From the sequence record PP047754: 64,000 nucleotides of DNA. The stretch is one strand, 5' to 3'. Below are positions 1 through 64,000 of the stretch, one piece after another. How positions within the stretch are numbered: position 1 is the first letter of the stretch; each line of letters starts with the position of its first letter. The DNA is from Escherichia phage KEP4. A program made the translations under genes and the position numbers. Under the pieces are notes generated by a model. The model did no database searches. It was not told where the DNA came from and was given only the letters and a program-made list of their open reading frames with translations.

Positions 1-269
1 ATGACGCGTTTACACGTGGTCTGTTCAGCAATGCGGTTCGTCCATATATTCGCCAGCTGGCGAATATGGGCGCGATTTACGATGGTAAAGTCAAGTGTGA
101 TGAAGATAACAACACTGCTGATGTCATTGCGGCAAACCAAATGGTTGCTGGTATCTGGTTGAAACCGGAATACAGCATAAATTGGGTGTATCTTGACTTT
201 GCTGCAGTTCGACCAGATATGGAGTTCAGCGAAATCGAATCCGGTGGCGGCATCGTTGCTGCTTCATAA
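1..269 (+). CDS. tail sheath protein (gp18-like), C-terminal fragment; 5' end upstream of window
   Basis: Open frame runs from the window edge to TAA 267-269; sits immediately upstream of gp19/gp20/gp21/gp22/gp23 in T4 order; followed by a terminator hairpin. Confidence 0.5.
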   Translation, partial: DAFTRGLFSNAVRPYIRQLANMGAIYDGKVKCDEDNNTADVIAANQMVAGIWLKPEYSINWVYLDFAAVRPDMEFSEIESGGGIVAAS

Positions 270-277
270 AATGACCA

Positions 278-298
278 ACCCCGCTTCGGCGGGGTTTT
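278..298 (+). terminator. rho-independent terminator after sheath gene
   Basis: Hairpin accccgc-ttcg-gcggggt followed by TTTT; same core hairpin recurs after gp23 at 6634-6655. Confidence 0.6.
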
Positions 299-326
299 CC
301 TTTGTCTTATTGATTTGAGTTATTGA

Positions 327-785
327 ATGATATACGCATACAAAATTGAAACGATAACTAATGGAAAGGTCTACATCGGTGTGACCAATCACCCACAACG
401 AAGATATGATCAGCATTTTGCGAATGCTTTTCATCATGGAGTCCAAAGTGAATTGTATGATGCCATGCGTAAGTATGGAACATCTGGATTTACTTTCGTT
501 GTAATTGCTCAGACCGATGAAGTCCATAAATGGGAATTAGAGAAGCAACTCATCGCTCAATATAATTCTTATGAGATGGGTTACAACATGAATAAAGGCG
601 GTAATGATGGAAGTCATATGCTGGGTAAAACTGCAGCAAAATTGACATCTACAGGTGAACACATTGGTCTTGTTTCTCTCATAGATCCCCGTTGGGAATT
701 GTGTGAAATCGAACCCGTTTTAAGCAATGTTGACCACGGATTTGATTTTTCTTCCATGAAGATTAAAAGATTGACGACTAATTAG
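327..785 (+). CDS. GIY-YIG family endonuclease (Seg-like homing endonuclease candidate), 152 aa
   Basis: N-terminus IYAYKIETITNGKVYIGVTNHPQRRYDQHF matches the GIY...YIG...R...H motif; inserted between gp18 and gp19, which are adjacent in T4. Confidence 0.6.
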   Translation: MIYAYKIETITNGKVYIGVTNHPQRRYDQHFANAFHHGVQSELYDAMRKYGTSGFTFVVIAQTDEVHKWELEKQLIAQYNSYEMGYNMNKGGNDGSHMLGKTAAKLTSTGEHIGLVSLIDPRWELCEIEPVLSNVDHGFDFSSMKIKRLTTN

Positions 786-815
786 AATTGTGTACTCTTA
801 TTTGGAGATATAAAA

Positions 816-1349
816 ATGGCGACAGTCAATGAGTTTCGCGCAGCCATGTCACGAGGGGGCGGCGTACAACGCCAACACCGCTGGCGTGTGACTGTAAACT
901 TTCCTTCTTTTGTTGCTGGTTCCGACACAATTCGTGACGTGTCCTTGCTGGCTGTAACCACCAACACCCCAACAGGTCAGCTGGGCGAAATTCTGGTGCC
1001 CTGGGGTGGTCGTGAACTTCCGTTCCCAGGGGATCGTCGTTTCGAAGCGCTTCCTGTGACGTTCATTAACGTGGTGAACAACGCTCCATACAATGCTTTT
1101 GAAGTGTGGCAGCAATTCATCAACGGTAGTGAAAACAACCGCGCCAGCGCGAATCCAGATGATTATTTCCGTGATATCATCATGGAACTTCTGGACGCGA
1201 ATGACAACGTGACTAAGACATGGACTTTGCAGGGTGGCTGGCCTCAAAACCTCGGCCAATTGGAACTCGATATGTCGGCAATGGACTCTTACACACAGTT
1301 CACTGTCGACTTGCGTTATTTCCAAGCCGTTTCTGACAAGTCATTGTAA
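816..1349 (+). CDS. tail tube protein gp19
   Basis: 177 aa; C-terminal TWTLQGGWPQNLGQLELDMS pattern resembles T4 gp19; position between sheath and portal. Confidence 0.75.
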   Translation: MATVNEFRAAMSRGGGVQRQHRWRVTVNFPSFVAGSDTIRDVSLLAVTTNTPTGQLGEILVPWGGRELPFPGDRRFEALPVTFINVVNNAPYNAFEVWQQFINGSENNRASANPDDYFRDIIMELLDANDNVTKTWTLQGGWPQNLGQLELDMSAMDSYTQFTVDLRYFQAVSDKSL

Positions 1350-1416
1350 TGTCCTCGGTGCTGGGGGAATGTTATTCCCCCTCACTAATTACAAGAAAAT
1401 GTTGAGGACTTAGATC

Positions 1417-3099
1417 ATGGCTGGATACGGCAGAGGGTTCTTCGGTTTGTTTGGCGGCGGCGGTTTAGTCAATGCCAAAGTCGACACCGATAAGTTAGCC
1501 CAAAAACAAGATGAATTGTTGCTCACCAAGGCGACAGTTGTTGCTCTGGACGATGCTCAAGACGGTTCTATAATCCTTCAGGGCGGTGCAAACACCTACA
1601 ACTATGTTGGCGTTGAGAGTGAACTTCTCAGCGTTAAAACAGTTGTGGAAGAATATCAGTCCATGGCTCAACAGCCTGAAATTCGCAAAGCGGTGGACAT
1701 TATTGTCAATGATGTTGTCACCTGTGAGGAAGATGAAACTCCAGTGACAGTAAACCTTGACAAAGTTGAAGGGATATCTGATACTGTTAAAGAATCTATC
1801 ACCGAATGCTTCAAAGAAGTTATGCACTTGATGGACTTTGACAATACAGCATATCAGAAGATCCGGAAATGGTATGTTGACGGTCGACAAGCATATCATG
1901 TCATCGTTGATCCCACGAATAAAAAAGGCGGGATCAAGAAATTGGTTATGCTTGATTCTCGTTGCATTCGTCCTGTCTATATCGTTGAGAAGGCGATGCG
2001 TGAAGGCGGTATTGAAGCAATAGAATCTGTAACATTGAAGTATTATTACAACCCGAATTATAATCGAAACCAATTCACTGGCCAATCTGGTACTTCCCAG
2101 AACTTCCAGCCTTCACAGCAAGAACTCGTATTCGATGACGAAAGCATTGTTTACATCGATAGTGGTGAAGAGCCATTGGCCAATGGTATTGTCCCAGGCC
2201 TTTTAAATCCTGCTATCCGTCCGTTGAACAACCTGGTTACGACTGAAGATGCGACTGTAATTTATGCCATCACTCGCGCCCCTGAGAAACGCGCATTCTA
2301 TCTTGACGTCGGTACTCTCGGTAAGAAATCTGCTGAAGAATACATGACCATGATGATGGGTAAATTCAAAAACCGCAACGCATATGACCGCACCACTGGT
2401 AAGATAACAGGTAATGCCCATCTTATGGGTATTGCAGAGGATTATTGGTTGCCGCGCCGCGAAGGTCAGAATGCTACAGAGATTGCGACTGTTGGGGGTG
2501 GGAATCAATTGGGCGAAATGGATCACGTGAACTATTTCCGTGAAAAACTCTATGATGCTCTAATGATCCCTAAGAGCCGCCTCCAAGAGGAAGGATCTAT
2601 TAACATTGGGGGTTCTAACCTTGCGGAGATTACACAGGAAGAGCTGCGCTTCAGCAAGTTCTGTGCTGGGTTACGACGCCGTTACTCCCATTTCTTCATG
2701 GAATTCTTGCGCCGCCAGTTAATTTTGAAAGGCGTTACGGATGAAAAGGATTGGAATGAGAAGATCAAACCGTTTATAAAGTTTGAATTCACATCCGATA
2801 GTTACATTCGTGAACAACAAGAAAACGCTATCTTGAATGATCGTCTGGCTTCATTGAACACTGTTGAGCCATTTGTTGGTTCCATTTTCTCCATAGACTA
2901 CGTCATGAGAAATGTATTGCGTATGTCTGATGAAGAAGTTAAAGAACAACAAACGAAGATCGCGGAAGAGAAAAAGAAAGGTCTCTATCCGAAGGTTCAA
3001 GCAGATGAAACTGGCAATTATAGCGGTTCAGATGTTAGTCCGTTGAAGTTTAAACCTGAGACTATCCCATTCTCCGGTTCAACAGACGATAGTATTTAA
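1417..3099 (+). CDS. portal vertex protein gp20
   Basis: 560 aa ORF with RBS; size and position (after gp19, before prohead core/protease/scaffold/capsid genes) match T4 gene 20. Confidence 0.7.
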   Translation: MAGYGRGFFGLFGGGGLVNAKVDTDKLAQKQDELLLTKATVVALDDAQDGSIILQGGANTYNYVGVESELLSVKTVVEEYQSMAQQPEIRKAVDIIVNDVVTCEEDETPVTVNLDKVEGISDTVKESITECFKEVMHLMDFDNTAYQKIRKWYVDGRQAYHVIVDPTNKKGGIKKLVMLDSRCIRPVYIVEKAMREGGIEAIESVTLKYYYNPNYNRNQFTGQSGTSQNFQPSQQELVFDDESIVYIDSGEEPLANGIVPGLLNPAIRPLNNLVTTEDATVIYAITRAPEKRAFYLDVGTLGKKSAEEYMTMMMGKFKNRNAYDRTTGKITGNAHLMGIAEDYWLPRREGQNATEIATVGGGNQLGEMDHVNYFREKLYDALMIPKSRLQEEGSINIGGSNLAEITQEELRFSKFCAGLRRRYSHFFMEFLRRQLILKGVTDEKDWNEKIKPFIKFEFTSDSYIREQQENAILNDRLASLNTVEPFVGSIFSIDYVMRNVLRMSDEEVKEQQTKIAEEKKKGLYPKVQADETGNYSGSDVSPLKFKPETIPFSGSTDDSI

Positions 3100-3140
3100 A
3101 GTTCAACTAAATATAGAAAATTAATTCGGAGATCAAAATC

Positions 3141-3311
3141 ATGAGCGCAATTGATATCGTTCGTGCAGTAATTGACGGTGACACTGAAACTGCTGTTGCA
3201 GAATGCAACATGGAACTTGATGCACGTAGTCAAGAACTATTAAACCAAGGCACCGCATATGTTCTGGATTCTATCGCAGCTGATATGAATTCAAACAACA
3301 ACGGCCAGTAA
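3141..3311 (+). CDS. small prohead core protein candidate (gp67 position), 56 aa
   Basis: Short ORF (below the ORF-track cutoff) with ATG at 3141; sits where T4 gene 67 lies between portal and gp68/gp21. Confidence 0.3.
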   Translation: MSAIDIVRAVIDGDTETAVAECNMELDARSQELLNQGTAYVLDSIAADMNSNNNGQ

Positions 3312-3319
3312 GGAGATGC

Positions 3320-3637
3320 ATGATGGAAATCACAGAGATCGCCACGTTCGCTGATTTCCTGGCCTCTCGTATGGACGAGCAGCGAGTCATCGATAAAGTG
3401 AACGCTCGTGGTAAACGCCGCCGCCGCTTGAAATGTGCCCCTGGGTTCAAATTGTCGGCTGATGGTTCACGTTGTGAAGTTATGGACGCCAGCGAACGTC
3501 GTGTTCGCAAGATCGGCAACCGCAAAGCCCTCCGCTCTAAAAAGCGTATGGGAATGGGCTATCAACGTAAAATCGAGCGCCGCAAGAAAAAGGCTATGAA
3601 GTTCCGCAAAATGATGGGACTGAGTAAGAACAAGTAA
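3320..3637 (+). CDS. prohead core protein candidate (gp68 position), very basic 105 aa
   Basis: AAGGAG RBS at 3311-3316; Arg/Lys-rich; position between portal and prohead protease as for T4 gene 68. Confidence 0.4.
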   Translation: MMEITEIATFADFLASRMDEQRVIDKVNARGKRRRRLKCAPGFKLSADGSRCEVMDASERRVRKIGNRKALRSKKRMGMGYQRKIERRKKKAMKFRKMMGLSKNK

Positions 3638-3644
3638 GGAGTTT

Positions 3645-4313
3645 ATGATGAAACTGTTGCGTGAGATCACAGCGATAGGGAAGGATCTTCAAATCGGTGA
3701 GGCCACAACCTCAACTGGTGGGAAGGCCATGTTCATCGAAGGTCCGTTTGTGATGTGTAACCAAGTCAACCGTAACGGGCGTAACTATGATCTGCAGAAA
3801 GTGGGTATTCCTGCTGTCGAAGCATACGACAAAGAGTATATCCAAGATCGTCGCGCAATCGGTGAAGTCACACATCCTGACTATCCTTTCCCTAATCTGG
3901 TGGAAGCTGCGCTCAAAACCGAATCCCTTCGCTGGGAAGGCACTAATGCCATCGGTCGGGCGCGAATTTTAAATACACCAAAAGGCCAAATCATACGTGC
4001 ATTGGCCGAAGCAGACTTCAATCTGGCCGTGTCTACACGTGGCCTGGGTGAGACCAAGTCAGTAAACGGTTATGATGACGTTCAGCCTGGCTTTATGCTC
4101 ACCGCTGTTGATGCAGTCGACCGTCCTTCTGGACAAGTTTGTTATGTTAAGGCTGTGAGTGAATCTGTTGAATGGCAGCTTGATGAGGCTTCGGGTATTT
4201 GGATGCCTCGTGATGTTAAAGGGAAAGTTGTAGACCAGTTGGTGAAAACCAATATCCAGGTTGAAGACGATTTCCTGCGCCGCCTTGATGCAGCATTGAA
4301 TCATCTGGGCTGA
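3645..4313 (+). CDS. prohead core scaffold/protease gp21
   Basis: 222 aa; T4 gp21-like size and position immediately upstream of scaffold gp22 and capsid gp23. Confidence 0.75.
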   Translation: MMKLLREITAIGKDLQIGEATTSTGGKAMFIEGPFVMCNQVNRNGRNYDLQKVGIPAVEAYDKEYIQDRRAIGEVTHPDYPFPNLVEAALKTESLRWEGTNAIGRARILNTPKGQIIRALAEADFNLAVSTRGLGETKSVNGYDDVQPGFMLTAVDAVDRPSGQVCYVKAVSESVEWQLDEASGIWMPRDVKGKVVDQLVKTNIQVEDDFLRRLDAALNHLG

Positions 4314-4359
4314 ATTTCAGCTCACTAAATACTGAAAAATCGTTCAGAAGGAAACTATC

Positions 4360-5199
4360 ATGAAACCTGAATTGCAAAATCTGTTTGAAGGCGTTAACGG
4401 CATCAGCCCAGATTTCCTGGATAAAGTATCCAATTTGCTGGAATCGAAAGTTGAAGCGGCTCGTCTGAAAGCTATCCAAGAAACCGAAGCAGCTGGCAAC
4501 GTCGAGCGCCTGAATTTGGTAGAATCTCACCAGAAAGAAATCGCCGACCTGAAAGAAAATTTCATTCTGCAATTGGCTGGGAAAGTTGACTCATTCCTCA
4601 ACGCGGTGGTTGAAGAATGGGCTAACAAAAATGCCCCAGCTATTGACGCTCAGATCAAAACTGAAGCTGCTGAACGCTTCCTCACTGGTTTCTCCAACGT
4701 GCTGAAAGAAGCAGGTGTGAGTTTCGCTACTGACCCAGACGGTCAGATTGCTGCCCTCACCAGTCGCCTTGCTGAAGCAGAACAACGCGCCAGCATTGCC
4801 AATACTGAATTGGCTCAGCTCAAAGAAAGTGAAACCAAACGCCAGCGCAATGATGTCATTGATCGTATTTGTGAAGGTATGGTTGACACCAAGAAAGACA
4901 CTGTTGTCAACCTGCTGGAAGGTATTGAATTCCAGACCGAGTCTGAATTTGAATCCCGTGTGCGCACCTTCCGTAACCTGGTAGAAGGCAAAGATGACTT
5001 CTCTGATAAAGTCGGCAAAGACAATGAAAAAGGCAAGCCGGATGGCGACAATTCTGAAAAAGACATCAAAGAAGGTAAAAAACCGAAGAAAGAAGGTGAA
5101 GCCGACGATGATGACGATGACGATGATGACAAAGACGAAGTTGGCAAAGAAGTCAACGAAGCCGTCCGTCGCCAGATCAGTGCTTTGATGAACGGCTAA
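4360..5199 (+). CDS. prohead scaffold protein gp22
   Basis: 279 aa, coiled-coil-like, poly-Asp/Lys-rich C-terminal tail (EADDDDDDDDDKDE); directly upstream of the capsid gene. Confidence 0.7.
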   Translation: MKPELQNLFEGVNGISPDFLDKVSNLLESKVEAARLKAIQETEAAGNVERLNLVESHQKEIADLKENFILQLAGKVDSFLNAVVEEWANKNAPAIDAQIKTEAAERFLTGFSNVLKEAGVSFATDPDGQIAALTSRLAEAEQRASIANTELAQLKESETKRQRNDVIDRICEGMVDTKKDTVVNLLEGIEFQTESEFESRVRTFRNLVEGKDDFSDKVGKDNEKGKPDGDNSEKDIKEGKKPKKEGEADDDDDDDDDKDEVGKEVNEAVRRQISALMNG

Positions 5200-5213
5200 T
5201 TTTAGCAGCCACA

Positions 5214-5237
5214 GCCCTCGAAAGGGGGCTTGATTTT
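5214..5237 (+). terminator. stem-loop / weak terminator after gp22
   Basis: gccctc-gaaa-gggggc hairpin followed by T-rich run. Confidence 0.35.
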
Positions 5238-5290
5238 GAACTACTAAGTAATTTCAACTTAACTGAATATCAATGTAAGGAACGAGCATC

Positions 5291-6613
5291 ATGACTAAGA
5301 AACTTGTAACCGAAGAAATGCGCAAACAGTGGCTGCCAGTTCTCCAAAAAGAATCTGAAGCTATTCAACCTCTGTCTGCCGAAAACGTAACCATCCGTCT
5401 GATGCAGAACCAGGCTGAATGGAACGCAAAAAACCTGGGCGAATCTGACGCACCTGGTTCTGTGAACAGCACTGTCGGTAAATGGCAGCCAGTTCTGATC
5501 GACATGGCAAAACGTCTGGCGCCGATCAACATCGCGATGGACTTCTTCGGTGTTCAGCCGCTGTCTGGTCCTGACGGTCAGATCTTTGCACTGCGCGCTC
5601 GCCAGGGTGTTGGTGACAGTTCCAACACCGCACAGTCTCGTAAAGAACTGTTCATGCAGGAAGCCGATTCCGGCTATTCCGGTGATGGTACTGTACAGGC
5701 TGGCGACCCGTCAGGCTTTAGTCAGGCTGAAATCGAAGGTTCTGGCTCTGGCGTGACCACTATCGGTAAAGGTATGCCGTCAACCGACGCGGAACTGCTG
5801 GGTACTACCACCAATCCGTGGGCGCGTGTTGGTATCACCGTTCAGAAAGCGACCGTTACTGCCAAGTCTCGCGGCCTGTATGCTGATTACAGCCATGAAC
5901 TGCGTCAGGATATGATGGCAATTCACGGCGAAGACGTGGATAATATCCTGTCTGACGTGATGGTAACTGAAATTCAGGCGGAAATGAACCGTGAATTCAT
6001 CCGTACCATGAACTTCAGTGCTGTTCGCTTCAAAAAATTCGGAACCAACGGTGTTGTTGATATCGCGCAGGACATCTCTGGTCGTTGGGCGCTGGAAAAA
6101 TGGAAGTTCCTGACTTTCATGCTGGAAGTTGAAGCGAACGGTATCGGTGTTGACACCCGTCGTGGTAAAGGCAACCGTGTTCTGTGTTCTCCGAACGTGG
6201 CATCCGCTCTGGCGATGTCTGGCATGCTGGACTATGCTCCAGTTCTGCAGGAAAACACTAAACTGGCTGTTGACCCGACTGGCCAGACCTTCGCTGGTGT
6301 TCTGTCCAACGGTATGCGCGTCTATGTTGACCCGTATGCTGTAGCAGAATATATCACTCTGGCATACAAAGGCGCAACTGCGCTGGATGCTGGTATCTTC
6401 TTCGCGCCGTATGTGCCGCTGGAAATGTACCGCACCCAGGGTGAAACCACCTTCGCTCCGCGTATGGCGTTCAAAACCCGTTACGGCATCTGTGCTAACC
6501 CGTTCGTACAGATTCCGGCTAACCAAGACCCGCAGGTTTACGTGACTGCTGACGGTATCGCTCAAGACAGCAACCCGTATTTCCGCAAAGGTCTGATCAA
6601 ATCTCTGTTCTAA
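5291..6613 (+). CDS. major capsid protein gp23
   Basis: 440 aa; motifs GVQPLSGPDGQIFALRA, FAPYVPL and KTRYGICANPF match T4 gp23; strongly biased, highly-expressed-type codon usage. Confidence 0.9.
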   Translation: MTKKLVTEEMRKQWLPVLQKESEAIQPLSAENVTIRLMQNQAEWNAKNLGESDAPGSVNSTVGKWQPVLIDMAKRLAPINIAMDFFGVQPLSGPDGQIFALRARQGVGDSSNTAQSRKELFMQEADSGYSGDGTVQAGDPSGFSQAEIEGSGSGVTTIGKGMPSTDAELLGTTTNPWARVGITVQKATVTAKSRGLYADYSHELRQDMMAIHGEDVDNILSDVMVTEIQAEMNREFIRTMNFSAVRFKKFGTNGVVDIAQDISGRWALEKWKFLTFMLEVEANGIGVDTRRGKGNRVLCSPNVASALAMSGMLDYAPVLQENTKLAVDPTGQTFAGVLSNGMRVYVDPYAVAEYITLAYKGATALDAGIFFAPYVPLEMYRTQGETTFAPRMAFKTRYGICANPFVQIPANQDPQVYVTADGIAQDSNPYFRKGLIKSLF

Positions 6614-6633
6614 TCGACAGGTTTTGATAACAA

Positions 6634-6655
6634 ACCCCGCTTCGGCGGGGTTTTT
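6634..6655 (+). terminator. rho-independent terminator after gp23
   Basis: ccccgc-ttcg-gcgggg hairpin followed by TTTTT; same hairpin core as at 278-298. Confidence 0.65.
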
Positions 6656-6747
6656 CTTTATAGGGATTCACTATAAGACCGCTAATAGTTTTCAATAAAT
6701 GGGCAATGAACGATCATTACCCAACTTTCACAATAGGAATACAACTC

Positions 6748-6942
6748 ATGGCAAAAGAAACTCTTAACAATGAAAACTCCAACTTTGCAGAATGGCATAC
6801 CGAATTAGAGCGCGTTGCCCGTTCTCAACATGGTTCTGCCGCTGATGCAGATGCTTGGCGTGAAGATTATGAATCTGGAAAAACTCCACGTCAGGCTTGG
6901 GAAGACGAATGGGGGTGGGATGATGCCGACTCTAATCCGTAA
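6748..6942 (+). CDS. hypothetical protein, 64 aa, acidic/Trp-rich
   Basis: ATG preceded by an AGGAA leader resembling the conserved cassette leader; start chosen inside ORF-track frame 6706. Confidence 0.35.
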   Translation: MAKETLNNENSNFAEWHTELERVARSQHGSAADADAWREDYESGKTPRQAWEDEWGWDDADSNP

Positions 6943-7153
6943 GATATATCTGGATAAGAACTATTTGGAATCTAAAATCGAAGTTTTCACGGCTCAAAAA
7001 ATATTTGAAGACGGTGAAACGAGATATTATCTGAATCCAGACCTTTATCTCCCAGGAAGTAATTTGAATCGCGACATATCCCAAATAGATGGCACAATCA
7101 TTCGTTGGGAAATAGCGACGCAAGAAGACAACTGTCACAACATAACACTTTGA
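6920..7153 (+). CDS. hypothetical protein, ~77 aa
   Basis: Tandem ATG at 6920/6923 overlapping the stop of the previous ORF; ORF-track frame 6815. Confidence 0.35.
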   Translation: MMPTLIRKIYLDKNYLESKIEVFTAQKIFEDGETRYYLNPDLYLPGSNLNRDISQIDGTIIRWEIATQEDNCHNITL

Positions 7154-7168
7154 AGAGAGAACTACATC

Positions 7169-7615
7169 ATGTCTAAACAAAATTATATCTTTATTAGTCC
7201 AGGACGTTCCCAGTTTTTTCGTAGCGACATCGATACACCTATCGAAGGTTTTCGCATTTTCAAATGCTATAAATTGGCCAGCGGTGACATTGATTATCAA
7301 AGTCACGACAATGACCGCCAAGACTTGGTTGATAACGGTTGGGAAGAAATAGATTCTCCTCAATATCTGACCGTCAACCTTTATTATATGAAGGAAAGCG
7401 GTAAATATTATTCGACTGGGGAGTTGAAAATCCGAGTTTCAGAAGCCCAATCCAATCCAGCAAAAAGTTGGTATGACACGCAAGAGTTAGTGCGTGATCT
7501 CCTGAAGAAAGGCGAACTGCCTGGCTTGGTTAAAGGTTCCCGTTTTGATACCTTCATGTCCTGTGAACAACACCCGTGCTATGTTCCGACTTTATTTAAA
7601 ATCAGCAACATATGA
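7169..7615 (+). CDS. hypothetical protein, 148 aa
   Basis: ATG preceded by gagaactacatc leader (same leader family as the cassette genes). Confidence 0.45.
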   Translation: MSKQNYIFISPGRSQFFRSDIDTPIEGFRIFKCYKLASGDIDYQSHDNDRQDLVDNGWEEIDSPQYLTVNLYYMKESGKYYSTGELKIRVSEAQSNPAKSWYDTQELVRDLLKKGELPGLVKGSRFDTFMSCEQHPCYVPTLFKISNI

Positions 7616-7626
7616 GAGATTAATAT

Positions 7627-8001
7627 ATGAGCAATTTACCACTGCTTCAAGTCGGCGATGTGTTCGTTCTCACAGAAGAAATGACCATTGAAACTCAGGT
7701 GCCTAAACATTTCTTGTATTCTAATTGCAAGGGAGATTGGCAAACGGACTCTGGTTATATCACCCCTGAGGGATTCTTCGGTTACATGCAAGGGCATTAT
7801 GTCGTTACCAAAACAGCTCTACAAGGAGGTAGCGCTGGTCACGACCCATACCCAGACGGTCATCATGTTTGGGCACAGCATACCGAAAATGAACGCATCA
7901 GGATCTGTTTTTATCAGACAGGCAGCTTCAGAAACATGCACCGTAACGTTCCAGTAGTCGGAAAAGCCAAGGCGCAAACATGGACTTGGGAGAAATTATG
8001 A
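7627..8001 (+). CDS. hypothetical protein, 124 aa
   Basis: ORF with ATG start, tightly packed after the previous gene. Confidence 0.45.
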   Translation: MSNLPLLQVGDVFVLTEEMTIETQVPKHFLYSNCKGDWQTDSGYITPEGFFGYMQGHYVVTKTALQGGSAGHDPYPDGHHVWAQHTENERIRICFYQTGSFRNMHRNVPVVGKAKAQTWTWEKL

Positions 8002-8234
8002 GAATCAAAAAGATTGGAGCAAGCCCGTTGACGGGCACTATCTTCCAAGGTACATTGAATACCAAAACCAGTATGTGGGTAGGTGAGAAGACCGACGTGA
8101 CTAACGACTGTGTAGCGGCTACGGCTGAACACATGCGCCACATCAAGAAAGACTACTGCTTCCCTACTAAAGACGGCAAGTTTCTGGTGCTGAGCGCTGA
8201 GGTTCACGACACTCTTCCTGATCGCTTCAAATAA
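7998..8234 (+). CDS. hypothetical protein, ~78 aa
   Basis: ATG at 7998 after GGGAGA; overlaps previous stop by 4 nt. Confidence 0.4.
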   Translation: MRIKKIGASPLTGTIFQGTLNTKTSMWVGEKTDVTNDCVAATAEHMRHIKKDYCFPTKDGKFLVLSAEVHDTLPDRFK

Positions 8235-8245
8235 ATTTAAAATTT

Positions 8246-8337
8246 ATTCAATAAACGGGGTTTACTTCTTCAATAAACCCCGTATACTTCATTCCATAAG
8301 CAGCACAACACTGACTCTGAAATGAAGGAACTACATC
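8246..8337 (+). promoter_or_regulatory. early promoter + stem-loop cassette (PeSL-like), copy 1
   Basis: ttattcaataaa - hairpin cgggg/ccccg - TTTACT (8261-8266) - 17 bp - TATACT (8284-8289) - conserved leader aggaactacatc - ATG. Confidence 0.55.
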
Positions 8338-8802
8338 ATGACAACCGTAAAAATCTCCGTCTGGGCATTCAACAATTTCACCAAATTTGACGCGTTTGTT
8401 AAAAACGCTCTGGGCATCACCAACATAGAATCTTTCACTTCTTATGACCGCGAAGATCAGGTCAAAATGCTTCGTCCTGAAATCGACCTTGATGCAATGC
8501 TGAACGCCATCAAGAATCACGATGACAATCTGGCTGAATTCGAAAACCTCCGCACCTCTATCTTCAAAAAGAATGGTGGCATCCGTAAGCTGAGCAACAA
8601 AACCATCAAATATGTCACCGAAGGGTTCTTTGTGGTGTTCGACTTCATAGAAACCAAGCCGAACGAACTTCGTAAAGATTTAGACGGCAACGTTATCACC
8701 CTGAAAATGTTTGGCGAAGCCAAGGCCGATATGATGCGTGACGGCCTGTGTGATGAGACATTCACATACGACGAATATTGCGATCAGTGCCAAGATCTGT
8801 AA
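8338..8802 (+). CDS. hypothetical protein, 154 aa (cassette-driven)
   Basis: ATG directly after the conserved aggaactacatc leader. Confidence 0.5.
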   Translation: MTTVKISVWAFNNFTKFDAFVKNALGITNIESFTSYDREDQVKMLRPEIDLDAMLNAIKNHDDNLAEFENLRTSIFKKNGGIRKLSNKTIKYVTEGFFVVFDFIETKPNELRKDLDGNVITLKMFGEAKADMMRDGLCDETFTYDEYCDQCQDL

Positions 8803-8870
8803 TTTGTTCTAAACCATTTGAACGGGTATGTTAAAATCATACCCAACCCCTACAAATAGAGGACTATAAC

Positions 8871-9188
8871 ATGGCTTGTAAAACACCAGAAATGAAATTA
8901 GTTGTTTCGTCAAAGGGGCGTCGCAGCCGCAGTCGAAATCTCATCACCCGTTTAGATATTCTACGTCAAAAATATCAAGGTCACAGCGTGTTCACACGCA
9001 TCCGTAACGCATTAAAGGAAGGGCGAATCGAGTTGGAGCTATATCGTCCAAACGGTTCGACTCGTGCGTATCAGACCACCGACGGTTTGCTGGAACTGAT
9101 CCGCCTCTCGGGAATGAGCATAGAACCTCGTTCATCAGGGACTCCCTTGTGCAGCCTGTATGTAATCGGCAATCTTGGGGCGCTGTGA
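8871..9188 (+). CDS. hypothetical protein, 105 aa
   Basis: ORF with GAGGA RBS. Confidence 0.45.
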   Translation: MACKTPEMKLVVSSKGRRSRSRNLITRLDILRQKYQGHSVFTRIRNALKEGRIELELYRPNGSTRAYQTTDGLLELIRLSGMSIEPRSSGTPLCSLYVIGNLGAL

Positions 9189-9193
9189 GTTCT

Positions 9194-9616
9194 ATGAAGA
9201 AGTATATCGTTCTTATAACGGGTTCCCGTTCTATAACTGAGCGGGATAAAATCTTCGCCAAACTGGATGAACTGTTAGATCCCCACGAGATCGAAACTTT
9301 TATAGAAGGTGAAGCGGTTGGTGTGGACTTGATATCTCGTGATTGGTGTGAAATCAATTATGTTCATGTTACACCAATGGAGATCCCTAAGAATTATCAC
9401 ACGATATATGGGAAAGGCGCAGGAAACCAACGTAACAAAGATATGTTAGACAAAGCTACAACCCTGGCCAAACAAAAAGGTCTTGAGGTCTTTGGAATTG
9501 CATTATGGGATGGTTCGTCTACTGGGACGCAAGACATGATTACCCGCATGAAAAAAGCAGGTGTCAATGTCAATATCACTCTCATGGGCAAACCCAAAAC
9601 CAAACGATTGTTATAA
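9194..9616 (+). CDS. SLOG/DUF2493-like Rossmann-fold protein, 140 aa
   Basis: N-terminal KKYIVLITGSRS motif typical of the LOG/DprA/YspA-type SLOG fold; assignment by motif only. Confidence 0.35.
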   Translation: MKKYIVLITGSRSITERDKIFAKLDELLDPHEIETFIEGEAVGVDLISRDWCEINYVHVTPMEIPKNYHTIYGKGAGNQRNKDMLDKATTLAKQKGLEVFGIALWDGSSTGTQDMITRMKKAGVNVNITLMGKPKTKRLL

Positions 9617-9619
9617 ATA
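9612..9619 (+). promoter_or_regulatory. T4-type late promoter TATAAATA
   Basis: Exact TATAAATA about 30 bp upstream of the 9651 ORF. Confidence 0.4.
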
Positions 9620-9650
9620 TGTTTGCCTTCACACCCATATGGAGTTAGCT

Positions 9651-9821
9651 ATGCTGCAATTAATTTTGATTCTTTGTGTCGCTTTTACCATGTACTTTCT
9701 GGCGCGAATCAGTTATATCACACTAAATGATCTGAAAGATACACCACGCGAACCTAAATTTATATTTCTAAAGAAATACACCAAAAAGTTCTGCGAGAAT
9801 TTTATCTATCATCTTCCGTGA
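9651..9821 (+). CDS. small hydrophobic membrane protein, 56 aa
   Basis: GGAG RBS; N-terminal hydrophobic helix LQLILILCVAFTMYFLA. Confidence 0.35.
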   Translation: MLQLILILCVAFTMYFLARISYITLNDLKDTPREPKFIFLKKYTKKFCENFIYHLP

Positions 9822-9822
9822 T

Positions 9823-9830
9823 TATAAATA
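9823..9830 (+). promoter_or_regulatory. T4-type late promoter TATAAATA
   Basis: Exact TATAAATA 22 bp upstream of ATG 9853, overlapping hairpin taccccc-aaaatt-gggggta. Confidence 0.45.
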
Positions 9831-9852
9831 CCCCCAAAATTGGGGGTATTTT

Positions 9853-10581
9853 ATGAACGCACAAATCTACGATGTCCTTTCCTCTGGTAATGCATTTAGC
9901 AACCCGCTTCCGTCCCTCTCCGGTCCCTCACAGGATTTAATCACCAGTGGTAGTACCAATATACCATTGATAACTGCCAACGCGACTCCGGAGATGCAGG
10001 CGGCTATGGTTGCTGGTGGACTAACACCAGAAAAACTCACAGCAGCCACCACCATGTATAGCGCCGCCAACACGGGGATAACGACACTGAACACATATGG
10101 AGACCAAAGTATCAATGACGCGTATTCTCGCATCGGTACTTCCGTGTCATACAAATCAGGTCTGAAGGGTATATCACGAGAGCCAAACAATTGTGATTTG
10201 ATCAACAAGGCTTTTGGTGTTGTTCAGGATTTAGGACGCCAATGGCTGAATGCTATGGAAGGTGCTCTACAGACCGTAACAAACAAGATATCGGAATTGT
10301 ATGACATGATTATGGAAGGTGCCTCAGAAGGGATGGCAAAACTACAGCAATTGGCTGCTGAAGTAACAGGACATATCAATGAGGCAATAACCGCCGTCAA
10401 TGGAGTTATAAACGATATCACCGATGGGATAGCTGCAGAACTTGCTCATATTGAAAGTATGATCAAAGAATGTCTAAACTTCTCTTTTGCGAATGTTCTT
10501 GGAGAATGGGCTAAAGATCTCTGTGCTGGAGGCGTTATTGATAAAATAGGGACTCCAGAATTAAAAGAGTCCCTGAAATAA
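9853..10581 (+). CDS. hypothetical late protein, 242 aa
   Basis: ORF immediately downstream of a consensus late promoter. Confidence 0.5.
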   Translation: MNAQIYDVLSSGNAFSNPLPSLSGPSQDLITSGSTNIPLITANATPEMQAAMVAGGLTPEKLTAATTMYSAANTGITTLNTYGDQSINDAYSRIGTSVSYKSGLKGISREPNNCDLINKAFGVVQDLGRQWLNAMEGALQTVTNKISELYDMIMEGASEGMAKLQQLAAEVTGHINEAITAVNGVINDITDGIAAELAHIESMIKECLNFSFANVLGEWAKDLCAGGVIDKIGTPELKESLK

Positions 10582-11202
10582 TCAATGTCTAGCGGGGAGA
10601 ACTCCCACTGGTTCGATACCTTCCATCACCAGGGAGTTCACCCCAACATCACTCATTCGAATCCATACTTTACCGCCTGGTCTTATTTCATAGATGTTCA
10701 TTTCATTACCCACAGCAGATCCATTAACGAAAACACCCTGAGTGGCAATTCGGATCGGAGATTTGGTGTTATTAACTATCTGAAATGATATTGCAACGTC
10801 TCTGGTGATTTCTACGTCCCTTGCTTGAGTATTCCTTCTGAGTTTGTCAAAGAAAGAAGGGTTGAAAGTCGCTATGATGCTATTATTCTGAGAGTAATAA
10901 ATACTTGCGGATAGATATGGGATCTTTCCTTCGTCACCTTTCCTCAATAGGGGAATCGTGGTTTTCCAGTATGGTCTCAGTGACTGGTTGTTATCATCAA
11001 AACAACCAACAGCTTGAAGAGTCTGGAAGTTCTGAAAATCAGATACTACTTGATTCAGAATATTTTTATTGCATTTATCAATGTCGGCTGAGATGTTAAC
11101 AGGTATGGTTCTGATTTCAGGATCCCAGAGGTCGGTTACAGAAATGACGGACGTGACAAAGATACGGCAACTTGTGAGTGCAAGCACCATTATCATCGTC
11201 AT
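10582..11202 (-). CDS. membrane-anchored or lipoprotein-like protein (start uncertain)
   Basis: 232-codon reverse ORF with no competing forward ORF; hydrophobic N-terminus MTMIMVLALTSC with lipobox-like LTSC; ORF-track start 11280 is a TTG, ATG at 11202 chosen. Confidence 0.4.
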   Translation of the reverse strand: MTMIMVLALTSCRIFVTSVISVTDLWDPEIRTIPVNISADIDKCNKNILNQVVSDFQNFQTLQAVGCFDDNNQSLRPYWKTTIPLLRKGDEGKIPYLSASIYYSQNNSIIATFNPSFFDKLRRNTQARDVEITRDVAISFQIVNNTKSPIRIATQGVFVNGSAVGNEMNIYEIRPGGKVWIRMSDVGVNSLVMEGIEPVGVLPARH

Positions 11203-11265
11203 GATCCATTTTCTGAATCCGCGTATCAGGAACACTAAAACGTTCTCCACAGCAAAGGTGCTAAC

Positions 11266-11760
11266 ATGACAGGTGTACAATTCAAAAACGAAAATCCTAA
11301 TTTCGCGGCTTCCGATAAATGGCGCTTAACTATCGGAGACCTAATATTGCTTACTCGTTCAATACATGACTTCAGTATTCCTGGAGTGTATTCTGAAGGT
11401 ATCGAGGGACCATCCCCTGGCGATGTGCTCAACTCCATACCTTCAGAACGTCTCACGTATGACCCCATCGTATTTACGTTCGTTATCGATGAGAGTTGGT
11501 ACAACTGGGAACAGATTTACAATTGGATTGCGTCCAATGCTGGATCTGATTTAGCTGTTAGCCGTGACATCACCATCGACCTTCTTGATAACATGAATCG
11601 ACCTGTTGGTCTACAATTGTTGTTGGAAGAAGCCCGTCCCACAGCTTTGGACAACGTATTGGTGGATGTGGATGCTGCGGTTCCCCAACTGGTCACGACT
11701 GTCACGTTCAAATATTTGAAACTGACTCCGACTCGCGTCACCCGCGAAATTGATAAATAA
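11266..11760 (+). CDS. hypothetical protein, 164 aa
   Basis: ORF with AAAGGTG RBS. Confidence 0.5.
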   Translation: MTGVQFKNENPNFAASDKWRLTIGDLILLTRSIHDFSIPGVYSEGIEGPSPGDVLNSIPSERLTYDPIVFTFVIDESWYNWEQIYNWIASNAGSDLAVSRDITIDLLDNMNRPVGLQLLLEEARPTALDNVLVDVDAAVPQLVTTVTFKYLKLTPTRVTREIDK

Positions 11761-11801
11761 TAAGTTATAATACAGAGAGTTGAAACAGCAGGGAATAAAT
11801 C

Positions 11802-12257
11802 ATGAGCGAAACAAAACTTGAAACGATGAAAACCGAAGATATAATGGCAGAATTGGAGCCTCTTATTTCGGTAAATCCTGAAGACATGAACTTAGACCAA
11901 ATGTCATTGAAAATTGGTCGTTCGTGGATGACTGTGCAACGCCATTATATTCGTGAAGGAAGATATCTGGAGTATCTAACTGGCAAATTCCGCCAAATAG
12001 ATCTCTATTTACGCCGATTTTATGCAGGGGAATTGCCGCCCAACGTTTATGTTGAACGCCCATTAAAAGTTCGACCCCTGAAATCTGATATAGATGTTTG
12101 GGTAAAAGCAGATGATGATTATATCGAATTGTCTAGCATGCTTCAAGAGCAGAAAGCCAAAGTCAAGTTTATCGAAAGTTGCTTAGATCGTTTGAACAAA
12201 CTCGGATATGAAGTGAAGAATGCTATTGATTGGCGAAAATATTTGGATGGGATGTAA
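11802..12257 (+). CDS. hypothetical protein, 151 aa
   Basis: ORF with ATG start. Confidence 0.5.
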   Translation: MSETKLETMKTEDIMAELEPLISVNPEDMNLDQMSLKIGRSWMTVQRHYIREGRYLEYLTGKFRQIDLYLRRFYAGELPPNVYVERPLKVRPLKSDIDVWVKADDDYIELSSMLQEQKAKVKFIESCLDRLNKLGYEVKNAIDWRKYLDGM

Positions 12258-13003
12258 TGGTTTCTCTACAGGCTTTGCGCAAACTTAATGACTTTGAAAA
12301 TCGTCATCATACATTTCAGCAATATTCCTTGCCGTTTAAGGAACTGACTTGCGTAACTACCGAAAATGGTCGTCACTATGTTTCCCCCACTGGAGTCAAA
12401 CTAACTTCAGTGACGACCATGTTAGGGCGTACTGGTGACCACACATGGTTAGAAGCCTGGCGGGACAAGTTGGGGCATGAAGCTGCTGATATAGAAACAC
12501 ATCGTTGCGCAGACCGTGGGGAAAAACTTCATTTGGCTTGTGAGTTGTATCTCAAAAACAGACCAATGAAGGAAGTTCTGGAAGCTGCAGGGGAATACGT
12601 GTTTATGTTCAAACAGGTTTTCCCCTACCTTAACAAAATGAGCAAGATATATGCACAAGAGATTCCATTATATAGCGAAGTCCTGGGTCTTGCTGGTCGT
12701 GTTGACCTCATCGGGGTTTACGAAGGAATTCCAAGCATAATCGATTTCAAAACATCTAACACCCTAAAAACTCGAAGCATGATAGAAGATTATAGTATTC
12801 AATTGTGTCTATACTCAGTCATGTTTCAACAAATGTTTAATGTCAAGATAGAGCGTTTAATCAATATTATATCCAACGAAAATGCCCTTGTTCCCACCAT
12901 AATCGAATTCGATCGCAAAGACGTTATTTCTAAAATGTTTGACCGTGTCCGTCTGTATCACAAAATGGACAAAGAACAGAAAGGAATCTGGGCGGATCGC
13001 TAA
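12257..13003 (+). CDS. PD-(D/E)XK family nuclease candidate (RecB/Cas4-like), 248 aa
   Basis: GRVDLIGVY ... IIDFKTS (D...E/D.K) and QLCLY motifs; start ATG overlaps previous stop (TAATG). Confidence 0.45.
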   Translation: MVSLQALRKLNDFENRHHTFQQYSLPFKELTCVTTENGRHYVSPTGVKLTSVTTMLGRTGDHTWLEAWRDKLGHEAADIETHRCADRGEKLHLACELYLKNRPMKEVLEAAGEYVFMFKQVFPYLNKMSKIYAQEIPLYSEVLGLAGRVDLIGVYEGIPSIIDFKTSNTLKTRSMIEDYSIQLCLYSVMFQQMFNVKIERLINIISNENALVPTIIEFDRKDVISKMFDRVRLYHKMDKEQKGIWADR

Positions 13004-13032
13004 ATACTCCATAATATTGGGGGAAATTAGTG

Positions 13033-14532
13033 ATGTCTGAGATCCAAATAGTCAAAGTGAACGAAGTTAGAATGCGGATCCTCGCCGAGGATTATATCCG
13101 TGAAGAACTCAACGATTACTTCAAATTTGAAGATCCTAATTTCCAACCGAATCCGTTCAGTAAATGGGACGGCGTAGTGCGGCTGTTCACAAAGAGTTCT
13201 GGGCTTATCGACATCGGCCTGTTATTTGAGGTGTTCAAATTCTGTAAGATGAACGGTTACACCATCAAATTAGATCCGACCTTAAAATATATTCAAGATA
13301 TTCCGGATGAAGAAATTCATGCGTTCATCGATACATTGAATGCGGTGTACCGAGACGAAAACAAACAATATCAAAAAGCGATTGTCCGTGATTATCAATT
13401 TGATTCTGTTGCCACAGCAATACGCCAAAGCAGATGTGTCCTCGAAGCTGCCACGAGTGCTGGCAAATCCTTTATTTTGTACATCATGGCGCGTTACTAC
13501 AGGCAACGCAGAGATGCCCTCGAAAGTAATCTGAGGACGTTAATTGTTGTACCATCCATTCATTTGGTGACTCAGTTGTATGACAACTTCGAAGAATATA
13601 GCCACGGGACAGAATGGAAGCCATTGATGAACGTCCAGACAATATACGAAGGGGCAACGAAAGAGATTTTCAAACCCATAGTTATTTCAACTTGGCAAGG
13701 TATCCAGAACCAACCCAAAGAGTGGTTCCATCAATTTGGAGATATCGTCGTTGACGAAGTACATACATCAAAATCAGATAAATTGTCTTACATCTTGAAC
13801 AACTGTATTAACGCTGATCAACGTTTGGGAGTAACCGGAACCCTGGCGAATACAAAGGTCGCAGGGTTACAAGTCGTTGCTCACTTTGGCGCATATCATA
13901 AAATTATTACAGCGCGCGATTTAATCGATCTAGGATATGCGGCAGACATCAATGTTAATATGATTGAAGTCATACATCCTATGGCAGACTGTATTGAAAT
14001 GCACGGTGCTGAGTATCAAAAGGAAATAGAATTCCTCATTGCTAACGAACGCCGAAATGAATTGATAGCTCGAATGGCTCTATCTTTGAAAGGGAACGTG
14101 GCAGTCATGTTCGAACGTATCGATGCACACATGATGTTGGTTTATGAAATGCTATCGGCAGTCAAGAAAAACGTATTCGTCATCAACGGGGAAGTCAAGA
14201 CAGAAGTTCGTAAACAGATTCAGGCTGCTATGGAAGAAGGGGAAGATATAACACTGTTGGCATCATATGGTACTATGCAACAGGGCGTATCTATCAAAAA
14301 ACTCCATCATCTGATATTGGCCCATCCCAGCAAATCTTATATCCGTGTTATACAGACATTGGGGCGTTTGATGCGTCAGCATTCCTCTAAGGATGTTGCG
14401 CGAATCTGGGACCTGGTAGACAACCTGCGTTACAACGGTTCCTACAACCATGCTCTCAGGCATTCTCATGAGAGATATAAATTTTATCTTATGGAGCGCC
14501 ACCCTGTTAAAATGAAAAAAGTGGCGCTCTAA
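13033..14532 (+). CDS. uvsW: UvsW-like SF2 DNA/RNA helicase
   Basis: 499 aa; Walker A LEAATSAGKS, DEVH box (VVDEVHT); T4 UvsW size; lies after the capsid region as in T4. Confidence 0.75.
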   Translation: MSEIQIVKVNEVRMRILAEDYIREELNDYFKFEDPNFQPNPFSKWDGVVRLFTKSSGLIDIGLLFEVFKFCKMNGYTIKLDPTLKYIQDIPDEEIHAFIDTLNAVYRDENKQYQKAIVRDYQFDSVATAIRQSRCVLEAATSAGKSFILYIMARYYRQRRDALESNLRTLIVVPSIHLVTQLYDNFEEYSHGTEWKPLMNVQTIYEGATKEIFKPIVISTWQGIQNQPKEWFHQFGDIVVDEVHTSKSDKLSYILNNCINADQRLGVTGTLANTKVAGLQVVAHFGAYHKIITARDLIDLGYAADINVNMIEVIHPMADCIEMHGAEYQKEIEFLIANERRNELIARMALSLKGNVAVMFERIDAHMMLVYEMLSAVKKNVFVINGEVKTEVRKQIQAAMEEGEDITLLASYGTMQQGVSIKKLHHLILAHPSKSYIRVIQTLGRLMRQHSSKDVARIWDLVDNLRYNGSYNHALRHSHERYKFYLMERHPVKMKKVAL

Positions 14533-14537
14533 CCATT

Positions 14538-14903
14538 TCAAATATCTTGATTCACATAGGCGGGGGTTGCCTCGCCTTCTTTGTTGGAACCAAATAAACA
14601 GTCGATCGTGCCAATACATTGTTGTAGCACTTTCGGCTCAAGAATCTGAGAAAACAATTCTTCATTAGATGCCAGCAGTGGAACAACTTTCACTTCCCGC
14701 GCCTGGCCTTGTTGAATAATGCCAACATACAGACCTTTGTTATTTGGGAGTAATGGTATCACCAACATCGGTGACACAATAAACCCCGATGTACAGAAAA
14801 GGCTTTGTAAATAAACGCCTTTTAATGACGAACGTTGTTCTGATATGGAAAGAATTGCTTCTTGGTCTTCCCCTACTGCGTATAAACCAACAAATTGCTT
14901 CAT
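14538..14903 (-). CDS. hypothetical protein, 121 aa, reverse strand
   Basis: ATG-initiated reverse ORF convergent on uvsW; no competing forward ORF. Confidence 0.4.
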   Translation of the reverse strand: MKQFVGLYAVGEDQEAILSISEQRSSLKGVYLQSLFCTSGFIVSPMLVIPLLPNNKGLYVGIIQQGQAREVKVVPLLASNEELFSQILEPKVLQQCIGTIDCLFGSNKEGEATPAYVNQDI

Positions 14904-15242
14904 ATATTATTTCTCACGTGTTAGCAAACTTGGCTACATAATAATGTCATGCTCTGTTTAGACCAAATAAAATATTTTACTTGTTGAATAAAAATCGCTT
15001 TCTTGTTGAACAATCCGTGCGTAATATACGAGTTGTGAGCTTTGCGAGCAACGAGTATTATCACGAGCGAAGCGAGTAGACTGATAAAGAAAGGTTTTAT
15101 TAAAACAGAATATTATAAATGCCGTCAGGCATTTATTTATCGCGCGTAGGGCAATTTATCACTTGTTCTATAACTACAAACACGCGATACTAATTTGCGT
15201 CAAATATGACTTGAACCCCACTATATTTTGAGGATACAACTA
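14904..15242. promoter_or_regulatory. 340-bp AT-rich intergenic control region upstream of gp45
   Basis: Largest non-coding gap in the replisome region; contains TATAAATg (15114-15121), clustered GCGAG/CGAGC repeats (about 15038-15078), duplicated cttgttgaa. Confidence 0.4.
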
Positions 15243-15911
15243 ATGCAAGAGATCACTCTCTCCGAACGCACTTTACAACTGCTGGCTAACTTTGAAACCA
15301 TCTGCCCCTCTATCGTTCTGGCACCTGGTAAAAAGTTGCGCACTGTTAACGATTCCAGTACAGTTATCGCTATTGCCGACATTGACGAAGACTTCCCGTT
15401 CGAATTCCCGATTCTGGATCTGACCAAATTGCTGGCAATCCAGCGTCTGCCGAGTTTTAAAGGCGGTAAAATTGAAATGTCGGAAGACCACATTTTGCTG
15501 AAAGGTGAAAACTCCCAACTGCAATTCTGGCGTTCCGCTAAAGAACTGACTGTCGTTCCGGCAGACAGCATCGATCTCCCGTCTGTAGAATTTGAAGCAA
15601 CAGTCACTCCTGAAAAAATGAAAGAGCTGACCCGCGCATGTTCTACTCTGGGCCACAAAACTGTACGCCTGGTTGCCAGCGGCGGTAAAACTCGTCTGGT
15701 GGGCACGACCACTACTATCGACAATTCCAACGATTACACTGTTGAGTTGGGTGAAACAACTCTGGGTGATTTTGCTATGCCTGTTGATGTGGTCAACCTG
15801 AAAATGATCGAAGGCAACTACGTGATCCGCGCCTGTGCCGAAATGCAACTGGTTAACTTCCAATCCGCAGACGGCACCATCAACTATTACGTCGGCATGC
15901 AGCTGGATTAA
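15243..15911 (+). CDS. sliding clamp gp45
   Basis: 222 aa; N-terminus LSERTLQLLANFETICPSIVL resembles T4 gp45 (DTTALLKNFATINSGIML); upstream of clamp loader genes. Confidence 0.8.
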   Translation: MQEITLSERTLQLLANFETICPSIVLAPGKKLRTVNDSSTVIAIADIDEDFPFEFPILDLTKLLAIQRLPSFKGGKIEMSEDHILLKGENSQLQFWRSAKELTVVPADSIDLPSVEFEATVTPEKMKELTRACSTLGHKTVRLVASGGKTRLVGTTTTIDNSNDYTVELGETTLGDFAMPVDVVNLKMIEGNYVIRACAEMQLVNFQSADGTINYYVGMQLD

Positions 15912-15941
15912 TCAATAACGATTCGGCGCTTTATTATCGGT

Positions 15942-15964
15942 GGCGGGGGTTTCCCCGCCCTTTG
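15942..15964 (+). terminator. terminator after gp45
   Basis: ggcggggg-ttt-ccccgcc hairpin followed by T-rich tract. Confidence 0.5.
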
Positions 15965-15989
15965 AAACGTTTTATCTAAAGAGGCTGCA

Positions 15990-16979
15990 ATGTCTAACAT
16001 CACTATCGTCACAGATCAATACGCGTGGGAAAACAAATATCGTCCTGACAATCTGGATGAGATCGTCCTCCCTTCAGACGTCCGTGCAAAAATCCATGGC
16101 TATGTTACATCAGGTAATGGAAACATCCCCTCAATGCTGTTCTATTCCCCTCAGCCTGGTACGGGCAAGACTACTTCTGCTCTGGCTGTGTGCAACGAAA
16201 TCGGTTGTATCAAACCGTTGACGATCAATGCGTCACTGGATAACAGCATTGATGTCATCCGTGACCGTGTTATTCAATACGCAACTGGCGTCAGTGTTTT
16301 CGGTGGCCGCAAAGTCGTTATCCTCGATGAAGTTGAGCGACTTTCCATGGCGGCGCAGGAATCCCTGAAAGGCATCGTAGAGAAAGTCTCAAAAAACTGC
16401 TCCTTCATCCTGACGACTAATGCGAAACAGCGCGTTAACGAACCTCTGCGTTCCCGCTGTCGTGAAATTGATTTTATCTGGTCTGAAAAGGAAGCAGATG
16501 AAGTTAAACTTCAATTCATGCGTCGTTGCGCAACTATCCTGACAGAGGAAGGCATTCCGTATGAAGCTGGTGTAATTGCTTCCATTGTGAAATCATATTT
16601 CCCAGATAATCGCAAAATTATGGGAACTCTTCAGGATAATGCCACCACGTTTGGTAAAATCGATGAACGCGCTCTGGCACAGGTTAAAGCAGGGGAATTC
16701 CAAGCGTTGGTGGATTTCCTAAAAACCAATGATTGGGCTGGGATGAAGCAGTGGGTGACCGACAACCAAAACTACATCACTGAAGATTTTTATTCCCGTT
16801 TCTTCCATTTCTGCGTTCCCCAGAACAAGGAAAAGACTCCTTTGATTCAAAACGAGTCAATCCCTGATCTGGTATGTGTCTGTGGTCAGTCTCAGATTGA
16901 ACATCGTTCCGTCGGCGACGTCTGGTTACACGGCGTTTACTTCTTGACTAACGTCATGCTCAACATCAAATGGAAGTAA
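15990..16979 (+). CDS. clamp loader large subunit gp44 (AAA+)
   Basis: Walker A PQPGTGKTT, Walker B VILDEVERL, SRC motif PLRSRCREI. Confidence 0.9.
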   Translation: MSNITIVTDQYAWENKYRPDNLDEIVLPSDVRAKIHGYVTSGNGNIPSMLFYSPQPGTGKTTSALAVCNEIGCIKPLTINASLDNSIDVIRDRVIQYATGVSVFGGRKVVILDEVERLSMAAQESLKGIVEKVSKNCSFILTTNAKQRVNEPLRSRCREIDFIWSEKEADEVKLQFMRRCATILTEEGIPYEAGVIASIVKSYFPDNRKIMGTLQDNATTFGKIDERALAQVKAGEFQALVDFLKTNDWAGMKQWVTDNQNYITEDFYSRFFHFCVPQNKEKTPLIQNESIPDLVCVCGQSQIEHRSVGDVWLHGVYFLTNVMLNIKWK

Positions 16980-16983
16980 TATT

Positions 16984-17406
16984 ATGGCCGCTCCGTCACT
17001 GTTCGATTACCTCGGTGCGTTGAATAGCACCAAAGAGAATCTGTTGATGACCGAAGACCCCGAAATCAGAAAGGCTTTTGATCCTTTCATGACTCGGCGC
17101 GGCCTTGCTCAGAGTAAAGACACGCTTGTGGTTGCTGAACAAATGAACCGCTTCCATGCCATTACTCCTTGGATGCAATGGAACCTGGCGTTTCATAGCA
17201 TTCCGGCAAAACGTCGCTATGGCAAGTGGTCTAAGAAGGGAGCTATGGATCCTGATGTGAAATTGATTTCTGAGTATTATTACATCAGTCCTGAAAAGGC
17301 TTCAGAATATGTTCGATTCCTGCCGAAAGAAGTCCTGGCTGAAATCAAGGCGAAGGTCGAACGTTCCAACAGCAACGAAAAAGCCAAACCGCGCAAGGCT
17401 AAGTAA
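16984..17406 (+). CDS. clamp loader small subunit gp62
   Basis: 140 aa between gp44 and regA as in T4; KRRYGKWSK motif. Confidence 0.6.
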   Translation: MAAPSLFDYLGALNSTKENLLMTEDPEIRKAFDPFMTRRGLAQSKDTLVVAEQMNRFHAITPWMQWNLAFHSIPAKRRYGKWSKKGAMDPDVKLISEYYYISPEKASEYVRFLPKEVLAEIKAKVERSNSNEKAKPRKAK

Positions 17407-17435
17407 TTCAAATAATTGTTAAAGGGGTATGAGTC

Positions 17436-17900
17436 ATGGCGCGTAATACGCTGGACATCTTAAAACTTTCAGCTGTCAACGATGAGGCCAGCATTGTTGA
17501 CTGTATGGTTGAAGTTCAATTGAACCAAGACAAACCAGGGATTTTCCTGGGTATCAAGGAAACGCTGAGTCGGATAGGGGTTAACACTCGTCAAGAGCCT
17601 AACACCTTGTATCAAACGTGCCATATCCTGCATAAATTTGGCAGATATCACATCGTGCATTTCAAGCATTTGTTCATGCTAGATGGGCACTACAACGGCT
17701 TTACGCGTGAAGATGTCCTGCGTATGAATCGGATTATACGGCTTCTGGAGCAATGGAATATGGTTAAGATCTTGCATCCGGAACAAATAACCGAAGTGGC
17801 TGACATGTCTCGGATCAAAGTTGTAAAACATGACCAAGTTTCTGAGTGGAAATTGGTTCCAAAATACACTATTCGCCCAAGTCGGGCAAAAAGCGAATAA
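17436..17900 (+). CDS. regA: translational repressor RegA
   Basis: Matches T4 RegA in KETLSRIGV ... LYQTCHILHKFGRYHIVHFKHLF ... SEWKLVPKYTI. Confidence 0.85.
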   Translation: MARNTLDILKLSAVNDEASIVDCMVEVQLNQDKPGIFLGIKETLSRIGVNTRQEPNTLYQTCHILHKFGRYHIVHFKHLFMLDGHYNGFTREDVLRMNRIIRLLEQWNMVKILHPEQITEVADMSRIKVVKHDQVSEWKLVPKYTIRPSRAKSE

Positions 17901-17916
17901 CTGGAGTCGCTATATT

Positions 17917-18780
17917 ATGACAACTACATTTAATAAAAACGTGAGATTGAATTTGGCTTTTGGTAATGCGGCTGGAGATATTACAGCCCCTGACTTCGGT
18001 AAAATTCGCAATCAGGCCAAACTGGTTCTGGAAGAGACCCGCGAATTACTGGAAGCGGCTTATTTCGATCATGACATCAAACTTGAGCTGGTGGCAACTC
18101 CAAAAGAAGACACCGATGATGTTGATATGGATAAAATCCTGAAAGCCATCATGGACGCTCAGGGTGATATCACAACTGTTAATGACGGCGTGGCCCATAT
18201 CGCTGGTTTTAATGGTGATGAATGTTTACAACGTGTGTTTGCCTCTAACATGAGCAAATTTATTCGCTCAGAAGATGAAGTCGGTCCGGCACTGGAATAT
18301 TATTATTCACGCGGTTTCCCAGATGGCCAGTTACGCGTTGAAGGTGAATTCCCTCAGGCATGCATCAAAGTGAATGAGACTGTGATGTGGAATGGAAAAG
18401 AATATCCGAAAGGAAAATTCCTGAAAAACATGGCTGTGTTCAAAGAGCCTGATTTCTCTGATATGCTGACGAATACCCCTTCCCGTCAGATCAATGACAT
18501 CGTTGCCAGCATGGCAATTGAAGAAGGTCAGGTATTTGTTGATGATCTGAACGGCGTGGCGTTGGTATCTCCAAAAACGTTGGAAGTAATTCTTTCTATG
18601 GCAGTTGAAAAATCTTCTCGACCCGTAGATGTTAACGGCCAAATTGAAAGTTATGTGCCAGCGTATATCATTAACGATACCAATATGCCTAAGCTGTGTG
18701 GGGTGTGGGGTGCTAATGTTCGTGTATACGCGTGCGCACCTGTTCAAAACACTGTGACACACCTCTCTCGCTTCGATTAA
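17917..18780 (+). CDS. hypothetical protein, 287 aa; N-terminal MazG/all-alpha NTP-pyrophosphatase-like motif (tentative)
   Basis: AKLVLEETRELLEA ... VDMDKILKAIMD resembles the EExxE ... ExxD signature; not verified by search. Confidence 0.3.
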   Translation: MTTTFNKNVRLNLAFGNAAGDITAPDFGKIRNQAKLVLEETRELLEAAYFDHDIKLELVATPKEDTDDVDMDKILKAIMDAQGDITTVNDGVAHIAGFNGDECLQRVFASNMSKFIRSEDEVGPALEYYYSRGFPDGQLRVEGEFPQACIKVNETVMWNGKEYPKGKFLKNMAVFKEPDFSDMLTNTPSRQINDIVASMAIEEGQVFVDDLNGVALVSPKTLEVILSMAVEKSSRPVDVNGQIESYVPAYIINDTNMPKLCGVWGANVRVYACAPVQNTVTHLSRFD

Positions 18781-18804
18781 TATAATCCGTTATTCACTAA
18801 ACAA

Positions 18805-18830
18805 CAGAGGCTATAATGGCCTCTGTTTTT
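18805..18830 (+). terminator. rho-independent terminator
   Basis: cagaggc-tataatg-gcctctg hairpin followed by TTTTT. Confidence 0.6.
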
Positions 18831-18849
18831 GTATTCTAGAGAGGATACC

Positions 18850-20076
18850 ATGAAAGATAAACCGTGTGACATTCCTTATTGCGGTGTTCGGGAAGCTAAA
18901 ATTAAATCTGCACATCCCATGTTAAGCCCATTCCATAAACAACTCGCATACGAATGGATGAGCGAGCGCTATAAGATCCACGTGAGAAAGGACGTCCAGC
19001 GTCTTCCTGCTCCTTGGACGGATAATCCCATACTACGGCAGGTCAAGTTCTGTAACGTCCGGAGAGAGCACGACAGGCAGTCTCTTAACCTGATCAATAA
19101 TATCGTCAAGAACGACGCTCTGAGCATGGCCGACAAAATGTTCAACTGTGTTCTGTTCCGCATGTTCAATCTCTGGGATCCGATCAAGGTGGCGCTCGAG
19201 GGCGCTATGACGATTTCAGACTTTGCTAAAATCAACCTGGACGAGACCCGCGCCCGTCTTCAGAAGTTTGAATCTGAAGGTGGTAAGATCTTCACCAACG
19301 CATTCAACACAGGCGGTCTAAAACAATGTCTGGCGTTCCCCGAACTTGTTGTCAACCACAAGGAGCAGCGCTTCGGTGGCATGATGGTTAAGGTACACCG
19401 TGTTGGCCAGGGTGTCGTGGATGAATTGGATTACAAGGTCGCCAAGAAGCTGGTTGAAGAGAATCCTGGGGAGTACACCATTGAGGGTTGGGAGCCGTAC
19501 ATGCCAATGCGTGTCATCCGCTCTTTGAAGGCATTCGTCAACAAGTACCCCGATTACTTCAATGATCTTTTACGTCTTGACTCTCCGCTGAAAGTTTACC
19601 AGCGCATGTATGATGACATTGAAGGGCTTGGGCCATTCCTGGCATATCAGATCTGGGTGGACTTCACATACATCCCTGAGTATCCATTCAGTGAGAATCA
19701 TTTCACTATTGCTGGTCCAGGTTGCCGTGCGGGTATTGACCTGATGTTCCTGGATAAGGACGGCATGACTCATGAAGAATGCATATTCTGGGTTCGTGAT
19801 CATCAGTATCAATTGTTTGCTCAGTATGGTTATGTCCAAGAGCAGTTCTGGTCAGCCGAAGCGCCGGAAGATCAGTGCATGAACGTCATGCAGCTGGAGA
19901 ACATGTTCTGTGAATTGAGCAAGTACACCCGCTGTGTTGAGGCTATCGAGAGAGGGGAAAAGCCACGCGGCAAGGTCGGTTATGATGGAGGCGGGAGATA
20001 CAAAAATCGATGCGATGAAATTGTCCTCAATCGCGGATCGGTCAATTTATTAGATCGTTTGAAGAAACCTGAATAA
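18850..20076 (+). CDS. hypothetical protein, 408 aa, with helix-hairpin-helix-like motif; candidate DNA base-modification enzyme
   Basis: GAGAGGA RBS; DIEGLGPFLAYQIWVDF fits an hxGhGxxxA HhH signature as in DNA-glycosylase-like folds; no P-loop. Confidence 0.3.
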   Translation: MKDKPCDIPYCGVREAKIKSAHPMLSPFHKQLAYEWMSERYKIHVRKDVQRLPAPWTDNPILRQVKFCNVRREHDRQSLNLINNIVKNDALSMADKMFNCVLFRMFNLWDPIKVALEGAMTISDFAKINLDETRARLQKFESEGGKIFTNAFNTGGLKQCLAFPELVVNHKEQRFGGMMVKVHRVGQGVVDELDYKVAKKLVEENPGEYTIEGWEPYMPMRVIRSLKAFVNKYPDYFNDLLRLDSPLKVYQRMYDDIEGLGPFLAYQIWVDFTYIPEYPFSENHFTIAGPGCRAGIDLMFLDKDGMTHEECIFWVRDHQYQLFAQYGYVQEQFWSAEAPEDQCMNVMQLENMFCELSKYTRCVEAIERGEKPRGKVGYDGGGRYKNRCDEIVLNRGSVNLLDRLKKPE

Positions 20077-20189
20077 AGAATCGCGTTACTTCGTTCTTCA
20101 ATAACTTTTTCAACGTATATATTGACCTCACTTTAACGACGCGCCCCGATAAGGGCGCTCACTTTGAACTGAAACAGGAAGACTATACC

Positions 20190-22205
20190 ATGGCAGAATT
20201 CAAACCCTTCGCAACGGCAGTTAATAACAACGTGCTGGCGATGTCCGCAACTGGTCTGTTCATGACCAATATCGATAAAGATGCTCTTTGGGATCTGTAT
20301 CTGGCATCTTTCCCTGCTGGTACCAACCCGCTCTACCGTGAGCGTACTGAGCACGACTGCACCTGCTGTAAACAATTCATCCGTAACATCGGCGGTGTGG
20401 TCACCATCGACTCCGACCTGAACGTAATTTCTATCTGGGACAACATTGATCTGGGTAATGAATATGACGTGGTGGCTGCGGCTCTTTCCGCGTATGTCAA
20501 ACAACACGCAATCGTCGATGTTTATTTTAACGATTCTGCCAAAGTCGGCCTGTCTCACAATCACGAAATGAAAGACGGCAATGTCCGCACCTACAACCAC
20601 TTCCACACCGACCTGCTGGGTAGCTATGTTCTGCGTCCGGACGCAATCGCTTCGAAAAAAGGTGAAATCCGCCAGGCTATTGAATTGTTTGAACGCGGTC
20701 TGCGTGAAATTACTCTGGAATCAGCTGAAATCGTTCTGGAACTGATTGACCAGAATTCTCTGTATCGCGGCGCAGAACACAAAGCAGCAGTGAAGGGATT
20801 TGTTGAAACCAAAAAGGCATATGAACAAATCCCCGAATCAGCCCGTTCTCTGTGGGCATGGCATACTGGATACCGTTCAAACAATCATGTTCCACACGGC
20901 ATCCGTAACACAGTTATCGGCACTCTGCTGACAGATATCAGCGAAGGCGTGGAACTGGAAAAGGCTGTTAAATCGTTTGAATCCAAAGTTGCTCCGGCGA
21001 ACTACAAACGTCCGACAGCGCTGGTTTCAAAATCCATGATCGAAAACGCTCAGAAAGAAGTTATTGCTCTGGGTTTGGAAGACTCACTGGCGCGTCGTTA
21101 TGCGGTTTATGATGATCTGACAATCAACAACGTTCTGTTCGCAGATCTGGCTGCTCAGAAAGCGATGGATCCGTTTGCTCAGCTGGCTGCCGAAGTGAAA
21201 ACTCCGACCAAGTCCCTGGAAAAAGTTGAAGAGATCAGCGTTGATGATTTCCTGAGCAATGTTCTGCCAAAAGCGCATTCAATGGAAGTGCTTGTAGAGA
21301 ATTCTCATACTAGCAACCTGATGTCCCTGGTTGCTCCGGCGAACCCAGATGCGCCTAACCTGTTCAAGTGGAACAACGGTTTCTCCTGGTCTTACAACGG
21401 TGAAGTGACCGATTCCATTAAAGAACGTGTAAAGGCTGCTGGCGGTAAAGTTGACGGGTATCTGCGCGTTTCCTTGGCGTGGCACAATAACGACGACCTC
21501 GATCTGCATATGTTCAACAACATGGAGCACGTTTACTTCCGCGATCGCCGCTCTATGACAGGTGCCCATCTGGATATCGATATGAACGGTATGGATGGTA
21601 TTGATCCAAACCGCGCTCCGGTGGAAAATATCATCTTTACAGATGAAAGCAAGCTGCGCGATGGTGAATACCGTTTCGAAATCCACAACTACAATCAACG
21701 TGAAAAAATCGACGAAGGGTTTGAAGTCGAAGTAGAATACAAAGGCGCAACGCATCGTTTCAGCCATCCTGGCCTGAAAGATCAGGGACGTATCACCGCA
21801 GTCATCTTGACTGTTAAAGACAAACAAGTTGTTGGCATTAAGTCCGAACTGGCTAATGTTGATAAGTCTAAAGAAGTTTGGGGTATCAAGACAGCGACCT
21901 TCCAGAAAGTACAGCTGGTCCTGAACTCACCAAACCATTGGGATGGCGAGCAGACAGGCAACAAGCACGTGTTCTTCATCCTGGAAGGTTGTGCTAATCC
22001 TGAAGGTACTCGTGGTTTCTACAACGAATATCTGAAGCCAGAACTGGATAAACATCGTAAGGTTTTTGAAATGTTGGGTAGTAAAATGAAAGTCCAGCCG
22101 AATGAAAACCAACTGTCCGGTCTGGGATTCTCGACGACGCAACGCAACCATGTGTTCGTCAAAGTGTCCGGCGCGTTTAACCGTACTGTAAAAGTCATTT
22201 TCTAA
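20190..22205 (+). CDS. hypothetical protein, 671 aa, highly-expressed-type codon usage
   Basis: Strong AGGAAG RBS and cassette-like upstream region; N-terminal Cys cluster HDCTCCKQF; no recognised catalytic motif. Confidence 0.5.
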   Translation: MAEFKPFATAVNNNVLAMSATGLFMTNIDKDALWDLYLASFPAGTNPLYRERTEHDCTCCKQFIRNIGGVVTIDSDLNVISIWDNIDLGNEYDVVAAALSAYVKQHAIVDVYFNDSAKVGLSHNHEMKDGNVRTYNHFHTDLLGSYVLRPDAIASKKGEIRQAIELFERGLREITLESAEIVLELIDQNSLYRGAEHKAAVKGFVETKKAYEQIPESARSLWAWHTGYRSNNHVPHGIRNTVIGTLLTDISEGVELEKAVKSFESKVAPANYKRPTALVSKSMIENAQKEVIALGLEDSLARRYAVYDDLTINNVLFADLAAQKAMDPFAQLAAEVKTPTKSLEKVEEISVDDFLSNVLPKAHSMEVLVENSHTSNLMSLVAPANPDAPNLFKWNNGFSWSYNGEVTDSIKERVKAAGGKVDGYLRVSLAWHNNDDLDLHMFNNMEHVYFRDRRSMTGAHLDIDMNGMDGIDPNRAPVENIIFTDESKLRDGEYRFEIHNYNQREKIDEGFEVEVEYKGATHRFSHPGLKDQGRITAVILTVKDKQVVGIKSELANVDKSKEVWGIKTATFQKVQLVLNSPNHWDGEQTGNKHVFFILEGCANPEGTRGFYNEYLKPELDKHRKVFEMLGSKMKVQPNENQLSGLGFSTTQRNHVFVKVSGAFNRTVKVIF

Positions 22206-22243
22206 TTGATTTTGACCACAAATTCGTAATAAGGAACAATGAA

Positions 22244-22615
22244 ATGTTTGATCAAGCAACCCGTTTAAAACTGCGTTTCAACTCTAACAAAGGTCTGCTA
22301 TCTGTTGAGCAGGTTTGGGATCTGAATCTGAACGCACTGAACGAGCTGGCGAAAGATCTGAGCCGTCAGGTGAAAGAAGCAGCCAGCGATGAAGAAGACT
22401 TCATCGGTGTGAAAAGCGCGGTCGATTCTCAGTTACAACTGCGGTTCGATATCGTGAAAGCGATCATCGGTGTTAAACTGAAAGAACGCGATGAAAGCGC
22501 GACCGCAGCAGAGCGTAAAGCGAACAACCAGGCGATCATGGAACTGATCCAGCGTAAGAAACAACAGGAACTGGAAGGTCTGTCTGTTGAAGAACTGGAA
22601 AAACTCCTGAAATAA
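22244..22615 (+). CDS. hypothetical charged/helical protein, 123 aa
   Basis: AAGGAAC RBS; followed by a strong terminator. Confidence 0.5.
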   Translation: MFDQATRLKLRFNSNKGLLSVEQVWDLNLNALNELAKDLSRQVKEAASDEEDFIGVKSAVDSQLQLRFDIVKAIIGVKLKERDESATAAERKANNQAIMELIQRKKQQELEGLSVEELEKLLK

Positions 22616-22636
22616 TCTGACGGCTCCGGCCTGAGA

Positions 22637-22663
22637 AACCCCGCCGTGTGCGGGGTTTCTTTT
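22637..22663 (+). terminator. rho-independent terminator
   Basis: aaccccgc-cgtgt-gcggggtt hairpin followed by TCTTTT. Confidence 0.6.
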
Positions 22664-22674
22664 GGACAAAAATC

Positions 22675-23085
22675 ATGAAATCTATTACGTGTGATTACTG
22701 CGGTCAACCTGCCCAATACGTCGGGTGTGATGTTGTATACCCCCACCGCCCCGACCTCCGCAATCTGAAGTTCTGGGTATGCTCGCCATGCGACGCTCGT
22801 GTGGGTTGCCATACCCATGGGGATGGTAGACAACCTCTGGGAAGGATGGCGAATGCCGCTCTCCGTGCTGCTAAGCAGGAAGCTCATAGATCGTTTGACC
22901 CTATCTGGAAAGGTGGGCAGAGGAGCAGGAGTGATGCTTACAGCTGGCTGGCTCATAATCTGGGGATCAAGAAGCGCGATTGCCATATCGGCTTGTTCGA
23001 TATCGATATGTGCCGTAAAGTAGTCGCTGTGTGTAATCAACTAAAGGCACAAGATAATGTCAAAGGAAATACAAGAAGCATTTGA
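22675..23085 (+). CDS. zinc-finger protein (phage DUF3268-like), 136 aa
   Basis: CDYCGQPA ... VYPHRPDL ... FWVCSPCDARVGCH Cys-rich pattern. Confidence 0.45.
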   Translation: MKSITCDYCGQPAQYVGCDVVYPHRPDLRNLKFWVCSPCDARVGCHTHGDGRQPLGRMANAALRAAKQEAHRSFDPIWKGGQRSRSDAYSWLAHNLGIKKRDCHIGLFDIDMCRKVVAVCNQLKAQDNVKGNTRSI

Positions 23086-23308
23086 AAATTTATCTCAGGT
23101 AATGACCGACTGTAACCGCCGGAATTATTGTGATGAAGCGTATACCAAATTGAAAACTACTGTTGAAACCGAGCTGGCAGGTCTTTCCGTTTTCAAAGAT
23201 ATTCAGACCGAAGCGCTATATCTGTCGGATGAAGATTTAAGGCGTTGCCCCCGCAAGATTTACCAATTACTGGATCGTTTGGTGAAAGTGGGGGTGAATA
23301 ATGGGTAA
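23057..23308 (+). CDS. hypothetical protein, 83 aa
   Basis: ORF overlapping its neighbours at both ends. Confidence 0.3.
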   Translation: MSKEIQEAFENLSQVMTDCNRRNYCDEAYTKLKTTVETELAGLSVFKDIQTEALYLSDEDLRRCPRKIYQLLDRLVKVGVNNG

Positions 23309-24026
23309 TCGTGAAGGGATTAAACTCACACCAGAACTTCTGAAGTCACATATTGCTGAAGTGATTTATGAAGACCGTGAAGTTGGTGGTCACCGCGTCA
23401 TTACATGCCATTTCAAGATGGACAATGGGTTCGTTGTGTGGGGTAAGAATAGTTCCACATCGGTAGACCCTGCCAACTTCGATGAAGAAATGGGCAAGCA
23501 GCTGGCCTATGAAAAGACCTTTTCTCAACTGTGGGAACTGGAAGCATATCGCGCGATGGTAGAAAAGCAGATCATCGATGTGTCTGCCGAAGATGCTAAG
23601 ATCAACATTGATGAATATGTGTCAGAAAGGGAAGCGATACATGAGATGGGTGGTTCTGAATTTCTTAAGGGTAAAGGACAATCCATCGTGTTTCGTCATC
23701 CCAAAGATCCAAGTCGGGGATTTCGCGTTGAATTTGTTCGCACCGATAATGAACGTTATAACGAACGACGCAATGGTGAGGCACGATCTTTGGTGGAAGC
23801 GTATCTTCGCTCGTTCATGACTTCTGAAGAACTAAATTCTGAACTTGTCTTGCGTTTGGCGAAAACGTGTAATGCTGCTTCAGGGGATTATCCGTGGTGT
23901 GACCTGTCAGAAGACAAACGCCAAGCAGCCTGTGATCGTGTTAAGAAATTCTTGTTAGATCCGAAAGCCCAACCTGGTGATTCCGTAGGGGCACTGTATA
24001 GAGCCATTGTGGTGTCCTACTTGTAA
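23301..24026 (+). CDS. hypothetical protein, 241 aa
   Basis: ORF with ATG start and GGTG RBS. Confidence 0.5.
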   Translation: MGNREGIKLTPELLKSHIAEVIYEDREVGGHRVITCHFKMDNGFVVWGKNSSTSVDPANFDEEMGKQLAYEKTFSQLWELEAYRAMVEKQIIDVSAEDAKINIDEYVSEREAIHEMGGSEFLKGKGQSIVFRHPKDPSRGFRVEFVRTDNERYNERRNGEARSLVEAYLRSFMTSEELNSELVLRLAKTCNAASGDYPWCDLSEDKRQAACDRVKKFLLDPKAQPGDSVGALYRAIVVSYL

Positions 24027-24293
24027 TTCTTCAAAAGTCTTTCAAAATCAATAACGTCCGGCAAAATGCTGGGCGTTTCAATTAATAAGCCAAGGTATAA
24101 TGGCCCAACTGAAAACGCGGGGGAATTTCTTTGTCCAAGCCATTCATTCGTTCCGGAGTTGATTCTCTAGACTCCCAATTTAAGCCGAGCGAAGTTTTAA
24201 TCCAACAAATTGAAACCAATCGTGAATTCATAGAACACATGTTGGCAAAGCCGGAAGGTGAAGCCGCTCAAACCACCAAAGAAGGTAATAACG

Positions 24294-26510
24294 ATGATTG
24301 AATCATTAACATTTAAAAATGCGGTAGCAACCGTCGCGCCGTCTAACCATGTAATCGTTGTGGATATCTCCGGTTCCATGTACCGTTCACTTCCTGAAGT
24401 TCGCAAGCATCTGAAGGAAAATCTCCCGTCTCTGGTTAAACCAGAAGATACCGTCAGCATTCTTTACTTTTCATCCCGTGGTGATTTCGGTACGGTATTC
24501 GCTGGCCGTCAGATCAATAGCGCGACCGATCTCAGTGAAATCAATAAACTGATTGACCGCTTCCTGCAACCGTCCGGTTGTACGGGATTTGTAGAACCTC
24601 TGAAGTTGGCTGCTGAAACCGCGTTGAGCCTGAACAAACCTGGTTATGTCAATAACCTGGCGTTCATGACCGACGGCTATGACAACTGCTGGCGCTCTAA
24701 TGAAATTCTGGCAGCAGCTGAAGTACTGCCCAAGGCGTTCGATAATATTACATTCATCGAATATGGCTGGTATTGTAACCGCGAACTTCTGGCTCTGATG
24801 TCCGAGCGTTCTGGCGCGACTCACGTGTTTGCCGAAGGTCAGACTGAATATCAGACCGAACTGGAAAACGTACTGAAATCATCTACGCCGAAAGTGGTTG
24901 TTGATGTTCCCCTGGTTTACACTCATGCCATCTACGTTGAAAACGGCGTGGCAACTGTGCTAGCCGTACAACCCGATGAAGAACACCCGATTGGCCACGT
25001 CAGCATCCCTGAAAGCGTTTCTCAGCTGTGGGTTGTAAACCCTAACATGATCGACCAGCTGGATAATCTGGCAGACACCCAGGCGGCATACGTGCTGGCA
25101 TTCTATGGCGTGTACACCATGGACGCCGATCTGGTCTGGGCCGCGCTGAAGAAGACGGGTGACGTCCGCTTCATCAAACAATACAGCAACTGTTTCACCA
25201 AGCAGGACTATTCCAACATCAAAGTCGATCTGACCCAGGCTATCGTGGATGAAACTCTACGCGGCGTAGATGGCATCGATTACAATATGGTTCCAGCTGA
25301 AGATGCAACGACCATTGTTGATGTCTTGACCTACCTGGCCGAAGCCGATGTCTCTGTTGTCACTAAGCATCCATTGTTCTCTTACAACAGCATCGGTCGC
25401 GGCACTGTGCAGAAAGTTGATGACACTGAAGACAAGCTGGCTGAACAAATCGCCGAAGCCAAAACCAAAGCAGAGCGTAAAGCGCTGGCTCTCAAACTGG
25501 CTGAGCACGAAGATTGGACACCGGAATTTACTCCGGTTGATGACAAAGGGATTGTCCCAATTAGCAATCTGGTCTACAATTCAGAGCGCCCTAACATCAG
25601 CATTCAGACCGTTCAGCATGGGACGGTTGTTGTGCCGGAGTTCGTACAGAAGAAATATGAACTCCCTGAAGAACTGGGAACCTGGCGTTATCGTAATTAC
25701 ACCATCGTCAAAGATGGAATCATCAACCTGAAGACGATGCCGATTACTGCCGAATCTCCGATTGTCCGAGCTAAGGTTGTCCAAGATTTGATCGCCATGG
25801 GCGTTAATGTATTTGGTGGACCGGAAATCTTCATCGTTAATTTAGAAAGCGTTCCGATGGTCAACCGCGCCATGACCAAGAACATCAGTGCTGCCGAATT
25901 CTTCGCTGACAACGTTCGTCGCGAAGCGCTGAAGGCAAAACAGAAAGTTCTGAAATTCTATCGTGATGAACTGGTTGGCAAAGGCAATGCAACTGGTCTG
26001 GCTTCTAAATATGGTAAAGAAGCCGCCGATTTCTTGTCGGCAAATGGCATTCGCGACTACGGGTTCTCGCCGAAAACTACTTCTGTGGAATCAACCGATG
26101 TCTACATGAGCCGTGAGCTGAATGTGAAAATCAAAGGTGCTTCGTCGCTGCCGAGCATTGCGTCAGTTATCAAAAAGCAAGCAGATGGTAAAAAACTGAA
26201 TGTCGCTGATCAGTTGATTGCCAATGCTTTGGCCGAATACGACGCTTTTGTTAAATCGCCAATGATCACCAGCGTACCTGAAGAGACTCAGAAAAAGCTG
26301 ATTGAAAGCTGGATCGGGGACGCAGCAAAAGCGGCCATTAACGAAGTCCGCGCCCTGAACAAAACTCTGTCTAAAGTAGTTTACGGCATCGTCGCTGGTC
26401 ATGGTTGGTTCACTGATTTGGATCTGGAAGAGTCTACGATGGATGTAGAAGTTGATGGGGTGAAATACACCGTCACTGCCGAACTGGCCGAAAAAGAAAT
26501 CAAAATCTAA
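24294..26510 (+). CDS. von Willebrand factor A (vWA) domain protein, 738 aa
   Basis: MIDAS motif VVDISGSM (DxSxS) near the N-terminus, then MTDGYDN; ORF-track start 24258 is a GTG, ATG 24294 chosen. Confidence 0.6.
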   Translation: MIESLTFKNAVATVAPSNHVIVVDISGSMYRSLPEVRKHLKENLPSLVKPEDTVSILYFSSRGDFGTVFAGRQINSATDLSEINKLIDRFLQPSGCTGFVEPLKLAAETALSLNKPGYVNNLAFMTDGYDNCWRSNEILAAAEVLPKAFDNITFIEYGWYCNRELLALMSERSGATHVFAEGQTEYQTELENVLKSSTPKVVVDVPLVYTHAIYVENGVATVLAVQPDEEHPIGHVSIPESVSQLWVVNPNMIDQLDNLADTQAAYVLAFYGVYTMDADLVWAALKKTGDVRFIKQYSNCFTKQDYSNIKVDLTQAIVDETLRGVDGIDYNMVPAEDATTIVDVLTYLAEADVSVVTKHPLFSYNSIGRGTVQKVDDTEDKLAEQIAEAKTKAERKALALKLAEHEDWTPEFTPVDDKGIVPISNLVYNSERPNISIQTVQHGTVVVPEFVQKKYELPEELGTWRYRNYTIVKDGIINLKTMPITAESPIVRAKVVQDLIAMGVNVFGGPEIFIVNLESVPMVNRAMTKNISAAEFFADNVRREALKAKQKVLKFYRDELVGKGNATGLASKYGKEAADFLSANGIRDYGFSPKTTSVESTDVYMSRELNVKIKGASSLPSIASVIKKQADGKKLNVADQLIANALAEYDAFVKSPMITSVPEETQKKLIESWIGDAAKAAINEVRALNKTLSKVVYGIVAGHGWFTDLDLEESTMDVEVDGVKYTVTAELAEKEIKI

Positions 26511-26518
26511 ATCTAATT

Positions 26519-26540
26519 GGCGGGGAAACCCGCCTTTACT
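26519..26540 (+). terminator. stem-loop after vWA gene
   Basis: ggcggg-gaaa-cccgcc hairpin followed by TTTACTTT. Confidence 0.45.
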
Positions 26541-26548
26541 TTCAGGAA

Positions 26549-26866
26549 ATGAATATGAGCAACAAACCGACTTATGTTGATGTCATGCGCGATTTGGCCC
26601 AATACGCATGTGACAACCTGAACATGGAAACTTGGCGCGACGGCGATCATAAAGAAAAGTTCGATAATATCGACGACAACATCGATGCGTTGGCTCCTCT
26701 TCGGGCCAAGAGCGATCTCGGCGGTGATGATCTTGACATGATTGAACTCATCATGGAAGTTGAAGAACAATATGATGTTGAAATCAGTGATGACTGGGTA
26801 GGCAAACATGGTGATGATCCCACGCTCGGCGAATTAGCTGAATTGGTAGTTGCCCTCAGCAAGTAA
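26549..26866 (+). CDS. acyl carrier protein-like protein with Ser-to-Asp at the attachment site, 105 aa
   Basis: DLGGDDLDMIELIMEVEEQYDVEISDD aligns with E. coli ACP [27 protein letters not shown]; the phosphopantetheinylated Ser is Asp; AGGA RBS. Confidence 0.55.
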   Translation: MNMSNKPTYVDVMRDLAQYACDNLNMETWRDGDHKEKFDNIDDNIDALAPLRAKSDLGGDDLDMIELIMEVEEQYDVEISDDWVGKHGDDPTLGELAELVVALSK

Positions 26867-26874
26867 ACCAAAAG

Positions 26875-26986
26875 AATCCCCAATATTTATTGGGGATTTT
26901 TACTTTTAGGGGTTTACTTCTTCTAAAGAATATCCTATTATTCAATAACTGGCTAACGTGGGGTTGGCTAGAAAAGGAGATACAAA
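26875..26986 (+). promoter_or_regulatory. early promoter + stem-loop cassette (PeSL-like), copy 2
   Basis: Hairpin aatcccc/ggggatt + TTTTT, TTTACT (26913-26918) - 17 bp - TATTAT (26936-26941), ttattcaataa box, AAAAGGAGA RBS. Confidence 0.5.
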
Positions 26987-27226
26987 ATGAAACTACCAGG
27001 TCATATTGAAGTTTATATGCGGTTATACAAAGAAGGTAACGCCGCTGCTAAAGAACTACACGAACTGATTTTGTCATACGGCGTTAAGTCTGTTACAGAA
27101 GTAAAGAACAACAAAATAGACGGCGAATATGTGTCAATCAATGGGCGTGGTCTGAAAACCAACCCAACATATTTTGTGGGTGTCCATTTAGACACAGGGA
27201 AAGAAGTCGTGGAGATCGTGGCATAA
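26987..27226 (+). CDS. hypothetical protein, 79 aa
   Basis: ORF after AAAAGGAGA RBS. Confidence 0.45.
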   Translation: MKLPGHIEVYMRLYKEGNAAAKELHELILSYGVKSVTEVKNNKIDGEYVSINGRGLKTNPTYFVGVHLDTGKEVVEIVA

Positions 27227-27465
27227 TGTCTAATAAGAAAGTTGAAACGACGGTAGAAATTGATCGTAATTGGGGATTACTCCGCGCTAAAGGTTTTCGT
27301 CGTGTTTATATGACCAAGGAAGTTTATGTTCAGCGTCGCGACGTTATTATCAGCAAGAAAGGTAAAGAGTGGGTTGCTGAAGAAGTTGACATTGAAACAG
27401 GTGTCGTGGGCAAAGTAAAAGCGAAGGCGGCTATTTTGTTTTCTCTTCTGAAGCATATCAATTAA
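27226..27465 (+). CDS. hypothetical protein, 79 aa
   Basis: ATG overlaps previous stop (TAATG). Confidence 0.45.
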   Translation: MSNKKVETTVEIDRNWGLLRAKGFRRVYMTKEVYVQRRDVIISKKGKEWVAEEVDIETGVVGKVKAKAAILFSLLKHIN

Positions 27466-27478
27466 TTCTATAAACTCC

Positions 27479-27506
27479 GGCGGGGTATGATTACCCCGCC
27501 TATTTG
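27479..27506 (+). terminator. rho-independent terminator
   Basis: ggcggggta-tgat-taccccgcc hairpin followed by T-rich run. Confidence 0.55.
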
Positions 27507-27549
27507 AAATTGCAGGAACTTATATCATGATCTCTGTCGAGGGTATAAT

Positions 27550-27837
27550 ATGACAAAGGAACAAGAACTCGCTTTGTTCTCTATGGTTCGCAGTAATGTT
27601 AAATTGAGTTTTAGACAAGTGGACTCCATTATTGATCTTATGAAAATTAAGAATTCCATAGATAACGATCATTTGCGCACCGCTCTTTTGGGATTGTTGG
27701 AATTCGTTTTGCGCGGATCTGATCTTGGACCAGTGAATGATATTGACGACCTGACCAAATTGTTAAACACTGGCGGTGATGGTTTCGATACCGCTCGTAT
27801 TCTGATTAACTGTGGTCCTAACAAAGAAGAGGTATGA
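27550..27837 (+). CDS. hypothetical protein, 95 aa
   Basis: ORF with ATG start. Confidence 0.4.
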   Translation: MTKEQELALFSMVRSNVKLSFRQVDSIIDLMKIKNSIDNDHLRTALLGLLEFVLRGSDLGPVNDIDDLTKLLNTGGDGFDTARILINCGPNKEEV

Positions 27838-28029
27838 TGTGGACAAAGATTTGGTTTGGGAAATCGTGAAAGGTATCCTGGTAATAATTGCTGTGGTCTT
27901 TATCCTAGGAGGAAACTTCTTCTATTGGTTATTGCGGTATGAAGAGAAGCGTCGAGAGCGGAAAGAACAGAAGAGAAAAGATCGATGGATGAACTAACTA
28001 AGGGATAACCCTATATCCCGAGGTGTGTC

Positions 28030-28479
28030 ATGTTTCTTACATCCTTTATTGACTGGATGAATATCATAAATGGCCTGAGGATTCCTGTTGGGAATCTTGG
28101 GCTTTCTCGTTCTTCTATGCCGCAAATCGATACCGACAAACAAGAAGATTTTCACAAATATCTTGAAGACAACGGCGTGTCCATAGATGCTGCGCAAGTG
28201 CCCATCAAAATGCTTCGTCTTACCCAGAACGAAATCAATAAAATGAAGGTCTGGAAGATCATGAAGCAAATCAGAAATAAGAAACCTATGGGTAGAGTTT
28301 GGGTGTCTTCTGACAATTACGTTGTTGACGGTTCTCACCGATTTGTCGCTGCGTTGAACATGGATGGTAAACAGCGCATGAAGGTCTACAAAGTTGATTT
28401 GCCTGCGATGGAATTCGTAAAACTCGCCAAACAATTTCATGGTGTGCGGTACAGAACGGTCAGCGATACCCGTTTCTGA
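28030..28479 (+). CDS. ParB-like nuclease domain protein, 149 aa
   Basis: VVDGSHRFVAA resembles the ParB/Srx DGxHR box; GAGGTG RBS. Confidence 0.45.
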   Translation: MFLTSFIDWMNIINGLRIPVGNLGLSRSSMPQIDTDKQEDFHKYLEDNGVSIDAAQVPIKMLRLTQNEINKMKVWKIMKQIRNKKPMGRVWVSSDNYVVDGSHRFVAALNMDGKQRMKVYKVDLPAMEFVKLAKQFHGVRYRTVSDTRF

Positions 28480-28558
28480 ATACGATAGTTTATTGAAACC
28501 CTTTACTCAACATGGTGAGTCGACTATCATTTTATCCAATGAAATAAGGAGAATCACC

Positions 28559-29248
28559 ATGAAACGTTTAATCCTCGGGGTTGTGCTGGCAGGTCTGGCA
28601 TTACCCGCCGCCGCCAAGCTGAACTCCACAGGTGACAAACTGTGGTCTGATCTTTCCTACTGTGCTGGGTTCTCCCAGGCGGTCGCTATCGACAAGTCCG
28701 GTTCCATAGAGAATTTCGCTGAACTTTGGAACACGGGTAACGTCTCCACTGCTGTTGTTAATGCTGGGATTGAGTTCAACCGTTACAAACAGGGAGCCTA
28801 CAACTTGAAAGGCTACCTGAATGACGATGAATTTAACCGAGGAGGCATGGAGGCTGGCGATCTCATCATGACTGGCCGTATGGGCACACAAGGCCGTATG
28901 ACTGTAAGGCAATGCCGTTCTCTCCCCTCTCCGGCATTACAGAAGGGTGTGCAAATCGGGCGTCGACATTTGGATCTGATCAATGATGGCAACCAATGCA
29001 TCAAGGTGTTTGAATATAGTGCCGACCAAGAATCAGATCGACGTTTGAAAAAGGAATGGCGGACACGTGCCCTTGGATTGAGAGCATGGCTCGTAGAAAA
29101 CGATTATTACTACGAGGATCGTGTTCAGAACGGATTGAAAGATCTTTCTACTAATTTGTCTGTCAATCTAGACGACCCAAGGCTTTCGCGTGAACTCAAG
29201 CAAACACGGATTGACTGCGACAATATGATGAAGGAGAACGAAAGATGA
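28559..29248 (+). CDS. secreted/periplasmic protein with signal peptide, 229 aa
   Basis: AAGGAGA RBS; N-terminus MKRLILGVVLAGLALPAAAK is a classic Sec signal peptide. Confidence 0.55.
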   Translation: MKRLILGVVLAGLALPAAAKLNSTGDKLWSDLSYCAGFSQAVAIDKSGSIENFAELWNTGNVSTAVVNAGIEFNRYKQGAYNLKGYLNDDEFNRGGMEAGDLIMTGRMGTQGRMTVRQCRSLPSPALQKGVQIGRRHLDLINDGNQCIKVFEYSADQESDRRLKKEWRTRALGLRAWLVENDYYYEDRVQNGLKDLSTNLSVNLDDPRLSRELKQTRIDCDNMMKENER

Positions 29249-29565
29249 GAAACATAATATTCTTGTTATTCTTTTCTATGTTGGCATCATTCCAAGTTGT
29301 GGCAACTCCGGCTAGCAAATTGAATATCTGTGCGGCCTGGTTGTCTACTTATCAACAATTTCACCCTGATGATAAAGATACATCCATCCTTTTATCAGAT
29401 TATGAAGGTGAGTTGAAACGCCTTGATCTCTACAGCGTGGATCAAATAGAGAATGCTTTGGATTTGCCAATGATGGAGTCCGCTGCCGACAATAGCAAAC
29501 AGACGATCAAAGATCTGACTATGTGTCGGGAAATAGCGACTAATTTCGTTGGAAATCAAAGATAA
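29245..29565 (+). CDS. small secreted/periplasmic protein with signal peptide, 106 aa
   Basis: Overlaps previous gene by ATGA; N-terminus MRNIIFLLFFSMLASFQVVA. Confidence 0.5.
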   Translation: MRNIIFLLFFSMLASFQVVATPASKLNICAAWLSTYQQFHPDDKDTSILLSDYEGELKRLDLYSVDQIENALDLPMMESAADNSKQTIKDLTMCREIATNFVGNQR

Positions 29566-29615
29566 TTTTCAGGTTAAAATTTAACTTCCATTGAACTGAA
29601 AGGAAATACTTCGTG

Positions 29616-30578
29616 ATGATTATTACTAAAAAGATCGCCGAATCGATCGTTGAAAAGAATAAGATGTTCGCGCCCAACAAAGCAAAGGTCATTCTGATTC
29701 ACGAAGACGGGCGCGTCATCTTCGCTGAGAAGTTTGAGCAGGGTTGTGCTTTCTGGTTCGCAGATACTATGCGCGAAAGCAAGCTGCAGGGCATCATCTA
29801 TAAATTGACTCTGGTTGCCAAGCGCAATGATCAGGGTGATTGGGTTACGGTCTGCGATTTCAGCTCTAAAGTTGAAACTAAACCCAAAACCCGCCAAGAA
29901 AGGATTTTAGAGGCTCAGGAAAAACTTCGAGTCGCTCGCACATCATCCGCGGAGAAGCCGGAAATCAAACCAGCCGTTATGCCTGTCACCAAACTGCCTC
30001 CAGTGAGTGAAAAATCTGTTGAGCAGTACGCCGAGAAGCGCAAGGGTGACGGCATGTCTGTTTCTAAGATGTGTAAGATTGTTGAGCCTTTTAAGGGCGA
30101 TTCTCCACATGAGCCGAATCCAGTATCTGAATCCCAGCGTTTGGTGAAACTGGAAGACGGCCATGTTGTGGAGAAGTCTGTTTTGACAGTAGAACCGTTC
30201 TTTCCAGATACAGCAAAAGTCAAATCGCTGGCTGAAAAAGTTCACGGTTCAGAATTCATCTCCCTGCGCGAACTCGAACCACCTACCCGCCGCCGGATCG
30301 CAAATGAGTTATTTGTGTCTTTCAGACCTGACGGGAAGATCATCCTGTGTAAAGCCCTGCGGGATTCTCTACCTTGGACAACCTTGAACATGGTAGTGAC
30401 ACGCGACTTCAATAGATTCGGTATCATGCAAGGCAAGGATTACAACGTTAACCAGAGCGGCACTTACGTCAATCGTGCCATGTGTTCCAAGTTGGTCTTC
30501 CCTGAAGATACCGGAACCATACGTGTTCGTTTAGAATGGGATGAAACCCTGAACATGTATGTTGGTGATATAAAATAA
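29616..30578 (+). CDS. hypothetical protein, 320 aa
   Basis: AAAGGAAA RBS; ATG 29616 (GTG 29613 also possible). Confidence 0.5.
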   Translation: MIITKKIAESIVEKNKMFAPNKAKVILIHEDGRVIFAEKFEQGCAFWFADTMRESKLQGIIYKLTLVAKRNDQGDWVTVCDFSSKVETKPKTRQERILEAQEKLRVARTSSAEKPEIKPAVMPVTKLPPVSEKSVEQYAEKRKGDGMSVSKMCKIVEPFKGDSPHEPNPVSESQRLVKLEDGHVVEKSVLTVEPFFPDTAKVKSLAEKVHGSEFISLRELEPPTRRRIANELFVSFRPDGKIILCKALRDSLPWTTLNMVVTRDFNRFGIMQGKDYNVNQSGTYVNRAMCSKLVFPEDTGTIRVRLEWDETLNMYVGDIK

Positions 30579-30590
30579 TTCAATAACATT

Positions 30591-30620
30591 AAGGCGGTTA
30601 TTATTAAACCGCCTTTTATT
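30591..30620 (+). terminator. rho-independent terminator
   Basis: ggcggtt-attatta-aaccgcc hairpin followed by TTTTATTT. Confidence 0.6.
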
Positions 30621-30635
30621 TGAGAGATCTATATT

Positions 30636-31304
30636 ATGAATAAGAAGAGTCGTATCATCATCGGCGCGGATCAGGGAAATCTGTATTTTGATACAACTGG
30701 TGCTATCGCCCACGCCATCCTTCCAACAGGTATTTCTGTTTATTGCGTCGAACATCCAGATCCAGCGATCAAACGACTTTGTTACATCCATCGTGAAAAG
30801 GGATTGATCGTATTACCAGAAGGCGCAATTATGCGCGCTCGTTTTTGGCCGATTGATTTTAATTCCATGAGCAATAGGGAGATCGACGCCCGTTTCTTCG
30901 CATATAATATGAACCGGACTCTAAAAAATGAAACTCAGAGAGTTGTTCATTTCGACAATGAAACTCATGGAGTGACGTTAGAATTCAGAATTCGTGGTGA
31001 AGCTATTCAGGTGAAGAAATCAAGCTGGAAAACTGAAGGGACGTTCACATATGATTATGCGTTAATCGACAAATTGTGCAATCAGTTTCGCATTAGTCTG
31101 ACTGCCAACGACGATTTAGGTCAGTATGTTGTATGGACAGCCCGTTCACCACATATGAACGGTATCATGATGGAGAGTGAAACTCGTAATCGCGCTGTGC
31201 TCCAACTGCTGCTGTTAGACGCGTATTCTCGCAACCCGTTGGAATATCTGTCTCGGGAACAGATTGATAACGCGCTTTCTCATTGTAACCGTCTGGAGGT
31301 GTAA
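30636..31304 (+). CDS. hypothetical protein, 222 aa
   Basis: ORF with ATG start. Confidence 0.5.
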   Translation: MNKKSRIIIGADQGNLYFDTTGAIAHAILPTGISVYCVEHPDPAIKRLCYIHREKGLIVLPEGAIMRARFWPIDFNSMSNREIDARFFAYNMNRTLKNETQRVVHFDNETHGVTLEFRIRGEAIQVKKSSWKTEGTFTYDYALIDKLCNQFRISLTANDDLGQYVVWTARSPHMNGIMMESETRNRAVLQLLLLDAYSRNPLEYLSREQIDNALSHCNRLEV

Positions 31305-31305
31305 T

Positions 31306-31593
31306 ATGTCCGGCGTATGGTGTGATGTATTATTAGTGAGATTTTCAAATGGGATGGATAACCAGATTATTTCATTCTTTTATCCTGTTCCCTTTTCTTC
31401 TATGGGTCTGACTGTCAAGCGCGTTCTTGACATAGAAGAAAACCTCAACGCTATGCCGTATATGGCGCGACCACACGTGCTGGGTTGTGAACTGTTAAAC
31501 GAAATGATGATTGATGAGAATCTTGTTGAAACAATTATCACGCGTGAACAGATGAAAACCATACTGGCTCAGGGAGAACCCCATGTCGAATAA
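31306..31593 (+). CDS. hypothetical protein, 95 aa
   Basis: ATG after GGAGGTG; ORF-track start 31264 is an alternative codon. Confidence 0.4.
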   Translation: MSGVWCDVLLVRFSNGMDNQIISFFYPVPFSSMGLTVKRVLDIEENLNAMPYMARPHVLGCELLNEMMIDENLVETIITREQMKTILAQGEPHVE

Positions 31594-31903
31594 ACCGTTT
31601 GAACTTAAATTTCGCGTTTGGCATATTCCCCAGGTTCCTGGGATCGCTTTTCATGTTGAGGTTCCAACATTTGAAGAAGCGCAGCGCCTGAAGAATGCTC
31701 TGGGTGATTATGATTTGTTCCAGTTCAACAACAATATCAAGCCGGATTATTGCAATGCTTCGGGCATTCAGATTTATCAACATGATCTGACCGATGATGA
31801 TCTTAATGATATGGGTCTGGATGATCGTTGGGTTGATATGGAAGATGTTGACGAACTCAACGATTATTTCGAGCATCTGCGCAGTACAGGGTGGGAAATA
31901 TGA
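31583..31903 (+). CDS. small acidic protein, 106 aa (DNA-mimic-like composition)
   Basis: AGGGAGAA RBS; C-terminal half very Asp/Glu-rich (DLTDDDLNDMGLDDRWVDMEDVDELNDYFEHL). Confidence 0.45.
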   Translation: MSNKPFELKFRVWHIPQVPGIAFHVEVPTFEEAQRLKNALGDYDLFQFNNNIKPDYCNASGIQIYQHDLTDDDLNDMGLDDRWVDMEDVDELNDYFEHLRSTGWEI

Positions 31904-32208
31904 TTTCAAAATATATTGTAAAGCCTGGGGATACTCTGTCCAGGATCGCTCTAAAATTATATGGTGATGCCCAACAGTATATCAAATTAGCCAGATTCAA
32001 CAATATCCAAAACCCAGGCCATATCACGGTTGGTCAGATTATTTGTTTACCCACACCTGTCGAAGACAAAGAACACATTATGATTCCGGTTCAACCGACT
32101 CAGAAGTGTTTGGATGCGATAGCTGGTTTATTTCGGCCAGGTTTTTGTGATGGAACTATTGAACGTCACATTTATCAAGCGATTGTGGAAAACGCAGGTG
32201 TAAAATGA
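31900..32208 (+). CDS. LysM domain protein, 102 aa
   Basis: YIVKPGDTLSRIALKLYGDAQQYIKLARFNNIQNPGHITVGQIICLP matches the LysM peptidoglycan-binding motif. Confidence 0.6.
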   Translation: MISKYIVKPGDTLSRIALKLYGDAQQYIKLARFNNIQNPGHITVGQIICLPTPVEDKEHIMIPVQPTQKCLDAIAGLFRPGFCDGTIERHIYQAIVENAGVK

Positions 32209-32414
32209 TCGGATTAATTCGTTACCTGTTCATATTCGTAATTTCAACATTCATTTTATTTTTCTTTTTCAAATACTTGAAAGAGACTAAAATCTACCGA
32301 AGTAAACGTTGGCGCAAACGGGTGAGGGTAACTTTCCTGCTGCTGATTTCTTCGGTTACAATAACCGCACTCACATTGGGTGCATATATCTACATTTTTG
32401 AAGGGGTACATTGA
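32205..32414 (+). CDS. small membrane protein with two predicted TM helices, 69 aa
   Basis: Hydrophobic segments LFIFVISTFILFFFF and VTFLLLISSVTITALTLGAYIYIF separated by a basic loop; start and stop overlap both neighbours. Confidence 0.45.
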   Translation: MIGLIRYLFIFVISTFILFFFFKYLKETKIYRSKRWRKRVRVTFLLLISSVTITALTLGAYIYIFEGVH

Positions 32415-33205
32415 TGTTCAAGAAATTGGTGTTCGGTGCAATTATGGTTCTGGCTGCAAGTCTACTTTCTGGTTGTGGCGGCGTTATCGATGAAGGTAAT
32501 GTCGGCGTTCGCACCCAATGGGGTGAAGTAGACATGAACCCTGTAACAGCGGGGATCTACACCAGCTTTGTTTCAAGCGTGGATGTTTACACGACCAAAG
32601 AAGCCGTTGTGAGTCTGACTAAAATGACGCCAAAGGCCAAAGACAACCTGACTCTGGAAGACTTGGATGTGGATGTTTATTACACACCCAATGTCGCAAA
32701 GGTTCCGTGGTTCCATACCAAATTTGCTGGCCAGAGCGCCGAACTCGATGATGGCACGATAGCGGTGGGTTTCAATCTAGTTAAAACTGCTGCAGCATCT
32801 TCTTCGATGGACGCCGTTTCTTCTCTTGATTCTATGACAATTCACACCCAACGTGCTGAATTAGAGAAGATGATTAAAGACCGCACTCAGCAACAATTAG
32901 AGACTGCTGCGCCTGGCATGTTCACAATCACACGCGTGTTGGTCAAAAAGGCGCTGACGGATCCTTCTATTGAGCAGTCTATCCGTGATAATGTTATGGC
33001 GGACAAACGATTGGATACGGCAAGAAAGAACGTTGAAATTCGCGAGCAAGAAGCCCAAGCGAACCAGAAACTGACCACTTCGCTGACGCCTGAATATCTT
33101 CAACATGAATATAACATGGTATTACAATCATGTGCCAATAGTGGAAAATGTACTCTGATCGTTGACGGATCCGGCTCAGGTAAAATGCTGAACGTCGGCA
33201 AATAA
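32414..33205 (+). CDS. SPFH/band-7 (HflK/C-, stomatin-like) lipoprotein, 263 aa
   Basis: Lipoprotein signal MFKKLVFGAIMVLAASLLSGC (lipobox LSGC), then GNVGVRTQWGEV SPFH-type N-terminal motif and coiled-coil region. Confidence 0.5.
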   Translation: MFKKLVFGAIMVLAASLLSGCGGVIDEGNVGVRTQWGEVDMNPVTAGIYTSFVSSVDVYTTKEAVVSLTKMTPKAKDNLTLEDLDVDVYYTPNVAKVPWFHTKFAGQSAELDDGTIAVGFNLVKTAAASSSMDAVSSLDSMTIHTQRAELEKMIKDRTQQQLETAAPGMFTITRVLVKKALTDPSIEQSIRDNVMADKRLDTARKNVEIREQEAQANQKLTTSLTPEYLQHEYNMVLQSCANSGKCTLIVDGSGSGKMLNVGK

Positions 33206-33288
33206 ACGCTTTATTCAATAATATTTGTTAGGTAAGCTGTAGTCCTCTTGTAGTGAAACATTGTAAACAACTAACTGGAGTAATCCGA

Positions 33289-33567
33289 ATGAACCGTACT
33301 GATTTTATCGCTCACATCGCCCAGACTCAGGGTATGACCAAAGGCGAAGCAGAGAAGATCGTGGCATCCTTTATCAACGGCGTAAAAACTGCAGTCGCAG
33401 CTGGCCAATCTGTCCAATTCGTCGGCTTTGGCGCGTTTGAAGTTAAACATCAGGAAGCGCGCACTGGCCGCAACCCGCTGAACGGGCAAGCGATTCAGAT
33501 CGAAGCGAAAAATGTTGTTAAATTCAAAGTCGGTGAAGGTCTGAAAGCTGCTGCCAACGGCCAGTAA
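33289..33567 (+). CDS. HU/IHF-family histone-like DNA-binding protein
   Basis: 92 aa; VQFVGFGAFEVKHQEARTGRNPLNGQAIQIEAKNVVKFKVG matches the HU signature GFGxF...R.GRNP.TG. Confidence 0.85.
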   Translation: MNRTDFIAHIAQTQGMTKGEAEKIVASFINGVKTAVAAGQSVQFVGFGAFEVKHQEARTGRNPLNGQAIQIEAKNVVKFKVGEGLKAAANGQ

Positions 33568-33615
33568 TCACATCCAGAGCGGTCGTGCCTAGCACAGCGT
33601 GTTAGGCTAAAAGAG

Positions 33616-33645
33616 AAAGCCGAGGTTAATGCCTCGGCTTTTTCG
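33616..33645 (+). terminator. rho-independent terminator after HU gene
   Basis: aagccgagg-ttaat-gcctcggctt hairpin followed by TTTT. Confidence 0.65.
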
Positions 33646-33692
33646 TTGTTGGAATTCGGGTAAACTATAACAGAACCCAAAGGAGGAACAAC

Positions 33693-35414
33693 GTGACAGC
33701 ATTTAATCAATACCGAAAGGCGATTGACGCCATAGGCCGTAAGGTTCCTATAGAAGAAATACAAAGCCTTGCCAAAAACGAATTTCCATATGACAAGGCG
33801 AACCAAGGCCAGATGGAATGTATCGTCGAAGCCGTTGATGCCTTGGTCAACAAAAAGGTCAAACACGTGATCATTGAAGCCCCAACTGGCGTGGGGAAAT
33901 CTTTGATTGGGACAACAATTCATAAAGTGATTCGCCATTTGGTTTTACAGGCCGATCCTTATGGGCAATTCCGCACGTCTATCAGTACGCCTACCAAAGG
34001 TCTACAAGATCAGTATGCTGCTGAAAAGGCGGTAGCGATAGACATCCTGAAAGGCAAGAAGAACTATCGTTGCCACGTACACCCAGATGTGTATTACAAC
34101 GCTGTGCAATGCCGTATAGCATGCCGCGACGGGCATTGTAGCAAACGCCGTTGTCCTTATGTACAGGCGCGTAATTTGTGGACGGATATTTCATCATTGC
34201 GTTGTACTAATGCTGCCATGATGATCGAAATGTGTACAACCATCTGCATGAAGCCCGAAAACCGTTCCGATATGCTGATCCTTGACGAGTGCCATAAAAT
34301 GCCCTCTACGCTCCTAGAGCACACGATCATGGAATACAATACAAAGGCCGTGGAGGGGCTGCGTTCTATCCCTGAGGGCAAGGAGATCGTCTCTACCATT
34401 GGTGATATCGTAGAACGTACCAAGGACTATGTCCTGGGCAAGTTATATTCTTTGTCTGGTGAACTACATTCAATGTTTGAAGACCTCCATCTCAAAGTAG
34501 AAAATTTGTTGGAAGTTCTTGAAGAATTGGTCGAAGATGATCGCTTGAGTGAAAGCCAAGTGATGAAACTCGCCGACATTATAGATGTCTTGCATAACTT
34601 GAGTGATTATTGTGGTATTATGTCACAAACCCAAGCAAGTACATTTATTGTGCAAGATAAGGGGGAAGATTTTATCCGGTTTAAACCTGTTATGCCTTCT
34701 GATGTAAGCGAATTCGGGTTATTCCGAAAAGCCGATTATCACGTTCATATGTCAGCAACGATCTGTGGTATAGATTCGTATGCTCGTTCATTGGGTATTC
34801 GACAGGGGGATTATCATTCCATTCAGATCGGCAATCCTATCCCAATTGAAAACAGAAAAGTCAACTATATGCCCATAGTGAAGATGACTAACAATATGGG
34901 CGACTATGAAATGAAAAGGTTGACGGAATATATTGATGAAATAATCGCGTTCCACCCAGGTCAGTCCGGCATTATCCATACAGTGAGTTATGATCGCGCC
35001 TTGGCAATACAAAAATTCAGCAAATATCAGAATTTTATCCATGTTCCGCGTACCCGAAAGGCGTTGATGGATATTATGGAAAATGCTTTTAGAACAAAGT
35101 CCCCATGCGTCATTGCCAGTCCGGCTATGGAAGAAGGTTATGATTTCAAAGGGGATTACAGCCGTTTCCAAATACTGATCAAAGTCCCTTATGATTATCT
35201 GGGCGATCCACTGATAGCACATATCAATTCAGTGGATCCGTCGGCATATTTCCGCAATGCAGTACTGCGCATTGTTCAAATGTGTGGACGTTCGGTCAGG
35301 GGTGTTGATGACTGGGCTGCGACATACATCATTGATTCATCCTTTGAATCTCTTATGATGCGCAACCCAGAATTCTTCCCAACCTGGTTCACCGATGCAG
35401 TGTTTGAGGTTTAA
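33693..35414 (+). CDS. DinG/Rad3(XPD)-family Fe-S helicase, 573 aa
   Basis: Walker A APTGVGKS, DECH box LILDECHKM, four-Cys cluster CHVHPDVYYNAVQCRIACRDGHCSKRRCPY; GTG start 7 nt after AGGAGG. Confidence 0.65.
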   Translation: MTAFNQYRKAIDAIGRKVPIEEIQSLAKNEFPYDKANQGQMECIVEAVDALVNKKVKHVIIEAPTGVGKSLIGTTIHKVIRHLVLQADPYGQFRTSISTPTKGLQDQYAAEKAVAIDILKGKKNYRCHVHPDVYYNAVQCRIACRDGHCSKRRCPYVQARNLWTDISSLRCTNAAMMIEMCTTICMKPENRSDMLILDECHKMPSTLLEHTIMEYNTKAVEGLRSIPEGKEIVSTIGDIVERTKDYVLGKLYSLSGELHSMFEDLHLKVENLLEVLEELVEDDRLSESQVMKLADIIDVLHNLSDYCGIMSQTQASTFIVQDKGEDFIRFKPVMPSDVSEFGLFRKADYHVHMSATICGIDSYARSLGIRQGDYHSIQIGNPIPIENRKVNYMPIVKMTNNMGDYEMKRLTEYIDEIIAFHPGQSGIIHTVSYDRALAIQKFSKYQNFIHVPRTRKALMDIMENAFRTKSPCVIASPAMEEGYDFKGDYSRFQILIKVPYDYLGDPLIAHINSVDPSAYFRNAVLRIVQMCGRSVRGVDDWAATYIIDSSFESLMMRNPEFFPTWFTDAVFEV

Positions 35415-36178
35415 TAACCCGCAATAAACGATAAATGGCACTTGATATTTGGTTCAAGTGTCGTTATCGTGATAATCATATTGTCCACATCTTGGCTGAA
35501 AGATATATTTGCGATCGGTTTGGTTTGAACATGATTATACAGGCTATAAATCAGATCTTCACCACGATAACCGATTTTGCCATCAGTGTCCTGCCAATGA
35601 CCGAGGGTAGACTCTCGAGCGTGTACTCGGAATTCGACCATATGAAACAATGCTTTTGGGATTGTCTTCAGTATGCTGGTCCCAACAACCGGAATATCAA
35701 TAGAAGAGTCGTTGGAGTTTCCTTCATAAACAGATTCCCAACCAAATGTTGGATCCCCACCAGCTACAGGAGTTCTTTTCCAGTATTGGAATTCTGGGTT
35801 TCCGGCGGAGTTCTTTTGTAGGAGTATTACTTCACCGCCTTCAAAATTGGAAGTGTCTATATCGTCCCTTGCTAATAAATCTGCCGGAGAACCAATAAAT
35901 TTCCAAGTTTCGCGATCTAAAATAGACTTATAATGATCGGTGAATACGTTACTGTCGTCAGCTGAATTAATTGCGTCTTTAAGACCTTGACCTGTGACCA
36001 TCTCATTGAGTTTGATCCACATGTTCTTAACAGCTGACGCAGCTGCGACCTGACCTTCAGTCCCACCCGCCGTGTAGTCATATACGATGTCCAGCTTTTG
36101 GATGGAGTCGTTTATGGACAAGAGCAAACGCTCAATTTCTGGGGCGGTCAGACTGAAACGATATGCGCGTTCTGACAT
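35411..36178 (-). CDS. hypothetical protein, 255 aa, reverse strand
   Basis: ATG start with GAGGAAC RBS on the - strand; convergent with the helicase gene, 4-nt overlap. Confidence 0.5.
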   Translation of the reverse strand: MSERAYRFSLTAPEIERLLLSINDSIQKLDIVYDYTAGGTEGQVAAASAVKNMWIKLNEMVTGQGLKDAINSADDSNVFTDHYKSILDRETWKFIGSPADLLARDDIDTSNFEGGEVILLQKNSAGNPEFQYWKRTPVAGGDPTFGWESVYEGNSNDSSIDIPVVGTSILKTIPKALFHMVEFRVHARESTLGHWQDTDGKIGYRGEDLIYSLYNHVQTKPIANISFSQDVDNMIITITTLEPNIKCHLSFIAGY

Positions 36179-36220
36179 GATTCGTTCCTCATCGATAAAA
36201 CCAGTTTGGGATACTTATAC

Positions 36221-36748
36221 ATGATTGAAATATACACTGACGGGGCATCATCCCCTCAGAAGACACAAGCCGCAGGTTGGGCATTTGCTATCAGTCCAAT
36301 CACTGGAGAGCAATGGAAAGTGTTTTATGGGTATTTACCCCCACCGTCAACGAATAATATCGCTGAGTTGCTTGGGGTTATAAACGCCTTGAAGATTCTA
36401 TGGAAATTCTCTAATTGCGGGGAACGCTGTATTCCCCCAGCCCGTATTATATCCGACAGCCAATATGTTATCAATAGTGTTTTGGAGTGGCGTAGAAAAT
36501 GGGAATATGAAGGGATGCCGCCTAAGAACACAGAACTCCTACTCGAATTGTTCAATTATTATGACAAAGTTTGTTCAATTTGTGAACTTGAATTAAAATG
36601 GGTGAAAGGTCATGCGGGGAATATCGGCAACGAAATCGCGGATCAGTGGAGCGTCAGAGCCAAAGAAAATAGCTCGATGGTTCTTGAAAATAATCGTTTC
36701 CTGGTCAGAAAGGTTGTTGGTTCTTTCAATGAATTCATTGGTATTTGA
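36221..36748 (+). CDS. ribonuclease HI (type 1 RNase H)
   Basis: IYTDGAS, NNIAELLGVINAL, KWVKGHAGNIGNEIADQ match the RNase HI DEDD catalytic motifs. Confidence 0.8.
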   Translation: MIEIYTDGASSPQKTQAAGWAFAISPITGEQWKVFYGYLPPPSTNNIAELLGVINALKILWKFSNCGERCIPPARIISDSQYVINSVLEWRRKWEYEGMPPKNTELLLELFNYYDKVCSICELELKWVKGHAGNIGNEIADQWSVRAKENSSMVLENNRFLVRKVVGSFNEFIGI

Positions 36749-36759
36749 GGATTATCACG

Positions 36760-37530
36760 ATGGGTATGAATTTTGTAGACAGGGGTGATAACGTCACCAA
36801 ATATTTCACTGACGAAGATAACGATCGAGTTGTGGGGATATTGCGTGATTGGATCCCTGCTCGTAAAAAGGCATTAGCCGAAGGAACACCCCTACCAAGA
36901 ATCCCCAATTATGTGGCCATGAATGTTCAGATGATAATCAAGAATATGAGTATGCGCTACAACTACCGTGATTATCCATATCGTGAAGACATGGTGAGTG
37001 AAGCGGTTGTGAACATCCTTCGTTACCTTCACACCTTTGATGTTAGCCATATCGGCAAGAAAGGAAAGATCAACTTCTTCTCTTGGGTGACTATGTGTGC
37101 CGATCGCTCATTCGCCAAGAAACTCACGAGTGAAGAAGAACACAACTACATTAAATTGCGTTCCTTTGAAGAAGCAGGTGGGTTCGCAGCTTTATCGGAT
37201 GACCCAGACTTCCAACAACAAACCTTCGTTGATAGCACTGGGATAACGATGGACTTTCGTGAACGCATCGGTAATTTCGAAAATAAGAAAGAAGCCCAGC
37301 GTGAAAAGGAACGCCAAAAGCAAACGGCTATCAAAGAAGAGGAAAAGAATAAGAAAATCCCTCGCGGTATACTTCAATGTCTTACGAAGAGTGAAAATAC
37401 CATTACTGCTGACGCCGAAGATAATTCAGATAATGACTTCGGCTCTACTCAATTTAGTCTTGAAGATATAATGGACAGTCCCACATTGTTAGCCGAATCA
37501 GTTGGAGAAAAGAATAATGGCGATTGCTAA
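36760..37530 (+). CDS. late-transcription sigma factor gp55
   Basis: NYVAMNVQMIIKNMSMRYNYRDYPYREDMVSEAVVNILRYLHTFD parallels the T4 gp55 N-terminal region; adjacent to gp47/gp46 as in T4. Confidence 0.6.
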   Translation: MGMNFVDRGDNVTKYFTDEDNDRVVGILRDWIPARKKALAEGTPLPRIPNYVAMNVQMIIKNMSMRYNYRDYPYREDMVSEAVVNILRYLHTFDVSHIGKKGKINFFSWVTMCADRSFAKKLTSEEEHNYIKLRSFEEAGGFAALSDDPDFQQQTFVDSTGITMDFRERIGNFENKKEAQREKERQKQTAIKEEEKNKKIPRGILQCLTKSENTITADAEDNSDNDFGSTQFSLEDIMDSPTLLAESVGEKNNGDC

Positions 37531-38632
37531 AATTGGCGATTTACACATCGGGAGCCGCAATGGTTCCCGTTACGTTCGTGAATTCATAAAGAATTATCTC
37601 ATCAACTATTTTATTCCCGAATTGGTAGATGCAGACATTAAAGAAGTTTGGCAATTCGGCGACACATTTGATGTTCGTAAATTTATGTACGGGCGCGACA
37701 AAGATTGGTTGAAAGATGAACTGACTCCAGCCCTGAGAAAGGCGGGTATCAAATGGAATGGCATCGTTGGAAACCATGATATCACCTTAGAAGAATCTAA
37801 CCGTATCAACTGGCCATCCTATCTGAATGAATTAGCGCCAGACGTCTATCATTATTACAGTGAACCCACTGAAGTTTCGATTGAAGGCGAAAAGGTATTG
37901 CTTCTCCCATGGATCAATAAAGAGAATTATGATGCATCTGTTAAAGCGATACAAGATACAGACGCCAAGTACTGTTTTGCGCATCTGGAGTTGGCAGGGT
38001 TCAAAATGTACCAGTCCTCTGTTTGTGATAAAGGTCAGATCGACGTGGCGCTCCTTTCCAAGTTCGAACGCGTGGATACCGGACATTTCCATACCCGTTC
38101 GATGGAAGGTAACATTCAGTATATTGGGACTCCTTATCACCTTACCTGGGAAGACCATAAAGACGGGACGAACCGAGGATTCTATGTAGACGACATGAAA
38201 GGCGGGGAATTGTTTATTCCCAACAACGAGCAACAAACGTTGTTCCGATTCATCGAATACGACTACACCCAAATGTCTTCCGACACCGAAGGAAACTGGA
38301 TTGACCCAGATTGGCTAAACAATGGTTTGGGTATTGAAGGGCAAATCGTTAAAGTGATTGTACAGAACCGCGATAATGCCAAGCATTATGAAAAGTTCTG
38401 CGACGCGCTGAAGCGCTGTAAATGCATCGATTACAACTTTATAGATCGGACTATCACAGTCTCGTCTGAGAAGGTAGAAGTCACTGAAGAGATGGTGGCG
38501 ACTGATGCTGTGGAAGTCCTGAAGAAAGATATCCGCGCCGCCAATAATATCCAGCGCCCTGAAAATGTTTGCAAATTAGCAGAACAATTCTATAATGCTG
38601 CCCAACAACGCCTGAACACATTGGATGCATAA
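37517..38632 (+). CDS. recombination endonuclease subunit gp47 (Mre11/SbcD-like)
   Basis: N-terminal IGDLHIG phosphoesterase motif, GNHD; start overlaps the gp55 3' end. Confidence 0.8.
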   Translation: MAIAKIGDLHIGSRNGSRYVREFIKNYLINYFIPELVDADIKEVWQFGDTFDVRKFMYGRDKDWLKDELTPALRKAGIKWNGIVGNHDITLEESNRINWPSYLNELAPDVYHYYSEPTEVSIEGEKVLLLPWINKENYDASVKAIQDTDAKYCFAHLELAGFKMYQSSVCDKGQIDVALLSKFERVDTGHFHTRSMEGNIQYIGTPYHLTWEDHKDGTNRGFYVDDMKGGELFIPNNEQQTLFRFIEYDYTQMSSDTEGNWIDPDWLNNGLGIEGQIVKVIVQNRDNAKHYEKFCDALKRCKCIDYNFIDRTITVSSEKVEVTEEMVATDAVEVLKKDIRAANNIQRPENVCKLAEQFYNAAQQRLNTLDA

Positions 38633-38634
38633 TA

Positions 38635-40968
38635 ATGAGAAACGTAGATCTATTATCAAAATTTGGTTCGCTGTTGAAAGAAGCGGACGCTCCTGTTATT
38701 GTTGAAGCACCATTTGAAATCCGTGGGGATATTACTCACAAACTGACTTTCCATCGTGGTCGCGCTAAGAACTTTCGTTCTATCGGTAATGAATTCATGG
38801 AAATTGATTACCAACGCAATTCGGCAACCTTGGTTACATCCGATGACAATGGCGCTGGTAAATCCACCATGCTTGTCTGGCTGCTGTTCTTCGTTCTGTA
38901 CAACGACACGTACAGCAAGAAAGAGAAGAAAGCCGGATTGGTTAACTCTCAAAACAAAAAAGAATGCGTGGGTGAAGTTGAGTTCTCAACTCGCGGTAGT
39001 GAATGGAAAGTCCGTCGCGGTATCAAACCAGATTTTGTAGAAGTTTATCAGATGGTGGAAGGAGAGTGGAAGCAAGTCGTGAACGATGCGGCCAAAGCTG
39101 ATATGAACAAGTACATCGTGAATCTCATCGGTGTGGACCAGAAGATGTTCGAGAACTCTTTGGTTCTGGGTAAGGAGAAGTTTATTCCTTTCACAGAGAT
39201 GTATACTGCTGACCGCCGCGCCATGGTTGAAACAATTTGGGACTTGGGTTTCTTCAGCCTGATGAATGAGGATGTTAAAGCATCTATCAAGGCGGTAACG
39301 AACGAACTCACGACGGTCACCAATGATTACGCCTTTCATGATGTGAATCTAAAAGGCCAGCAAGCGCAGTTGGAACAGATCAATAATTCCAATGCGATGA
39401 TTCAGCAACAATCTGCGGATATCCTTGTCCAAGAGAAGGAACGTCTGAATAGCCTGAATTCAGATATCGGCGCAGTGCAGGAACAACTGACAGAGTCCCG
39501 TGCTCAAGACTCTAAATTGGAATCAGAATTATCAGAAGTCCGTAATCGTCTGAACGCTGAAATGAAGGTGGATATCGATGCCATCAATGACGAGTATTTT
39601 GCCAAAATTCAAGCGGTTCAGGATGAGGCTGATACCAAGGCTGAAGACTATGAACGTATCGAGGTGTCTGATGGCGAACGTTCATTACAAGAAATTCGGG
39701 AGAGAATGGCGGTAGTCGCGGAACGTAAAAATGATCTGGTCAGCCAACGGAATGCTAACCTGGATGAACTGAACAAAGCATTAGCGCGGCGTCAGCAGGG
39801 TGAGAACTTCCGTATCAAATTCGTAACAGAAATGGAAGGACATGAATCTGCCATCAAACGTTTCCACGATATGGGCACTTGCCCTACGTGTACGCAATTA
39901 GTGTCGGACGATACCAAATCACGCATTGAAAGTCAATATTATCCACAAATCAGTGAACTGACTGACAAGATTCTTCAGGTTGACACAGCCCTAGAAGAAG
40001 TTAATTCCCTGATTGAGAATTACAATGTCAGAGATTCAGAATTATCTTCTCAGATTTCGGTTATTGACAAAGAACTGGATGCTTTGCGCAATGAAATCCG
40101 AGAAGCGGAATCAGCGATCGCAGCTTTAAAACGCGACATCCAAGGATTCTATGATGTCGCTGCTGTTGAGAAAACATCTTTACAGCGGGAACAACAGTCC
40201 AAAATTAACGATATCCTCAAGGCCGTAGACACCCGTTATGAAGATATCACAACTTCTATTCGCCAAGCCCGTGAGCAGCTCTCTAAGAGTATCAACGACA
40301 CGGCTGATAAACTCACCAGCCTGAAATCACGCCGTGCCCCTCTGGAGGCATCCATTGCCGATTTAGAGCGTAAATTGGCGGTTAAGCCGACACCAACTGA
40401 CGCCCTGGAAGAAGAGATCGCTCGCATCACGGCGTTAATGGAAGATCTGAATGCGCGGCGCGTAGAGTTGGATGAGAAATTGCAAGACCTGAACCATCTT
40501 CTGTTCTTCCTAAAAGATGATCAGACCAAGGCTCGAATTATCAGCCTGTATTTGCCTTTCCTCAATAGTAAAATAAACGAGTATCTTGAAGCACTCAATA
40601 TGTTCTTGGATATTGCTGTTGATGATACATTTGAAATCACCATGAGCGCTGCAGGTCGTAAAGGGCAAAGCATCTTCTCATTATCTACTGGTCAGCGTAG
40701 TCGCCTGAACCTGGCTGTGACATTAGCTTTACGCGATGTTGCAAACCTCAAGGCGTCGGTGCAATGTAACCTGTTTGTGTTAGATGAAATCCTTGAGAAC
40801 ATGAGCGAGCGCGGCGTACAAGAATCGGTTGAGATGCTGAAGCATAAATTTGGCGGGAACAATCTGTTCGTTATCAGTCAACGCGAGCAGGAATTCCAAG
40901 AGTATTTCCAACACAACATCCGTTATGGTCTGCGTAATGGCATGACTGAAGTGATTAAGAAGGATTGA
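38635..40968 (+). CDS. recombination endonuclease subunit gp46 (Rad50/SbcC-like ATPase)
   Basis: Walker A NGAGKSTM, long coiled-coil, ABC signature LSTGQRSRL, Walker B LFVLDE. Confidence 0.85.
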   Translation: MRNVDLLSKFGSLLKEADAPVIVEAPFEIRGDITHKLTFHRGRAKNFRSIGNEFMEIDYQRNSATLVTSDDNGAGKSTMLVWLLFFVLYNDTYSKKEKKAGLVNSQNKKECVGEVEFSTRGSEWKVRRGIKPDFVEVYQMVEGEWKQVVNDAAKADMNKYIVNLIGVDQKMFENSLVLGKEKFIPFTEMYTADRRAMVETIWDLGFFSLMNEDVKASIKAVTNELTTVTNDYAFHDVNLKGQQAQLEQINNSNAMIQQQSADILVQEKERLNSLNSDIGAVQEQLTESRAQDSKLESELSEVRNRLNAEMKVDIDAINDEYFAKIQAVQDEADTKAEDYERIEVSDGERSLQEIRERMAVVAERKNDLVSQRNANLDELNKALARRQQGENFRIKFVTEMEGHESAIKRFHDMGTCPTCTQLVSDDTKSRIESQYYPQISELTDKILQVDTALEEVNSLIENYNVRDSELSSQISVIDKELDALRNEIREAESAIAALKRDIQGFYDVAAVEKTSLQREQQSKINDILKAVDTRYEDITTSIRQAREQLSKSINDTADKLTSLKSRRAPLEASIADLERKLAVKPTPTDALEEEIARITALMEDLNARRVELDEKLQDLNHLLFFLKDDQTKARIISLYLPFLNSKINEYLEALNMFLDIAVDDTFEITMSAAGRKGQSIFSLSTGQRSRLNLAVTLALRDVANLKASVQCNLFVLDEILENMSERGVQESVEMLKHKFGGNNLFVISQREQEFQEYFQHNIRYGLRNGMTEVIKKD

Positions 40969-40970
40969 TC

Positions 40971-41279
40971 ATGGGAAGTCTGATTCGTGTTTCTAAGATA
41001 TCCAAGGGCGCTGAAAAGCGCCTGTACAAAGCCGTTCGCCTGATGATCCTCTACAAGTACACTGCTGAGAATCGGTGCTGGCGAAAGAAAACACGTGCCC
41101 GATATCAGTTAGCTCAGTACAATATGAGGCGTCATGTCGTCCGGTTGGCGTTGAAGATCGCGGGGAATTACAAGTATTGGACTTGTGAGGCTGTTGGTAG
41201 CCGCAAGGCTATTGACCTCATAAATGACCGGAATCTGTCTTTCCTGATCAATCTATCGGATTATGAGGACATGTCGTGA
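40971..41279 (+). CDS. hypothetical protein, 102 aa
   Basis: AAGAAGGA RBS; overlaps gp46 stop. Confidence 0.4.
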   Translation: MGSLIRVSKISKGAEKRLYKAVRLMILYKYTAENRCWRKKTRARYQLAQYNMRRHVVRLALKIAGNYKYWTCEAVGSRKAIDLINDRNLSFLINLSDYEDMS

Positions 41280-41605
41280 AAGTCGTCCACTTCAAGAAGG
41301 AGCCATATGACGTCTACATTGGGCGGCCTGGCAAATGGGGTAATGACTTCGAAGTCAAAGACCATGGGCGCGGCGTTTGTATCGAGTTATTCGAAGACGA
41401 TTTGTATGTGCGTCTGATTGAAGGGGAAATCACTGAGGATGAACTCCTTGAACTGGACGGAAAGATTCTAGGGTGCTGGTGTAAACCACGCCCCTGCCAC
41501 GGGGATGTTTACGTCAAAGTGATCGGTCGTATTAAACTATTCCGTAAGTTGGGTAAATCTTTTACTGAATATTTGAGACAAACATATGTCAGAAGAGAAA
41601 GATGA
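41276..41605 (+). CDS. hypothetical Cys/His-containing protein, 109 aa
   Basis: GTG start after GAGGA; CWCKPRPCHGD motif. Confidence 0.35.
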   Translation: MKVVHFKKEPYDVYIGRPGKWGNDFEVKDHGRGVCIELFEDDLYVRLIEGEITEDELLELDGKILGCWCKPRPCHGDVYVKVIGRIKLFRKLGKSFTEYLRQTYVRRER

Positions 41606-41870
41606 AATACAGATTGCTTGTGATATCGCTGTGGAATTATGGAATCAGCGAAATAAACATCATCAGGTAGCATTGACACCAAAACGTTACCTAGAGCAAG
41701 GTGGGTTGATCGTTGTTGACGCCGTCTTGGGTTTCAACAAGTACACAGATATGCAAATCCTCCAAGGGGATTTCATAGTGGCATCAAAATCAGCATGGGA
41801 CGATCCTATGGAATTTGTCTACGGTTGGTTGGAATGCATCGAGGAATCATACCATCTGATCTACGAATAA
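41586..41870 (+). CDS. hypothetical protein, 94 aa
   Basis: ORF with ATG start. Confidence 0.4.
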   Translation: MSEEKDEIQIACDIAVELWNQRNKHHQVALTPKRYLEQGGLIVVDAVLGFNKYTDMQILQGDFIVASKSAWDDPMEFVYGWLECIEESYHLIYE

Positions 41871-41875
41871 GGTGA

Positions 41876-41907
41876 AGGGCACTAAATATCAAGTGCCCTT
41901 TATCTTT
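41876..41907 (+). terminator. rho-independent terminator
   Basis: gggcac-loop-gtgccc hairpin followed by TTTATCTTTT. Confidence 0.5.
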
Positions 41908-41966
41908 TAACCCTGTCAGGAGGCTCAATCGAGCTGCAAGTCGACAAACACATAAGGAACGCCATC

Positions 41967-42584
41967 ATGACGATGACAACGTTGAAGGCCATGGCCTTGT
42001 CCGTGACCTTTACCATTGCCAGCGGGAGTGTGCACGCTTCCCAAAGTACCACCCAATGTGATTACGAATTTTCTGATCAACAACTTTCAACCATGGCCAC
42101 AGCCTATCACATAGGCAAACAACAAGACCTTGGTTTCACCCTCGCCGCGATATCATGGAGGGAAAGCCGCGCCGGAGAAGATGTTGTATCCATGCGGAAT
42201 AACCTGAAATCGGCTAACATGGGGGCATTTCAAAATCGCGTCCAAACCGTCGGGAAACGGGAGGGATGCAAAACACAGAAGTGTTACGCCAACGTGGCGA
42301 TTAAATTGCTGGTCAATCAAGAGTACGCAGCCAATGCTGCCCTTGATGAAATGAATTTCTGGCTAGAATATCATAACCAAAACATCCGCAAATCCCTTTC
42401 CTCTTACAATGCCGGTTTCAGTCGTAACCAAAAATCCAATTCATACGCTGCTGATGTCGTGAAGAAGGCTAAATATCTTCAACGATGTGTGTCTTTCAAA
42501 GGCATGGCAATAAACCCAAAGGTCGACCCAGGAGTGATCGCCATGAATAAGCGCACGATTGAGAAACTCAAGAGGACCCGATAA
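41967..42584 (+). CDS. secreted lytic transglycosylase (SLT domain), 205 aa
   Basis: Signal-peptide-like N-terminus; AISWRESRAG (catalytic ES), GAFQ, SYNAGFS motifs of family-1 lytic transglycosylases; AAGGAAC RBS. Confidence 0.55.
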   Translation: MTMTTLKAMALSVTFTIASGSVHASQSTTQCDYEFSDQQLSTMATAYHIGKQQDLGFTLAAISWRESRAGEDVVSMRNNLKSANMGAFQNRVQTVGKREGCKTQKCYANVAIKLLVNQEYAANAALDEMNFWLEYHNQNIRKSLSSYNAGFSRNQKSNSYAADVVKKAKYLQRCVSFKGMAINPKVDPGVIAMNKRTIEKLKRTR

Positions 42585-43222
42585 TGAATATCACTCCATC
42601 TCAGACCGGATACGAGCACTTAATGGTGTTTATTGCGATTCAGGGGGCAAAAGAAGGCATCATCAGTTCTGAATATTCTGGAACGATGCGCCTGGCTGAT
42701 TATGTTGCTCCCGAAGCGTTTATCAAGAAATGTATCGACGCATGGTGCCTTTATGCTATCGGCACGTATCCTACTCCTCCGGCAGGTGAGCTACTGTTTA
42801 CCGTTCCGACCCCAGCCGCTGGCGACACAGACGCGATCTTTGCTGATATGTTGGCCAAAGGTTATCTGGCATATGATAGTGCTCACAATGTCTATGACTT
42901 CTCGGCATTGAATCGTATCTTCGGATACACCATAACATCCGAAGCCAATATTCCGGACTATGGAATTCTGGCATGGGGTATTGACGGTCTCGGCGCAACA
43001 TATGCGTCTTCTGATGTTGGTCCTGTATTGATTGACACAGGTGTGACAATGGAGCAATACATGTCACAATTCCCTCAGCATAATGTTACCGGAAGCGACA
43101 TCATTATTGTCTATCCTGGTTCTAATGCGTTGTCCCGCCTGGTGGACGGCTGGAAGCCTCAGCTGAAAGACATCGTTGCTGGAATCAGATTTCACATCCC
43201 TGTCGTCAATCCCACACCTTAA
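42584..43222 (+). CDS. hypothetical protein, 212 aa
   Basis: ATG overlaps previous stop (TAATG). Confidence 0.5.
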   Translation: MNITPSQTGYEHLMVFIAIQGAKEGIISSEYSGTMRLADYVAPEAFIKKCIDAWCLYAIGTYPTPPAGELLFTVPTPAAGDTDAIFADMLAKGYLAYDSAHNVYDFSALNRIFGYTITSEANIPDYGILAWGIDGLGATYASSDVGPVLIDTGVTMEQYMSQFPQHNVTGSDIIIVYPGSNALSRLVDGWKPQLKDIVAGIRFHIPVVNPTP

Positions 43223-43326
43223 ATTATTCAATAAAAGGGGCGTTTGCCCCTTTACTTCTTCAATAACCCACGTATAATTCTAAACATAAGCAGTACGACA
43301 CCAACTTGAAAAGCAGGAACTATATC
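43223..43326 (+). promoter_or_regulatory. early promoter + stem-loop cassette (PeSL-like), copy 3
   Basis: ttattcaataaa - hairpin ggggc-gttt-gcccc - TTTACT (43251-43256) - 16 bp - TATAAT (43273-43278) - leader aggaactatatc - ATG. Confidence 0.6.
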
Positions 43327-43695
43327 ATGACCAAAACTGAATTGAACAACATTCTGAACGTTGCTGGGTACAAGAATATTCTTCGTGGGAACAACAAAAT
43401 CGCGCGTGACCGTAGCAACAAAATCATCAAGGGGTTCCCCCTGTGTAAAACTGGTCCGCTCGATATCAGCAACCCGTCCAAGCGCTTGTTTAAAGACTTA
43501 TTGCGTGAACTCGGCACTAAAGGCCTGGTGCTAGATAAAAAGGATGACCTGGTTGACTTTGGCATCGCGGTTATGAAGATTGCCAAATTCAAAATAACTC
43601 TGTGCGTACAGACAATTCAGACATATGACTACTCTGAAGGCCGTGACCCGAATTACGAAACAAAATATGTCAACGTAAGGATTGAAGGGTTATAA
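43327..43695 (+). CDS. hypothetical protein, 122 aa (cassette-driven)
   Basis: ATG directly after the conserved leader. Confidence 0.5.
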   Translation: MTKTELNNILNVAGYKNILRGNNKIARDRSNKIIKGFPLCKTGPLDISNPSKRLFKDLLRELGTKGLVLDKKDDLVDFGIAVMKIAKFKITLCVQTIQTYDYSEGRDPNYETKYVNVRIEGL

Positions 43696-43704
43696 TACGA
43701 ATAT

Positions 43705-43730
43705 GCGGGGGCTTGATGCCCCTTTCTTTT
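43705..43730 (+). terminator. rho-independent terminator
   Basis: gggggc-ttgat-gcccc hairpin followed by TTTCTTTT. Confidence 0.55.
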
Positions 43731-43776
43731 CGCTAATTAAGGAAAACCGCACCGATTTATTATCAGGAGAATTACA

Positions 43777-46164
43777 ATGGCCATCCAATCTTTCTTAAAT
43801 TTCCTTGACGAGTCCAAACAATTGGACGAAGCGTTTAACTCCGCTCCATACGAATTGACTTTCGGCAAGAAAAATGCTGGTGACATTTTCTTCACGTTCG
43901 TAGACGAAGATGAAAAAGAATTCCGCATTCAATTTTATACCCCGCAGGGGCTGGGCAAGAACGTTCGTCAGGTCTTCATAGGCCAGAAACGTGGTTCAAC
44001 CTATCCAGACGCAATCGGTCGTTTCAAAAACCCAATGCGTGTCATCGCATCCATGATCGAAGCGACTAAACAATTCATGGCGACACCGCTGGGTAAAACC
44101 ATTGATGGGTTTGCGATTAACTTCTCCAAGAAAGCTCTAGAACGCGGAACGACGTTACTCCCAAAAATTATTCGTCAATCTGGTCTGAAGCAGAAACTCA
44201 ACGTCATGGATCTGACTTATACCCCAATCCCTGACCGTGCCTTCGTATGGGTTGTACGCAAAGGCAAGGATCCTGCTCAGGTATTCGATGGTCCGAAAAT
44301 GAAAGGCGTGACTTGGGACGACCCAGACAAAGTCGGTGACGTTCCTGACCAGGCTGCTCGTGACGCCGCACTACAAGGTGACATGGATGATTTGAGCCAA
44401 TCCATAAATGCCGATTCTCGCTGGATTCTGACCAAAGCTGATCATACTCAGCCTATGCTGGTCTGGTCTGGTAAAGAACGTGGGCGGACTATTACCGCCA
44501 ATATCGCACCTCACGCGAATGAACCTGGTGTGTATGCTGGTAGTATCATGAACGAGAAACGGATCCGCGCTCAATCCCCAGACGCTATTGTACGCCAACT
44601 GGGATTACCGCAGATCCCTGTGAATATTCTGAATGATTTCACCAAGCAGTCGTCCATCTTCTGGAAAGAGATGACGGGGGATTCTGGAAAAATAGACATG
44701 CAGACTTTGCCAAAAACAGGATCTGTGGATGACTTACGAAATCAGGGTTATATTGCTCGCCTTCTGGGGATTGTAGACACATATGCTCCACAACAGGTCG
44801 GTATGTATGCAGGTGAGAAACTAACACGAATCGGCGCGGGCAAATATCGTACTTCGGGTGGTCTGGACATTCAGGTTTATTTCTGGGGAATTGTCAACGG
44901 AAAACTTTCTGTAGAAGTAGTATCAGATTTGTCTGGTCATGACCAACTTATGCTGGAAGGAGACGTGAAAAACTCCGCTTATGAAATAGTGGGCGCAATC
45001 TCCCGTGCAGCCGATTCTCAATTTGCTGGAGAAGTAGAATGCCGTGTGGTTCCTATCAATAACGCCCCATATCCGATTCAAAAAATTTCCCGTTCCCAGG
45101 GATATTCTTACGTTGATTGTGGTTCTTTCACATTGAAGATCGCTGACGCTCTGCTGAATCGGTTTACCTTGGGCAAGGCGGTCAAACTTGATCTGATGAA
45201 AGAGTTTCCTCGTACAACATTCAAAGTCCGCTATGATTGGCGTGGAAAAGATACTCTGTTGGTTCAATCTTCCGACGAGCGTACTATCTTTGGTGAAATC
45301 AACACCAATTCCAGTGAAAATGCAGTGATCACTGCAAACATCAAAGTACCAAGCAACGCTAAATTTTTTGGTGAAACCGTTCATGGCTTCTCTGTGGCTT
45401 GGGACTTCCAGTTCCCTGCGGGTAGCCAGCTGCAAGCCGCACGGTTCGTTACGAACGTGACTTACGACTTCGATCGTAATAAGGCCAACATCACGACCAT
45501 GCTGACAGAAAATGGCCGAAATGTAGTCAATAGCAGCGGATATGACATTCAGTTATCTGTCAAGTCTGTGCAAGATGCATTGAATGAGACTTCACAACGC
45601 CTGAAAGACGCTGCGGCTCAATTGAGCCACCTCAGTTCATCAAACTATAACCCGAACAAGCTGTTCCTGAATGATATCACCGTCAGTAAGTTTGGTGCAA
45701 TTATGTTCCAAGACAAAGATCTGGCACAGTCCAAAAACCGCACGGCAGTCATTGATGCTTTGGCTCGGGCGAAAGATCAGGTCGCTGGTGGTAAGAATGC
45801 AGGCGATCTGGCCACCTATGCCGGATCCATTCGTGATAGCGCTCCTAATGGACGAGATCTGGATTGGCAGGTATACACAGCCAGTAATGGTACAGTTCTG
45901 AATGTTGCCTGGGATATCACTTTCCGTCGCAATACGACCGAAGGAGCATATCGTGAATTCAAGGATCAGATCAACCGTGCCAACCAATACCTGCAAACGG
46001 TATACAACGACGCGAAATCTAAAGGCTATAATCCTACCGAGCCAAATCTCATGACTCTTGAACGCGCTCGCCAATCCGACGAATGGGCTATGAGTAATGG
46101 TGATAGTGCATACAGTGAATATGAACAATCGCTGGGTGGTAATCTTCAGATTAGTCTGAAATAA
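43777..46164 (+). CDS. large hypothetical protein, 795 aa; candidate capsid-packaged internal protein
   Basis: AGGAGA RBS; N-terminus MAIQSFLNFLDE resembles a T4 capsid-targeting sequence with an LxE cleavage site; shares LGLPxIPxNxLxxF motif with the next gene. Confidence 0.45.
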   Translation: MAIQSFLNFLDESKQLDEAFNSAPYELTFGKKNAGDIFFTFVDEDEKEFRIQFYTPQGLGKNVRQVFIGQKRGSTYPDAIGRFKNPMRVIASMIEATKQFMATPLGKTIDGFAINFSKKALERGTTLLPKIIRQSGLKQKLNVMDLTYTPIPDRAFVWVVRKGKDPAQVFDGPKMKGVTWDDPDKVGDVPDQAARDAALQGDMDDLSQSINADSRWILTKADHTQPMLVWSGKERGRTITANIAPHANEPGVYAGSIMNEKRIRAQSPDAIVRQLGLPQIPVNILNDFTKQSSIFWKEMTGDSGKIDMQTLPKTGSVDDLRNQGYIARLLGIVDTYAPQQVGMYAGEKLTRIGAGKYRTSGGLDIQVYFWGIVNGKLSVEVVSDLSGHDQLMLEGDVKNSAYEIVGAISRAADSQFAGEVECRVVPINNAPYPIQKISRSQGYSYVDCGSFTLKIADALLNRFTLGKAVKLDLMKEFPRTTFKVRYDWRGKDTLLVQSSDERTIFGEINTNSSENAVITANIKVPSNAKFFGETVHGFSVAWDFQFPAGSQLQAARFVTNVTYDFDRNKANITTMLTENGRNVVNSSGYDIQLSVKSVQDALNETSQRLKDAAAQLSHLSSSNYNPNKLFLNDITVSKFGAIMFQDKDLAQSKNRTAVIDALARAKDQVAGGKNAGDLATYAGSIRDSAPNGRDLDWQVYTASNGTVLNVAWDITFRRNTTEGAYREFKDQINRANQYLQTVYNDAKSKGYNPTEPNLMTLERARQSDEWAMSNGDSAYSEYEQSLGGNLQISLK

Positions 46165-46215
46165 GTCATAGCCCCTTCGGGGGCTAAATACATCAAAATC
46201 CTTAGGAGATCCACG

Positions 46216-46761
46216 ATGAAACCGTTTATCGAATATTTTAAAGAACAAGCTCAACAACCGCAAACTCATGGCGGCATACAAGGCAAAAGTGTAACCATCA
46301 CCAAACAGGCCGACGGAACCCAATGGTGTACTGGTGCCACCGTGACCCAGATCACTCCAGATAATCAGGCCGACATCTATAATCTGGAATTGACTAATGG
46401 CAACACCATCAAAGTGAAGCTAACTCCAGACCAGACCCACGGCATTACCCAAGGCCAAGAAGTCGTTGCCGTCCATGATGGTTTTGAATTTTTCTTCGGC
46501 AAGTCAGCTGACAAAGGTCAGGTTACTGAAGCGGAAGGCTGGCGTTTCGTCGGTGACCGTGGCGCTCATATTCTGATGTATGACGCAAAAGTTGGCGGTG
46601 CCTCCACTATCCTTCGCAGTCCAACAGATCGAACCAAATTTGTTGGTGGTCTCATCAACGGTAGAAAAATTTTGGGTAATTCCCCAGAAGAACTGGCGGC
46701 AAAATTAGGTCTTCCAAAAATTCCTGATAATTTATTAAAATCGTTTTTTGGTAAAAAGTGA
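46216..46761 (+). CDS. hypothetical protein, 181 aa; candidate internal head protein
   Basis: N-terminus MKPFIEYFKE closely resembles the T4 internal-protein CTS MKTYQEFIAE; C-terminal LGLPKIPDNLLKSF motif shared with the 795-aa protein. Confidence 0.45.
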   Translation: MKPFIEYFKEQAQQPQTHGGIQGKSVTITKQADGTQWCTGATVTQITPDNQADIYNLELTNGNTIKVKLTPDQTHGITQGQEVVAVHDGFEFFFGKSADKGQVTEAEGWRFVGDRGAHILMYDAKVGGASTILRSPTDRTKFVGGLINGRKILGNSPEELAAKLGLPKIPDNLLKSFFGKK

Positions 46762-46773
46762 TTATAAAATACA

Positions 46774-46805
46774 ATCCCCCTAAATACAGGGGGATTTTCT
46801 TTTTA
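46774..46805 (+). terminator. rho-independent terminator
   Basis: atccccct-aaatac-agggggat hairpin followed by TTTCTTTTT. Confidence 0.55.
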
Positions 46806-46817
46806 GGGGTAAATATC

Positions 46818-47171
46818 ATGGTCAATGCGAGTATATTCATCAACCGTGGACTGCTTGCTATAGCCCACTCTCATGCCCTCCACTTCGTTACAACGTCCTA
46901 TGCCAAGCACAAGGCACTCGGGGAGTTCTACGGGGAACTGGAGGACTTGCTGGATACCTTTACGGAAGCGTATATTGGTGCGGGAGGTATATACATTCCA
47001 GGATTCGAGAACATCAAATTGTACAATCCTGAACCGATATCGTATATCAACAGCGTGGTCATCGACGTTAATGGGATCTACAATCAGTGTGATAGCCATT
47101 TACAAAACACGCTTGATGAAATCAAAACTTTGTGCTATCAAACGATTTACAAACTGAAGCAATTGTCCTAA
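46818..47171 (+). CDS. hypothetical protein, 117 aa
   Basis: ATG within ORF-track frame 46758. Confidence 0.4.
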   Translation: MVNASIFINRGLLAIAHSHALHFVTTSYAKHKALGEFYGELEDLLDTFTEAYIGAGGIYIPGFENIKLYNPEPISYINSVVIDVNGIYNQCDSHLQNTLDEIKTLCYQTIYKLKQLS

Positions 47172-47234
47172 CTCAATAGGATCATCGTCAGGTTATAATT
47201 TTGCCCATTCGTCATCAATAGGATACAGATAACA

Positions 47235-47852
47235 ATGGGCAAAATCTTTATACCTTCTCACTCAGAAGGTTGTCAAATCGCTGCAAAATTTCTACACAAA
47301 CAAATGAATTGTGGTGCTGTGTTCGTAGAACCAAATTCATTCGATAATCGTGAATCCCCTGACGCCATCGGGTTCAGACCTGGGGGTTGTTCTATATTAA
47401 TGGAAGTTAAAGTCTCCCGCGCCGACTTCCTGACAGACAAAAAGAAACCTCATCGCATGAATCCTTCCATAGGCATGGGAGCATATCGTTTCTATGTTTG
47501 CCCAGCAGATGTTATTAAAATTGAAGACCTCCCTCCCAAGTGGGGTTTGTTTTACTTCACCCCCAGAAAATCTTTGAAGCCCGTTCACGTTCCGAATATG
47601 CAATATTCCTCTTTGTCTTCACCGGAACATTATGCATCATATTTGTCTAAATCTTTGGGCAAAAGAAGACCTACAGATATCCCTCCTTATCTATTAGGGT
47701 ACAAACAGATGCTGGAAGAATTCGCCCACTTTGAACGCAATCAGGTTGCGGAACAAAATATTCTGTATGGGGCTTGGCGACAGCTTTGCATAGCTCAAAG
47801 TCGCGGGGTGGATTATAATGTGACAGAAGTGTTCCAGAGGCCAAATATCTAA
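47235..47852 (+). CDS. hypothetical protein, 205 aa (possible PD-(D/E)XK-like core)
   Basis: PDAIGF ... SILMEVKVS arrangement reminiscent of a D...E.K nuclease core; weak. Confidence 0.4.
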   Translation: MGKIFIPSHSEGCQIAAKFLHKQMNCGAVFVEPNSFDNRESPDAIGFRPGGCSILMEVKVSRADFLTDKKKPHRMNPSIGMGAYRFYVCPADVIKIEDLPPKWGLFYFTPRKSLKPVHVPNMQYSSLSSPEHYASYLSKSLGKRRPTDIPPYLLGYKQMLEEFAHFERNQVAEQNILYGAWRQLCIAQSRGVDYNVTEVFQRPNI

Positions 47853-48916
47853 TGAAATTCTTGGACGAACAATACATCAATTTTCTCGCCCCCCGACTTG
47901 ATAAATTCAGTTGGGAACGTGTTGGCGCTGTCGCCAAATTTCGTTGCCCATTATGTGGGGATTCTAAGAAGAGTGCCAACAAGCGTCGTGGTCACTTCTT
48001 TTATGATCGTGATGACGATGTGTTTCGTTTCAAGTGCCACAACTGTAATGAAATGAGCGGTTGGGCGTTTGAATTCTGGTTGAAGAAGTTTGACGAGCGT
48101 CTGTATAATGAATACAACCTTGAAAAATTCAGGATCATGGGGGATACCAGTTCCCGCCCGTTACAAAAACTCAAACCACTACAGCGCCTGACCCAGACAG
48201 CACGTATCGGTTCTCAGGTCGCCAAACGGGATGAAGAGCACCTTGGGAATATGATACGCCTTGATCTTCTTGACCGTGATCATATCGCCCGTCGTTATGT
48301 TGAAGGCAGGGGAATGCCGGAGAGCACGTTATCTTTGTTATATTACAGCAGGAATTTTCGTCAAGATCTTCTGAGTTTTGAAACGGATGTTGAGAAGCAA
48401 AAGAAGATACCCGAAGATGAGCGGCTGGTAATCCCATTCTGGACCCAAGACGGGCGCATGAAGATAGTTCAGGGGCGCGCATTCGGCGATAACCTTCCTG
48501 ATGGGGTATTACGGTATGCCACTGTCAAGCCTAAGAACGAAGACACTAAAATCTACGGGGAAGAGCGCATCATTTGGAACAAAACAAAGTTGGTAGTAGA
48601 AGGTCCAATTGATAGCTTGTTTCTACCCAATTGTCTTGCGACTGCCGATGCCGACTTATTAAGTGCTAAGGGGGATATCTATATCCCCGATAACCAATAC
48701 AGGAACAAACAAGTTTGTGACGGTATACAGAAGATGATAGACAGCGGAGTCAAAGTCGTTCTGTTTCCACCGGAAATACCGTGGAAGGATATCAATGATA
48801 TGGTTCGCCCCGACAAGGGAAATATCCCGATACGGGATCTGCTTCAGATCATAGCCAAGAACGTATATCAGGGACTGTCGGCGTCCTTACGATTTTCTGA
48901 CTTGAGGAAGATATGA
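47852..48916 (+). CDS. DNA primase gp61
   Basis: N-terminal zinc ribbon FRCPLCGDSKK ... FKCHNC and Toprim-like VVEGPIDSLFL. Confidence 0.65.
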   Translation: MKFLDEQYINFLAPRLDKFSWERVGAVAKFRCPLCGDSKKSANKRRGHFFYDRDDDVFRFKCHNCNEMSGWAFEFWLKKFDERLYNEYNLEKFRIMGDTSSRPLQKLKPLQRLTQTARIGSQVAKRDEEHLGNMIRLDLLDRDHIARRYVEGRGMPESTLSLLYYSRNFRQDLLSFETDVEKQKKIPEDERLVIPFWTQDGRMKIVQGRAFGDNLPDGVLRYATVKPKNEDTKIYGEERIIWNKTKLVVEGPIDSLFLPNCLATADADLLSAKGDIYIPDNQYRNKQVCDGIQKMIDSGVKVVLFPPEIPWKDINDMVRPDKGNIPIRDLLQIIAKNVYQGLSASLRFSDLRKI

Positions 48917-49122
48917 TGGATTTGAAAGAACTGAATAGTATGGACGATGAAGAGATTCTTCGCGGGTATATGCAAGCCCGTGAAGGATATGTCCTATCTG
49001 GTTTAGAATCTAAGAGTTTCATCCATGGTTGGAGGAACGGAATGGTGGACTTCGGCGGTTGTCCTATCACTGAAGAACAAATGAATTTGGCTCGCCAGTA
49101 TTTGAAAAAGAAGCCGACCTAA
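48913..49122 (+). CDS. hypothetical protein, 69 aa
   Basis: ATG overlapping primase stop (ATGATG). Confidence 0.4.
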   Translation: MMDLKELNSMDDEEILRGYMQAREGYVLSGLESKSFIHGWRNGMVDFGGCPITEEQMNLARQYLKKKPT

Positions 49123-49150
49123 AACTTTTTAACTCAAAAACCTTCTCTCT

Positions 49151-49321
49151 AGGCCTCATTCTACGAGGCCTTTTAAAATACTTCAAAAATAATTTAAAAA
49201 TTTATTGAAAAAGACTTTACTCTTCAATAATCATGCACTATTATAGTTCACATAGGGCGGTACACAACACCCCGCCGAATGAAAAGTGAAACGACCCAAC
49301 TACATTATGAGGAATTACATC
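49151..49321 (+). promoter_or_regulatory. terminator + early promoter cassette (PeSL-like), copy 4
   Basis: Hairpin aggcctc-attctac-gaggcct + TTTT, TTTACT (49216-49221) - 17 bp - TATTAT (49239-49244), leader aggaattacatc - ATG. Confidence 0.55.
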
Positions 49322-49810
49322 ATGGCTACTACCAAAACTCTGATCACCAACGGCACCATCTCTTTTGAACTGAACACCGAAGTTGCAAAAGTTGAAATGT
49401 TCCGCATCGCTCAGGCAGCTGGTTTCACTGGTGGCAAAACTTCCTTCATGAATCTGCTGAACGGCAAAGTGAAAGCGACCAACGGCTTCACCCTGGTAGA
49501 GCAGGTTGTCGTAGACAAAGCCGTGGTTGCCAAAACTGCTGACAAGGTTGGCATGCTGAAAGACCTGGGCCATGACATCCACGTTGTCGAAGCGAATACC
49601 GAAACTTACGGCACCATCGTAGTCGGTAAAGGTCGCATTCAGCTGAACCCGCTGAACAACGGAACCTTCTCCGTGATGGTATTCCCGAAAAAGGGTTATG
49701 ACAACAGTGATATCGTGAAAGCCGCTGGCGGTGAAGCGAAATCCCAGTATGTCAAAATGGGTAAACTGAGCGCCGACGCAGTAGAAACTCTGGTGAACAA
49801 ACTGGCTTAA
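49322..49810 (+). CDS. hypothetical protein, 162 aa, highly-expressed-type codon usage
   Basis: Cassette-driven; codon usage similar to gp23; followed by a strong terminator. Confidence 0.55.
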   Translation: MATTKTLITNGTISFELNTEVAKVEMFRIAQAAGFTGGKTSFMNLLNGKVKATNGFTLVEQVVVDKAVVAKTADKVGMLKDLGHDIHVVEANTETYGTIVVGKGRIQLNPLNNGTFSVMVFPKKGYDNSDIVKAAGGEAKSQYVKMGKLSADAVETLVNKLA

Positions 49811-49815
49811 CCGCA

Positions 49816-49836
49816 AGGGGGAAACCTCCCCCTTTC
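49816..49836 (+). terminator. rho-independent terminator
   Basis: aggggga-aacc-tccccct hairpin followed by TTC. Confidence 0.55.
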
Positions 49837-49860
49837 AAAGTTTTGGTAGGAGAATGAGAC

Positions 49861-50049
49861 ATGAGTAGAGCAATTATCCAAGCCTCTCCTGGCGCTCTAT
49901 GGGTTGCCGACCGAATTCCCAACGCGCACTTTCCTCAGTTCCAAGAGGAACTGGAACAAACGATGTTGAAAATATTTGAAAAATATGGGTATGATTCCGA
50001 AGTTAGGACTTCCTTCAAAGAAATCATGCCTGTCGTCGTAGTCAGATAA
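49861..50049 (+). CDS. hypothetical protein, 62 aa
   Basis: Short ORF with GGAGAATGAG upstream. Confidence 0.3.
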   Translation: MSRAIIQASPGALWVADRIPNAHFPQFQEELEQTMLKIFEKYGYDSEVRTSFKEIMPVVVVR

Positions 50050-50118
50050 TCGACACTAAATCCTCAAGTTCGACTTTCACTTTAAATACCTTCGCATACA
50101 TTGCGGAGGTATTTTCTT

Positions 50119-50913
50119 ATGGCCATTCTAAAACTTGGCAACCGAGGTTCTGAAGTCAAAGCACTTCAACAAAGCCTCAACAAAATCGGTTTCTCCCTTA
50201 CAGCCGATGGCATATTTGGTAAAGCAACAGAGAATGCAGTCAAATCCGTTCAGGCAGGTGCTGGATTGGTTATTGATGGTATTGCTGGGCCAAAGACCTT
50301 CTATGCTATCCGCAACGCTGGAGACGCTCACCAGGAACATCTGACCGAAGCGGACTTGGTTGACGCAGCACGTGAACTTGGTGTTGAGCTGGCCAGTATG
50401 AAAGCTGTGAATCAGGTAGAATCCCGTGGCACGGGTTTTACCAAAACTGGCAAGATCAAAACTCTGTTTGAGCGCCACATCATGTACAAAAAGGTGACGG
50501 CCAAATTCGGGCAAGCAAGAGCCAATGCTCTGTACCAACTCTACCCAACATTGGTTAACCCCAATTCTGGCGGGTATATCGGCGGAGACGCGGAGTTGGA
50601 ACGCCTTCAGGGTGCAATCGCCCTTGACGAGGACTGCGCTTACGAGAGTGCTTCCTACGGCCTATTCCAGATCATGGGGTTCAACTGCCAAATCTGTGGA
50701 TATCCAAATGCCAAAGAGATGTTCACTGATTTCCTGACTGGTGAACGCGCTCATCTTCTGGCATTTGTCAAGTTCATCAAGGCTGATGCCAATATGTGGA
50801 AAGCCCTGAAGAACAAGAATTGGGCCGAGTTTGCTCGTCGGTACAATGGTCCGGCATATGCGAAAAACCAGTATGATACTAAACTGGCGGCAGCATACAA
50901 GAGTTTCTGCTAA
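50119..50913 (+). CDS. endolysin: N-terminal peptidoglycan-binding domain + C-terminal muramidase-like domain
   Basis: GGAGG RBS; LKLGNRGSEVKALQQSLNKIGF ... DGIFGKATENAVKSVQ (PG_binding_1-like); C-terminal YGLFQIMGFN ... WAEFARRYNGP. Confidence 0.7.
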   Translation: MAILKLGNRGSEVKALQQSLNKIGFSLTADGIFGKATENAVKSVQAGAGLVIDGIAGPKTFYAIRNAGDAHQEHLTEADLVDAARELGVELASMKAVNQVESRGTGFTKTGKIKTLFERHIMYKKVTAKFGQARANALYQLYPTLVNPNSGGYIGGDAELERLQGAIALDEDCAYESASYGLFQIMGFNCQICGYPNAKEMFTDFLTGERAHLLAFVKFIKADANMWKALKNKNWAEFARRYNGPAYAKNQYDTKLAAAYKSFC

Positions 50914-50918
50914 TTCTC

Positions 50919-50944
50919 AAGGCCGGAAACGGCCTTTTTCTTTA
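50919..50944 (+). terminator. rho-independent terminator after endolysin
   Basis: ggccg-gaaa-cggcc hairpin followed by TTTTTCTTT. Confidence 0.6.
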
Positions 50945-51020
50945 TCTGATATACAGGTATGCTGGGCGTGTCGCTTAATTAAAGGTGTCGACAACCCCTG
51001 TAGATATAGGAAGGTTCAAC

Positions 51021-51860
51021 ATGCAATCTGCGTCTAAAGTTGTATCCATGAAGCCAGCGAAGACAAAATCTGCTCGTAAGAAAGACACCATCCAGAAGGA
51101 AGAAGACTGGATGAAGTTTTCCAAAGGCGATTTCAAAATTGCTCCGTTCAATGGCCTCTCAGAAAATCAGAACCTCGCATATCAATCCGCACTCAATGAA
51201 CATCTCACTATCGCTATCGGTCCGGCAGGTACAGGCAAATCCTATTGTGGTGCGTCCGCTGCTGCCAAGCATCTGATTGACAAAACAATCAACAAGATCA
51301 TCATCACACGTTCTCCCCTTCCAACTGGCACCACAGCGGGGTTCCGGCCTGGTGACACATATGAAAAACTGATGCCTTATTTGATGCCGCTCATACAGAC
51401 ATTCAAAAAGGTTCTCAAAACAGATACGGGTTCCGACGGTTTCTTCAACTATCTGTGGGAGAAACGCATCATAGAAATTCAAGACCTTGAAACTGTAAAA
51501 GGGATGACTTTCGATGATTGTTTCCTGATTATCGAAGAGGCGCAGGAATGCGATATGGAGCAGCTGAAAAACTTGTTGACTCGTGCTTCAGATTCTTCGT
51601 ACATCTTCGTAAATGGAGATATCAAACAGTCTAACAAGCGACTGCGTGATAGTGCGTTACAGACGTATGTGGATTCCTTTAAAGACTTCAACAACAAGCT
51701 GGAAACAGGTTCCTTGCAAATTGACGGTGTAGAAATCGGGGATGAATATCCAGAGTGGGTTCAACCATTCAGCATCATCGAATTCGATAAGTCTGATCGT
51801 AATGGTCGCGGCAACTTCACCCGCCTGATGTTAGAAATTAACGACCTGTACAACATTTAA
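51021..51860 (+). CDS. phoH: PhoH-like ATPase
   Basis: Walker A GPAGTGKS, Walker B-like FLIIEEAQ, overall PhoH architecture. Confidence 0.8.
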   Translation: MQSASKVVSMKPAKTKSARKKDTIQKEEDWMKFSKGDFKIAPFNGLSENQNLAYQSALNEHLTIAIGPAGTGKSYCGASAAAKHLIDKTINKIIITRSPLPTGTTAGFRPGDTYEKLMPYLMPLIQTFKKVLKTDTGSDGFFNYLWEKRIIEIQDLETVKGMTFDDCFLIIEEAQECDMEQLKNLLTRASDSSYIFVNGDIKQSNKRLRDSALQTYVDSFKDFNNKLETGSLQIDGVEIGDEYPEWVQPFSIIEFDKSDRNGRGNFTRLMLEINDLYNI

Positions 51861-51944
51861 ATACCACACGAACTTCCCCGCCGCCTTCAATCCATGGAGG
51901 CGGTGTATAATAACAGCCTGCATAAACACAAACCGAGGATCGCT

Positions 51945-54221
51945 ATGATTAACATCATAAAGCGGGACGGATCTTCTGTCCCCTTTGACATTGAAAAACT
52001 CCATACCGTTATTGAACGAGCATGTGACGGCCTTGAAGGAGTATCAGTGTCTGAGGTGGAAGCTGCATCGAAGATTCAATTCACCGATAACATGAAAACC
52101 GAACGCATTCAGGATATCATTATCCAAGCTGCGGCCACCTTAATTTCTGTTGATAAACCCAATTATCAATATGTTGCTGCCCGCCTGAAGTCGTATGACC
52201 TGCGCAAGGTTGTCTATGGTCAGTACAAACCACCTCATTTGCTGGATATCTTTGCAAAGAACACCAAGCTGGGTGTTTATGACCGCGAATTCCTCGAACT
52301 TTACTCTAAAGAAGAATTCGAAGAACTTAACACAGTCATCAACCACAAACGCGACAAGAATTTCACTTGGGCAGCAATGGGCCAGCTGACTCAAAAATAT
52401 CTTTTGCGTGATCGTTCTTCTGACAGCAAAGTGTATTATGAAACCCCTCAAGTCATGTACATGGCAATCGCTATGGCATTATTCTCAGCGTGGGATAAAG
52501 AAAGCAGACTGACAATGGTGAAGAAGTTCTATGAATACGCCAGTACAGGCAAATTCAGTCTTCCAACACCTATTATGTCCGGCGTCCGCACCCCGACCCG
52601 ACAGTTCAGCTCTTGTGTATTGATCAAAACTGGTGATACATTGGACTCAATTAATGCCACTGCGAAAAGCATCGTGGATTATGTTTCCAAACGTGCTGGC
52701 ATCGGATTCGATGTTGGAGCAATTCGTGGCATCGGTAGCCCTATCCGTAAAGGGGAAATGGTCCATACAGGTCTGGTTCCATTCATCAAGTATTTGACTG
52801 GTGCCCTGAAGTCTTGCTCTCAAGGCGGTATCCGTGGTGGATCGGCAACATGCTATGTTCCCATCTGGCATTATCAATTTGATGATGTCGTTGTTCTCAA
52901 AAACAACCGTGGATTGGAAGAGAACCGTGAACGCCGTATCGACTATGGGATTCAGATTAACCGCGTCATGTTCGAGCGCCTGGTGAACAAACAGCCTCTA
53001 TACCTGTTTGATCCAAAAGACAACCGCGAAATGTATGAAGCATTTTTCGCAGACGTCAATAAATTCCGCGAAATGTACGACAATATGATCAAGGCCGCCG
53101 ACGCCGGATTATGTCGTTCCAAAAAGCTGCAAGCTGAAGAAGTGTTCCAAATGCTACTAGACCAGCGTTCTGACACTGGCCGGATCTACATCGCATTCGT
53201 TGATCACATGAACGAGTATAGTCCGTTCAATTTGGACACGATTTATAGCTCTAATCTATGTTTAGAAATCGCGCTCCCGACTCGTGAGTTCCAACAGTAT
53301 GATGATGAAGATGGTCGCATTGCCCTGTGTACACTCGCATCATTTAACCTGACGGCATTTGAAGATCCAACAGAAATGGAAGATGTTGCTTTCGTTCTGG
53401 TTTCAGCTTTGGATATGTTGTTGGAATATCAGGACTACCCAGCTCGCCAAGCCCGTTTGGCCGTAGAAGAATATCGTCCTCTGGGTATCGGTATCGTCAA
53501 CGTCGCACATTTCCTGGCCAAGAATTTCACGGGTTATGGATCGCCTATCGGATTAGAACTTCTAGACAAGTGGATGGCGCATCTTCATTTCTACTTGGTC
53601 AAAGCGTCCAACCGTCTGGCCATGCGTTTCGGATCTTGTAAGAAGTCAACTATCCATGATTCCGGATTTGTAACAGCCGACCTTCAGCCTCTCCCGCTGG
53701 ACATCCTACCCAATGGCAAAAAGCCTGTTGGGCAAGCCTATGGTCTTGACTGGGAAGGTCTTAAGCAGAACCTATCCGAGTATGGGATCCGTAACGCCAC
53801 GTTGTTAGCCGTAGCACCAACTGAAAGCTCCTCTCAGGTGCTGAACGCAACGAACGGTATAGAGCCACCAAAAGGTCTCATCAGCATCAAAGGCAGCAAG
53901 GATGGCGTCTACAAGCAGATCGTTCCGGACGTTGAAACCCTTGGTCCTCTATATGACCTGAAATGGAATCTGGATTGTATTGAATACCTGAAGACGGCTG
54001 CGGTCATACAACGTTGGGTAGATCAATCTATCAGTACCAACACATGGTATGACCCAGAGAAATATCCAGAAGGCAAGATCCCGCGCTCTCTTATGATGCA
54101 GGATATTCTGTCTTTCTACATGTGGGGTGGTAAAACTCTGTATTACAACACCAACAAAGACTCCAAGGAAGATGAAGAGTTGAAACAAGTTGAAGAAATT
54201 TGTGATACCTGTGTTGTTTGA
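51945..54221 (+). CDS. nrdA: ribonucleotide reductase class Ia large subunit NrdA
   Basis: N-terminal ATP-cone MINIIKRDGSSVPFDIEKL; about 758 aa; GAGGA RBS before 51945 (in-frame ATG at 51894 has no RBS). Confidence 0.9.
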   Translation: MINIIKRDGSSVPFDIEKLHTVIERACDGLEGVSVSEVEAASKIQFTDNMKTERIQDIIIQAAATLISVDKPNYQYVAARLKSYDLRKVVYGQYKPPHLLDIFAKNTKLGVYDREFLELYSKEEFEELNTVINHKRDKNFTWAAMGQLTQKYLLRDRSSDSKVYYETPQVMYMAIAMALFSAWDKESRLTMVKKFYEYASTGKFSLPTPIMSGVRTPTRQFSSCVLIKTGDTLDSINATAKSIVDYVSKRAGIGFDVGAIRGIGSPIRKGEMVHTGLVPFIKYLTGALKSCSQGGIRGGSATCYVPIWHYQFDDVVVLKNNRGLEENRERRIDYGIQINRVMFERLVNKQPLYLFDPKDNREMYEAFFADVNKFREMYDNMIKAADAGLCRSKKLQAEEVFQMLLDQRSDTGRIYIAFVDHMNEYSPFNLDTIYSSNLCLEIALPTREFQQYDDEDGRIALCTLASFNLTAFEDPTEMEDVAFVLVSALDMLLEYQDYPARQARLAVEEYRPLGIGIVNVAHFLAKNFTGYGSPIGLELLDKWMAHLHFYLVKASNRLAMRFGSCKKSTIHDSGFVTADLQPLPLDILPNGKKPVGQAYGLDWEGLKQNLSEYGIRNATLLAVAPTESSSQVLNATNGIEPPKGLISIKGSKDGVYKQIVPDVETLGPLYDLKWNLDCIEYLKTAAVIQRWVDQSISTNTWYDPEKYPEGKIPRSLMMQDILSFYMWGGKTLYYNTNKDSKEDEELKQVEEICDTCVV

Positions 54222-54291
54222 TTAGGTCTATACAACACAAACGTTTAATATCAGGGGTGATTCGTCACCCCTTATTCATCAGGAAAGAAAC

Positions 54292-55395
54292 ATGAACGAA
54301 CAAAAGCAATTTTCAGTATTTGACCCATCTTCAGATAATACAGGACTGCCGTTCTTTGGCGACCCTGTGAGCATTCAGCGCTATGACATCGTGGCATGGC
54401 CTTTTGTACAGAAGTGGTATGAGAAAGGTCTCAGCCAGTTCTGGCGTCCGGAAGAAGTGGATGTCACCAAAGACAAAGCAGACTTTGCCACTCTATCCGC
54501 TGCGGAACAACACATCTACTTCAGCAACCTGAAACGCCAAACCATGCTGGACTCTATTCAGGGCGCTGCTCCGTTCGAAGCGTTTGGCCCATGGGCATCA
54601 ACTCCGGAAATCCAATTTGCTATTCTGGAGTGGACGCGCCAAGAAGCCATCCACTCACTATCTTACACGCATATCCTTCGTAACACAGTGAATGATCCTG
54701 GTATCGTTTTTGACCATGTTCTGGACGTTCAGGAGATCGTCGATTGCGCCGGACAGATCAGCGTGTACTACGACGACATGGTGCGTTACAGCGGGATGCG
54801 TATGGCTGGACGCGCGTTCACCCGTGAAGACATCATGAACGCCAAGCGTGCATTCTGGCGTGCTCTGTTTGCTGCTAACTCCCTCGAAGGCGTTCGTTTC
54901 TATGTTTCATTTGCGTGTTCTTGGGCATTCATGCAATTCCTCAACAAAATGGAAGGCAACGCTAAAATCATCCGTCAGATTGCTCGTGATGAGCAAGATC
55001 ACCTCATCCTGACCCAGACTTTCCTGAACCGTCTGCCGCTGTTGGACCCTGATTTTGCCATTATTAGAGAAGAACTGCGCGGCGAAATGACCCAGATGTA
55101 TGTCGACGTTGTCAACCAAGAAAAAGAATGGGCGAATTATCTGTTCAAAGACGGCTCAATGCTGGGACTGAATGCCAATATCCTTCATCAAATGGTGGAC
55201 TGGTTGGCAACACATCGTATGGGGGCTATTGGCCACCCATACCCAGGACAAGCCCGTAAAGACAATCCGGTGCCATGGATAAATGAGTGGCTAGATAATA
55301 AAACAATGCAATATGCATTACAGGAAGCGGAAGCTCCTGATTATCTGACTGGTGTCCTTACTGGATCAGTCTCCGACGGTCTGAAATTTGCCTAA
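54292..55395 (+). CDS. nrdB: ribonucleotide reductase small subunit NrdB
   Basis: 367 aa; di-iron ligand motif EAIHSLSYTHI; directly downstream of nrdA. Confidence 0.9.
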   Translation: MNEQKQFSVFDPSSDNTGLPFFGDPVSIQRYDIVAWPFVQKWYEKGLSQFWRPEEVDVTKDKADFATLSAAEQHIYFSNLKRQTMLDSIQGAAPFEAFGPWASTPEIQFAILEWTRQEAIHSLSYTHILRNTVNDPGIVFDHVLDVQEIVDCAGQISVYYDDMVRYSGMRMAGRAFTREDIMNAKRAFWRALFAANSLEGVRFYVSFACSWAFMQFLNKMEGNAKIIRQIARDEQDHLILTQTFLNRLPLLDPDFAIIREELRGEMTQMYVDVVNQEKEWANYLFKDGSMLGLNANILHQMVDWLATHRMGAIGHPYPGQARKDNPVPWINEWLDNKTMQYALQEAEAPDYLTGVLTGSVSDGLKFA

Positions 55396-55404
55396 AGGTG
55401 AGAA

Positions 55405-55629
55405 ATGATTACGATTTATTCCAAACAAGGTTGTGCGCAATGTTTACAAGCTGAAAACATCTGTCGCATTCGCGGTATTGAACACCAAATTCTGAAGCTA
55501 GACAAAGACTACAAGCTGGAAGAATTACAGAAAATCACTGGTAAGCAACGCATGTCTATGCCCGTGATTGTTCTGGCTGACCAAACCGTGACCGACGTTA
55601 CTGGACTCGCCGCAAGTTTGAAACGCTGA
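55405..55629 (+). CDS. glutaredoxin/NrdH-like redoxin, 74 aa
   Basis: MITIYSKQGCAQC CxxC active site; adjacent to nrdAB. Confidence 0.6.
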   Translation: MITIYSKQGCAQCLQAENICRIRGIEHQILKLDKDYKLEELQKITGKQRMSMPVIVLADQTVTDVTGLAASLKR

Positions 55630-55637
55630 TCTTTCAA

Positions 55638-55735
55638 AGCCCCTCAATGAGGGGCTTTACTTTTGAAACCTTTCCGCCTATACTTCCCAGTAATTCATTG
55701 GCAAACGCCACAAATTGAATAGCAGGAACTATATC
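55638..55735 (+). promoter_or_regulatory. early promoter + stem-loop cassette (PeSL-like), copy 5
   Basis: Hairpin agcccctc-aat-gaggggct, TTTACT (55656-55661) - 17 bp - TATACT (55679-55684), leader aggaactatatc - ATG. Confidence 0.6.
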
Positions 55736-55969
55736 ATGACCAACTCTGAAATATATCATGCTTCTATGCATTATCACGACCTACGCGCCCGTCCAGGACA
55801 CGCCAAACAAAAAGCATTCTGGGTGGCAGAACTCAGATTACGCCGTGCTGTCGTTAACCACCAAATAATCATGAATCGGAAAAACGACAAATCACCGTTG
55901 TTGGCAGATTCTTATCTTGAACTCCGCACAGCCTATGAACAAGCCAAACAGCACGTAATAGGAGCATAA
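55736..55969 (+). CDS. hypothetical protein, 77 aa (cassette-driven)
   Basis: ATG directly after the conserved leader. Confidence 0.45.
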   Translation: MTNSEIYHASMHYHDLRARPGHAKQKAFWVAELRLRRAVVNHQIIMNRKNDKSPLLADSYLELRTAYEQAKQHVIGA

Positions 55970-55970
55970 T

Positions 55971-56432
55971 ATGTCCAACAAATTACTCACCAACCCCCGC
56001 CACAACTTTGGTTATATCCAATTACCAGAAGTGATAGACACGTTGTTTGCTGAAGACAAGGAAGAAGTTTGTTGGGCACCAGCGACCCTTATTGAACGCG
56101 AAATTTTCAAATCTGAAGTAGACGTGATGTTCCGCATCGGTTCATCCGGAGACCTCCATTATTTGGGGAAAGTGACCGAGTTAAAGACCTGCCATGCTCA
56201 AAGATTTTTGCGCATTGACACCACTCAATGTGAAGACTTTTCATTCAGCATTCTGCGTGAATATGTTCAGGTCAACCGTCCTGTGTATCAACACCGTCCT
56301 TATTTGACGTCGATGCATATAGACAATTATATTTCTGACATTCATTTACGTGCATCAACTATCCATGAAGAAGATTCTGGTGTCGCGGTTGATACGGTAC
56401 TCAACATGATTGTGATTACGTTGGTGCCATGA
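55971..56432 (+). CDS. hypothetical protein, 153 aa
   Basis: ATG overlapping previous stop (TAATATG). Confidence 0.45.
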   Translation: MSNKLLTNPRHNFGYIQLPEVIDTLFAEDKEEVCWAPATLIEREIFKSEVDVMFRIGSSGDLHYLGKVTELKTCHAQRFLRIDTTQCEDFSFSILREYVQVNRPVYQHRPYLTSMHIDNYISDIHLRASTIHEEDSGVAVDTVLNMIVITLVP

Positions 56433-56433
56433 T

Positions 56434-56772
56434 ATGTATAAATTCCCGATATTAGAGACGGTGTATTCCGTCAATAACAAAGAAGAACCTTTATTTGAAA
56501 ATTTAGATATCCTGTTAAAGGAAAGCGCACATGTTCCTCTTGTCCTCAAAGGGAAAGAAATAGGGTACAGCCATGACTGTCAAATAATGCGTTCTGAAGG
56601 CAGTGATGTCCTGCGCATTCGTTTAACATTTGTGTTGACGGGGAGACTAGATGGTATGGTGGTTAACCTAAAGCCAACCACCATAGTCCATAGAATAGGT
56701 GGGAAATTACTGTACCGTTTACTGACGCATTTTGAAATAATTACCAACCGCTCCAATACCAACGCACCTTAA
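56434..56772 (+). CDS. hypothetical protein, 112 aa
   Basis: ATG overlapping previous stop. Confidence 0.45.
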   Translation: MYKFPILETVYSVNNKEEPLFENLDILLKESAHVPLVLKGKEIGYSHDCQIMRSEGSDVLRIRLTFVLTGRLDGMVVNLKPTTIVHRIGGKLLYRLLTHFEIITNRSNTNAP

Positions 56773-57153
56773 TCAGTTTGTGCGTTTTAACCATATGGTG
56801 TCTGTTATCGGCTCTGGGTTGTTGACCACATAGAACGTGATGGTTACGCCCAGAGAATGATAATCGTCCGACAATGATACATCAACAGATTGCAATTCAG
56901 CTCTTGGCTCAAAAAGAGCAATGGCATCTTCAACTTTGTTCTTCACGTCGACCTGTATCGTGGGATTTGTGTTTTCCCCCAACATGGTATACAACCCTGC
57001 CCCAATACTCGGATACGTCGGCCAATCACCTACCGTCGACATCACTATATTACGCACAGATTGTAGTACAGCATAAATGCCTGTTTTCTTAGTGACATCT
57101 TTGGTGACCGGATGCATGCCAAACTTCAGGTCAATGTCCTTGTACTCTTTCAT
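56773..57153 (-). CDS. baseplate wedge protein gp25 (GpW/lysozyme-like fold)
   Basis: 126 aa; PSIGAGLYTMLGEN ... VEDAIALFEPRAEL pattern parallels T4 gp25 (FGCDLSDQLFEN ... YEPRIDKL). Confidence 0.65.
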   Translation of the reverse strand: MKEYKDIDLKFGMHPVTKDVTKKTGIYAVLQSVRNIVMSTVGDWPTYPSIGAGLYTMLGENTNPTIQVDVKNKVEDAIALFEPRAELQSVDVSLSDDYHSLGVTITFYVVNNPEPITDTIWLKRTN

Positions 57154-57217
57154 GTTAAACCCCTTTGGATATTGCCTCTCCAGCACGAGAGGGCATTATC
57201 TGCCCTCACCAGTGTAA

Positions 57218-58843
57218 TCATGCGCCTTTACCACCAAAATTGCCGCCGTTATCCTCTAACTCCGGTTTTATATCAATTGGACCTGGGCCTGTAGTTGTTA
57301 CAGGAGTTGCCCCCGCACGTGAGGCGGCGCGACCAGCGCCTTCAGCATATTTGATGTTGCCTTCAATAGTCTGCGCCACCGACAACTTATCACAAACTAT
57401 TTCACTAGCCAGTATTTTAGGCACTTTCAAAGTATTGGAAACTTCCAACATTTCACAGATGAGACGCAACACGTTCTGTGCCTGTATCTCTGCCAATTGG
57501 GAAAATTTCATCAACGCCGTGCCAGCGACCACATTGGAGTAGTTAGAAGAGTGCAAGTGGTAAACTTCTCCTGTCTTACGCTGTACTTCAGTCCCGCCGA
57601 TAGTCAGGTTGTGATCACGACCAACATAGTAACGTTTGTCAAACATCGTCAGATCATAATGATCTTTGACTGATTTATTGACCACGTCCCCGTCAGGAAG
57701 CATCTGCTTATAAGACCCCGAGGAGTGCATCCAATGGAGACGTTCCCCGCCTGGTGTGTCATCAACCTCCATAATATGCCCCGACCGAGATGCCATGACA
57801 TTGTTGTAAGGATAACGAGACCCGCCAGCAGAAGGAACCGACACCTCTCCTGTGTTATCAATATCTTGAACACGCCCAGAAGGAGGCGGAGTTTCCTGAA
57901 CTTTTGGTGTACGATCAGGGATTGGCTCAGACCATTTACCATTTTGTTGTGTAGGAGCCGCCGATGCTGTCGTAGCAGGACCAGGCCAACGATAACCCAA
58001 CACAGATGAGCGGCTGAAGCGACTCACCTTCACAGAATCTGATTGGTTGCCTCCAATACACCAAACATAATTGGCATCGAATTTCTGCACGAACGCAACG
58101 TGTCCGAATGTTGGGTTGTTGCCACGCCGGAATACAACAACAGCGCCGTAGCGGGGTTCCGACAAAGGGGAACCCCATTGCAAATATGAACGAGCCAAAG
58201 CCGAGCGCGTTGAAGTGTATCCTGCTTGGATCAACACCCATCCCACAAATGAAGCGCACCAGCTGACTTCATCTTCCGAAGCGCCCAAAGATGTTGTCTT
58301 GTGATATTCCAAAATCCTTGGGTTATTATTGAATTTGCCAGAATATTCTTTGACACCTAATTCACCACGAGCCACTGTCATCCATTTCTCAGGATCATAA
58401 CCGTCTACAGGCGGTTGAGGTTCTGGTTGTGGGTCGTCTTCAATCTTGACAGGAACATTTTCAACGGCGTTATATTTCTGTCTTTCTATAGATTGAACAA
58501 CCTGGCCCAGCGCCAACGGGTTTGTGTCTGAACCATCCGTTGGTGTCGCCGCTGGCCAAACCCAGGCGATACGAATATTTTGGTATGCTTCATCCAAAGC
58601 AAATCCCATAACATCCGACCCGACTGTAATACCCGTTGGAGACCAGCCTAAACCTGCCGAGGAGGCGTTGGATGCTGGCATGAGCATTTTACCCCAAGGC
58701 AATAATTCGGTAGGTAAGAGAGTGGTATCTTCCGTGTGTACACCATAGATGCGCACAGCGACGCGCCCGTTCTGGTCGGGATCATTCACGTCTTCAACGC
58801 GCCCGTAAAACCAACGCAAGTTGTCTAACATATTGAAACCCAT
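57218..58843 (-). CDS. baseplate central spike/hub protein gp5 with CHAP/NlpC-P60-like peptidase domain
   Basis: N-terminus LRWFYGRVEDVNDPDQNGRVAVRIYGVHTEDTTLLPTELLPW matches the gp5 OB domain; middle VSWCASFVGWVLIQAGY ... GHVAFV resembles a Cys/His CHAP core, not a T4-lysozyme domain. Confidence 0.65.
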   Translation of the reverse strand: MGFNMLDNLRWFYGRVEDVNDPDQNGRVAVRIYGVHTEDTTLLPTELLPWGKMLMPASNASSAGLGWSPTGITVGSDVMGFALDEAYQNIRIAWVWPAATPTDGSDTNPLALGQVVQSIERQKYNAVENVPVKIEDDPQPEPQPPVDGYDPEKWMTVARGELGVKEYSGKFNNNPRILEYHKTTSLGASEDEVSWCASFVGWVLIQAGYTSTRSALARSYLQWGSPLSEPRYGAVVVFRRGNNPTFGHVAFVQKFDANYVWCIGGNQSDSVKVSRFSRSSVLGYRWPGPATTASAAPTQQNGKWSEPIPDRTPKVQETPPPSGRVQDIDNTGEVSVPSAGGSRYPYNNVMASRSGHIMEVDDTPGGERLHWMHSSGSYKQMLPDGDVVNKSVKDHYDLTMFDKRYYVGRDHNLTIGGTEVQRKTGEVYHLHSSNYSNVVAGTALMKFSQLAEIQAQNVLRLICEMLEVSNTLKVPKILASEIVCDKLSVAQTIEGNIKYAEGAGRAASRAGATPVTTTGPGPIDIKPELEDNGGNFGGKGA

Positions 58844-59350
58844 TAGTCAATTAGAATCATGGGTTATTTATGGCGGGGATTTGAAATCTGTCGAATAGTA
58901 ATATTATAGGAAGCTCTGCTTCCGTTCAATTTTATTCTTTTCGTTTCTACTCGCTGAAGCTCGTAACACCGCCTTGACAGGCAGTCCCATTCCAATGCCA
59001 TGGAGGCATAAAGGCGAGGAAAATACTGTACACCTCAGAACATGCGTAGAAAAGGATTATTTTTGCTTCAAAACAAATTCAAACCCCAATTTACACAACA
59101 CTTACTTCAGCAACAACGGTGTTATAGCAATTTAAGGTTAAACGTTCCTGTCTTAACCTATAAAACAGGTAAGCAAAGAAAACCCCACATTACGTGGGGT
59201 TGGAAGATTTCTTGGACAAACGTATCTTTAGTGTCTCTGTTAGCAAATCAAGATGCCAAGGCATCGACTCGCTTATTTCAAATATGCTATAGCCATGTGC
59301 CTTTAATTCGTCACACATCACAAAGTAGGAGAGTAAATCAATTTCAAAAA

Positions 59351-60154
59351 TTAAATGAAAATTTCAGTGACACTGTTAAATTTGACTTCATGTTCTTTCC
59401 CACACGAAGGACATTTAATTTTCGTCGCGTAACGGATACGAGGAATCTTTTTAAAGAAATCGTCGGATATATCTTGAACAATCTCAGATTCAATATTTTC
59501 CCCCACCCATTTAACAAATTCATCTTTGACGCGTTGACGTTCTTTAGCAACATCAGGTGCTATGCCAGGCTCTGCCGGATTCTCTACTTTCCAAACCTGA
59601 CCATCATCGTCATACAAACAATCAATAAATGTCGCGATCATTTGCTCCACAGATGATGCTTCGTTGAGCACTGAGGCGTCCGAGAAGGACGGTTGACGCA
59701 TCTTGATGTGATAGCCACCAGGGAGGTCAAATGTTTCCCTGAAGCCTTCTGGGGACACGCATTTCACTTGGTTGAGGGGGATCGGTAAAACAAGTTCTTG
59801 ACCACATTCTTTAAGGCCAGAAACTGGTTCTTCACCTTCATTTGTGTCGGATGGAACTTTGTTGTTACATTTGTATCGTATCTTCATGACCTCGCCGATA
59901 GATATACAGCGCATCTTTAAAAATACTTCTTCAGTAACACCGATTGGCAGTTTACTAAAGGGAACCCCAGCGTCAACACAACTATCAAACAGTTGCTCCA
60001 GCGTCGCCACACGTTCACTCATAGGAGTGTTCGGATCAGCAACCTGAAGTAACATGGTCTGTTGCCCTGCTGTGAAAGCGCGGTATTTAATCACCGTCGG
60101 CCAGAAATCACTTTTGTGTGTTCTCTCAGTTTTGGGCAATGATGGTAAATTCAT
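59351..60154 (-). CDS. late structural protein, probable baseplate component (identity uncertain), 267 aa
   Basis: GGAGA RBS and TATAAATA late promoter upstream on the - strand; co-oriented with gp5 and gp25; C-terminal CPSCGKEHE zinc-ribbon-like motif; ORF-track start 60247 not used. Confidence 0.4.
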   Translation of the reverse strand: MNLPSLPKTERTHKSDFWPTVIKYRAFTAGQQTMLLQVADPNTPMSERVATLEQLFDSCVDAGVPFSKLPIGVTEEVFLKMRCISIGEVMKIRYKCNNKVPSDTNEGEEPVSGLKECGQELVLPIPLNQVKCVSPEGFRETFDLPGGYHIKMRQPSFSDASVLNEASSVEQMIATFIDCLYDDDGQVWKVENPAEPGIAPDVAKERQRVKDEFVKWVGENIESEIVQDISDDFFKKIPRIRYATKIKCPSCGKEHEVKFNSVTEIFI

Positions 60155-60182
60155 AATGTATCTCCACGGTATATTGTAACCA

Positions 60183-60190
60183 TATTTATA
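60183..60190 (-). promoter_or_regulatory. T4-type late promoter TATAAATA (reverse strand)
   Basis: Forward tatttata = TATAAATA on the - strand, about 29 bp upstream of reverse ATG 60154. Confidence 0.45.
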
Positions 60191-60203
60191 ATGAGGACCG
60201 AAA

Positions 60204-60728
60204 ATGCACGCGTTCTGTTTCAGTAAAGTTGGAGAACAACTTACCATTAATTATCCGGATACAAATACGGATTTCTTTGTATTGCTAACGGATTTCGCAA
60301 ATAAATTGGGGATCAAGAATATCGCCATGACTGTGGACGATATGAAATTTGGTCGTCTGGGTGTAAAAGATTTATTGAATTACGGATTCAACGTAATCAT
60401 CGTCGATCAGACATACAGCCCAATTGACGAGGAAGATGTTATTCCAGTTTGGGTTCAACGAGACATAAACACTCTGGATAAACATTATCCCGATTGTGTC
60501 ATCATTGGCGAATTAATACTATATTTTCATAAACGTCGTCGGCTTGAATCAATTAAAAGTTATTTTCAAGATAGCGATGACGGATATAAAATGGATGTCC
60601 TTACGAGCGGTTGGGTTGTGAAGAATACCACAGGCAATGCCGACCGAATTACTTCCCGTCTTTATGAATATGTTAAAGAACGGGATTATGAACTGGAGAA
60701 CAATAATGCCAAACGTAGAACGCGCTGA
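60204..60728 (+). CDS. hypothetical protein, 174 aa
   Basis: ATG after GAGGA RBS; divergent from the baseplate gene. Confidence 0.45.
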   Translation: MHAFCFSKVGEQLTINYPDTNTDFFVLLTDFANKLGIKNIAMTVDDMKFGRLGVKDLLNYGFNVIIVDQTYSPIDEEDVIPVWVQRDINTLDKHYPDCVIIGELILYFHKRRRLESIKSYFQDSDDGYKMDVLTSGWVVKNTTGNADRITSRLYEYVKERDYELENNNAKRRTR

Positions 60729-61191
60729 TATTCAGCAGGTACAAGACGTCATCCTTCAACGCCTCCGCGCTGTGATCACAAATGAAAAGGGAGAAATTGC
60801 GCCAGGGTTTGAAGGCGCATTCGACAGTTTCGTTGCCGATGACCAGGGGAACCCCGTTGTACAAACGATCGCTGGCATGATTATGCTGAATAGCGAATTT
60901 ATGGCTGATGGTAAAATCCATTATTCTCCCAATCTCAGTGTTGACGGAGAATCTTTGGCTTCCGAAGTGGTTGATTTAACGGTTGCCGTTGGTGAGTTGG
61001 GTTATGTTTTGATGGTTTGCACCGCGCATTATGTGGACGCCAACGGCCATGTGTCATATGGTGATGAAGCGCGGGGAATCAAACGTCATGTAGATACTGC
61101 GGCGGTTCTGCAGCAGATCCGTCAGATGCAAGACAATATGGATTCCAAACCCCGCCTGATTTTGCCAGATAGTAAAATCGTGACAAGATAA
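60706..61191 (+). CDS. hypothetical protein, 161 aa
   Basis: ATG after GGAGAA; overlaps previous gene by 23 nt. Confidence 0.4.
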   Translation: MPNVERADIQQVQDVILQRLRAVITNEKGEIAPGFEGAFDSFVADDQGNPVVQTIAGMIMLNSEFMADGKIHYSPNLSVDGESLASEVVDLTVAVGELGYVLMVCTAHYVDANGHVSYGDEARGIKRHVDTAAVLQQIRQMQDNMDSKPRLILPDSKIVTR

Positions 61192-61240
61192 TCCGGTCTA
61201 AATACCCATAACACAATGAAACTTCGTTATGGGTATTTTT

Positions 61241-61840
61241 ATGAAATTTTGCGGAATCGACTATTCTTATGGCTGTCCTGCCATGTGCTTCTGGGATGAT
61301 AAAGATCCTTTGGATTTTGACCATCTTCATTTCTATGCGCATCATACTGTAGAAAAACATTGTCGTCAGGTACGGCATAACATCCTCATTTTACGCCAGC
61401 CGAAATATGAATCCCCAGAAGAACGCTTCTACAATATCTCCAAATGGGCCGAAGCTGTTCTTCTAACCGAGAAGCCTGATTTCATCACCCTTGAGGGGTA
61501 CGCAATGGGCAACTCGAAGAATTCCAATAACATATGCCAGACTGCTGAAAATACATCTTTATTGAAGCAAGCAATGCGCCGGAATAATATGGAATTCCAG
61601 ATCGTCACTCCTTCTTTCGTTAAAAAGCATTTCTGTGGTAAAGGAAACGCCGATAAATTGGTAATGATCGATCATTTCGAGAAGCTGTTCAACGTTAAGA
61701 TGCGTGGTATAATGGACATGTTGGACGTGAAGGATCCAAAGCCTATCGATGATCTTGTAGACTCATTCGCAAACATGGTGTCTGGACCTTACTTCATAGA
61801 AAATTATCCCGATTTCAATAGAGGTGTAAGAAATGATTAA
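61241..61840 (+). CDS. RuvC-like Holliday junction resolvase candidate, 199 aa
   Basis: N-terminal FCGIDYS (cf. RuvC ILGIDPG catalytic Asp) and downstream FITLEGYAMG acidic motif; by eye only. Confidence 0.35.
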   Translation: MKFCGIDYSYGCPAMCFWDDKDPLDFDHLHFYAHHTVEKHCRQVRHNILILRQPKYESPEERFYNISKWAEAVLLTEKPDFITLEGYAMGNSKNSNNICQTAENTSLLKQAMRRNNMEFQIVTPSFVKKHFCGKGNADKLVMIDHFEKLFNVKMRGIMDMLDVKDPKPIDDLVDSFANMVSGPYFIENYPDFNRGVRND

Positions 61841-62129
61841 TTACTGGCTGTTGGCAGACATACTGCTTTTCGCCTTGCTGTTGATAACGGCATTTATTTG
61901 GGTTAAGGGATTTCTGACATTCCTACACTCGTTGAGTGCCATGATATCTTTCTATGCTGTGTCCCCCCATAGTGACGTCAATGTACGAGCAGCAAATCAA
62001 TCTGACATGTTGGCTGAATACGTCATGATGCGTGATAAAGCAACCAGGATCGTCCTGTTTTCTACACTGGCGGGGGCGGTTATTATATTCATACAACACG
62101 TCTTGGAGGCAACTCATGCCGTTTTATGA
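61833..62129 (+). CDS. small membrane protein, two predicted TM helices, 98 aa
   Basis: GAGGTG RBS; hydrophobic segments WLLADILLFALLLITAFIWV and IVLFSTLAGAVIIFI. Confidence 0.4.
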   Translation: MINYWLLADILLFALLLITAFIWVKGFLTFLHSLSAMISFYAVSPHSDVNVRAANQSDMLAEYVMMRDKATRIVLFSTLAGAVIIFIQHVLEATHAVL

Positions 62130-62361
62130 TTATGCCTGTACAGGTTGTGGTAATTCTTTCAGTACCAGAAGGTCTTGTGCTGAACGCCATACGCCTGAAT
62201 TAGATCCATGTTCTGAATGTGGCGGTGAAATCAAAATGGTCATTGGAGCACCAAAGATCGTATCTGGTGTCCGTGGCCCACAATCCGCACCTGATGGCTT
62301 CAAAGACGTATTGCGTCATATTAAGAAGCAGTCTGGGAAGGGGAATACAATCGATGTCTGA
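62116..62361 (+). CDS. FmdB-type zinc-ribbon protein, 81 aa
   Basis: GGAGG RBS; MPFYDYACTGCGNSF ... CSECGG has the CxxC...CxxC zinc-ribbon pattern. Confidence 0.45.
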   Translation: MPFYDYACTGCGNSFSTRRSCAERHTPELDPCSECGGEIKMVIGAPKIVSGVRGPQSAPDGFKDVLRHIKKQSGKGNTIDV

Positions 62362-62596
62362 TCAACAAATAGCACAAGTGCTCACACCAGATTCTTTTTC
62401 TGAATTGGTGTTGATGAGAGCAAGCCAACGCAAGGAATCAATCCTTGAAACGATGGCCAGTGTTTGTGAAGAGTATGACATCGAAGAAGCAAAGGTCAAA
62501 AAATTGATCACGCCTCCTCTTCTGTCAAGGCTAACAGCTGAATGTTCTGATGCTCGGTTGTTGAAGGGTGAATTGAAATCTAAAAAACTCATTTAA
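62354..62596 (+). CDS. hypothetical protein, 80 aa
   Basis: ATG after AAGGGGA; overlaps previous stop. Confidence 0.35.
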   Translation: MSDQQIAQVLTPDSFSELVLMRASQRKESILETMASVCEEYDIEEAKVKKLITPPLLSRLTAECSDARLLKGELKSKKLI

Positions 62597-62605
62597 GGTT
62601 GTAAC

Positions 62606-62845
62606 ATGAGCAAAGAGCAAATCTATAAAATGTTGAAGGCGCAAGAGTATCTGCCAGGTTCTATCCGCTGGCGTCATGGTAGCCTCAATGAACATGCTGA
62701 TGATATGGATCGTGTACGTTACACGACGCCGGAAGGTAAATCCTATGTCATCGAATACCATACATTCTTGGAAGGACACAAAACCTTCTCAGATGTGTAC
62801 GACATTATTGAAATAGACCCAGCAAAACAAATGATTGCGGGTTAA
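62606..62845 (+). CDS. hypothetical protein, 79 aa
   Basis: ORF with ATG start. Confidence 0.4.
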   Translation: MSKEQIYKMLKAQEYLPGSIRWRHGSLNEHADDMDRVRYTTPEGKSYVIEYHTFLEGHKTFSDVYDIIEIDPAKQMIAG

Positions 62846-62941
62846 CTCAATAGCAAAACGCAGTATAATTACACCGTCGGAATAATTGACAAATACATTT
62901 ACAGAATAGCCCGAAGGGGCGGATTATAGAGGAATATTAAA

Positions 62942-63973
62942 ATGGGTAATTTATTTGATCGTCTTAAACAATCTCGTGGCCAACAAGCCGAAGCTATGCA
63001 ACAGCGACTCGCTCAGCAAGGCCAGCGTGTTGGTGGCGGTCGTGACCCACGCATCTGGAAGTGGACCTGGAATGACAAGGGTACTTCTGAAAACATCATT
63101 CGTTTCCTGCCGATCCCTTTGGTGGACATGAAGGCTCAAGAAGAAGGCACTATCCCTGAAGATGCTGTGTTAACTCCGTGTGCCATGATCATGAAACACG
63201 CATTCCAGGGCGCTGGCGGCTGGTATATCGAAAACTCTCCGCAGACTTTCGGTAACGATGATCCTGTTCGTGACCACGATCGTCCTCTGTGGGCACAACA
63301 GAAAGAAACGAATGATGAAAAGCTGAAAACAGTTCTCAAAAAACGTCTGCCGGACACCAAATACTACGCCAACATCCTGGTGATCAAAGATGGCAACAAT
63401 CCGGAAAACAACGGCAAGGTCTTCTTGCTTGAGTTCGGTAATGCCGTCAAGAAAATCCTGGATTCGGCTCAGAATCCTAAGTTCTCAACTGACCCTAAAT
63501 TCGACCCGTTCGATATGTGGGAAGGCGCGAACCTGATTCTGAACCTCTTTGGCGAAGAGAAAGAGTTCGGCAACTGGAAAGGTCTGGTGGCCAACTTCAC
63601 CAATGTGAAGTGGGATACTCCGGCACCTTTGGGGACAGACGAATACATTGAAGAGATCTGGGAAAAAGAACACAGTCTGTTTGAGTTCTTTAATCCGGCC
63701 AACTTCAAATCGTACGAAGATCTGGAAAAACGTTTGCGCAAAGTTCTGGCCATCCCTGATAATCAGCCTCTGGTTGAAGGTGGTGCTTCTACTATGGCAC
63801 ATGCGCCTACCCAGTCTCAGGAACCCCAGCGCCCAACAGCGCAGGAAAGTCTGAACCAACAACAATCTCAGCCTTCTAATGCACAGCAATCTGTTCCAGC
63901 CAATAATGGTGGTGCCGATGCGAAACAGACGGCTTCCATTGATGAGTTCGAGCAGTTCCTGAAGCAAGACTAA
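62942..63973 (+). CDS. single-stranded DNA-binding protein gp32
   Basis: IIRFLP, GWYIEN, GKVFLLEFG, DMWEGANLILNL, FEFFNPANFKSYEDLEKRLRK and acidic C-terminal tail parallel T4 gp32. Confidence 0.85.
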   Translation: MGNLFDRLKQSRGQQAEAMQQRLAQQGQRVGGGRDPRIWKWTWNDKGTSENIIRFLPIPLVDMKAQEEGTIPEDAVLTPCAMIMKHAFQGAGGWYIENSPQTFGNDDPVRDHDRPLWAQQKETNDEKLKTVLKKRLPDTKYYANILVIKDGNNPENNGKVFLLEFGNAVKKILDSAQNPKFSTDPKFDPFDMWEGANLILNLFGEEKEFGNWKGLVANFTNVKWDTPAPLGTDEYIEEIWEKEHSLFEFFNPANFKSYEDLEKRLRKVLAIPDNQPLVEGGASTMAHAPTQSQEPQRPTAQESLNQQQSQPSNAQQSVPANNGGADAKQTASIDEFEQFLKQD

Positions 63974-63980
63974 TTTCGCT

Positions 63981-64000
63981 AAAGCCCCTTCGGGGGCTTT
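63981..64000 (+). terminator. stem-loop after gp32 (runs to window edge)
   Basis: aaagcccc-ttcg-ggggcttt hairpin; T-run not visible. Confidence 0.4.

Follow-up and report, generated by a model that had tools for sequence, protein, structure and literature searches.

An acyl-carrier-protein look-alike of Escherichia phage KEP4 with an acidic residue in place of the attachment serine, tentatively a docking mimic

Acyl carrier protein (ACP) is among the most connected bacterial proteins: the synthesis of fatty acids, lipid A, lipoate and biotin draws on it, and its partners further include MukB, SpoT, IscS and SecA. In Escherichia phage KEP4 (record PP047754, of which a stretch of 64,000 nucleotides, called the window here, was analysed), a small gene next to that of a vWA protein encodes a protein with the signature of ACP, in which aspartate stands at the place of the serine that bears phosphopantetheine. 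The question raised by this locus is what an ACP without its attachment serine could do for a phage, and with which proteins, of the host or of the phage itself, it might interact.

The ACP-like gene and its predicted fold

The region of the ACP-like gene matches Salmonella phages GEC_vB_GOT and SeF3a at 100% identity and Vi01 at ~99%, and by its sequence the stretch is Kuttervirus, of the Ackermannviridae. Coordinates of all features are collected in Table 1. Since the N-termini of homologues (MSxKPTY) match the third codon of the listed reading frame, and an AGGA precedes the ATG of that codon by 7 nt, the true start is probably ATG 26555, which gives a protein of 103 aa.

The protein matches the Pfam family PP-binding (PF00550) with E=4.7e-7 and 30.4 bits (gathering cut-off 20.8), and phrog_4154, named "acyl carrier protein", with E=4e-55, while against all NCBIfam ACP models it attains at most 33 bits, the cut-offs of these models being 66–146. 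Its best matches among PDB sequences (HMMER) are those of the Bacillus subtilis ACP, 2x2b and 1hy8 (E ~6e-7), and its similarity to enterobacterial AcpP is no closer than that to the B. subtilis protein. In the HMMER alignment the segment DLGGDDLDMIELIMEVEEQYDVEISDD aligns with B. subtilis ACP, with DLGGDDLD of the phage protein placed on DLGADSLD of the PDB sequences, and D61 (codon 26729-26731) falls on the DSL serine.

An AlphaFold2 model, built with an alignment of 19 homologues, has a mean pLDDT of 86 and a pTM of 0.80, and contains the four helices of ACP (residues 9–23, 61–75, 81–86 and 93–103) plus two further helices in the loop-I insert. When this model was compared with the PDB by Foldseek, every top match was an ACP, with probability ~1.0 and TM of 0.75–0.81 (target-normalised). 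The predicted pI of 4.05 equals that of E. coli ACP, and the net charge is about -18. The preliminary description of this DNA, made from the letters alone, had taken the protein for an ACP look-alike with Asp in place of the DSL serine and had named structure prediction as a check; the PF00550 match, the alignment with PDB sequences and the AlphaFold2/Foldseek result bear out both points, the ACP fold being predicted with good confidence. Between helices III and IV, the invariant W83/GDDPT motif is a candidate for a second interaction surface, judging from the alignment. A PADLOC run on the ACP-like protein, the vWA protein and the small upstream ORF returned no match for any of the three.

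Table 1. Features of the ACP-like locus (positions in the window).
Feature	Position	Strand	Basis or remark
vWA protein, 750 aa as listed; upstream neighbour	24258..26510	+	ORF list, Pfam
GC-rich hairpin GGCGGGgaaaCCCGCC with weak T tract, in the 38-nt vWA/ACP-like gap	26519..26534	+	sequence, hairpin search
AGGA upstream of the ACP-like ATG	26544-26547	+	read from sequence
ACP-like ORF, 105 aa as listed	26549..26866	+	stop TAA 26864-26866
Two-helix insert in loop I, residues 27-48; sequence-variable, family-specific, not in canonical ACP	26627..26692	+	model, alignment
DLGGDDLD motif, residues 56-63; D61 at the place of the phosphopantetheine-bearing serine	26714..26737	+	alignment, codons
Helix II, the ACP recognition helix, residues 61-75	26729..26773	+	DSSP of model, conservation
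W83-x-G85...G88-D-D-P-T92, invariant family-specific motif between helices III and IV	26795..26824	+	alignment
Palindromic hairpin AATCCCCAAT..ATTGGGGATT after the ACP-like gene	26875..26898		reported on the - strand

The attachment site and the docking face

In the 19 close cluster representatives (56–96% identity) the motif reads DLGGD[D/E]LD, with position 61 being Asp in 4, Glu in 15 and Ser in none. The 9 distant full-length relatives (34–52% identity), collected by searching 1.84 billion cluster representatives exhaustively with a profile, all have D or E at the site as well, within motifs such as DCVGDELD, DFGCDELD, DLQGDDLD, DMMGDDLS, DFWADELD, DFDADELD and ELDGDDLD. No Ser-bearing member was found among the close and distant relatives (to ~34% identity), so the comparison with homologues from related phages that the preliminary description had proposed leaves D or E in 28 cluster representatives, and in ~40 loci. 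Since the site is restricted to Asp and Glu, and is never Ala, Gly, Thr or Asn, the carboxylate appears to be positively selected, and the change is not a neutral loss of serine. An Asp/Glu-only site would suit a protein that imitates the phosphodiester of holo-ACP, or that ligates a metal, better than a simple "apo" state. In the model, D/E61 lies in the first turn of helix II, a position that is necessarily accessible in real ACPs, and it is presumably exposed here too.

The surface by which ACP docks to its partners, through the contacts of helix II, is kept in this family while the cofactor-bearing serine is gone. The equivalents of D35, L37, D38, E41, M44, E47, E48, I54 and D56 of E. coli ACP (EcACP) are invariant, and so are the helix II residues L62, D63, E66, M69, E72 and E73. 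The residues of ACP that form ion pairs with AcpS are D35, E41 and E47/E48 (bioRxiv 10.1101/2025.01.28.635281); all of these belong to the nine invariant equivalents, in agreement with the earlier statement that the acidic recognition helix is retained. Phosphopantetheinylation at another residue had also been considered, and here the close and distant family alignments hold no other conserved Ser in a PPTase-like or DSL-like context, the sole semi-conserved Ser being the N-terminal one beside the initiator Met.

The means of loading a carrier were also sought. A tblastn search with approximate query sequences found no PPTase of the AcpS or Sfp type in Ackermannviridae records, and within 14 kb on either side of the gene there is no acyl-handling enzyme (KS, AT, adenylation or acyltransferase), the genes there being those of DNA metabolism, lysis, the vWA protein and unfamiliar ones; no such enzyme lies near the ACP-like loci of Limestonevirus and Taipeivirus either. 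Because the protein has no acceptor Ser, and neither a phage PPTase (by tblastn) nor an acyl enzyme nearby was found, it cannot serve as a conventional carrier, and "acyl carrier protein" is the wrong label for it, in classification as in annotation.

The locus, its spread and acidic-site look-alikes elsewhere

The neighbouring vWA protein probably starts at ATG 24294, giving 738 aa, because its homologues (733–738 aa) begin 12 codons inside the listed ORF. Its MIDAS is complete (D24-x-S26-x-S28, T97 and D127 in the 738-aa numbering), and these five residues are conserved in 44 sequences, down to 32% identity; the protein also contains a beta-sandwich, and a large C-terminal region lies outside the top fold matches. 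The gap between the two genes is 38 nt, in line with the preliminary description, which had placed the ACP-like gene directly downstream of the vWA gene. At the position equivalent to the hairpin in this gap, a terminator is annotated in Klebsiella phage May. As a promoter of its own for the ACP-like gene would not fit beside the hairpin, the two genes are presumably co-transcribed by read-through. The hairpin that follows the ACP-like gene has a T-rich tail on the + strand, as read from the sequence, and is terminator-like, so that it may mark the end of the transcription unit.

The order of the vWA gene followed by the ACP-like gene recurs in Kuttervirus, Limestonevirus PP35 and Taipeivirus May, as well as in all divergent metagenomic contigs with enough flank, where ACP-like identity goes down to 34% and the outer neighbours vary. 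Phages of the Serratia phiMAM1/3M type have a short, 89-aa version of the ACP-like protein (DLWFDELD), encoded ~870 nt downstream of the vWA gene. The vWA family, with 486 phage records, is more widespread than the ACP-like gene, with 271, and its bearers include the T4-like Pseudotevenvirus and Slopekvirus, Shewanella Thanatos-1 and Pseudomonas pf16. Near the vWA genes of Miller, Thanatos-1, pf16 and Aeromonas phiA8-29 (Ackermannviridae), six-frame ORFs searched with Pfam and the family HMM contain no ACP-like protein. Phage pf16 does encode a 163-aa "carrier domain-containing protein" away from its vWA homologue (BFVD A0A1S5R3K8; locus L013).

Several other features of the surroundings were recorded. 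A 56-aa ORF (phrog_8656, 24131-24301), which is 56–70 aa long in distant relatives, overlaps the start of the vWA gene. In Taipeivirus May (L003 39-2554) and in two metagenomic relatives (L004 1027-3542, L007 2987-5502), the genes of ribose-phosphate pyrophosphokinase and NAMPT, a NAD+ salvage pair, stand directly upstream of the block of small ORF, vWA and ACP-like genes; the pair is missing at that position in the window, and in Dickeya phage PP35 only a fragment is annotated. A 5-hmdU DNA kinase (PF18723, E=1.5e-83; 18829-20076), the thymidine-hypermodification enzyme of ViI-like phages, is encoded 6.5 kb upstream of the ACP-like locus, followed by a 671-aa protein (20190-22205) with no Pfam match, whose counterpart in L007 is labelled DUF8224.

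By tblastn, the ACP-like protein was found in 271 of 50,697 phage records, many of them with the annotation "acyl carrier protein", from phages of Salmonella, Klebsiella, Escherichia, Dickeya, Shigella, Enterobacter and Serratia. A record labelled "Enterococcus phage Efm 3-10" (OR844942.1, 111 kb) encodes a 96%-identical Kuttervirus copy, and is probably a mislabelled or contaminated assembly. Median pairwise dN/dS values are 0.18 (ACP-like gene), 0.10 (vWA gene) and 0.07 (149-aa gene downstream); a value of ~0.18 means purifying selection, and therefore the gene is functional. The ACP-like protein diverges 2–3 times faster than its neighbours, with 46 columns invariant in the family at 56–96% identity. 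In L037, the vWA protein shares 96% and the downstream genes 95–97% identity with the window, against only 61% for the ACP-like protein, which shows allele exchange at this locus; phage Sajous1 behaves likewise. The locus can be described as a mosaic hot-spot, at which Kuttervirus flanks of 95–97% identity enclose alleles of 61–64% (L037, Sajous1), the swapped alleles being an Asp-type of 105 aa and a Glu-type of 107–110 aa. Fast divergence and swapping of alleles are typical of genes at the interface with the host.

With respect to expression, mass spectrometry of CsCl-purified Sajous1 virions yielded a single spectrum of the ACP-like protein and a single one of the vWA protein (PMC10892097), and therefore both are expressed and not structural. 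The literature on the gene gives annotation only (PMC3220722, PMC10892097): searches for function, expression timing and a link to anti-defence returned annotations, with no mention of the missing serine or of a test of function, and nothing relevant came from the literature on the CBA120 transcriptome.

Acidic residues at this site are also present outside the family. IMG/VR was scanned with matched degenerate DNA patterns, of which the acidic one was D-[D/E]-L-D-x-[IV]-E-x-x-M-x-x-E and the Ser version covered TCN codons only. The acidic pattern gave 65 matches, 60 of which were confirmed as ACP-like ORFs, ~22 from Ackermannviridae and ~38 from unrelated viral contigs (16–500 kb, many of them jumbo phages); many of these ~38 proteins have 75–95 aa and are canonical and AcpP-like save for the Ser. 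Since the Ser pattern gave at least 120 matches (116 confirmed among the matches listed) versus 65, Ser-type viral ACPs are the commoner ones, and Ser is kept in all eight cultured phages sampled (phiRSL1, RP13, PhiXhv-12, Bajun, R6L, helene, BCSR5 and 10AMN). The acidic-type genes outside Ackermannviridae lie in nucleotide-metabolism or accessory regions of phages, without a vWA gene, and an all-against-all BLAST of the 38 loci found no recurrent neighbour, as only close relatives share neighbours. Because ~38 unrelated contigs carry such look-alikes without vWA or a shared neighbour, the function would belong to the ACP-like protein itself.

Some of these proteins have unusual architectures or surroundings. 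In jumbo-phage contigs of ~230 kb (L044 and L048 3875-5074; also L181 and L169), an acidic-site ACP-like domain (YNLDDLDVVE) forms the N-terminus of a 397-aa protein whose C-terminal region is unrelated, and in L047, L195, L202 and L231 the domain is embedded in longer proteins. Five bacterial ACP-fold proteins brought up by the profile search (P0090, P0100, P0110, P0137 and P0067), on long bacterial contigs of up to 784 kb, have DLGAD[D/E]LD for DSLD together with lipoprotein signal peptides, and by sequence look like exported serine-less ACP look-alikes. In L019-L021 the acidic-site gene adjoins a gene of the mandelate racemase/enolase family. Two unrelated viral contigs (L185 3995-6524, L202 122-4714) combine the acidic-site ACP-like gene with a J-domain/kinase-like gene and that of a 307-aa "DVTGSM" protein, of a highly conserved family with more than 6,000 clusters and no Pfam match; L202 also has a PurA-like gene. 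This protein was considered as a second vWA association and not confirmed as such, as it has no Pfam match, no PDB sequence match and an hhalign probability of 5–15%. In bacterial loci (L234-L240), an NrtR-linked operon encodes a 341-aa protein, a 310-aa family and an adenylosuccinate-synthetase-like protein beside integrases and transposases, and no ACP-like neighbour of the 310-aa family was found there; the 307/310-aa "DVTGSM" operon may be an uncharacterised mobile system.

Possible roles and comparison with known systems

To hypothesize, a small acidic protein of the ACP fold would act by docking only, and not by carrying acyl groups. It would offer its helix II face to the usual binding partners of ACP, its Asp/Glu carboxylate would sit where holo-ACP has the phosphodiester or would ligate an active-site metal, and as a decoy it would compete with host AcpP for one or more clients in infection. 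Candidate targets, which we infer from their recognition of helix II, would be AcpS, MukB, SpoT, PlsB and the Fab or Lpx enzymes. Our preferred reading, held tentatively and at somewhat under an even chance, is that the protein is a non-acylatable docking mimic of ACP and, in that case, probably such a decoy; the binding of a host client, the identity of this client and the benefit to the phage are what we infer. A decoy fits because some clients of ACP need no prosthetic group, the ATPase of MukB being stimulated equally by apo- and holo-AcpP (PMC8602292), and a host-directed role fits because the same substitution occurs in unrelated phages without a common neighbour, and because the evolution of the gene is fast and mosaic. 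Against the decoy, the helix II residues are partly structural, so that their invariance does not prove binding of clients; the family's own surfaces, namely the loop-I insert and the W83/GDDPT motif, suggest a partner specific to it, for which the vWA protein is a candidate; and the ACP-like gene always adjoins the vWA gene in loci of the Ackermannviridae type. As host AcpP is present at ~100 uM (PMC8602292), the decoy would also need high affinity or high expression.

The partner could thus be a phage protein and not one of the host, because the constant vWA neighbour has a complete MIDAS that needs a ligand carboxylate. In this alternative, the main one, which we regard as unlikely but as one of real weight, the ACP-like protein would serve the vWA protein as accessory subunit or ligand, D/E61 would complete the coordination of the MIDAS metal, and the ACP fold would have been recruited as a plug, regulator or adaptor. 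The position of the gene directly 3' of the ~740-aa vWA gene in Kuttervirus, Limestonevirus, Taipeivirus and their metagenomic relatives, the probable co-transcription across a 38-nt gap with a hairpin, the conservation of the MIDAS in 44 sequences and the equal trace level of both proteins in Sajous1 are all consistent with it; the interchange of D and E suits a demand for a carboxylate, and the invariant W83/GDDPT surface suggests a family-specific partner. However, gene order is generally conserved in this phage family, which makes adjacency weak evidence, the vWA records outnumber the ACP-like ones (486 versus 271, with Miller, Thanatos-1, pf16 and phiA8-29 as examples of vWA without a nearby ACP-like gene), ~38 viral contigs have an acidic-site look-alike without vWA, and the ACP-like gene swaps alleles independently of its vWA neighbour. 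A docking mimic and a ligand of vWA are not mutually exclusive, as the ACP-like protein could be an adaptor.

The remaining alternatives concern charge, loading and decay. Small acidic phage proteins are often nucleic-acid mimics, for example T7 gp5.9 against MukBEF, and ACP is known to bind cations where helix II begins, at a site that an extra carboxylate in DLGGD[D/E]LD would strengthen; with a net charge of about -18 and a pI of 4.05, the protein might therefore be a generic polyanion, a DNA mimic or a binder of divalent cations, with its ACP-like sequence as ancestry only. We find this improbable, since conservation is position-specific and falls on the residues that contact ACP partners, and not on general acidity, since changes of charge fall in variable regions, and since a monomeric four-helix bundle of ~100 aa offers no obvious DNA-like array of charges. 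Very improbable is a genuine carrier that is loaded non-canonically, at another residue or through the Asp/Glu carboxylate itself: the protein does pass the PP-binding threshold of Pfam, and T8 and T92 are invariant in the family alignment, but it has no conserved Ser in a DSL-like context, no PPTase was found in these phages by tblastn with approximate queries, no adenylation, KS, AT or other acyl-handling gene lies nearby, and its 33 bits stand against an NCBIfam ACP cut-off of 70. Finally, loss of the catalytic serine and divergence faster than that of the neighbours could be expected of an acpP gene that was captured, has lost its function and is decaying, but this is barely credible for a gene that is intact in ~270 phage genomes of several genera, with 46 invariant columns, a median dN/dS of 0.18, a serine site restricted to D/E and a peptide detected in Sajous1.

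The substitution itself is solid, and it points to a broader class that has so far gone unrecognised. In a wider reading, which we put forward as rather doubtful, acidic-site ACP look-alikes of Ackermannviridae, of unrelated viral contigs and of bacterial lipoproteins form a distinct and widespread class of non-acylatable holo-ACP mimics, or of ligands of metal sites (MIDAS, PPTase Mg2+), which lets phages interfere with the ACP hub of the host. If so, this would be a new phage route to that hub, with AcpS, MukBEF, SpoT and lipid and lipid A synthesis within reach. If the docking mimic proposed for the window's own protein is real, it would serve as a selective, naturally occurring probe or inhibitor of the ACP hub, and represent an undescribed type of host-takeover or counter-defence factor; our search of the literature gave no precedent for a phage-encoded serine-less ACP mimic, which is not proof of absence. 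If instead the vWA protein is the partner, this would be the first functional handle on a vWA family of ~490 large phage genomes. Apart from mechanism, hundreds of genomes of Vi01-like phages, which are candidates for therapy, annotate the gene as "acyl carrier protein", a name that implies an auxiliary metabolic function which this phage protein cannot perform.

Compared with bacterial type II ACP, such as AcpP of E. coli and Salmonella, the phage protein shares the four-helix fold, the signature DLGxDxLD...E..M..EE..F...I.D, the pI and all acidic residues that contact AcpS and clients. It differs from AcpP in the change of Ser36 to Asp/Glu, in the 22-residue two-helix insert of loop I, in the W-x-G...GDDPT insertion before helix IV, in scoring far below the NCBIfam equivalog cut-offs for ACP, and in that no partner enzymes are encoded nearby. 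It is non-loadable, as are apo-ACP and E. coli ACP mutated at S36; Keating, Carey and Cronan are said to have reported in 1995 that apo-ACP inhibits growth. In the S36T mutant, phosphopantetheinylation and acylation are impossible (PMC3340395). Unlike these mutants, the phage protein is natural, with a selected carboxylate in place of a neutral change, and with family-specific surfaces.

The Ser-bearing phage ACPs (ORF083 of Ralstonia phiRSL1, and those of Xanthomonas PhiXhv-12, Brevundimonas Bajun, Erythrobacter R6L and Vibrio helene) are likewise small, of the ACP fold and named "acyl carrier protein", but have DSLD still in place (DSIE in RP13), open to modification by a PPTase of the host, whereas Ackermannviridae and the ~38 IMG/VR contigs have D[D/E]LD. 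With regard to the vWA protein, it is known that a MIDAS takes a ligand carboxylate, as the integrin I domain does with Asp/Glu, and the MIDAS of Rea1/MDN1 with the UBL domains of Ytm1, Rsa4 and NLE1. Unlike in these pairs, the putative small partner here has the ACP fold and not that of UBL, and the vWA family is widespread without such a partner. There is also a likeness to the decoys Ocr and T7 gp5.9, which are also small, highly acidic and fast-evolving phage proteins thought to occupy a binding site of the host; Ocr and gp5.9 mimic DNA, whereas the ACP-like protein would mimic a protein cofactor of the host, ACP itself.

What the first reader, a model, noticed from the sequence alone, without database searches (positions are those of the whole stretch)
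28030..29565. ParB-like protein followed by two overlapping signal-peptide proteins
A ParB/Srx-fold candidate (VVDGSHR) is followed by two exported proteins (229 and 106 aa) whose genes overlap by ATGA. Small periplasmic phage proteins in T4-like phages include the RI antiholin and superinfection-exclusion factors, and the 106-aa protein is RI-sized. The trio may be a lysis-inhibition or exclusion unit.
Basis: inference. Interest (0 to 1): 0.5.

Follow-up and report, generated by a model that had tools for sequence, protein, structure and literature searches.

The report
Exported phage protein pair mislabelled spanins
A Salmonella phage of the Vi01 group carries two coupled genes for small proteins that are secreted into the space between the bacterial membranes; many public records call them cell-bursting "spanins", but they lack the features that define spanins, their real job is unknown, and the ParB-like gene next door is an unrelated neighbour.

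Summary
At 28030-29565 lie a 149-aa ParB/Srx-like gene (VVDGSHR present), then a 229-aa and a 106-aa gene, each with an N-terminal signal peptide, overlapping by ATGA. The window is a Kuttervirus (Ackermannviridae, Vi01-like), not a T4-type phage.

The "trio" reading is not supported. The ParB-like gene is basic, has no signal peptide and no Cys, and occurs in many more phages. Where the pair is absent it sits directly beside the replication helicase. The pair has its own sigma-70-type promoter (28502-28530), part of a motif family found 6 times against 0.32 expected.

Many public records call the pair i-/o-spanin. That label traces to one student annotation of phage Marshall, flagged as doubtful in the published spreadsheet. 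It fails the defining tests:
- no lipobox in 30 of 37 family representatives, including this one;
- short h-regions followed by conserved AxA cleavage sites instead of membrane anchors;
- no coiled coil;
- the small protein is a confident, acidic five-helix bundle with two invariant Cys.

No sequence or fold match to T4 RI or Spackle was found.

Best reading: a soluble, disulfide-bonded periplasmic two-protein binding module, possibly Spackle-like in role. Its function is untested.

The parts
28030..28479 (+). ParB/Srx-like protein: 149 aa, pI 9.9, no Cys, no signal peptide. It is cytoplasmic and a neighbour of the exported pair, not part of it.
   Evidence: ORF. DGSHR and LRLTQNEINK are invariant. 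phrog_1033 'ParB-like' is hit by 15 of 19 members, best E 1.5e-6. pI. Wider distribution and helicase adjacency.
28502..28530 (+). Sigma-70-type promoter-like site, TTTACT-N17-TATCAT, 29 nt upstream of the 229-aa gene.
   Evidence: The motif family TTTACT-N16-18-TATNNT occurs 6 times, all on the + strand, against 0.32 expected; 0 of 100 shuffles reach 6. It is retained in PS5 downstream of the homing-endonuclease insertion. Function is inferred.
28546..28551 (+). Shine-Dalgarno AAGGAG, 7 nt before the ATG at 28559.
   Evidence: Read directly from the sequence.
28559..29248 (+). Large exported protein: 229-aa precursor, 210-aa mature form, pI 6.8, four invariant Cys (35, 119, 147, 220). The N-domain (about 20-128) is universal in the family. 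The C-domain (about 129-229) is helical and is missing in some genera.
   Evidence: It hits phrog_4260 (unknown function) only.
28559..28615 (+). Predicted Sec signal peptide of the large protein, MKRLILGVVLAGLALPAAA|K.
   Evidence: The uncharged run is 13-17 residues, ends with Pro-Ala-x-Ala and has no lipobox in 17 of 17 members. Distant members keep ASA|A, ANA|G or AWS|E sites.
29231..29236 (+). Shine-Dalgarno AAGGAG inside the end of the upstream gene, 8 nt before the ATG at 29245. Suggests translational coupling.
29245..29565 (+). Small exported protein: 106-aa precursor, 86-aa mature form, 9.7 kDa, pI 4.5, invariant Cys29 and Cys94, predicted five-helix bundle.
   Evidence: AlphaFold2 mean pLDDT is 86, above 90 across the mature part. 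Its only structural relative is an uncharacterised protein of Erwinia phage phiEa2809, which also carries the ParB-like gene.
29245..29304 (+). Predicted Sec signal peptide of the small protein, MRNIIFLLFFSMLASFQVVA|TP. It has no Cys and therefore no lipobox.
   Evidence: The sequence is hypervariable, with a small residue (Ala in nearly all members) at -1 and Pro at +2. A lipobox-like motif occurs in only 7 of 37 representatives.
29613..30578 (+). 321-aa protein without a signal peptide, of unknown function (phrog_3828). Probably co-transcribed with the pair.
   Evidence: It follows the pair directly in 21 of 25 loci. No terminator lies between it and the pair.
30591..30615 (+). Intrinsic-terminator-like hairpin (9-bp stem followed by a T-run) closing the putative unit.

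Best explanation
Two separate things lie in the interval.

(1) 28030-28479 encodes a small, basic, cytoplasmic ParB/Srx-superfamily protein. It belongs to the conserved replication/recombination backbone of Ackermannviridae (clamp loader ... ParB-like ... helicase ... RNase H). It most likely binds nucleic acid or nucleotides. It is a neighbour of what follows, not a partner.

(2) 28559-29565 encodes a translationally coupled pair of secreted proteins with its own sigma-70-type promoter, so early or middle expression by host RNA polymerase is likely. Both proteins carry classical Sec signal peptides with signal-peptidase-I sites. In this phage both are therefore released as soluble periplasmic proteins: a 210-aa two-domain protein with four invariant Cys, and an acidic 86-aa five-helix bundle with two invariant Cys. 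These would be oxidised to disulfides in the periplasm.

I propose that the two assemble into a periplasmic complex that binds and neutralises an envelope target. The likeliest role is protecting the infected cell's wall or envelope. That could mean blocking the cell-wall-penetrating apparatus of superinfecting relatives, or restraining a peptidoglycan hydrolase until lysis. This would work like T4 Spackle while being unrelated to it.

The pair are not spanins.

Shown: gene structure, conservation, synteny, absence of lipobox and anchor, the fold of the small protein, and independence from the ParB-like gene.

Inferred: export and cleavage, disulfides, promoter activity and timing, complex formation.

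Speculative: the target and the exclusion or protective role.
For: Identity of the phage.

The pair is a unit. The order ParB-like -> large -> small holds in 25 of 25 loci, with overlapping or abutting stop and start codons. These loci span Kuttervirus and more distant Ackermannviridae lineages, including Serratia Miltonvirus KNP4, a 164-kb contig matching the Erwinia phage Bue1 record, and metagenomic relatives down to 28-34% identity.

The family is confined to roughly 150-165-kb Ackermannviridae genomes and fragments of them. A profile search of 1.84 billion representatives returned only 10 proteins.

Signal peptides:
- variable N-termini against conserved mature parts;
- conserved small -3/-1 residues;
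- short h-regions.

Invariant, even-numbered Cys.

Small protein: AlphaFold2 pLDDT 86, five helices, with Cys29 in the first helix and Cys94 in the last. It is acidic, pI 4.5.

General architecture mirrors T4 Spackle, as read from PMC7677548: a cleaved periplasmic localization signal, a 75-aa mature helical bundle and a Cys29-Cys81 disulfide.

A lipobox occurs in only 7 of 37 lineages. A family that works both tethered and soluble fits a binder or inhibitor. The MliC/PliC lysozyme inhibitors are the established precedent (my knowledge). It does not fit a membrane-bridging machine.

Promoter.

Not virion components: none of the three gene products appears in the Sajous1 CsCl-virion proteome.

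ParB-like gene is independent: and homing-endonuclease insertions.
Against: - No experiment exists on either protein.
- No homology or fold similarity to Spackle, RI or any characterised inhibitor was found.
- The model of the large protein is poor (pLDDT 45.6), so its fold is unknown.
- Complex formation rests only on gene coupling.
- Signal-peptide cleavage was judged by rules, not by a trained predictor.
- Promoter activity and timing are inferred from a motif.
- High conservation of the mature small protein across phages of different host genera could equally mean a conserved host target unrelated to exclusion.
- No canonical spanin was found elsewhere in the genome, which leaves room for a lysis role.
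Confidence: 0.5

Rival explanations
1. The pair is a non-canonical two-component spanin that disrupts the outer membrane at the last step of lysis. This is what many public records say (i-spanin/o-spanin, 'Rz-like spanin' phrog_3843).
For: - Adjacent, overlapping genes for two envelope-targeted proteins with periplasmic Cys resemble 'separated' spanin pairs.
- Phage Marshall's orthologues are listed as a spanin pair in Kongari et al. 2018.
- A minority clade carries a good lipobox, L-I-A-G|C (7 of 37).
- A lipobox scan of the window plus the rest of the closest record found no other small lipoprotein next to a type II membrane protein.
- Vi01-like phages have no reliably identified spanin (PMC6509533).
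Against: [quoted passage not shown] It is a singleton in both spanin family tables, has the longest combined periplasmic length of all (300 residues) and zero predicted coiled coil. Its 'o-spanin' is 56% helical, higher than any other listed there.
- 30 of 37 representatives, including this window, have no Cys in the signal peptide. No outer-membrane anchor is possible for them.
- The 'i-spanin' has a 12-13-residue h-region followed by P-A-x-A, conserved as AxA in distant members. That indicates cleavage, not anchoring.
- The small protein is a compact folded bundle with 3.5% Pro, unlike the short, largely unstructured lambda Rz1.
- phrog_3843 is 106 positions long and matches this family end to end, so its label is probably circular.
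- The endolysin lies 20 kb away.
- The same centre later left the orthologues in phage Mutine as hypothetical proteins and stated that no spanin could be identified.
- The promoter is sigma-70-like, and no late-type motif is nearby.
Confidence: 0.1
2. The 106-aa protein is an RI-like antiholin, and the pair controls lysis timing (lysis inhibition).
For: - Similar size to T4 RI (97 aa).
- Periplasmic location.
- Vi01-like phages carry rIIA/rIIB.
- A large plus small periplasmic pair is superficially reminiscent of holin T plus RI.
Against: - No Pfam hit to holin T or RI.
- The N-terminus is a classical cleavable signal peptide with a conserved small -1 residue and +2 Pro. RI instead has an uncleaved signal-anchor-release domain (my knowledge of T4 RI).
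- The 229-aa protein lacks the cytoplasmic N-terminus and transmembrane domain of holin T.
- No holin has been identified in these phages.
Confidence: 0.07
3. The pair is a host-takeover factor aimed at a conserved host periplasmic component, such as a protease, a lytic transglycosylase, an envelope-stress sensor or a step of LPS/O-antigen assembly. It would improve productive infection and would be unrelated to exclusion or lysis.
For: - The mature core of the small protein is almost invariant across phages infecting Salmonella, Escherichia, Klebsiella, Dickeya and Serratia, as expected for a conserved Enterobacterales target.
- The pair is absent from Vibrio Ackermannviridae.
- It lies in a variable island rich in envelope-directed genes: a small membrane protein, a LysM protein, and a 2-TM protein plus an SPFH lipoprotein.
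- The promoter type suggests early or middle expression.
Against: No candidate target was identified. There is no similarity to any known inhibitor or effector. With the present data this reading cannot be told apart from the favoured one.
Confidence: 0.25
4. All three genes (ParB-like plus the pair) form one functional module.
For: The order is conserved in 25 of 25 loci that have the pair, all on the same strand.
Against: - The ParB-like gene occurs without the pair in about 135 further phage records and directly abuts the helicase there.
- The compartments differ: cytoplasm against periplasm.
- A promoter lies between them.
- ~0.85-kb insertions are tolerated between them; the PS5 insert carries a homing-endonuclease motif.
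Confidence: 0.05

Closest known systems
Two-component spanins (lambda Rz/Rz1; T4 PseT.3/PseT.2)
   Same: Two adjacent, overlapping genes whose products are both targeted to the envelope and carry periplasmic Cys. The pair is annotated as spanins in many records and in PHROGs.
   Different: - No lipoprotein signal in most members, including this one.
- Cleavable signal peptide instead of a type II anchor.
- No coiled coil.
- Folded helical small subunit instead of a short, largely unstructured one.
- Not linked to the endolysin.
- Sigma-70-type promoter.
T4 Spackle (gp61.3), periplasmic inhibitor of the gp5 tail lysozyme
   Same: A phage-encoded protein of about 100 aa with a cleaved signal peptide. 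The mature form is a compact five-helix bundle of about 9.7 kDa held by one disulfide. In Spackle that is Cys29-Cys81; here the invariant residues are Cys29 and Cys94. Spackle is encoded by an early gene.
   Different: No detectable sequence or fold similarity. Here there is a second, larger, obligatorily coupled partner. The tail-associated cell-wall enzymes of this phage are of other types (CHAP and SLT annotations). No functional data exist.
T4 RI antiholin
   Same: Small periplasmic phage protein of similar length.
   Different: RI has an uncleaved signal-anchor-release domain and binds the periplasmic domain of holin T. Here the signal peptide is canonical, there is no similarity to RI, and no T-type holin is known in the genome.
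MliC/PliC lysozyme-inhibitor families (analogy only)
   Same: Homologues exist both as lipoproteins and as soluble periplasmic proteins. The small protein does the same: a lipobox in 7 of 37 lineages.
   Different: MliC and PliC are beta-rich and bacterial. No homology is claimed.
ParB/Srx superfamily (ParB N-terminal domain, DGQHR/DndB-like and DarB-associated ParB-like domains)
   Same: A DGxHR motif, an upstream LxLxxNE(I)NK box, and profile matches to phage ParB-like families. The domain also matches inside 'DarB-like antirestriction' proteins of Ralstonia phages.
   Different: It is a single 149-aa domain with no helix-turn-helix or dimerisation region, so it is not a partition ParB. The Pfam ParBc model is not reached. 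The fold was not modelled here.

Membership tests
o-spanin (outer-membrane lipoprotein subunit) | Lipobox with the lipidated Cys at +1 of the mature protein. | tested here: not met
   The window protein has no Cys before residue 29. The predicted cleavage is VVA|TP. A lipobox-like motif is present in only 7 of 37 cluster representatives.
o-spanin (outer-membrane lipoprotein subunit) | Short, Pro-rich, largely unstructured periplasmic domain. | tested here: not met
   86 mature residues, 3.5% Pro, and a five-helix bundle with pLDDT above 90. The Marshall orthologue is 56% helical in Kongari's table.
i-spanin (type II inner-membrane subunit) | Uncleaved N-terminal transmembrane anchor. | tested here: not met
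   A 12-13-residue h-region is followed by P-A-x-A|K. AxA-type sites are kept in distant members while the sequence varies. This is a rule-based judgement; no trained predictor was available.
i-spanin (type II inner-membrane subunit) | Periplasmic domain dominated by coiled-coil helices. | tested here: inconclusive
   Kongari's tables give 0 coiled-coil segments and 35% helix for the Marshall orthologue. My AlphaFold2 model is unreliable for residues 1-140.
Two-component spanin | Complements an Rz/Rz1 lysis defect, or loss gives spherical non-lysing cells. | not testable with these tools
   Needs a lambda RzRz1 complementation assay or a phage deletion mutant.
Two-component spanin | Linkage to a lysis cassette (usual, not obligatory). 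| tested here: not met
   The endolysin is at 50101-50913, 20 kb downstream. No holin is known.
T4 RI antiholin | Sequence or fold homology to RI. | tested here: not met
   No Pfam hit. No RI chain in the PDB profile search. BFVD lists the JS98 'lysis inhibitor regulator' at E 3.4 and TM 0.24.
T4 RI antiholin | Signal-anchor-release N-terminal domain, and a holin T partner in the genome. | tested here: inconclusive
   The N-terminus looks like a classical cleaved signal peptide. The literature reports no identifiable holin in Vi01-like phages. I did not search the genome for holin T.
T4 Spackle | Sequence or fold homology to gp61.3. | tested here: not met
T4 Spackle | Binds and inhibits the tail-associated cell-wall hydrolase of superinfecting phage. 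| not testable with these tools
   Needs binding and activity assays, or multimer modelling, which was not available.
ParB/Srx superfamily | Conserved DGxHR-type motif and a profile match to ParB-like families. | tested here: met
   DGSHR is invariant. phrog_1033 is hit by 15 of 19 members, best E 1.5e-6. Weaker hits go to phrog_26754, phrog_8071 and phrog_620, all ParB-like. Pfam ParBc_2 and ddrB-ParB reach only E about 0.07-0.08.
ParB/Srx superfamily | ParB/Srx fold. | not tested
Partition ParB (centromere-binding CTPase) | Helix-turn-helix DNA-binding and C-terminal dimerisation domains, with a cognate ParA and parS. | tested here: not met
   The protein is a single 149-aa domain. No ParA is annotated nearby.

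The most novel reading that the evidence does not exclude
The pair is a previously unrecognised, anchor-less two-protein periplasmic system specific to Enterobacterales-infecting Ackermannviridae, built on a fold with no solved relative. It would either exclude superinfecting relatives by neutralising their wall-penetrating apparatus, making it a Spackle analogue that arose independently. Less likely, it takes part in the still unexplained outer-membrane and lysis step of a phage family in which no holin or spanin has been identified.
Probability: 0.25. Interest if true: 0.6.

Novelty: new variant of a known kind. Interest (0 to 1): 0.35.

Why it matters
Hundreds of Ackermannviridae genomes, many from phages proposed for Salmonella, E. 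coli O157, Klebsiella and Dickeya biocontrol, carry this pair. A growing share label it 'i-spanin/o-spanin/Rz-like spanin' through PHROGs-based pipelines. The label rests on one doubtful entry and fails the defining tests. It hides two open questions.

1. How does this phage family get through the outer membrane at lysis? No holin or spanin has been reliably identified.
2. What does a strictly conserved, secreted, disulfide-bonded protein pair do in the periplasm of the infected cell?

If the pair blocks superinfection by relatives, that bears on the design of cocktails that combine several Kuttervirus phages.

Tried and rejected
- **AlphaFold2 of the 229-aa protein** with the 17-sequence family alignment gave pLDDT 45.6. 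Only residues about 140-229 reached 70-85. Foldseek against the PDB gave nothing better than E 2.8, so those hits are meaningless.
- **Deepening the alignment:** a full HMMER profile scan of 1.84 billion representatives found only 10 proteins, all from the same family.
The afdb50 library was unavailable.
- **Profile searches** of both families against PDB sequences found nothing. Pfam, NCBIfam and PADLOC also gave nothing for either exported protein.
- **Internal paralogy:** I tested whether the small protein is a paralogue of either domain of the large one. Both show five helices with Cys in the first and last helix. hhalign probabilities were below 1% on domain-split profiles and 10.8% for a short N-terminal stretch, so I rejected this as unsupported.
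- **Late promoters:** the T4-type late promoter TATAAATA and the local variant CTAAATA are not enriched, and neither lies near the pair.
- **Literature:** I found no transcriptome for Kuttervirus and no experiment on these genes.
- **Coordinates:** the sal1 record's coordinates are valid for the region of interest only. Elsewhere the window differs: 97% identity at best over the first 25 kb, and an 11-nt shift near 10.6 kb.
Full report
**Source and anatomy**

The 3.1 kb around the finding is 100% identical to several Salmonella phages of the genus Kuttervirus (Ackermannviridae, Vi01-like), for example vB_SentM_sal1 and SeF3a. The rest of the window is a close but not identical relative, with 97% identity at best over the first 25 kb. 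The phage shares T4-like replication and morphogenesis genes but is not a T4-type phage.

The middle gene starts at 28559, which has AAGGAG 7 nt upstream, not at the upstream ATG at 28439. Its TGA overlaps the ATG of the last gene (ATGA, 29245-29248). A second AAGGAG lies 8 nt before that ATG.

**The ParB-like protein**

- It has 149 aa, pI 9.9, no Cys and no signal peptide.
- The family alignment has invariant LxLTQNE.NK and DGSHR motifs.
- Pfam and NCBIfam do not reach threshold, and a profile search against PDB sequences found nothing.
- 15 of 19 family members match the PHROG 'ParB-like partition protein', best E 1.5e-6, and others match further ParB-like PHROGs.

I accept ParB/Srx-superfamily membership at the sequence level. 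The fold was not modelled, and the single domain rules out a partition ParB.

The family is much wider than the downstream pair. It occurs in 415 phage records, including Vibrio, Aeromonas, Ralstonia and Pseudomonas phages, and it matches inside 'DarB-like antirestriction' proteins. In a Vibrio Ackermannviridae phage only an AP2-domain gene separates it from the 1.7-kb ORF that occupies the helicase position. In metagenomic relative L011 the helicase follows it directly, downstream of the clamp-loader genes. Neither has an exported pair. In another relative an RNA ligase and rIIA/rIIB follow it. So it belongs to the replication backbone.

**The two exported proteins are real, coupled and lineage-specific**

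Searches of 5.8 billion proteins, a full HMMER profile scan of 1.84 billion representatives, and tblastn of 50,697 phage records gave the same picture. Both families occur only in Ackermannviridae-type genomes of about 150-165 kb and fragments of them: 270 records for the large protein and 277 for the small one.

In 25 of 25 loci the order is ParB-like -> large -> small. These include Serratia Miltonvirus KNP4, a 164-kb contig matching the Erwinia phage Bue1 record, and two metagenomic lineages at about 30% identity. The large gene's stop overlaps the small gene's start by 4 nt in 23 loci and by 1 nt in two.

Only the N-terminal domain of the large protein (about residues 20-128, two Cys) is universal. 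The helical C-terminal domain (two more Cys) is missing in Miltonvirus and in the Bue1-like contig.

**Export**

Both N-termini have the classical tripartite layout: a basic n-region, a 12-13-residue h-region and small residues at -3 and -1. They read MKRLILGVVLAGLALPAAA|K and MRNIIFLLFFSMLASFQVVA|TP.

Across the small-protein family the signal region is hypervariable in sequence and length. The residue at -1 stays small (Ala in nearly all members), the Pro at +2 is nearly invariant, and the mature part is extremely conserved. Distant large-protein homologues keep ASA|A, ANA|G or AWS|E sites. There is no further hydrophobic segment.

Both proteins have even numbers of invariant Cys: 35, 119, 147 and 220 in the large one, and 29 and 94 in the small one. 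That fits periplasmic disulfides. Cleavage and oxidation are inferences, because no trained predictor was available.

**Structure**

The small protein models confidently, with pLDDT 86 overall and above 90 across the mature part. It has five helices, with Cys29 in the first and Cys94 in the last. The mature form is 9.7 kDa with pI 4.5.

The large protein modelled poorly (pLDDT 45.6), and its fold search is uninformative.

**The public 'spanin' label**

Several records call the pair i-spanin and o-spanin, or call the small protein 'Rz-like spanin'. PHROG phrog_3843 carries that name, and a comparative paper lists both as core genes.

The origin is the entry for phage Marshall in the supplementary tables of Kongari et al. 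2018. [quoted passage not shown] It is a singleton in both family tables, has the longest combined periplasmic length of all 2CS (300 residues) and has no predicted coiled coil. Its o-spanin is 56% helical, higher than any other listed there.

The o-spanin call rests on Marshall's lipobox LIAG|C. In my survey that motif exists in 7 of 37 cluster representatives and not in this window.

The other tests point the same way:
- the 'i-spanin' has a cleavable-looking signal peptide, not an anchor;
- the small protein is a folded acidic bundle with 3.5% Pro;
- the endolysin is 20 kb away;

A lipobox scan of the window plus the remainder of the closest record found only one credible lipoprotein, the SPFH/Band 7 protein at 32414-33205. 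This phage therefore has no recognisable canonical spanin. That keeps a small probability alive for a non-canonical lysis role.

**Transcription**

A motif TTTACT-N16-18-TATNNT, often with TTCAATAA in the spacer, occurs six times in the window. All six are on the + strand, against 0.32 expected, and 0 of 100 shuffles reach that number. One copy is at 28502-28530, inside the 79-nt gap between the ParB-like gene and the pair. PS5 keeps it downstream of a NUMOD3 homing-endonuclease insertion.

A terminator-like hairpin follows the next gene (321 aa, unknown function) at 30591-30615. T4-type late motifs are not nearby.

I infer a separate sigma-70-driven unit of the large gene, the small gene and the 321-aa gene, with read-through from upstream possible.

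None of the three proteins was seen in a CsCl-purified Kuttervirus virion proteome.

**Interpretation**

The data show a conserved, co-translated pair of secreted proteins that do not need a membrane tether. A minority lineage may have lipidated the small one. That pattern is known from binding and inhibitor proteins such as MliC/PliC (my knowledge), and it is incompatible with a membrane-bridging machine.

The small subunit shares the general design of T4 Spackle: a cleaved periplasmic localization signal, a mature helical bundle of about 9.7 kDa and one disulfide involving Cys29 (PMC7677548). It has no detectable homology to Spackle.

I therefore favour a soluble periplasmic heteromeric binder that neutralises an envelope target. 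Protection of the infected cell is the leading guess, whether by superinfection exclusion or by restraint of a wall hydrolase. A conserved host target is the close rival. The ParB-like gene is a bystander.

**Verdict**

- The current public annotation as spanins is not supported.
- Function remains untested.
- Interest is moderate to low as it stands. It would rise if the pair proves to be an independent Spackle-like system, or part of the unexplained lysis pathway of Ackermannviridae.

Noticed in passing
window 8261-8288, 26913-26941, 28502-28530, 43251-43278, 49216-49244, 55656-55684 (+): A promoter-like family, TTTACT-N16/17-TATNNT, often with TTCAATAA in the spacer. It occurs 6 times, all on the + strand, against 0.32 expected by shuffling. 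It is probably this phage's early/middle sigma-70 promoter class.
   Followed up: partly
window 32205-32414 and 32414-33205 (+); L010 6028-7028: A 69-aa ORF with two hydrophobic (probably membrane-spanning) segments is followed, with overlap, by an SPFH/Band 7 protein that has a canonical lipobox (LLSG|C). This was the only credible lipoprotein found in the scan. In metagenomic relative L010 these two genes follow the exported pair directly. The protein gave 3 spectra in a published Kuttervirus virion proteome.
   Followed up: partly
L002 3961-4794 (phage PS5); also L020 and L031: An insertion of about 0.85 kb lies between the ParB-like gene and the exported pair. The PS5 ORF carries a NUMOD3 motif, which marks a homing endonuclease. 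The end of the ParB-like gene's coding sequence appears duplicated at the junction.
   Followed up: partly
Ralstonia phages Claudette and RPZH3: The ParB-like domain matches (about 32% identity) inside proteins annotated 'DarB-like antirestriction'. This hints that the small Ackermannviridae protein is related to the ParB-like module of anti-restriction polyproteins.
   Followed up: no
window 10582-11235 (-): A 217-aa minus-strand gene (DUF7424) has a hydrophobic N-terminus ending in LTSC. It is a possible lipoprotein or membrane protein among + strand genes. The sal1 annotation coordinates are shifted by 11 nt here.
   Followed up: partly
L005 4128-4421 (Serratia phage KNP4): A 97-aa ORF with a lipobox-like FLAS|C lies just downstream of the pair in Miltonvirus. 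No counterpart to it was noticed in the window.
   Followed up: no
window 31583-31903 (+) and 31891-32208 (+): A P22 gp17-like 'superinfection exclusion' protein (phrog_1510) and a small LysM protein lie 2 kb downstream. They sit in the same variable island between the ParB-like gene and the helicase.
   Followed up: no
window 1-25000: The window is not identical to any record in the phage collection outside the region of interest. The best match is 97.2%, to phage SE14, so the source is a mosaic or unsampled Kuttervirus.
   Followed up: partly

What the first reader, a model, noticed from the sequence alone, without database searches (positions are those of the whole stretch)
31583..31903. 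Small highly acidic protein: DNA-mimic / anti-restriction candidate
A 106-aa protein whose C-terminal half is dominated by Asp/Glu interspersed with aromatic residues (DLTDDDLNDMGLDDRWVDMEDVDELNDYFEHL). This composition is typical of DNA-mimic inhibitors such as Ocr or ArdA-type anti-restriction proteins. Its stop overlaps the LysM gene start.
Basis: inference. Interest (0 to 1): 0.45.

Follow-up and report, generated by a model that had tools for sequence, protein, structure and literature searches.

The report
P22 gp17-like anti-exclusion protein
The small acidic gene is real. It is already annotated in this group of Salmonella phages as a relative of phage P22 gene 17, which lets P22 grow on cells carrying the Fels-2 prophage, so it is probably a counter-defence gene but nothing shows it is a DNA mimic.

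Summary
The ORF at 31583..31903 (+) exists as described: 106 aa, pI 4.28, net charge about -14, with 16 of its 22 Asp/Glu in residues 54-106. The window is a Kuttervirus (Vi01-like Salmonella myophage).

The protein matches Pfam PF17420 'GP17' at E=6e-52 and is 55% identical to P22 gp17. The P22 RefSeq note for that gene reads 'allows growth on phage Fels2 lysogen'. Dozens of Kuttervirus GenBank records annotate the same gene as 'superinfection exclusion protein', and a 2022 paper discusses it. That name is misleading, because the founding member overcomes exclusion.

The Ocr/ArdA/DNA-mimic part is not:
- There is no sequence, profile or fold match to any solved structure.
- The confident AF2 model is a compact alpha/beta domain.
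- The invariant residues lie in the near-neutral N-terminal half.
- The most acidic helix is missing from 70 of 120 homologs.

Acidity itself is a family trait (median net charge -12), so binding to a basic surface stays plausible. The target and mechanism are unknown. One lead is that Fels-2 carries an AbiU/AIPR abortive-infection gene in its defence hotspot. Overall this is ordinary and already annotated.

The parts
31583..31903 (+). GP17-family gene (106 aa plus stop). It is the P22 gene 17 homolog, annotated 'superinfection exclusion protein' in related phages.
   Evidence: ORF and translation. PF17420 at E=6e-52. PHROG 1510. 55% identity to P22 gp17 and 54% to N4 gp18. The same CDS is annotated in phage sal1, CBA120 and Mutine.
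31572..31576 (+). Shine-Dalgarno-like GGGAG, 6 nt upstream of the ATG
   Evidence: Read directly from the sequence. An RBS is annotated at the equivalent position in phage Mutine.
31613..31642 (+). Conserved motif 1, residues 11-20 (RVWHIPQVPG): strand beta1 and the loop after it
   Evidence: Alignment A1 of 120 homologs. V12, W13 and Q17 are invariant. R11, H14, I15, P16, V18 and P19 are at least 90% conserved. Secondary structure from the AF2 model.
31709..31765 (+). Conserved motif 2, residues 43-61 (YDLFQFNNNIKPDYCNASG): end of helix alpha1 and the loop into beta3
   Evidence: Y43, D44, F46, Q47, I52, K53, N58 and G61 are invariant. P54, D55 and Y56 are at least 90% conserved.
31781..31819 (+). 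Lineage-specific acidic insert, residues 67-79 (HDLTDDDLNDMGL). It forms helix alpha2.
   Evidence: Columns for residues 69-79 are gaps in 54-62% of homologs. 70 of 120 homologs lack residues 69-78. In the insert-less homolog P0049 this region is predicted as a beta-hairpin.
31822..31882 (+). Acidic C-terminal segment, residues 80-100 (beta4 plus helix alpha3). Composition is conserved, sequence is not, except W83.
   Evidence: 40-90% of homologs carry an acidic residue at most of these positions, while residue identity is low. Structure.
31306..31593 (+). Upstream gene, DUF7425 (95 aa). Its last 11 nt overlap the GP17 start, so it is probably co-translated.
   Evidence: PF24200 at E=1e-51. 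PHROG 5397. The adjacency is kept in Kuttervirus and in the Klebsiella Taipeivirus phage.
31900..32208 (+). Downstream LysM-domain gene (102 aa). Its ATG overlaps the GP17 stop (ATGA). It is not a conserved partner of GP17.
   Evidence: LysM PF01476 at E=4.7e-11. Annotated in sal1 and Mutine. Absent after GP17 in CBA120.

Best explanation
This is the Kuttervirus copy of the P22 gene 17 family (Pfam PF17420). It encodes a small, soluble, cytoplasmic, strongly acidic alpha/beta protein that the phage makes to escape an abortive-infection or exclusion function carried by the host or by a resident prophage. The prototype is the Fels-2 prophage of Salmonella Typhimurium.

Shown here:
- Family membership.
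- Purifying selection.
- A confident compact fold with no membrane segment.
- A conserved acidic character.
- Presence of the family in counter-defence and recombination regions of lambdoid phages.

Taken from annotation and literature: P22 needs gene 17 to grow on Fels-2 lysogens.

Inferred: the protein acts by stoichiometric binding to a protein target. The invariant N-terminal surface (RVWHIPQVPG and YDxFQxxNNIKPDYxNxxG) would give specificity. The variable acidic C-terminal face would dock onto a basic site. The target is unknown. The best candidate I can name is the AbiU/AIPR-type abortive-infection protein that sits in the Fels-2 defence hotspot.
For: - Family: PF17420 at E=6e-52 and PHROG 1510 at 1.8e-52. 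BLASTP gives 55% identity and E=3e-38 to P22 gp17.
- Phenotype of the founding member: the P22 RefSeq note for gene 17 reads 'allows growth on phage Fels2 lysogen'. PMC6486243 and PMC9409062 section 2.7.4 describe it as needed to counteract a Fels-2 exclusion system, citing Semerjian et al. 1989. PMC9409062 already proposes the same role for Kutterviruses, including SeF3a, which is 99.9% identical to this window over the 1.5 kb queried (hit H4).
- Genomic context: in P22 the gene lies in the PL early-left operon between ral (restriction alleviation) and c3-kil-arf-erf-abc1-abc2 (anti-RecBCD). In E. coli lambdoid prophages it lies between N and cIII-kil-RecT.
- Real, selected gene: dN/dS 0.04-0.23, and no hydrophobic segment (maximum 19-residue Kyte-Doolittle average 0.68).
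- Structure: the AF2 model has pLDDT 93.5 and pTM 0.83.
- Acidity is a family trait even in homologs without the acidic helix (median net charge -11).
- Candidate target: Fels-2 STM2723.1 matches PADLOC AbiU at E=2.7e-112, Pfam AIPR at 8.8e-43 and a PHROG Abi family at 1.6e-150. It lies between gpQ and gpA, the position of tin/old in P2 (the P2 gene order is from my own knowledge). AbiU is reported in P2 defence hotspots (PMC13586616).
Against: - No experiment on any Kuttervirus copy was found.
- The only phenotype in the family comes from 1980s P22 genetics, which I could cite only through annotation and secondary papers. The original paper is not in the held library.
- No paper in the library gives a target or mechanism.
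- The gene keeps its position across Ackermannviridae genera (Kuttervirus, Taipeivirus, Miltonvirus) next to replication genes. It is also unusually well conserved for an inhibitor in an arms race, with 11 invariant and about 13 near-invariant residues from enterobacterial to Bacillus, Nocardia and Mycobacterium phages. That pattern fits a conserved host target or a ligand at least as well as a fast-evolving defence protein.
- The AbiU link rests only on Fels-2 gene content. Fels-2 has other uncharacterised cargo, for example STM2726.
- Direct binding is pure inference. I had no access to model coordinates and no complex prediction.
Confidence: 0.6

Rival explanations
1. Ocr/ArdA-type DNA mimic. 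The acidic surface imitates B-form DNA and blocks type I restriction-modification or BREX enzymes.
For: - High negative charge (net -14 over 106 aa, pI 4.28) concentrated in one half, with aromatic residues.
- Acidity is conserved in composition across the family.
- In P22 the gene lies three genes from ral.
- From my own knowledge, small alpha/beta DNA mimics exist (Ugi, AcrIIA4), so a compact fold does not exclude mimicry.
Against: - No Pfam hit to Ocr or ArdA.
- No PDB sequence or profile hit.
- The invariant residues are in the neutral half.
- The most acidic helix is dispensable in 58% of homologs.
- Only 12 plasmid records carry the family, 11 of them non-mobilizable, unlike ArdA.
- The only recorded phenotype is escape from a prophage exclusion, not from restriction.
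Confidence: 0.07
2. Host-takeover or DNA-metabolism accessory factor. The protein binds a conserved host protein, for example a nucleic-acid-binding or recombination/replication factor. The Fels-2 phenotype in P22 would then be an indirect consequence: the factor stops the phage from producing the signal that triggers the prophage system.
For: - Very strong conservation over phages of Proteobacteria, Firmicutes and Actinobacteria.
- Fixed position among replication and recombination genes in Ackermannviridae: HU-like protein, helicase, RNase H, recombination nuclease.
- Located beside recombination genes in lambdoid phages and after the RNAP genes in N4.
Against: - By its RefSeq note and the cited papers, P22 gene 17 is required only on Fels-2 lysogens.
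- No similarity to any known host-factor inhibitor.
Confidence: 0.2
3. Small-molecule binder (a sponge for an immune signal) or a small enzyme. The invariant polar cluster (H14, Q17, D44, Q47, K53, D55, Y56, N58) would form a ligand or active site.
For: An unusual number of invariant polar residues for a protein of about 100 aa, grouped in two loops next to each other in sequence and topology. Wide taxonomic spread.
Against: - No fold or sequence relation to known sponges or enzymes in the PDB.
- No known signalling system is identified in Fels-2.
- The polar invariants may simply hold the long loops in place.
Confidence: 0.1
4. A true superinfection exclusion protein, as the database name says. 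It would protect the infected cell from a second phage.
For: Only the product name carried by GenBank, Pfam and PHROG.
Against: - The name derives from P22 gene 17, whose recorded role is the opposite: escape from exclusion.
- No signal peptide or transmembrane segment. From my own knowledge, characterised Sie proteins that block DNA entry (T4 Imm/Sp, P22 SieA) are membrane proteins.
- The gene is found mostly in strictly lytic phages in early or middle gene regions.
Confidence: 0.03

Closest known systems
Phage P22 gene 17 product (Pfam PF17420 GP17, InterPro IPR020285, PHROG 1510)
   Same: Same family: 55% identity over 97 residues at E=3e-38, all family invariants present, similar length (106 aa against 103), acidic, with the same acidic 'LTDxDLxDMxLDDRW' insert. 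Both are expressed from a non-structural gene region.
   Different: P22 is a temperate podovirus and the gene lies in its PL operon. Here it lies in a virulent Ackermannviridae myovirus, coupled to DUF7425 and next to replication genes. The C-terminal helix differs, and the tail STGWEI is specific to Ackermannviridae. No phenotype has been tested for this copy.
Coliphage N4 gp18 and homologs in N4-like phages
   Same: 54% identity at E=2e-36. Both are in virulent phages in a non-structural region. The N4 record notes 'similar to P22 gp17'.
   Different: Different phage family and different neighbours (after RNAP1, RNAP2 and the 32 kDa protein). Function is also untested.
T7 Ocr and ArdA (DNA-mimic anti-restriction proteins)
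   Same: Small, very acidic, phage- or mobile-element-encoded, and probably counter-defence. May share the general principle of an acidic surface docking onto a basic site.
   Different: No detectable sequence, profile or fold similarity. The predicted fold is a compact four-stranded sheet with three helices. From my own knowledge, Ocr is an elongated helical dimer and ArdA an elongated multi-domain protein. The conserved residues are not the acidic ones. The family is rare on plasmids.
ERH (enhancer of rudimentary homolog) fold
   Different: Scores are below significance, sequence identity is about 10%, and ERH is eukaryotic. This is a topological resemblance only and does not indicate homology.
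Surt, an anti-AbiU protein of Vibrio phages (bioRxiv 10.1101/2024.06.14.598830)
   Same: If GP17 targets the AbiU/AIPR protein of Fels-2, the two would be functional analogues.
   Different: No GP17 motif (WHIPQ, WWIPQ, VWHVPQ, IKPDY, IKPDF) occurs in that paper's held supplementary sequence tables, some of which were truncated on storage. There is no evidence of relatedness.

Membership tests
PF17420 GP17 (P22 gene 17 family) | Sequence match to the family profile above the curated threshold | tested here: met
   174.2 bits against a cut-off of 25, E=6.3e-52, covering profile positions 1-98 of 98. PHROG 1510 at E=1.8e-52.
PF17420 GP17 (P22 gene 17 family) | Direct similarity to the founding member, P22 gp17 | tested here: met
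   BLASTP: 53 of 97 residues identical (55%), E=3e-38.
PF17420 GP17 (P22 gene 17 family) | Family-invariant residues present (V12, W13, Q17, Y43, D44, F46, Q47, I52, K53, N58, G61) | tested here: met
   All are present in the window protein. Alignment A1 has 120 sequences.
PF17420 GP17 (P22 gene 17 family) | Phenotype: required for growth on a Fels-2 lysogen | not testable with these tools
   Known only for P22 (RefSeq note; PMC6486243). Needs phage genetics.
Ocr (T7 gp0.3) family | Sequence or profile similarity to Ocr | tested here: not met
   PF17420 is the only Pfam hit at E<=0.1. phmmer and profile searches of all PDB sequences, which I assume include Ocr, found nothing relevant at E<=10.
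Ocr (T7 gp0.3) family | Elongated all-helical dimer whose surface carboxylates follow bent B-DNA (family description from my own knowledge) | tested here: not met
ArdA family | Sequence, profile or fold similarity to ArdA | tested here: not met
   No Pfam ArdA hit. No PDB sequence or profile hit. No ArdA among the fold matches listed.
ArdA family | Typical location on conjugative plasmids and transposons (leading region) | tested here: not met
   Only 12 of 72,556 plasmid records have a match. 11 are non-mobilizable and by size and organism look mostly like phage-plasmids; 1 is conjugative.
DNA-mimic proteins in general (a functional class, not a homologous family) | Strong net negative charge | tested here: met
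   Net charge -14 over 106 aa, pI 4.28. Family median net charge -12.
DNA-mimic proteins in general (a functional class, not a homologous family) | Surface carboxylates arranged like DNA phosphates, and competition with DNA for a DNA-binding protein | not testable with these tools
   Model coordinates are not exposed and no binding assay is possible. Indirect evidence is weakly against: the acidic helix is absent from 58% of homologs and the invariant residues lie elsewhere.
Superinfection exclusion (Sie) proteins that block DNA entry (T4 Imm/Sp, P22 SieA type) | Membrane or periplasmic location (transmembrane segment or signal peptide) | tested here: not met
   Maximum 19-residue Kyte-Doolittle average 0.68, GRAVY -0.66, and no hydrophobic N-terminus.

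The most novel reading that the evidence does not exclude
The GP17 family could be a widespread inhibitor of AIPR/AbiU-type abortive-infection proteins. The family has about 1400 clusters at 50% identity and occurs in phages of enterobacteria, Bacillus, Nocardia and Mycobacterium. Its conserved N-terminal surface would recognise the Abi protein, and its acidic C-terminal face would plug a basic, nucleic-acid-binding site.

In this reading the 'Fels-2 exclusion' that P22 gene 17 overcomes is STM2723.1, the AbiU homolog in the Fels-2 tin/old-type hotspot. That would give a mechanism to a 35-year-old genetic observation. It would also explain why Kutterviruses, used in Salmonella phage cocktails, all keep this gene.
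Probability: 0.15. Interest if true: 0.55.

Novelty: already known. Interest (0 to 1): 0.2.

Why it matters
The practical value is in correcting a label. 'Superinfection exclusion protein' on this gene in hundreds of phage records suggests a function opposite to the one recorded for the founding member. The gene is better read as a probable counter-defence factor.

Kutterviruses are common components of Salmonella and E. coli O157 biocontrol cocktails. Knowing which prophage-borne defence this gene neutralises would help predict host range on lysogens. The family is large and well conserved, its predicted fold has no solved relative, and its target is unknown. It is therefore a reasonable but not urgent candidate for anti-defence screens. 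The finding adds nothing that existing annotation and a 2022 paper had not already stated.

Tried and rejected
2. AFDB50 fold search. The library was not available. BFVD returned only family members plus sub-threshold matches such as DUF7336 at E=0.016.
3. NCBIfam and PADLOC. No hit for the protein or its neighbours.
4. Literature. None was found (with readings at 13, 14, 19, 22, 23, 31, 68-72, 87, 88). The P2 OLD preprint names a different inhibitor (Oad2, EaE-like), and Fels-2 carries AbiU rather than OLD at that position. I therefore dropped an 'anti-OLD' idea.
5. Vibrio anti-defence predictions, including the anti-AbiU protein Surt. No GP17 motif occurs in the held supplement text.
6. Domain fusions as functional hints. 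The fusion partners are DUF6166, Phage_gp49_66 and zinc-ribbon-like N-termini, all of unknown function.
7. LysM as a functional partner. Rejected because CBA120 lacks the LysM gene after GP17.
8. Promoter and terminator scan. Promoter-like sites are no more frequent than in shuffled sequence, and Kuttervirus promoter classes are not modelled. Expression timing therefore remains untested.
9. The antisense 123-aa ORF (31538..31909, - strand). It has no family hit and is a shadow of the real gene.

Full report
**1.

The + strand carries an ORF from ATG 31583 to TGA 31901-31903 that encodes 106 residues. A GGGAG ribosome-binding site sits 6 nt upstream.

- The start overlaps the last 11 nt of the preceding gene.
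- The stop shares ATGA with the start of the LysM gene at 31900.
- The protein has pI 4.28 and a charge of about -14 at pH 7.
- The first 53 residues are neutral (6 acidic, 6 basic). Residues 54-106 hold 16 Asp/Glu, 2 Lys/Arg and 6 aromatic residues.
- Among roughly 85 non-overlapping ORFs in the window, only an acyl-carrier-like protein at 26549..26866 is more acidic per residue.
- A longer antisense ORF (31538..31909) is a shadow with no family match.

**2. What the window is**

The 1.5 kb around the gene is 99.9% identical to several Salmonella Kuttervirus genomes (Ackermannviridae; GEC_vB_GOT, sal1, SeF3a). It matches 165 phage records at 90% identity or more.

**3. What the gene is**

- The protein matches Pfam PF17420, 'GP17, superinfection exclusion gene product 17', at E=6.3e-52 over the whole profile, and PHROG 1510 at 1.8e-52.
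- It is 55% identical to P22 gp17 (E=3e-38) and 54% identical to coliphage N4 gp18.
- Related Kuttervirus records already annotate the same CDS as 'superinfection exclusion protein'.
- Among three Kuttervirus orthologs, dN/dS is 0.04-0.23. Comparisons with the Klebsiella Taipeivirus copy are saturated at synonymous sites. Changes in the acidic region are mostly Asp/Glu exchanges.
- The family is large. A word-indexed search found 144 clusters at 90% identity. An exhaustive profile search found 1441 representatives at 50% identity, 948 of them below 1e-10.
- In the phage collection the family occurs in 325 records. These include Ackermannviridae of Salmonella, Escherichia, Klebsiella, Serratia and Erwinia; P22-like and Stx phages; N4-like phages; and phages of Bacillus, Nocardia and Mycobacterium.

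**4. What is known about the family**

The P22 RefSeq record labels gene 17 'superinfection exclusion' but notes 'allows growth on phage Fels2 lysogen'. [quoted passage not shown] 1989 (PMC6486243).

A 2022 study of new Salmonella phages calls phrog_1510 a hallmark of Kuttervirus. It proposes that the gene lets these phages grow on strains with Fels-2-like exclusion systems (PMC9409062). That study includes SeF3a, which is 99.9% identical here.

The database name is therefore misleading: the founding member is an anti-exclusion factor. I found no paper in the held library that gives a target or mechanism.

**5. Genomic context**

- In P22 the gene lies in the PL early-left operon, between ral/orf78/orf87 and c3-kil-arf-erf-abc1-abc2.
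- In E. coli lambdoid prophages a homolog lies between N and cIII-kil-RecT. These are host-takeover and counter-defence regions.
- In this window the gene belongs to a tightly packed + strand block that follows a terminator-like hairpin at 30591-30615. The block is an unknown gene at 30636, then DUF7425, GP17, LysM, a small membrane protein and an SPFH lipoprotein. An HU-like protein, a helicase, RNase H, a late sigma factor and a recombination nuclease follow.
- The position is kept in Taipeivirus and Miltonvirus.
- CBA120 lacks the LysM gene, so the overlap with LysM is not a conserved functional coupling.

**6. Structure**

With 120 homologs as alignment, AlphaFold2 gives a confident model (mean pLDDT 93.5, pTM 0.83). 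The order of elements is beta(10-15), beta(23-27), alpha(30-49), beta(59-65), alpha(71-77), beta(83-86), alpha(89-101).

An 88-residue homolog that lacks the acidic insert (P0049) folds with pLDDT 90.5 as beta-beta-alpha-beta-beta-alpha. It has a hairpin where the window protein has helix alpha2.

**7. Where conservation lies**

Eleven residues are invariant and about thirteen more are at least 90% conserved. All but W83 lie in residues 11-61, in two motifs: RVWHIPQVPG and YDxFQxxNNIKPDYxNxxG.

The C-terminal half is conserved in composition (acidic) but not in sequence. Residues 69-78, the most acidic stretch, are missing from 70 of 120 homologs. Those homologs are still acidic, with a median net charge of -11 over 94 residues. 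Across 263 family members the median pI is 4.34 and the median net charge is -12.

Negative charge is thus a selected property of the family, but the specificity determinants are elsewhere.

**8. Interpretation**

The specific proposal of an Ocr/ArdA-type DNA mimic against restriction or BREX fails every membership test I could run:

- no profile hit;
- no PDB sequence or profile hit;
- no fold match;
- a different fold class;
- near absence from conjugative plasmids, with 12 records, 11 of them non-mobilizable.

A looser 'acidic decoy for a basic site' mechanism remains possible. I could not test it because model coordinates are not exposed.

A true Sie function is unlikely. The protein has no membrane segment, and the prototype does the opposite.

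**9. A lead on the target**

Fels-2 (NC_010463) has two cargo genes between the portal gene Q and the replication gene A, the position of tin/old in P2 (P2 gene order from my own knowledge). They are STM2723.1 (565 aa) and STM2726 (243 aa).

STM2723.1 matches PADLOC AbiU at E=2.7e-112, Pfam AIPR at 8.8e-43 and a PHROG abortive-infection family at 1.6e-150. AbiU is reported among systems found in P2 and P4 hotspots (PMC13586616). AIPR-like proteins also occur in Mycobacterium phages.

This makes STM2723.1 the obvious candidate for the Fels-2 exclusion that gene 17 overcomes. The link is inference from gene content only, and I rate it at about 15%.

**10. Verdict**

- The gene is already annotated and discussed in the literature, so it is not novel.
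- The family's mechanism remains open, which gives the finding a modest residual interest.

Noticed in passing
L009 (Fels-2, NC_010463) 22639-24336, - strand: The Fels-2 gene STM2723.1, annotated 'hypothetical protein', is a full-length AbiU/AIPR abortive-infection homolog (PADLOC AbiU E=2.7e-112, Pfam AIPR 8.8e-43). It sits in the tin/old-type hotspot between gpQ and gpA. It is a candidate for the classical 'Fels-2 exclusion' that P22 gene 17 overcomes. Its neighbour STM2726 (243 aa, PHROG 1353) has no known function.
   Followed up: partly
window 26549-26866 (+): This is the most acidic protein in the window (105 aa, net charge -18, pI 4.05). It is an acyl-carrier-like protein with a phosphopantetheine attachment site (PF00550, E=4.7e-07). 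In related phages it lies just after a von Willebrand factor A domain gene. That is an unusual pairing for a phage.
   Followed up: partly
window 31900-32208 (+): This 102-aa protein consists essentially of one LysM domain. Several related records label it 'endolysin', although no catalytic domain is detectable. The gene is absent at this position in phage CBA120.
   Followed up: partly
window 32205-33205 (+): A small predicted membrane protein (69 aa, 32205-32414) overlaps the start of an SPFH/Band-7 lipoprotein (264 aa; PF01145 E=3e-13; PHROG 200 'lipoprotein'). The pair is conserved across Kuttervirus genomes. Its role is unknown.
   Followed up: no
window 31306-31593 (+): DUF7425 (95 aa, PF24200 E=1e-51) overlaps the GP17 start by 11 nt. 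It stays adjacent to GP17 in Kuttervirus and Taipeivirus. It may be a functional partner, but I did not check co-occurrence outside Ackermannviridae.
   Followed up: partly
window 30591-30615 (both strands): A perfect 9-bp GC-rich hairpin (AAGGCGGTT...AACCGCCTT) followed by a T-run on the + strand. It is annotated as a terminator at the same place in phage Mutine. It probably marks the start of the transcription unit that contains the GP17 gene.
   Followed up: no
proteins P0235, P0216, P0066, P0127 (metagenomic homologs): In some homologs the GP17 domain is fused to another domain: DUF6166 at the C-terminus (E=3.8e-23), the Phage_gp49_66 domain (N4 gp49 / Sf6 gene 66; E=2e-09), or Cys-rich zinc-ribbon-like N-terminal extensions. 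All partners are of unknown function. Two proteins (P0140, P0196) appear to carry a second, degenerate copy of the domain.
   Followed up: partly
window 33253-33567 (+): A phage-encoded HU/IHF-type DNA-binding protein (PF00216, E=1.6e-29) lies just upstream of a DNA helicase gene. It is conserved in all the Ackermannviridae examined.
   Followed up: no
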